This document shows, one piece after another, positions 1-10,684 of a DNA stretch of 10,684 nt. Source of the stretch: Methanoregula sp. (lineage in GTDB: Archaea; Halobacteriota; Methanomicrobia; Methanomicrobiales; Methanospirillaceae); the NCBI GenBank assembly GCA_039698055.1, contig JBDKTL010000020.1:1-10684 (forward strand), given 5' to 3'. Every line of letters begins with the position of its first letter. Position 1 is the first letter of the stretch. A program made the position numbers and the translations under genes. The notes under the pieces were generated by a model. It had not been told where the DNA came from. It saw nothing but the letters and a program-made list of their open reading frames with translations, and searched no databases.

Positions 1-1
1 C

Positions 2-106
2 AAGCCTCACATGAGTCTCAACTGGGATGAACCGTGTAACGTCTTCTGGTACAAATTGCCTCCGGAGAGGATTTTGGATTATGCGAAGAAATGGTTATAT
101 GTGTAA
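2..106 (+). CDS. Possible 3' end of an unknown gene entering from the left edge (KPHMSLNWDEPCNVFWYKLPPERILDYAKKWLYV*)
   Basis: Frame 2 is open from the window edge to TAA at 104-106 and is followed by AT-rich intergenic-looking sequence. No family is recognisable. Confidence 0.35.
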   Translation, partial: KPHMSLNWDEPCNVFWYKLPPERILDYAKKWLYV

Positions 107-291
107 AATTAATTCGGGATTCCACAATGCATGGGATTCCTCAAAAACCGTTAAATACGGGAATTTGCGTGGTGAATAGTGGACAAGATTCCTATAAAAA
201 CCCTGATCCGTGCACCGTGAAGGTAATACCGGGAGGGAGTGGAGGTTCAAAAATAACGCCGGTGAAAAACAGATTATTGGTATCTTTCTGT

Positions 292-309
292 CGTGAAAAA
301 AAGGAACCG
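292..309 (-). terminator. Oligo-T terminator candidate after the lipoprotein gene
   Basis: Minus strand reads CGGTTCC-T7-CACG, starting 2 nt after the TAA at 312-314. Confidence 0.5.
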
Positions 310-311
310 GG

Positions 312-683
312 TTATTTCTCAAACGCAAAATCCACGCGATAGTCCCGTATGCATTCACCGTCAAGCACGGTTTCAAACGAGGTCGTCGATCCCGCTCCAA
401 CAGAACCGAGATAGATCGATTTGGAATCACGGATCGTTCCGGTATTGGTATTGACCAGGTTGAAATTCAACCGGGCAGTATCTGCAGAGATATTGCCGGC
501 ATTATAGACATAGCCCGTAACGCGTTCATAGCATCCCATAGCCGGGGACCATTCATCGGTATATGCGTAATGGGCATGAAGTGTCCCTTCTGAACGATCG
601 ATTACCGCAGGATTGTTCACACAACCACAACACGCGACTAAGGTAACCACCAGCACGAGTGCCGCCACTGCAGAGAGTTTCAT
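312..683 (-). CDS. Small secreted lipoprotein with an FxLYD/CARDB-like Ig-fold domain
   Basis: MKLSAVAALVLVVTLVACCGC is a signal peptide with a lipobox-like end. VTGYVYNAGN...LNFNLVN...G...IYLGSVGAGSTTSF fits the FxLYD-type beta-sandwich pattern. ATG at 683 is preferred over GTG at 692. Confidence 0.7.
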   Translation of the reverse strand: MKLSAVAALVLVVTLVACCGCVNNPAVIDRSEGTLHAHYAYTDEWSPAMGCYERVTGYVYNAGNISADTARLNFNLVNTNTGTIRDSKSIYLGSVGAGSTTSFETVLDGECIRDYRVDFAFEK

Positions 684-708
684 GACTACCACGTTTCTTT
701 ACACCACG

Positions 709-717
709 ATATATATT
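709..717 (-). promoter_or_regulatory. TATA box candidate for the lipoprotein gene
   Basis: AATATATAT on the minus strand, 26-34 nt upstream of ATG 683. Confidence 0.5.
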
Positions 718-893
718 CAATCCAGAACCAGCCGTAAAAAAAAAGAACCGTCAGGAATATCCGGGTCCCGACCGTGCCTCATGAACAGGAGAGGGAATCA
801 GAATAATGTAGTGCCATGCGGGTACTGCTTTACGGTATGATGGGATGTGGGCAGGATTAAAAATACGCATCTGGATTTTTTATCCGGTTTGAT

Positions 894-917
894 AAAAACT
901 AAAAATACGAAAAAAAA
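894..917 (-). terminator. T-rich terminator of the flp-encapsulin operon
   Basis: T8 (910-917) followed by two T5 tracts on the minus strand, starting about 10 nt after the encapsulin stop. Confidence 0.55.
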
Positions 918-926
918 TTGAAAGAT

Positions 927-1715
927 TTACTTGAGCACGCAGATGGACTGGGGTGCATGAACCATGAGCGCCAGGCTCTCGTAGATCTGGAACTCAAGGA
1001 GATCCCCGACAGGCCCGTTGTACCCGAGCACCATGTCCTGGCCAATCGCGACCGACACGTACTGTTTTCCTGACGCCAGCAGGACCCCGCCTTTCTTTAA
1101 GTTGGGGGCTTTTACGACGCCATCGGTGACAATCGAGCGGATGTGATCGAGCTCGGTGCCTGCCCCCTGCGGATACCGGCGCAGGAGAAGGTTAAAGAGC
1201 GACGGGGCTAACGCCATGCTGTAGGGACCGTGGAACCCGGCCTCGTCGAGTTTTGTTACCGCATCGATGATCTGGTCTGCGGCAGTACCGACTTTCTCCC
1301 ACTTGGACAGGCTGAACGAACCTGCACCTGCGACGTTCATCAGTCCCGGGATCCCGGGAAGACCGGAAAGGAGGACCTGGTCTTCTTTTGCAGCGCAGTC
1401 CATTGCAGCGCAGGCAACCGGCGCGGTATCGAGGAACAGGTGGTCCCGTTCAAATGCCGCAAGGTCCCGTTTGGCAAGGCTGAAATCGGTCCGGATCATC
1501 GTTACCGGAACAGACGCACTGCCCACGATCCCGTCATCGATTACATAGTCCCCAAGGGAAATGGACTTGAGCCCCAGCCCGTACGGGCCTTCAATCGGGA
1601 GTATCCTGCGGCCGACAAGCTGGCTCTTTGCGGATTCCACCATGACCTTGTCGAGCAGGGCCCAGGTTTCCGCGGTAATGGGCGCATCCCCGCGCCCGAG
1701 ATATTTGTTTTCCAT
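927..1715 (-). CDS. Family 1 encapsulin shell protein (linocin M18/maritimacin family, HK97 fold)
   Basis: 262 aa. The N-terminus YLGRGDAPITAETWALLD...LVGRRILPIEGPYG, the internal GFHGPYSMAL and IGQDMVLGY, and the C-terminal FQIYESL match linocin-type encapsulins. AGGAG RBS upstream and cargo gene immediately upstream. Confidence 0.93.
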   Translation of the reverse strand: MENKYLGRGDAPITAETWALLDKVMVESAKSQLVGRRILPIEGPYGLGLKSISLGDYVIDDGIVGSASVPVTMIRTDFSLAKRDLAAFERDHLFLDTAPVACAAMDCAAKEDQVLLSGLPGIPGLMNVAGAGSFSLSKWEKVGTAADQIIDAVTKLDEAGFHGPYSMALAPSLFNLLLRRYPQGAGTELDHIRSIVTDGVVKAPNLKKGGVLLASGKQYVSVAIGQDMVLGYNGPVGDLLEFQIYESLALMVHAPQSICVLK

Positions 1716-1733
1716 GGTTTACATCTCCTGAAT

Positions 1734-2093
1734 TTATTTCAATGATCCAATTGTCGTTTCCTGCTGTACCGGTCCGGAGCCCTGTGCTGCCGGGGCAAAC
1801 TTTGCCGCCATCGTATCGACTTCAAGGGTTCCTTTCTTGAGGAATTCATCCTCGTTACCCGTGAGAATTGCCATAAGCCGCATCAGTTCTCCCACGTGGA
1901 CACGCTCTTCATCGGCGATATCCACAAGGACAGCCTTTGCAAGAGGATTATCGGTTGCATCGGCGTGGGACATATAAAGGTGAATTGCTTCGAGTTCTCC
2001 GGCAATATCAAGACGGACTGCCCGCACAAGTTCCTCGTGCGTCATCTTGCGGTCCGGTGTTACTCCACTGAAAGGATTGACAAATTCTGGCAT
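1734..2093 (-). CDS. Encapsulin cargo ferritin-like protein (Flp/EncFtn type) with C-terminal targeting peptide
   Basis: 119 aa. Ferroxidase-type motifs ELEAIHLY and DEERVH (ExxH), then a flexible linker APAAQGSGP and terminal TTIGSLK matching the IGSLK cargo-loading consensus. AGGAG RBS. Confidence 0.9.
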   Translation of the reverse strand: MPEFVNPFSGVTPDRKMTHEELVRAVRLDIAGELEAIHLYMSHADATDNPLAKAVLVDIADEERVHVGELMRLMAILTGNEDEFLKKGTLEVDTMAAKFAPAAQGSGPVQQETTIGSLK

Positions 2094-2127
2094 AATATTC
2101 TCCTGTTAGCCAATAGTATACCTTAAA

Positions 2128-2135
2128 AATATAAA
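2128..2135 (-). promoter_or_regulatory. TATA box candidate for the flp-encapsulin operon
   Basis: TTTATATT on the minus strand, about 35-42 nt upstream of ATG 2093, leaving room for the RBS. Confidence 0.55.
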
Positions 2136-2220
2136 TATTCCTGACATGGTGACAGCACAAAATTGCGGTGGTTTCCCAAAGGGAAATCAGAATATGCCGG
2201 GTTTTTTAATAATCGCCGGG

Positions 2221-2261
2221 TTTTGCCGGCAAAAAAATTCCTCTCACCGGTGCAGCACCGG
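2221..2261 (-). terminator. Terminator candidate after uvrC
   Basis: Inverted repeat CCGGTGC-A-GCACCGG (2247-2261) followed on the minus strand by T7 (2231-2237), which overlaps the palindrome TTTTGCCGGCAAAA (2221-2234). Confidence 0.45.
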
Positions 2262-2270
2262 GTGCACCTG

Positions 2271-3851
2271 TTATTTTCCCGGACGGGACGGCCGTTTATT
2301 CTCCCCCAGTACCTTCTTTTTCCGCAGCAGCCGGTTATAGGACACCGCAAACCGGTGCGCTTCATCACGAATCTCCTCAACGTACCGGAGCGCACTGCTC
2401 TTCCGGTCAAGCCGCAGGGGGAGTACCGCGCCGGGCACGTAGATCTCTTCTTCGCGTTTTGCAATTGCAATGACCGGGATATCTATGCCCAGAGTGCCCA
2501 ACACCCCCGTCGCCGATGACAACTGGCCTTTGCCGCCATCGATGATCACAAGATCAGGCAGCGCTGCGTGCTCGTCAACAAGCCGCTGGTACCGGCGCTT
2601 CACGACTTCTGCGATGGAAGCAAAATCGTCGATCCCTTCAACCGTCTTTATCCGGAACCGGCGGTAGTTGCTCTTGTCCGGTTTCCCGTCACGGAACTGC
2701 ACCATGGACCCGACCATGGCCGTGCCGGACAGGTGGGAGATATCAAAGCATTCGATGACTGAAGGGGCGGGCACAAGCCCGAGTGCCGCACCCAGATCGG
2801 CACCTTTGAGGACATCGCGGAAGAATGCAATCTCAAGATTTTTCAGCGCAAGGTCGAGCAGCTGCTTCTTTTCGCCGCGCTGGGGGAAGATCACATCGAC
2901 ATGCCGGCCTTTTTTCTGCGAGAGGAACCCGGCGAGCGCCGGATCTGTTGCATGGTCGAGGATCAATTCCGCCGGAGGTTCGCGCTCCGAATAGTACTGC
3001 ACCAGGAATTCATCAAAAAAATCCTCAACGGCTTCGAAGGTATATTCCTGTTTGTTCGAGAGCGACCCATGTTCGACATTGAACACGACAAGGTATACCT
3101 GCCCGGCACTCGCCCGGCAGGCGATTACGTCCTGGTCGTATTCCCGCCGTCGCTCGACCGTCTGCCGGTCGGCAAGGTGCCCGATGGCAGCAATCTCGTT
3201 TCTCAGTTCAAGCGCGCGTTCATAGTCCTCTGCTGCGGATCGCTCGGCCATCTCCTGACGGAGCCGTTCCAGAAGTTCGCCACCCTTTCCCTTCAGCAGC
3301 AGGGCGGCCTTTTTCACGTTCCCGTCGTACTCCTGCGGGCTGAGGGTGCCGGTGCAGGGTGCACTGCAGGACTGCATGTGACGGCGGAGGCAGGGGCGTT
3401 TCGGGATTTTTTTGCAGGTCCGCAGGTGAAATGCTTTTTTTACCACCTTGAGGACATGATCGCGTTCGGCAGCGGACACAAACGGCCCAAAGAACGTCCC
3501 GTCCCCCTTGGTCTGCCGGGCAATCACCAGCCGGGGAAATTCTTCGCAGGTCAGTTCGATCCATGCATACCGTTTTGCGTCTTTTAGGTCGATGTTGTAT
3601 TTCGGCTGGTGTTTTTTTATCAGTGTATTTTCCAGCAGGAACGCTTCGGTCTCGGTATTGGTGACCATGACGTCAACGGATGCGATATGTTCGACAAGGC
3701 TCCGGGTCTTTGGGTCATGGTCTTTTTTGGAAAAATAACTCGATACCCGCTTTTTGAGGTTCTTCGCTTTCCCCACGTAAATGATGGTGCCGCCGGTATC
3801 CGCATACAGGTAGCAGCCGGGATTTTCGGGAAGCGTGGCGGGATCGATCAT
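2271..3851 (-). CDS. uvrC: Excinuclease ABC subunit C (short form without C-terminal HhH domain)
   Basis: GIY-YIG domain (PGCYLY...IIYVGKAKNLKKRVSSYF), Cys-rich region, UVR domain, and RNase H-like nuclease motifs IECFDISH, DLVIIDGGKGQL and IRDEAHRFA. Confidence 0.97.
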   Translation of the reverse strand: MIDPATLPENPGCYLYADTGGTIIYVGKAKNLKKRVSSYFSKKDHDPKTRSLVEHIASVDVMVTNTETEAFLLENTLIKKHQPKYNIDLKDAKRYAWIELTCEEFPRLVIARQTKGDGTFFGPFVSAAERDHVLKVVKKAFHLRTCKKIPKRPCLRRHMQSCSAPCTGTLSPQEYDGNVKKAALLLKGKGGELLERLRQEMAERSAAEDYERALELRNEIAAIGHLADRQTVERRREYDQDVIACRASAGQVYLVVFNVEHGSLSNKQEYTFEAVEDFFDEFLVQYYSEREPPAELILDHATDPALAGFLSQKKGRHVDVIFPQRGEKKQLLDLALKNLEIAFFRDVLKGADLGAALGLVPAPSVIECFDISHLSGTAMVGSMVQFRDGKPDKSNYRRFRIKTVEGIDDFASIAEVVKRRYQRLVDEHAALPDLVIIDGGKGQLSSATGVLGTLGIDIPVIAIAKREEEIYVPGAVLPLRLDRKSSALRYVEEIRDEAHRFAVSYNRLLRKKKVLGENKRPSRPGK

Positions 3852-3938
3852 CGTTTGAGTAGGATATCGGAGTTAAGGAACATAAGGAATAGGGATGGGG
3901 TAAGGGTCACGTCCCACGATCATCAGCATCCGGATGCC

Positions 3939-3957
3939 AAAAAAAAGCCCGGAAAAA
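3939..3957 (-). terminator. Oligo-T terminator candidate after uvrA
   Basis: T5 (3953-3957) and T8 (3939-3946) on the minus strand directly after the uvrA stop. Confidence 0.5.
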
Positions 3958-3962
3958 GTATC

Positions 3963-6773
3963 CTATTCTCTTCCCGCCAGCATCGGTTTCAGGTACTGCC
4001 CCGTGAAACTTGCGGCGACATTTGCCACGGCTTCAGGAGTCCCGGTTGCCACGATCTCCCCGCCGGCATCCCCGCCTTCCGGCCCGATATCAAGAAGATA
4101 ATCCGCCGATTTGATCACGTCAAGGTTGTGCTCAATCACGACCACCGTATTGCCCTTTTCCACCAGATCGTCAAGCACGGTGATCAGTTTCTTGGTATCG
4201 TCAAAGTGAAGACCGGTCGTCGGCTCGTCGAGCAGGTAGAGGGTCCGGCCCGTTGCCCTTTTTGCCAGCTCGCGGGTCAGCTTGATCCGCTGTGCCTCGC
4301 CGCCCGAGAGTGTTGTCGAACTCTGGCCGAGCTTGATGTAATCGAGGCCCACCCTTGACAAGGTCTCCAGTTTGCTGCTGATGGAGGGAATATTCTCGAA
4401 GAGTTTCAGCGCCTCCTCCACGCTCATGTCCAACACATCGGCGATCGACTTGCCCTTGTACGTTACTTCGAGCGTCTCGCGGTTGTAGCGTTTCCCCTTG
4501 CACTCCTCGCATTCGATGTAGACATCGGGCAGGAAGTTCATCTCGATCCGGATCAGGCCGTCGCCTTCGCAGGCCTCGCACCGCCCGCCCCGGATATTGA
4601 ACGAGAACCGGCCCGGCTTGAAGCCCCGCATCTTCGCTTCCTTGGTCTCGGCAAAGATCGTGCGGATCTCATCGAAGACCTTGGTGTAGGTGGCCGGGTT
4701 GGACCGCGGGGTCTTCCCAATCGGCGACTGGTCGATCACGATCACCTTGTCGATATCGGAGTCGAAGACGATCTTGTCGTGCTTTCCTGCCTGGTCACGC
4801 GAGTGATGGAGGATCTGCATCATGCCCTTGTACAGCGTCTCCTCAACCAGCGTGGACTTGCCGGAGCCGGAGACACCGGTGACCACGGTCAAAAGGCCGA
4901 TGGGAAATTTCGCATTGATATTTTTCAGATTATTTTCCCGGCACCCTTTGACCGTGATGTAATGCTTGGGTTTCCGGCGGGTTTCGGGGATCTCGATCTT
5001 CTTTGCACCGGAAAGATACTGGCCCGTGAGCGATTTTTTGTTCTTCTCGATCTGCTTTGGGTTGCCTTCCGCAACAACGTAGCCGCCATGCACGCCGGCG
5101 CCCGGCCCCATGTCGATCACGTGCTCTGCGGACCGGATCATGTCCTCGTCATGCTCCACCACAAGCACCGTGTTGCCGAGATCGCGGAGCGTCCGGAGGG
5201 TCTCGATCAGCTTCCGGTTGTCGCGCTGGTGCAGGCCGATGGAAGGTTCGTCCAGCACATAGAGCACGCCCATCAGGGTCGAGCCGATCTGGGTGGCGAG
5301 CCGGATTCTCTGCGCTTCCCCGCCCGAGAGCGACCCCGCGTTCCGGGAGAGCGTGAGGTACCCGAGACCGACCTTCTCCAGAAAGTCCAGCCGGGACCGG
5401 ATTTCCTTCAGGATCTGTTTTGAGATCTCCCGTTCCTTGTCGGTCAGCTTCAGGCCGTCAAAGAACTTCAGGCTCGCGGAGACCGAGAGGTCCGTCACAT
5501 CGATGATGGACTTGCCGTTGATCCGGACCGCGAGGATCTTGTCCTTGAGCCTTTTTCCCTTGCAGGACGGGCAGTCGGAGACCCGCATGTAGCCTTCGAG
5601 CTCGCGCTTCCGCCAGTCAGACTTGGTCTGGGCATAGAGCCGGGCGGTCTGCGGGAGGAGTCCCTCCCACTCGCCGTTGTGCGACCACTGGGCATCGCCG
5701 TTCTTTGCGCTCATCGAGAAGTGCATCTTCTCGGTCGAGCCGAACATCAGGCCATTGTACTGCTCCCGGGTCAGGTCTTTGATGGGCGTTAAGACGGAGA
5801 AGCCGAAATGTTTTGCAACCGTGGCAAGGTACTGGCCCCTGAAGCCGTCCATCGGGTTGCGGTACGGGGCAACGGCACCGTCCGCGATGCACCGGTCCTT
5901 GTCCGGGATGATGAGGTCGGGGTCGAACTCCATCTTGACCCCGAGACCGTGGCACTCCTCGCAGGCGCCGAACGGGCTGTTGAACGAGAACATTCTTGGC
6001 TGGAGTTCCTCGAATGCGATCCCGCAGACCGGGCAGGCAAGGAGCGAGGAGTAGGTGGACTCGGTCTCCTGTTCATCGAGCACGATGATGAGCCCTTCGG
6101 ATTTCTTCAGGGCATTCTCGATCGCTTCCGTGAGCCGTGAGCGGTCGCTTGTCTCCAGCCGGTCGATCACGATCTCGATGTCGTGTTTCTTGTACCGGTC
6201 GAGCGTGATCTCCTCATCGGTCCGTATTATTTTTCCGTTCACCCGGACCCGGGCATAGCCTTCCTTGTCCAGATCTTTTAAGAGCTGCTGGTAGGTTCCC
6301 TTCTTCTGCCGGACTATTGGCGAGAGGATGGTGACCTGGCCGGGATGCTCGGCAAGGATCTGGTCCGCGATCCGGTCCGGGCTCTGGGCTGCGATGGGGA
6401 TATTGTGCTCGGGGCAGAACGGCGTCCCGATGCGGGCATAGAGGAGACGGAAGTAATCGTAGATCTCGGTGGTGGTTCCGACCGTTGACCGGGGATTCTT
6501 GGAGGTGGTCTTCTGCTCGATGGCAATGGCCGGCGAGAGTCCTTCGATGTGGTCCACGTCGGGCTTCTGCATCATGCCCAGGAACTGCCGGGCATAGGAG
6601 GAGAGCGATTCCATGTACCGGCGCTGGCCTTCGGCATAGAGCGTATCGAACGCTAATGTCGATTTGCCGGAGCCGGAGACTCCTGTAATGACTACTAACT
6701 TATCCCGGGGGATCGTGACGCTGATATTTTTGAGGTTGTGCTGGCGGGCACCTTTGATGATGATATCTTTCAT
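3963..6773 (-). CDS. uvrA: Excinuclease ABC subunit A
   Basis: 936 aa with two GVSGSGKS Walker A motifs, two [11 protein letters not shown] signatures, LDEPS/LDEPT Walker B, zinc-binding CxxC motifs and the UvrA motifs HNLKN and [10 protein letters not shown]. Confidence 0.99.
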
Positions 6774-6837
6774 GGCTGTGTGCTCATTGAATCATCGTTG
6801 TGATTTAAAGGAGTTCACTTTGGGGCATGAAAGTGAA
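6537..6837 (-). repeat. Copy 1 of a diverged direct repeat (uvrA promoter plus codons 1-79)
   Basis: Aligns with 8494-8793. Hand count gives 44 differences in 237 coding nt (about 81% identity) and 71/79 identical residues. Upstream blocks TTAAAGGAGTTCA and GGGCATGAAAGTGAA are shared. Confidence 0.95.
6804..6837 (-). promoter_or_regulatory. uvrA promoter: TATA-like TTTAAA plus upstream inverted repeat TTCACTTT-N8-AAAGTGAA
   Basis: TTTAAA at 6804-6809 lies 31-36 nt from the ATG. Perfect 8-bp arms at 6814-6821 and 6830-6837. The blocks are conserved in the second copy. Confidence 0.6.
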
Positions 6838-6878
6838 GAAGAAATTTCCCGACAAATCCCAAAAAAATCCCCCTCCCG

Positions 6879-6914
6879 TACACCAAAATTAACATAAATG
6901 TTAAGGTTGGTGTA
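6879..6914. promoter_or_regulatory. Palindromic operator upstream of abiEi (likely autoregulatory site)
   Basis: TACACCAAAATTAACAT-AA-ATGTTAAGGTTGGTGTA: 17-bp arms matching at 15/17, ending about 30 nt before the ATG. GGAGG RBS at 6931-6935. Confidence 0.75.
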
Positions 6915-6943
6915 TCTAAGGGGGAAAAGGGGAGGAGACACCA

Positions 6944-7702
6944 ATGACAATTGAGATCCTGAAGTCCATGGCAAAGGATAACCAGATCTTTTCGTTTGCT
7001 CAGCTGTACCAGAAGACGCACATCAAAAAAGAAATGCTCTGGGTCATCCTCTCCCGTATGGAAGAGAAAGGGTTCATTGAGCGGATTGAGAAAGGCAAGT
7101 ACCTGATCATCCCGCTCGGGAGCGAGAAAGGAAAATACACGCTCCACGAATTCGTCATTGCTTCGTACCTGGTAGAACCCTACGCGATCTCCTACTGGAG
7201 CGCCCTCCATCACTACGGACTCACCGAACAGATCCCCACCACGGTCTTTGTCCAGACACCTGCACGCAAGAAGAAGAGCCAGCTCGACATTTTCGGGGTG
7301 AACTACCAGATCGTCCGGGTGAAGGAGGAAAAGTTTTTTGGGATCCGCAAGGAATGGATCGAGGAGACTTCGATCAACATCACCGATAAAGAAAAGACGG
7401 TAATCGATTGTCTCGATAAGCCCCACTACGCCGGGGGCATCACTGAGGTAGCAAAAGCTCTCATGAACAGTTCACTGGATCACGACAAGCTCAGCGAATA
7501 TGCCATCGGGATCGACAATTTCGCTGTGATCCGGAGGCTCGGATACCTGTGCGAAAAGGCAGGCGTGTCTATTAATCTCCCGCCGCCCCGCTCGAACAAA
7601 TACCTGTTGCTGGACCCCACGATGCCGGCTAAAGGGGAGAACGATCCAAAATGGCGGCTCGTGATTAACCAGGATGCCATTCTGCCGGAGTCACCTGAAT
7701 GA
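6944..7702 (+). CDS. abiEi: Type IV toxin-antitoxin antitoxin, AbiEi family (N-terminal winged HTH)
   Basis: wHTH-like LSRMEEKGFIERIEKGKY, plus ISYWSALHHYGLTEQIP and TDKEKTVIDCL motifs. ATGA overlap with the next gene at 7699-7702. Confidence 0.88.
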   Translation: MTIEILKSMAKDNQIFSFAQLYQKTHIKKEMLWVILSRMEEKGFIERIEKGKYLIIPLGSEKGKYTLHEFVIASYLVEPYAISYWSALHHYGLTEQIPTTVFVQTPARKKKSQLDIFGVNYQIVRVKEEKFFGIRKEWIEETSINITDKEKTVIDCLDKPHYAGGITEVAKALMNSSLDHDKLSEYAIGIDNFAVIRRLGYLCEKAGVSINLPPPRSNKYLLLDPTMPAKGENDPKWRLVINQDAILPESPE

Positions 7703-8478
7703 TCCCGGCTCTTGAGATCAAGGAACGTGCCCGTGAGTCCGGTGTGCCACCCTCGACTATCGAGCGGGACTATGCACAGAACTGGCTCCTGTCTGCTCTT
7801 CGTTCGGTAAACATGGTATTCAAGGGAGGGACCTGCATCCGGAAAGTGTTTATCGAAAACTACCGGTTCTCCGATGACCTCGATTTTACTCTTCTTGAAC
7901 CGATCGGTGCCGATGCAATTTTTGCAGCGGTGAGCGATGCGATCGTTCGGGTCCGCGAAGAGAGCGGCATTCCTTTCGAAGACGATCCCGGATTCCGGGA
8001 AACCAAAACCGGTTTCAAGGCAACGGCCCGGTTCCGGATCCTGAACCGGGGGTCCGCATCCCCGGTTAAGATCGATCTGGATTTGACAAGCCCCGGCCAG
8101 GAGGATGTCCTTCTGCCGGTAACCAAACGCCCGGTTTTCCATCCGTATTCCGACGGGCTCCCGGCATCCGTGACTTCGTATTCTCTTGAAGAGATTATGG
8201 CGGAGAAGATTCGCTCGCTCTTCCAAAGAACCCGTTCACGCGATCTCTACGATATCGGGCAACTGGCAGATCGGGTGGACCGGCCGGTTGTGAAATCAAT
8301 TCTTTCACAGAAATGTGATACAAAAGGTGTTGTTGTTGACACAGCGATACTAGCCGGAAAACGGGAGCAGTTCAAAGCATTGTGGCAGGGTTCTTTAGGC
8401 CACCAGATGAAAGTGGTCCCGGATTTTGACGAGGCGTTTGGGAAAATGCTGGAAGAGATAGAGGGATATTCAGCGTAG
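7699..8478 (+). CDS. abiEii: Type IV toxin, AbiEii/AbiGii (DUF1814) nucleotidyltransferase
   Basis: IERDY, FKGGT...YRFSDDLDF (Pol-beta GG..DxD), and EKIRSL...RSRDLYD motifs. Translationally coupled to abiEi. Confidence 0.92.
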
Positions 8479-8730
8479 AACACTGGCCAGCTTGAGCCCT
8501 TCGATGGAATCCACATCCGGCTTGTGCATCAGCCCGAGGAACTGGCGGGCATACGTGGAAAGTGATTCAACATACCGTCGCTGTCCTTCTGCATACAGGG
8601 TGTCAAACGCGAGCGTCGATTTGCCGGAGCCGGAGACCCCGGTAATCACGACAAGCTTGTCGCGGGGGATCTCCACATTGATATTTTTCAGGTTGTGCTG
8701 GCGGGCACCTTTGATGATGATGTTTTTCAT
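8470..8730 (-). pseudogene. uvrA: Truncated uvrA 5' fragment (79 UvrA codons plus 7 codons, stop inside the 3' end of abiEii)
   Basis: 90% aa identity to residues 1-79 of the full UvrA, including Walker A. Weak nucleotide similarity continues to about 8481, next to the abiEii stop. Confidence 0.9.
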
Positions 8731-8793
8731 GCTGGTGTGCTCAGAGAATCAGCTCCGGTAGTTAAAGGAGTTCAGTCCGGGCATGAAAGTGAA
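8494..8793 (-). repeat. Copy 2 of the uvrA promoter and 5'-end direct repeat
   Basis: See copy 1. TTAAAGGAGTTCA is at 8762-8774 (same 32-nt offset from the ATG as copy 1) and GGGCATGAAAGTGAA is at 8779-8793. Confidence 0.95.
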
Positions 8794-8839
8794 CAATATG
8801 CAACTCTCAGAGAACGGTCCTTATCAAACTCATGATTAA

Positions 8840-9424
8840 CTAATAGTTATTTAAAAAAAATGTCCTGATCATGACGATCTTATAATTAATATGCATTTCT
8901 TTTTGATTATTTTTTATCCGTTTTCTTTGTTCTTCAGGACAATTTGGGTCATATTTTATTAGGTATTCAAAAAGATCAAGAATTAAATGACACTCCTCGT
9001 ACGATTTAATCAGTTCTGGAAATGTCACATTTACTCCAGTTTCATGAGCGACTAATTGACGATTTTCTTGTAGATTGTTGTATATTTGAAATATTCTCGC
9101 TATTTTCCTATTTTCTTTCATTTTATCGAATTTTTCTCGATGGCATTTACCAAAAAAATTAATGAAATCTCCAAGATCCGAGGTTTTATATCTTTTTAGA
9201 AATTTATCAACAGATGATTGAAAATATTGATTTTCAACATTTTGACAATTTTTGCAATTTATATGTTTTTTGGCAATTTTATTGAATTCCTTCTCAAAAC
9301 AATTGATTATCAAAACTAGAAGATAAGAAACAAGATAATTTTCAATTTTTGTTCCGAAGGTGTTAGTATTCTTTAGATGATTGCCACAGTCTTTTATTGC
9401 ATTATCAATTTCAATATTTTTCAT
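8840..9424 (-). CDS. HEPN-domain protein (RiboL-PSP/MAE_28990-like), putative RNase effector
   Basis: Rx4H motif (ENRQLVAH) and an N-terminal hydrophobic helix ending in FE (YLLVLIINCFE). Starts 3 nt after the DUF262 stop. Confidence 0.72.
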   Translation of the reverse strand: MKNIEIDNAIKDCGNHLKNTNTFGTKIENYLVSYLLVLIINCFEKEFNKIAKKHINCKNCQNVENQYFQSSVDKFLKRYKTSDLGDFINFFGKCHREKFDKMKENRKIARIFQIYNNLQENRQLVAHETGVNVTFPELIKSYEECHLILDLFEYLIKYDPNCPEEQRKRIKNNQKEMHINYKIVMIRTFFLNNY

Positions 9425-9427
9425 GGT

Positions 9428-10504
9428 TCATGTGAATAATTGTTTTTTCGCTTCGGAAAATCTACTCTGAACAATTTTTACATCCGTTGTTGCATTTCTG
9501 CAATATCCATAAAATATAGTATCTTGTTTTAGATTCTGATATTTGTCTTTAATATCATGATTTATCGAACTAAGATTATGAGCAAAATTGTACATTACTG
9601 AGTCAAAAAATCCTGGATTAAGTCCAGAAACAATATGAAATGGTTTTGGACCTAATATAGTATCGACTTTTTCGCAAGTATCTCTAAAAATTTTTTCCGA
9701 ATTTTCGATAAAATCACGAGATGCGTTCTGGTGTTTTGCCATGAACGTATTCATAAATTCTTTAAGCGGTTTCTCATAATTATCATACTCATAATAAAAC
9801 GCGAAAAAACGAAGAATAAATTCGATATCTCTCTGTCTTCCATCTACAACAGGTTTCCCAACGATGCGCCTCCAATGAGGATCATTATTTAATTTTTTCA
9901 TCAATTCATTAAAGGAACCATGATAAATACTATTTCTTATCTCTTGATTTGTGAGAGAGGTTCCACCTGTATTTAATCTCTCAAAAATGTGATAGATACT
10001 CGTCGCATCTTTTGGATCATGCTGTTCAACGATGAATGCTCTTAATATACGGTTAATGAATTTCTCTTTATCCGCATCTGTCAAATCTGCAAAAGATTTG
10101 CCAAAATATTCACTTTTTGGATTTAATTCAGTAAGACGAAAAACTTCTCTTTTCCCCTCTTTTTCATCCCCAAAATATCCGTTAATAAAGTAGTGAATTG
10201 ATTTCAATCTTTGTTGTCCATCAATGACTAAGGAATTCTGACTTTCTGGTTCAGTATAAAGAAAAATTGCTGGTACGGGGAGTCCAACTAAAAATGATTC
10301 AATTAATCTTGTTGCCTGGATTTTTTTCCAGACAAACCCTCTTTGAAAATCTGGAACAATTATTTTTTTGTTTGAGAGTTTATTATTAAGAACTTCCAGA
10401 GTAAAATCTGCCGGATATGTGAATATTCGATAATTGGGCAAAGTACTTGTATAATCTTCCATTTCTGAATTTACGTCCTCAACATCAATTCCATCATCTG
10501 TCAT
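9428..10504 (-). CDS. DUF262 (ParB/Srx-like, GmrS-type) domain protein
   Basis: VPDFQRGFVW, LIESFLVGLPVPAIFL, VIDGQQRL and IFERLNTGG motifs. ATG 10504 has an AAGGAG RBS and is preferred over 10609. Confidence 0.9.
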   Translation of the reverse strand: MTDDGIDVEDVNSEMEDYTSTLPNYRIFTYPADFTLEVLNNKLSNKKIIVPDFQRGFVWKKIQATRLIESFLVGLPVPAIFLYTEPESQNSLVIDGQQRLKSIHYFINGYFGDEKEGKREVFRLTELNPKSEYFGKSFADLTDADKEKFINRILRAFIVEQHDPKDATSIYHIFERLNTGGTSLTNQEIRNSIYHGSFNELMKKLNNDPHWRRIVGKPVVDGRQRDIEFILRFFAFYYEYDNYEKPLKEFMNTFMAKHQNASRDFIENSEKIFRDTCEKVDTILGPKPFHIVSGLNPGFFDSVMYNFAHNLSSINHDIKDKYQNLKQDTIFYGYCRNATTDVKIVQSRFSEAKKQLFT

Positions 10505-10535
10505 ATTAGACTCCTTTTTTATCCATAGGTTTTGG

Positions 10536-10545
10536 TTATAATAAA
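10536..10545 (-). promoter_or_regulatory. TATA box candidate for the DUF262-HEPN operon
   Basis: TTTATTATAA, 32-41 nt upstream of ATG 10504. The region is AT-rich, so specificity is low. Confidence 0.4.
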
Positions 10546-10684
10546 TCTTAGTTAATCTGGCTCTGTAGAATTCCTCAATGAAAATAAGGAATGACAAAGA
10601 AGAGATCAATTTTGAGATATTGTAGAGGATGATTTTGATTTTAATTTCCTTGATCTGAAGTCGGTATTTGCGGGCTTTGAGTGC

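Follow-up and report, generated by a model that had tools for sequence, protein, structure and literature searches.

The uvrA locus of a Methanoregula sp. metagenome-assembled genome (MAG; 49 contigs) carries two direct copies of the uvrA 5' end with an AbiE toxin-antitoxin module between them. This repeat is probably the scar of homologous recombination anchored in uvrA, in which an imported block displaced the 5' end of the native gene and left it behind as a stub. The window analysed is the whole of contig JBDKTL010000020.1, 10,684 nt in length.

Layout of the locus and the two uvrA 5' copies

Three native genes identified with Pfam lie downstream of uvrA on the minus strand: encapsulin (927-1715), an EncFtn-like protein (1734-2093) and uvrC (2271-3851). 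The resident full-length uvrA (3963-6773, minus strand; 936 aa, Pfam UvrA domains) is recombinant. Its promoter, copy A (6774-6843, minus strand), has a TATA-like box and the opening motif TTCACTTTCA at about -66. A short linker at 6844-6864, supported by an alignment with genomes G059, G019 and G089 and referred to as junction J2, connects promoter A to the AbiE module (6865-8478, plus strand; Pfam and PADLOC). The module comprises an upstream control region (6865-6943), abiEi (6944-7702; Pfam AbiEi_1/AbiEi_4) and abiEii (7699-8478; Pfam AbiEii). At junction J1 (8479-8484) the 3' end of abiEii meets a truncated uvrA stub (8481-8796, minus strand), made up of promoter copy B (8731-8796) and codons 1-83. 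Upstream of the stub is a minus-strand block of two genes (8840-10557) with a low GC content of about 30% in the GC profile. According to Pfam, one gene (8840-9424) encodes a HEPN RiboL-PSP protein and the other, starting at 9428, a DUF262/GmrSD_N protein, and PADLOC matches the latter to NsnA (E=1.4e-66) and PD-T4-2_A (E=9.3e-55). The terminal 127 nt (10558-10684) are a multi-copy repeat, identical to the ends of four other contigs and about 8-fold higher in depth. Positions 1-127 are also repeated, matching six further contig ends on five other contigs.

The direct repeat spans 6524-6823 and 8481-8780 at 79% identity, and BLAST extends it to -67 to +250 around each ATG (6773 and 8730), a length of 317 bp. 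It contains the uvrA promoter and about 83 codons. The measured layout agrees with the original prediction of an AbiE pair between direct uvrA 5' copies whose starts lie 1957 bp apart. Across the 83 shared codons, 201 of 249 nucleotides (80.7%) and 72 of 83 amino acids (86.7%) are identical; the nucleotide figure given previously (about 81%) is correct, and the amino acid figure (about 90%) was too high. The differences are mostly synonymous, as had been noted, with 28 synonymous and 11 nonsynonymous codons and 33 of the 48 base differences at third positions. On the minus strand the stub has an open frame of 86 codons (8470-8730), with the Walker A motif inside it. As also foreseen, similarity fades within a few nucleotides of abiEii, ending at 8481-8484, which is 3-6 nt from the stop codon (8476-8478), and no recombinase gene lies between the copies, where Pfam and PADLOC find only abiEi and abiEii.

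Each copy has its closest relative in another genome. The stub is 80.8% identical to the resident copy, 92.4% to the uvrA of G009 and 93.8% to the stub of G049, and promoter copy A is 97.6% identical to G123 over -69 to +55, although the cargo upstream of the promoter differs in G123. These affinities support the view that the two copies are alleles of different lineages and not a fresh duplication, as the original prediction held. No crossover is visible inside the 317-bp repeat, with the possible exception of its last ~30 nt, because the resident promoter is G123-like and the stub G009-like, each to its own 5' edge. A search of the MAG returned one uvrA and the stub, and no second uvrA. The motif TTCACTTTCA opens 36 of the 42 uvrA 5' copies printed in the genus comparison, and the others are one- or two-base variants of it.

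A foreign uvrA on a native backbone

The genes around uvrA and most of uvrA itself have different affinities. The uvrC and encapsulin operon is 89% identical to G009/G049 over all 2925 nt, compared with 66-69% to G123, G019, G119 and G120. On contig C8, the island's far flank shares 80-89% identity with G009/G049, versus 70-74% with G123/G019. Within uvrA, nucleotides 1 to ~2500 (window ~4270-6773) are G123-like and the last ~290 nt are G009/G049-like. Sliding identity from the start codon up to window position ~4250 is 94-98% to G123 versus 72-87% to G009/G049, and past this position it is 94% to G009 versus 86% to G123. Of the 12 complete 200-nt bins that cover uvrA as far as nt ~2520, 11 are 94-98% identical to G123 and the other is 89.5%. 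The first bin is 90.2% identical over 123 aligned nt, a short comparison because the G123 contig stops at the ATG. Base-by-base alignment places the right-hand breakpoint at 4245-4320 (minus strand), a narrow mosaic switch from G123/G019-like to G009/G049-like sites in which the parental types differ every few bases of the printed alignment.

Judged from these sequence comparisons, the working uvrA is an imported xenolog, and the imported tract measures about 4.2 kb. G123 belongs to a distant Methanoregula clade. Since the stub is 92% identical to the G009 uvrA and the backbone is G009/G049-like, the stub is the lineage's own displaced 5' end. The earlier claim that the working uvrA runs from an incoming promoter and 5' end is thus upheld, with a G123-like resident gene set against a G009-like stub and backbone.

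The AbiE module and its junctions

The AbiE module has the organisation of a type IV toxin-antitoxin system, in which the antitoxin combines a winged-helix N-terminus with a C-terminal domain. The genes for the AbiEi antitoxin and the AbiEii nucleotidyltransferase toxin are adjacent and overlap by 4 nt (7699-7702), with PADLOC E-values of 1.9e-84 and 5.1e-68, respectively. AbiE modules with identical ends occur in more than 20 loci, and at least 20 other loci have the module without any uvrA fragment. Homology to the AbiE modules of other genomes stops at 6863-6868. The same arrangement occurs in G089, where stub, AbiE and uvrA also follow one another (1975 bp at 88.7% identity, spacing 1958). 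The AbiE module is 88.5-91.6% identical to that of G089, and uvrA only 82.6%. G089 shares J1, a non-homologous join, together with derived bases, and its stub is a different allele. The presence of the stub/abiEii junction in G089 makes J1 older than the present import; J1 was probably inherited by the donor block and not made in the present event.

A chimeric contig built from two co-occurring Methanoregula species would give an identical pattern of similarity. Junctions were checked in the assembled contigs and unitigs of sequencing runs X1, X2 and X3, covering window 5500-10684. Contigs of X1 and X2 bridge both junctions at uniform depth. Unitig depth is even over uvrA, AbiE, the stub and the low-GC block (172-217 in X1 and 303-366 in X2). 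Run X3, from another study, contains J1 with 0 differences over 199 nt. Minor uvrA variants are present in the same runs. The contigs hold no firm junction of the proposed 1957-bp circle, only two weak joints. One, in X1, runs from 6556 to 8519, skipping 1962 nt, at a depth of 3.9 versus ~200; the other, in X3, leads back 1942 nt from 8744 to 6803 at a depth of 14.8. Each consists of one contig with a short side of 34-35 nt, has 90% likeness in metagenomes, and can derive from a related strain.

uvrA stubs across Methanoregula

We searched 108 Methanoregula genomes, 99 of which gave a uvrA match. Stubs of the uvrA 5' end lie upstream of uvrA in at least 17 of the 108. In 15 of these genomes the stub shares its contig and strand with a full-length uvrA that lies downstream, and in two the copy downstream of the stub runs off the contig end; three further genomes have stubs on other contigs. 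The stub 3' ends fall at +69, +114, +157/158, +174, +194/197, +206, +216-223, +229/230, +247/250, +304/308, +383 and +620, and stubs that share a cargo family share a 3' end. Some genomes hold several stubs (three in G105, two each in G088 and G001), and G055 has 2-3 copies on one contig. The cargo at stub sites varies and includes AbiE, Fic, nucleases, GNAT and R-M genes. G009 and G020 are insert-free with a single uvrA 5' copy, and some relatives have near-empty sites. Orphan uvrA 5' fragments with variable cargo and near-empty sites, both anticipated in the original prediction, are therefore found within the genus.

The stubs have more than one history. A 1-nt frameshift and a junction are common to the stubs of G091 and G097, although each stub best matches the resident gene of its own genome (98.4% and 93.5%, respectively); this indicates gene conversion of stubs by the resident uvrA. 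In the comparison set, 6 of the 17 stubs with a resident partner are closest to their own resident gene. G001 and G023 show the reverse of the present pattern, with a resident uvrA congruent with uvrC and foreign stubs, so that stubs are sometimes other than native remnants. In four stub families the stub meets a repeated array element precisely at that element's 5' end, which would not be expected from plain illegitimate joining.

A cassette array upstream of uvrA

A cassette array has its proximal end at the uvrA site, and the AbiE pair of the window is one unit at the end of this larger array. The array interval is bordered by uvrA on one side and by an RDD-family gene on the other, the latter usually beside a conserved unknown protein and in some genomes beside HEAT-repeat genes or an M54 peptidase. 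Its cargo includes AbiE, SoFic, PDC-S02 nucleases, ApeA, PARIS AriA/B, Shedu, R-M and MNT/HepT, and the interval thus has the form of a core defence hotspot, variable and defence-rich between constant core genes. Cassettes are bounded by elements of ~130 nt with an invariant GGACCCGG core; the window itself contains no copy. Blocks of cassettes are permuted between C8 of the present genome (G000) and G008, and between G019 and G059. The element consensus folds with 8 pairs at -5.7 kcal/mol, with no conserved hairpin found, and DNA fold z-scores for eight single copies range from +0.79 to -2.03.

The description of the AbiE unit as integrase-free agrees with the protein searches. Pfam gave no match to recombinase families within the window, and integrase families are absent from the 340 proteins (143, 109 and 88) of 33 loci from relatives and the genome itself. 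No integron integrase was found in the arrays that we followed from uvrA to the core genes on the RDD side (G091, G096, G059 and the genome's own C8), and the conserved protein at the far end of the array is not recombinase-like. The G097 array contains one IS transposase.

Proposed mechanism of 5'-end displacement

We propose the following sequence for the uvrA-anchored import. A Methanoregula recipient with a G009/G049-like backbone would have taken in ~4.2 kb from a distant G123-like lineage, consisting of the uvrA promoter and ~2500 nt of the gene with the AbiE pair directly upstream. The right-hand crossover would lie near the uvrA 3' end, at window ~4245-4320, and the left-hand join in the first 250 nt of the recipient uvrA, so that the native promoter and ~83 codons stay as a stub, followed by AbiE and a complete imported uvrA. 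Repair capacity would be retained because the incoming block supplies a promoter and 5' end, and an integrase would be unnecessary. Given that J1 predates the event, the left join would be a crossover or gene conversion between a stub carried on the donor block and the recipient uvrA 5' end; such a homologous join is the most likely form. The stub/cargo junction itself may first arise by a one-sided, homology-facilitated illegitimate join, after which the stub could act as a portable second homology arm for entry of the cassette into any genome of the genus. The sequence comparisons show the repeat, the breakpoint, the foreign resident gene, the native stub, the recurrence within the genus and the gene conversion between stubs and resident genes. 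From them we infer in what order events took place, that AbiE arrived together with uvrA, how the DNA entered and that host recombination machinery was needed. The donor arrangement itself was not seen: G123, whose uvrA is the most closely related, carries different cargo upstream of this promoter.

Several other explanations address parts of these data. In the original prediction, abiEi-abiEii, the uvrA promoter and codons 1-83 form a minimal circle of 1957 bp that integrates by a single crossover in the 317-bp segment. A stub, cargo and full gene in direct orientation are what a single crossover leaves, the same period of 1957/1958 bp occurs in G089, and the joints in X1 and X3 are in register. 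The foreign tract, however, reaches ~2.5 kb into uvrA, ten times the length of the circle's homology segment, so that a circle with 83 codons of homology cannot explain this genome; each joint comes from a single contig that a related strain can explain. The imported promoter and 5' end and the lack of an integrase were thus correctly anticipated, the circle and a crossover within codons 1-83 were not, and we consider a circle very unlikely. It is scarcely credible that the uvrA 5' end was duplicated in tandem within the lineage and then decayed, with AbiE inserting later. The stubs closest to their own resident genes would suit such a duplication, but the frameshift shared by G091 and G097 across species assigns that likeness to gene conversion. 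The two copies here also differ mainly at synonymous positions, where a dead fragment would diverge otherwise, and each has a closer relative elsewhere. It is highly improbable that the contig is an artefactual chimera of G009-like and G123-like sequence from one sample. The fragmented MAG, a short contig with repeats at both ends and the minor uvrA variants would permit it. Such an artefact requires two switches, one of them in a zone where the parental types differ every few bases, and conflicts with the even depth in two runs, the single uvrA of the MAG, the occurrence of J1 in a run from another study and a layout of the same kind in independent genomes, some of which are single contigs.

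A further alternative involves a site-specific recombinase, integron-like or exploiting Xer, whose gene lies elsewhere. We think it unlikely that such an enzyme inserts the cassettes, equally that it targets the ~130-nt elements and one constant position immediately upstream of the uvrA promoter, and likewise that the stubs are secondary-site or aberrant events. In favour of this model, the position of the cargo/promoter junction varies little (~-66 to -90) across all 42 printed copies, 80 of 80 elements are co-oriented with uvrA, element-bounded cassettes are permuted between genomes, one hybrid element switches at the invariant core, four stub families are joined exactly to an element 5' end, and five tyrosine recombinase genes are present in the genome, all on other contigs. 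No recombinase, however, was found within or at either end of the arrays examined, the element lacks a conserved hairpin and the window lacks the element, and the 2.5-kb xenologous tract with its intragenic breakpoint requires homologous recombination in any case. In a broader and tentative form, the RDD-uvrA interval of Methanoregula might be a new type of integron-like gene-cassette platform. Its elements with the GGACCCGG core might then be sites for a putative trans-acting recombinase, with entry beside the uvrA promoter, and the stubs might be aberrant events that captured the flanking gene and later spread by homologous recombination. We regard each of these three propositions as doubtful.

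Relation to known systems

SXT at prfC and the dusA-specific islands encode their own tyrosine integrase and use a fixed att core; the target gene then uses the incoming promoter and 5' end, and its native 5' end becomes a fragment on the far side. The uvrA locus is similar in that incoming DNA provides a working promoter and 5' end and displaces the native ones. It differs in having neither an element-encoded integrase nor a fixed att core, with fragments ending anywhere from +69 to +620 and a replaced tract of ~2.5 kb.

A closer parallel is found in Rhs C-terminal displacement and the effector-immunity arrays of the Vibrio cholerae type VI secretion system (T6SS), for which illegitimate recombination facilitated by homology has been reported (Kirchberger et al. 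2017, PMC5361080). In both settings a conserved gene segment serves as the anchor, the displaced recipient end stays beside the insert, repetition gives arrays of orphan remnants, and no integrase takes part. In the Rhs and T6SS loci the other end is joined without homology; at uvrA the non-homologous join, J1, probably predates the import. The uvrA locus has a breakpoint in the anchor gene (~4245-4320) and a retained native remnant, and relatives have arrays of remnants. Here, however, a housekeeping repair gene exchanges its 5' end and promoter, where a toxin gene exchanges its variable 3' tip; the selected cargo is placed between remnant and new gene, the host is archaeal, and remnants undergo gene conversion by the resident gene and apparently serve again as homology arms. 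End displacement, known from Rhs and T6SS toxin loci, would then also affect the 5' end of an archaeal housekeeping gene, and traffic in defence genes could replace nearly all of a repair gene as a by-product.

Restriction-modification units can insert with long target duplications, for which Furuta, Abe and Kobayashi (2010, PMC2853133) describe a proposed cycle of insertion, amplification and release via the repeats. Those repeats are 46-423 bp long, mostly near-identical and the target's own duplication; according to the paper, none of the cases that passed its screen was archaeal. The two situations share a small selfish unit without a mobility gene, flanked by long direct repeats (over 30 bp) of which insert-free genomes (here G009 and G020) have just one matching copy. 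The uvrA copies, unlike such duplications, are 79-81% identical and of different phylogenetic origin, not near-identical copies of the recipient's own target.

The cDHS1/2 loci of Pseudomonas aeruginosa are hypervariable, defence-rich intervals between constant core genes with no evident mobile machinery (PMC10250203). They have been suggested to move by homologous recombination in their flanks; that report leaves the building mechanism open, and how the many integrase-free defence hotspots between core genes are built is an open question. At the uvrA locus, unlike cDHS1/2, the flanking gene bears direct scars in the form of stubs, a xenologous tract and a breakpoint. The locus is a readable record that combines a native stub, a 2.5-kb xenologous tract whose breakpoint is mapped, gene-converted stubs and a cassette junction that two species share on different alleles. 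This record makes the idea of a conserved flank as the vehicle directly testable. It suggests that defence genes can spread without an integrase through recombination in a conserved neighbouring gene.

The locus also points to an undescribed repeat-bounded cassette array in methanogens, for which the nearest comparison is with integron cassette arrays and CALINs, archaeal ones included (Ghaly et al. 2022, PMC9668308). Differences from these are that no IntI is found and that the repeat is conserved in sequence and not in structure, with no attC hairpin. The array resembles them in its co-oriented repeats, its variable cassette order and its toxin-antitoxin cassettes, seen in the relatives and in the genome's own C8, and unlike them carries genes on both strands.

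Gene content of the window

The source is a metagenome-assembled genome (MAG) of 49 contigs and 93% completeness, and the window is one entire contig. On the minus strand, Pfam identifies encapsulin (927-1715), an EncFtn-like gene for EncFtn/rubrerythrin-like cargo (1734-2093), uvrC (2271-3851) and uvrA (3963-6773). The encapsulin shell and cargo genes (927-2093) lie directly downstream of uvrC. The plus strand carries abiEi (6944-7702) and abiEii (7699-8478), both identified by Pfam and PADLOC. An open frame of 86 codons (8470-8730, minus strand), recognised as an ORF and a sequence repeat, repeats the start of uvrA and forms part of a uvrA 5′ stub. Beyond it on the minus strand are a HEPN RiboL-PSP gene (8840-9424; Pfam) and a DUF262 gene (9428 onwards; Pfam, with PADLOC matches NsnA and PD-T4-2_A). 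GC content is about 57% in the repair genes, 53% in AbiE and 30% beyond 8800. The HEPN RiboL-PSP and DUF262 pair (8840-10557, GC about 30%) sits directly upstream of the stub promoter and is probably a separate foreign defence cassette.

Both ends of the window are 127-nt repeats. The left repeat (1-127) recurs identically at six further contig ends, spread over five other MAG contigs. The right repeat (10558-10684) is identical to the ends of four other MAG contigs, has about 8-fold higher depth, and interrupts or abuts the DUF262 gene. These repeats resemble the ends of a multi-copy insertion sequence. Because both window ends consist of them, contiguity with C8, the contig of the same MAG that holds the other flank of the variable region, cannot be demonstrated.

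The uvrA 5′ repeat around AbiE

The AbiE genes lie between direct repeats at 6524-6823 and 8481-8780, which are 79% identical and 1957 bp apart. Pfam and PADLOC find only AbiE between the two copies. The segment common to both runs from about -67 to +250 of uvrA. The 83 shared codons agree at 201 of 249 bases and their translations at 72 of 83 residues, and the differing codons comprise 28 synonymous and 11 non-synonymous changes. The stub's similarity to uvrA ceases 3-6 nt away from the stop codon of abiEii.

The motif TTCACTTTCA, at about -66, opens 36 of the 42 uvrA 5′ copies printed, and the remaining copies have one- or two-base variants of it. Its sites in the window are at 6835 and 8791 on the minus strand. 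It is often followed, about 21 nt further on, by a second TCACT(T/C), and a TATA-like box comes after it in each of the genus's three promoter types. The motif is probably a regulator binding site. As a "solo" cassette boundary it was rejected, as a scan located it inside uvrA 5′ copies only. A separate region upstream of abiEi (6863-6926; TTTTGGTGTACGGGAGGGGGA plus flanks) recurs before other cassettes and at many sites in relatives, and is probably the AbiEi operator/promoter.

The stub is the apparent native copy

The two flanks of the variable region agree in their affinities. Together, uvrC and the encapsulin operon (2925 nt) are 89% identical to the Methanoregula genomes G009 and G049, and 66-69% identical to G123, G019, G119 and G120. 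For the other flank, on C8 and separate from the window, the figures are 80-89% for G009/G049 and 70-74% for G123/G019. One core-gene probe (L168) gave no information, being itself a variable gene. The full-length resident uvrA differs along its length. Most 200-nt bins from the ATG to about nt 2520 show 94-98% identity to G123, and beyond that point the gene is 94% identical to G009. The switch falls at about 4245-4320, within a short mosaic zone in which bases distinguishing the two types come every few positions. For the resident promoter copy, identity to a G123 contig end is 97.6%. The stub matches G009 uvrA at 92.4%, the G049 stub at 93.8% and the resident copy beside it at 80.8%, and the MAG has no second uvrA. 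Given the flanks, the uvrA bins and their switch, the stub identities and the single uvrA, the stub is the remnant of the lineage's own uvrA, and about 90% of the working gene is imported.

A native resident 5′ end had once been favoured, on a similarity ranking that agreed with the next kilobase and with the rest of uvrA. The uvrC and far-flank comparison overturned this reading and marked the whole 5′ 2.5 kb as foreign. A further alternative is that the assembly is a double chimera of two Methanoregula, which we consider unlikely; the work is MAG-based, the uvrA breakpoint rests on sequence comparison, the evidence from sequencing runs consists of contigs, and coverage by two of those runs (X3 and X4) ends at 8787, a limit from which nothing is concluded.

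The layout recurs in a second genome, G089, which has the same stub-AbiE-uvrA order (1975 bp at 88.7%, spacing 1958). Its stub/abiEii junction matches that of the window and shares derived bases with it, and its stub carries a different allele. The junction thus appears to predate the present event. Identity between the two genomes is 88.5-91.6% for AbiE, 82.6% for uvrA and 84.0% for the stubs. In contigs from a run of another study, AbiE matches at about 99.4% and the junction is unchanged, with uvrA pieces that differ by about 8% and are perhaps not from one organism. The AbiE module also occurs alone, with the same ends (6865-8471), at more than 20 other loci without uvrA.

uvrA stubs across Methanoregula

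We searched 108 Methanoregula genomes and found a uvrA match in 99, counts in which relatives are not independent. In fifteen genomes a full-length uvrA has between one and three uvrA 5′ stubs upstream of it, sharing its contig and strand. Two more (G080 and G055) have a stub with a downstream uvrA copy that runs off the contig, and in G001, G023 and G114 the stubs are on other contigs. The 3′ ends of the stubs lie between +69 and +620 and define families with common cargo: a YhcG-type nuclease or Fic at +308, GNAT at +230, neighbouring restriction-modification genes at +206/218, and AbiE at +247/250.

Among the 17 stubs with a resident partner in the set, 6 are nearest to their own resident gene and 11 to that of another genome. 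Two of the own-like stubs, those of G091 and G097, have both a 1-nt frameshift and their junction in common; their resemblance to the resident gene therefore reflects gene conversion. The same 1-nt insertion is found in stubs of three species (G091, L057 11797-12105; G097, L056 11895-12206; G096, L066 12732-12891). The G091 and G097 stubs end at +308 and continue into a linker with three TGTCGGG repeats; the cargo is a YhcG nuclease in G091 and Fic in G097. The resident uvrA of G001 agrees with uvrC in its affinities (90% to G023 over 4.6 kb), and it is the stubs that are foreign there. Therefore both outcomes occur, a native stub with a foreign resident gene and a foreign stub with a native resident gene.

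The G019 stub (L034 15984-16222) retains uvrA nt 1-40 and 427-620 with the middle deleted, and stubs can therefore begin longer and decay by internal deletion. G083 (L070) has a uvrA whose first 240 nt match G097 at 91% and whose next 900 nt match at 81%, with a promoter type unlike that of its uvrA relatives. This may be a replacement confined to the uvrA 5′ end.

Probable recombination anchored in uvrA

The original prediction held that DNA entering at uvrA supplies a replacement promoter and 5′ end, using the conserved N-terminus as an anchor and keeping uvrA intact without an integrase. This core idea still holds, with the 5′ part of the resident uvrA foreign and the stub native. No integrase family matched among 340 proteins scanned from stub and array regions, where one IS transposase was found, in G097. 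The MAG itself has five tyrosine recombinase genes, all on other contigs, and no resolvase. The specific vehicle proposed, a 1957-bp circle integrating through an 83-codon homology segment, does not stand. Such a circle replaces at most 83 codons, whereas about 2500 nt are foreign, and the circle mechanism therefore fails. The exchanged tract is about 4.2 kb (approximately 4270 to 8510). No genome with the presumed donor layout was found. Contig joints suggestive of a circle or an empty site come from one contig each, with a short side of 34-35 nt and 90% likeness, and are hints only.

The best-supported mechanism is recombination anchored in uvrA. Where donor and recipient DNA upstream of uvrA differ, pairing would be possible on the uvrA side only, and the other end would join inside the recipient uvrA 5′ region, leaving a stub behind. 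The resulting stub-cargo-uvrA block would have both ends homologous to any recipient uvrA and could then move by ordinary double crossover or gene conversion. Such mobility fits the same junction being found on different alleles. In the present genome the right crossover is mapped, the left would fall within the stub or at its end, and AbiE may have come in the same event or been present beforehand. Stub formation follows the same logic as homology-facilitated illegitimate recombination and Rhs/T6SS C-terminal displacement (PMC5361080). Integrase-free cassette movement by 5′-end displacement at uvrA is real and recurrent.

A cassette array upstream of uvrA

Between the RDD-side core genes and uvrA, related genomes carry a GC-rich repeat of about 130 nt that starts TGTCGG and has the invariant core GGACCCGG. 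We found 80 copies in 19 of 40 loci from relatives (L033-L072), all 80 co-oriented with uvrA. The window has no copy; the MAG has six, all at C8:42493-50164 beside the RDD-side flank. All copies detected in the single-contig genomes G091, G096 and G093 sit upstream of uvrA, no more than about 22 kb away. Repeats bound homologous cassettes (PEMT, DJ-1, MNT/HepT, AbiE and GNAT) whose order varies among genomes. In four stub families the fusion point is exactly the 5′ end of the repeat, and one hybrid repeat switches at the invariant core. Sampling found the repeat in 6 of 10 Methanoregula genomes, one other genus of the family and two genomes of a second family; none of 93 genomes from four other families yielded it. 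In G059 (L082), 7-9 kb separate the same AbiE module from uvrA, and the module is flanked by direct repeats of about 590 bp (2478-3018 and 4866-5444; 78% identical, about 95% in the central part) that contain the array element.

Cassettes could be shuffled either by repeat-to-repeat homologous recombination or by a recombinase, and none of the latter was found at the array ends or near the repeat. Identification of the element as an attC-like hairpin is unsupported, with no conserved hairpin, and Rfam gave no family at gathering score for the window and four arrays. A Xer/dif-like site is likewise unsupported on spacing: the 11-bp inverted arms are about 14 nt apart, and archaeal dif is described with a 6-nt spacer (PMC2958812). 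The uvrA process is a variant of known end-displacement and flank-recombination processes within an undescribed archaeal cassette array; the portions consulted of the literature on a uvrA defence hotspot, Methanoregula islands and Methanomicrobia integrons yielded no description of this locus. At the far end of the variable region, a protein of 343-435 aa adjoins the RDD gene (on C8, L160 2820-3950). It has no Pfam or NCBIfam match and a repeat-rich sequence, and is not recombinase-like. The protein is conserved in all 10 genomes compared, at 55-66% identity, with repeated (R/K)xFxF(D/E)..G motifs.
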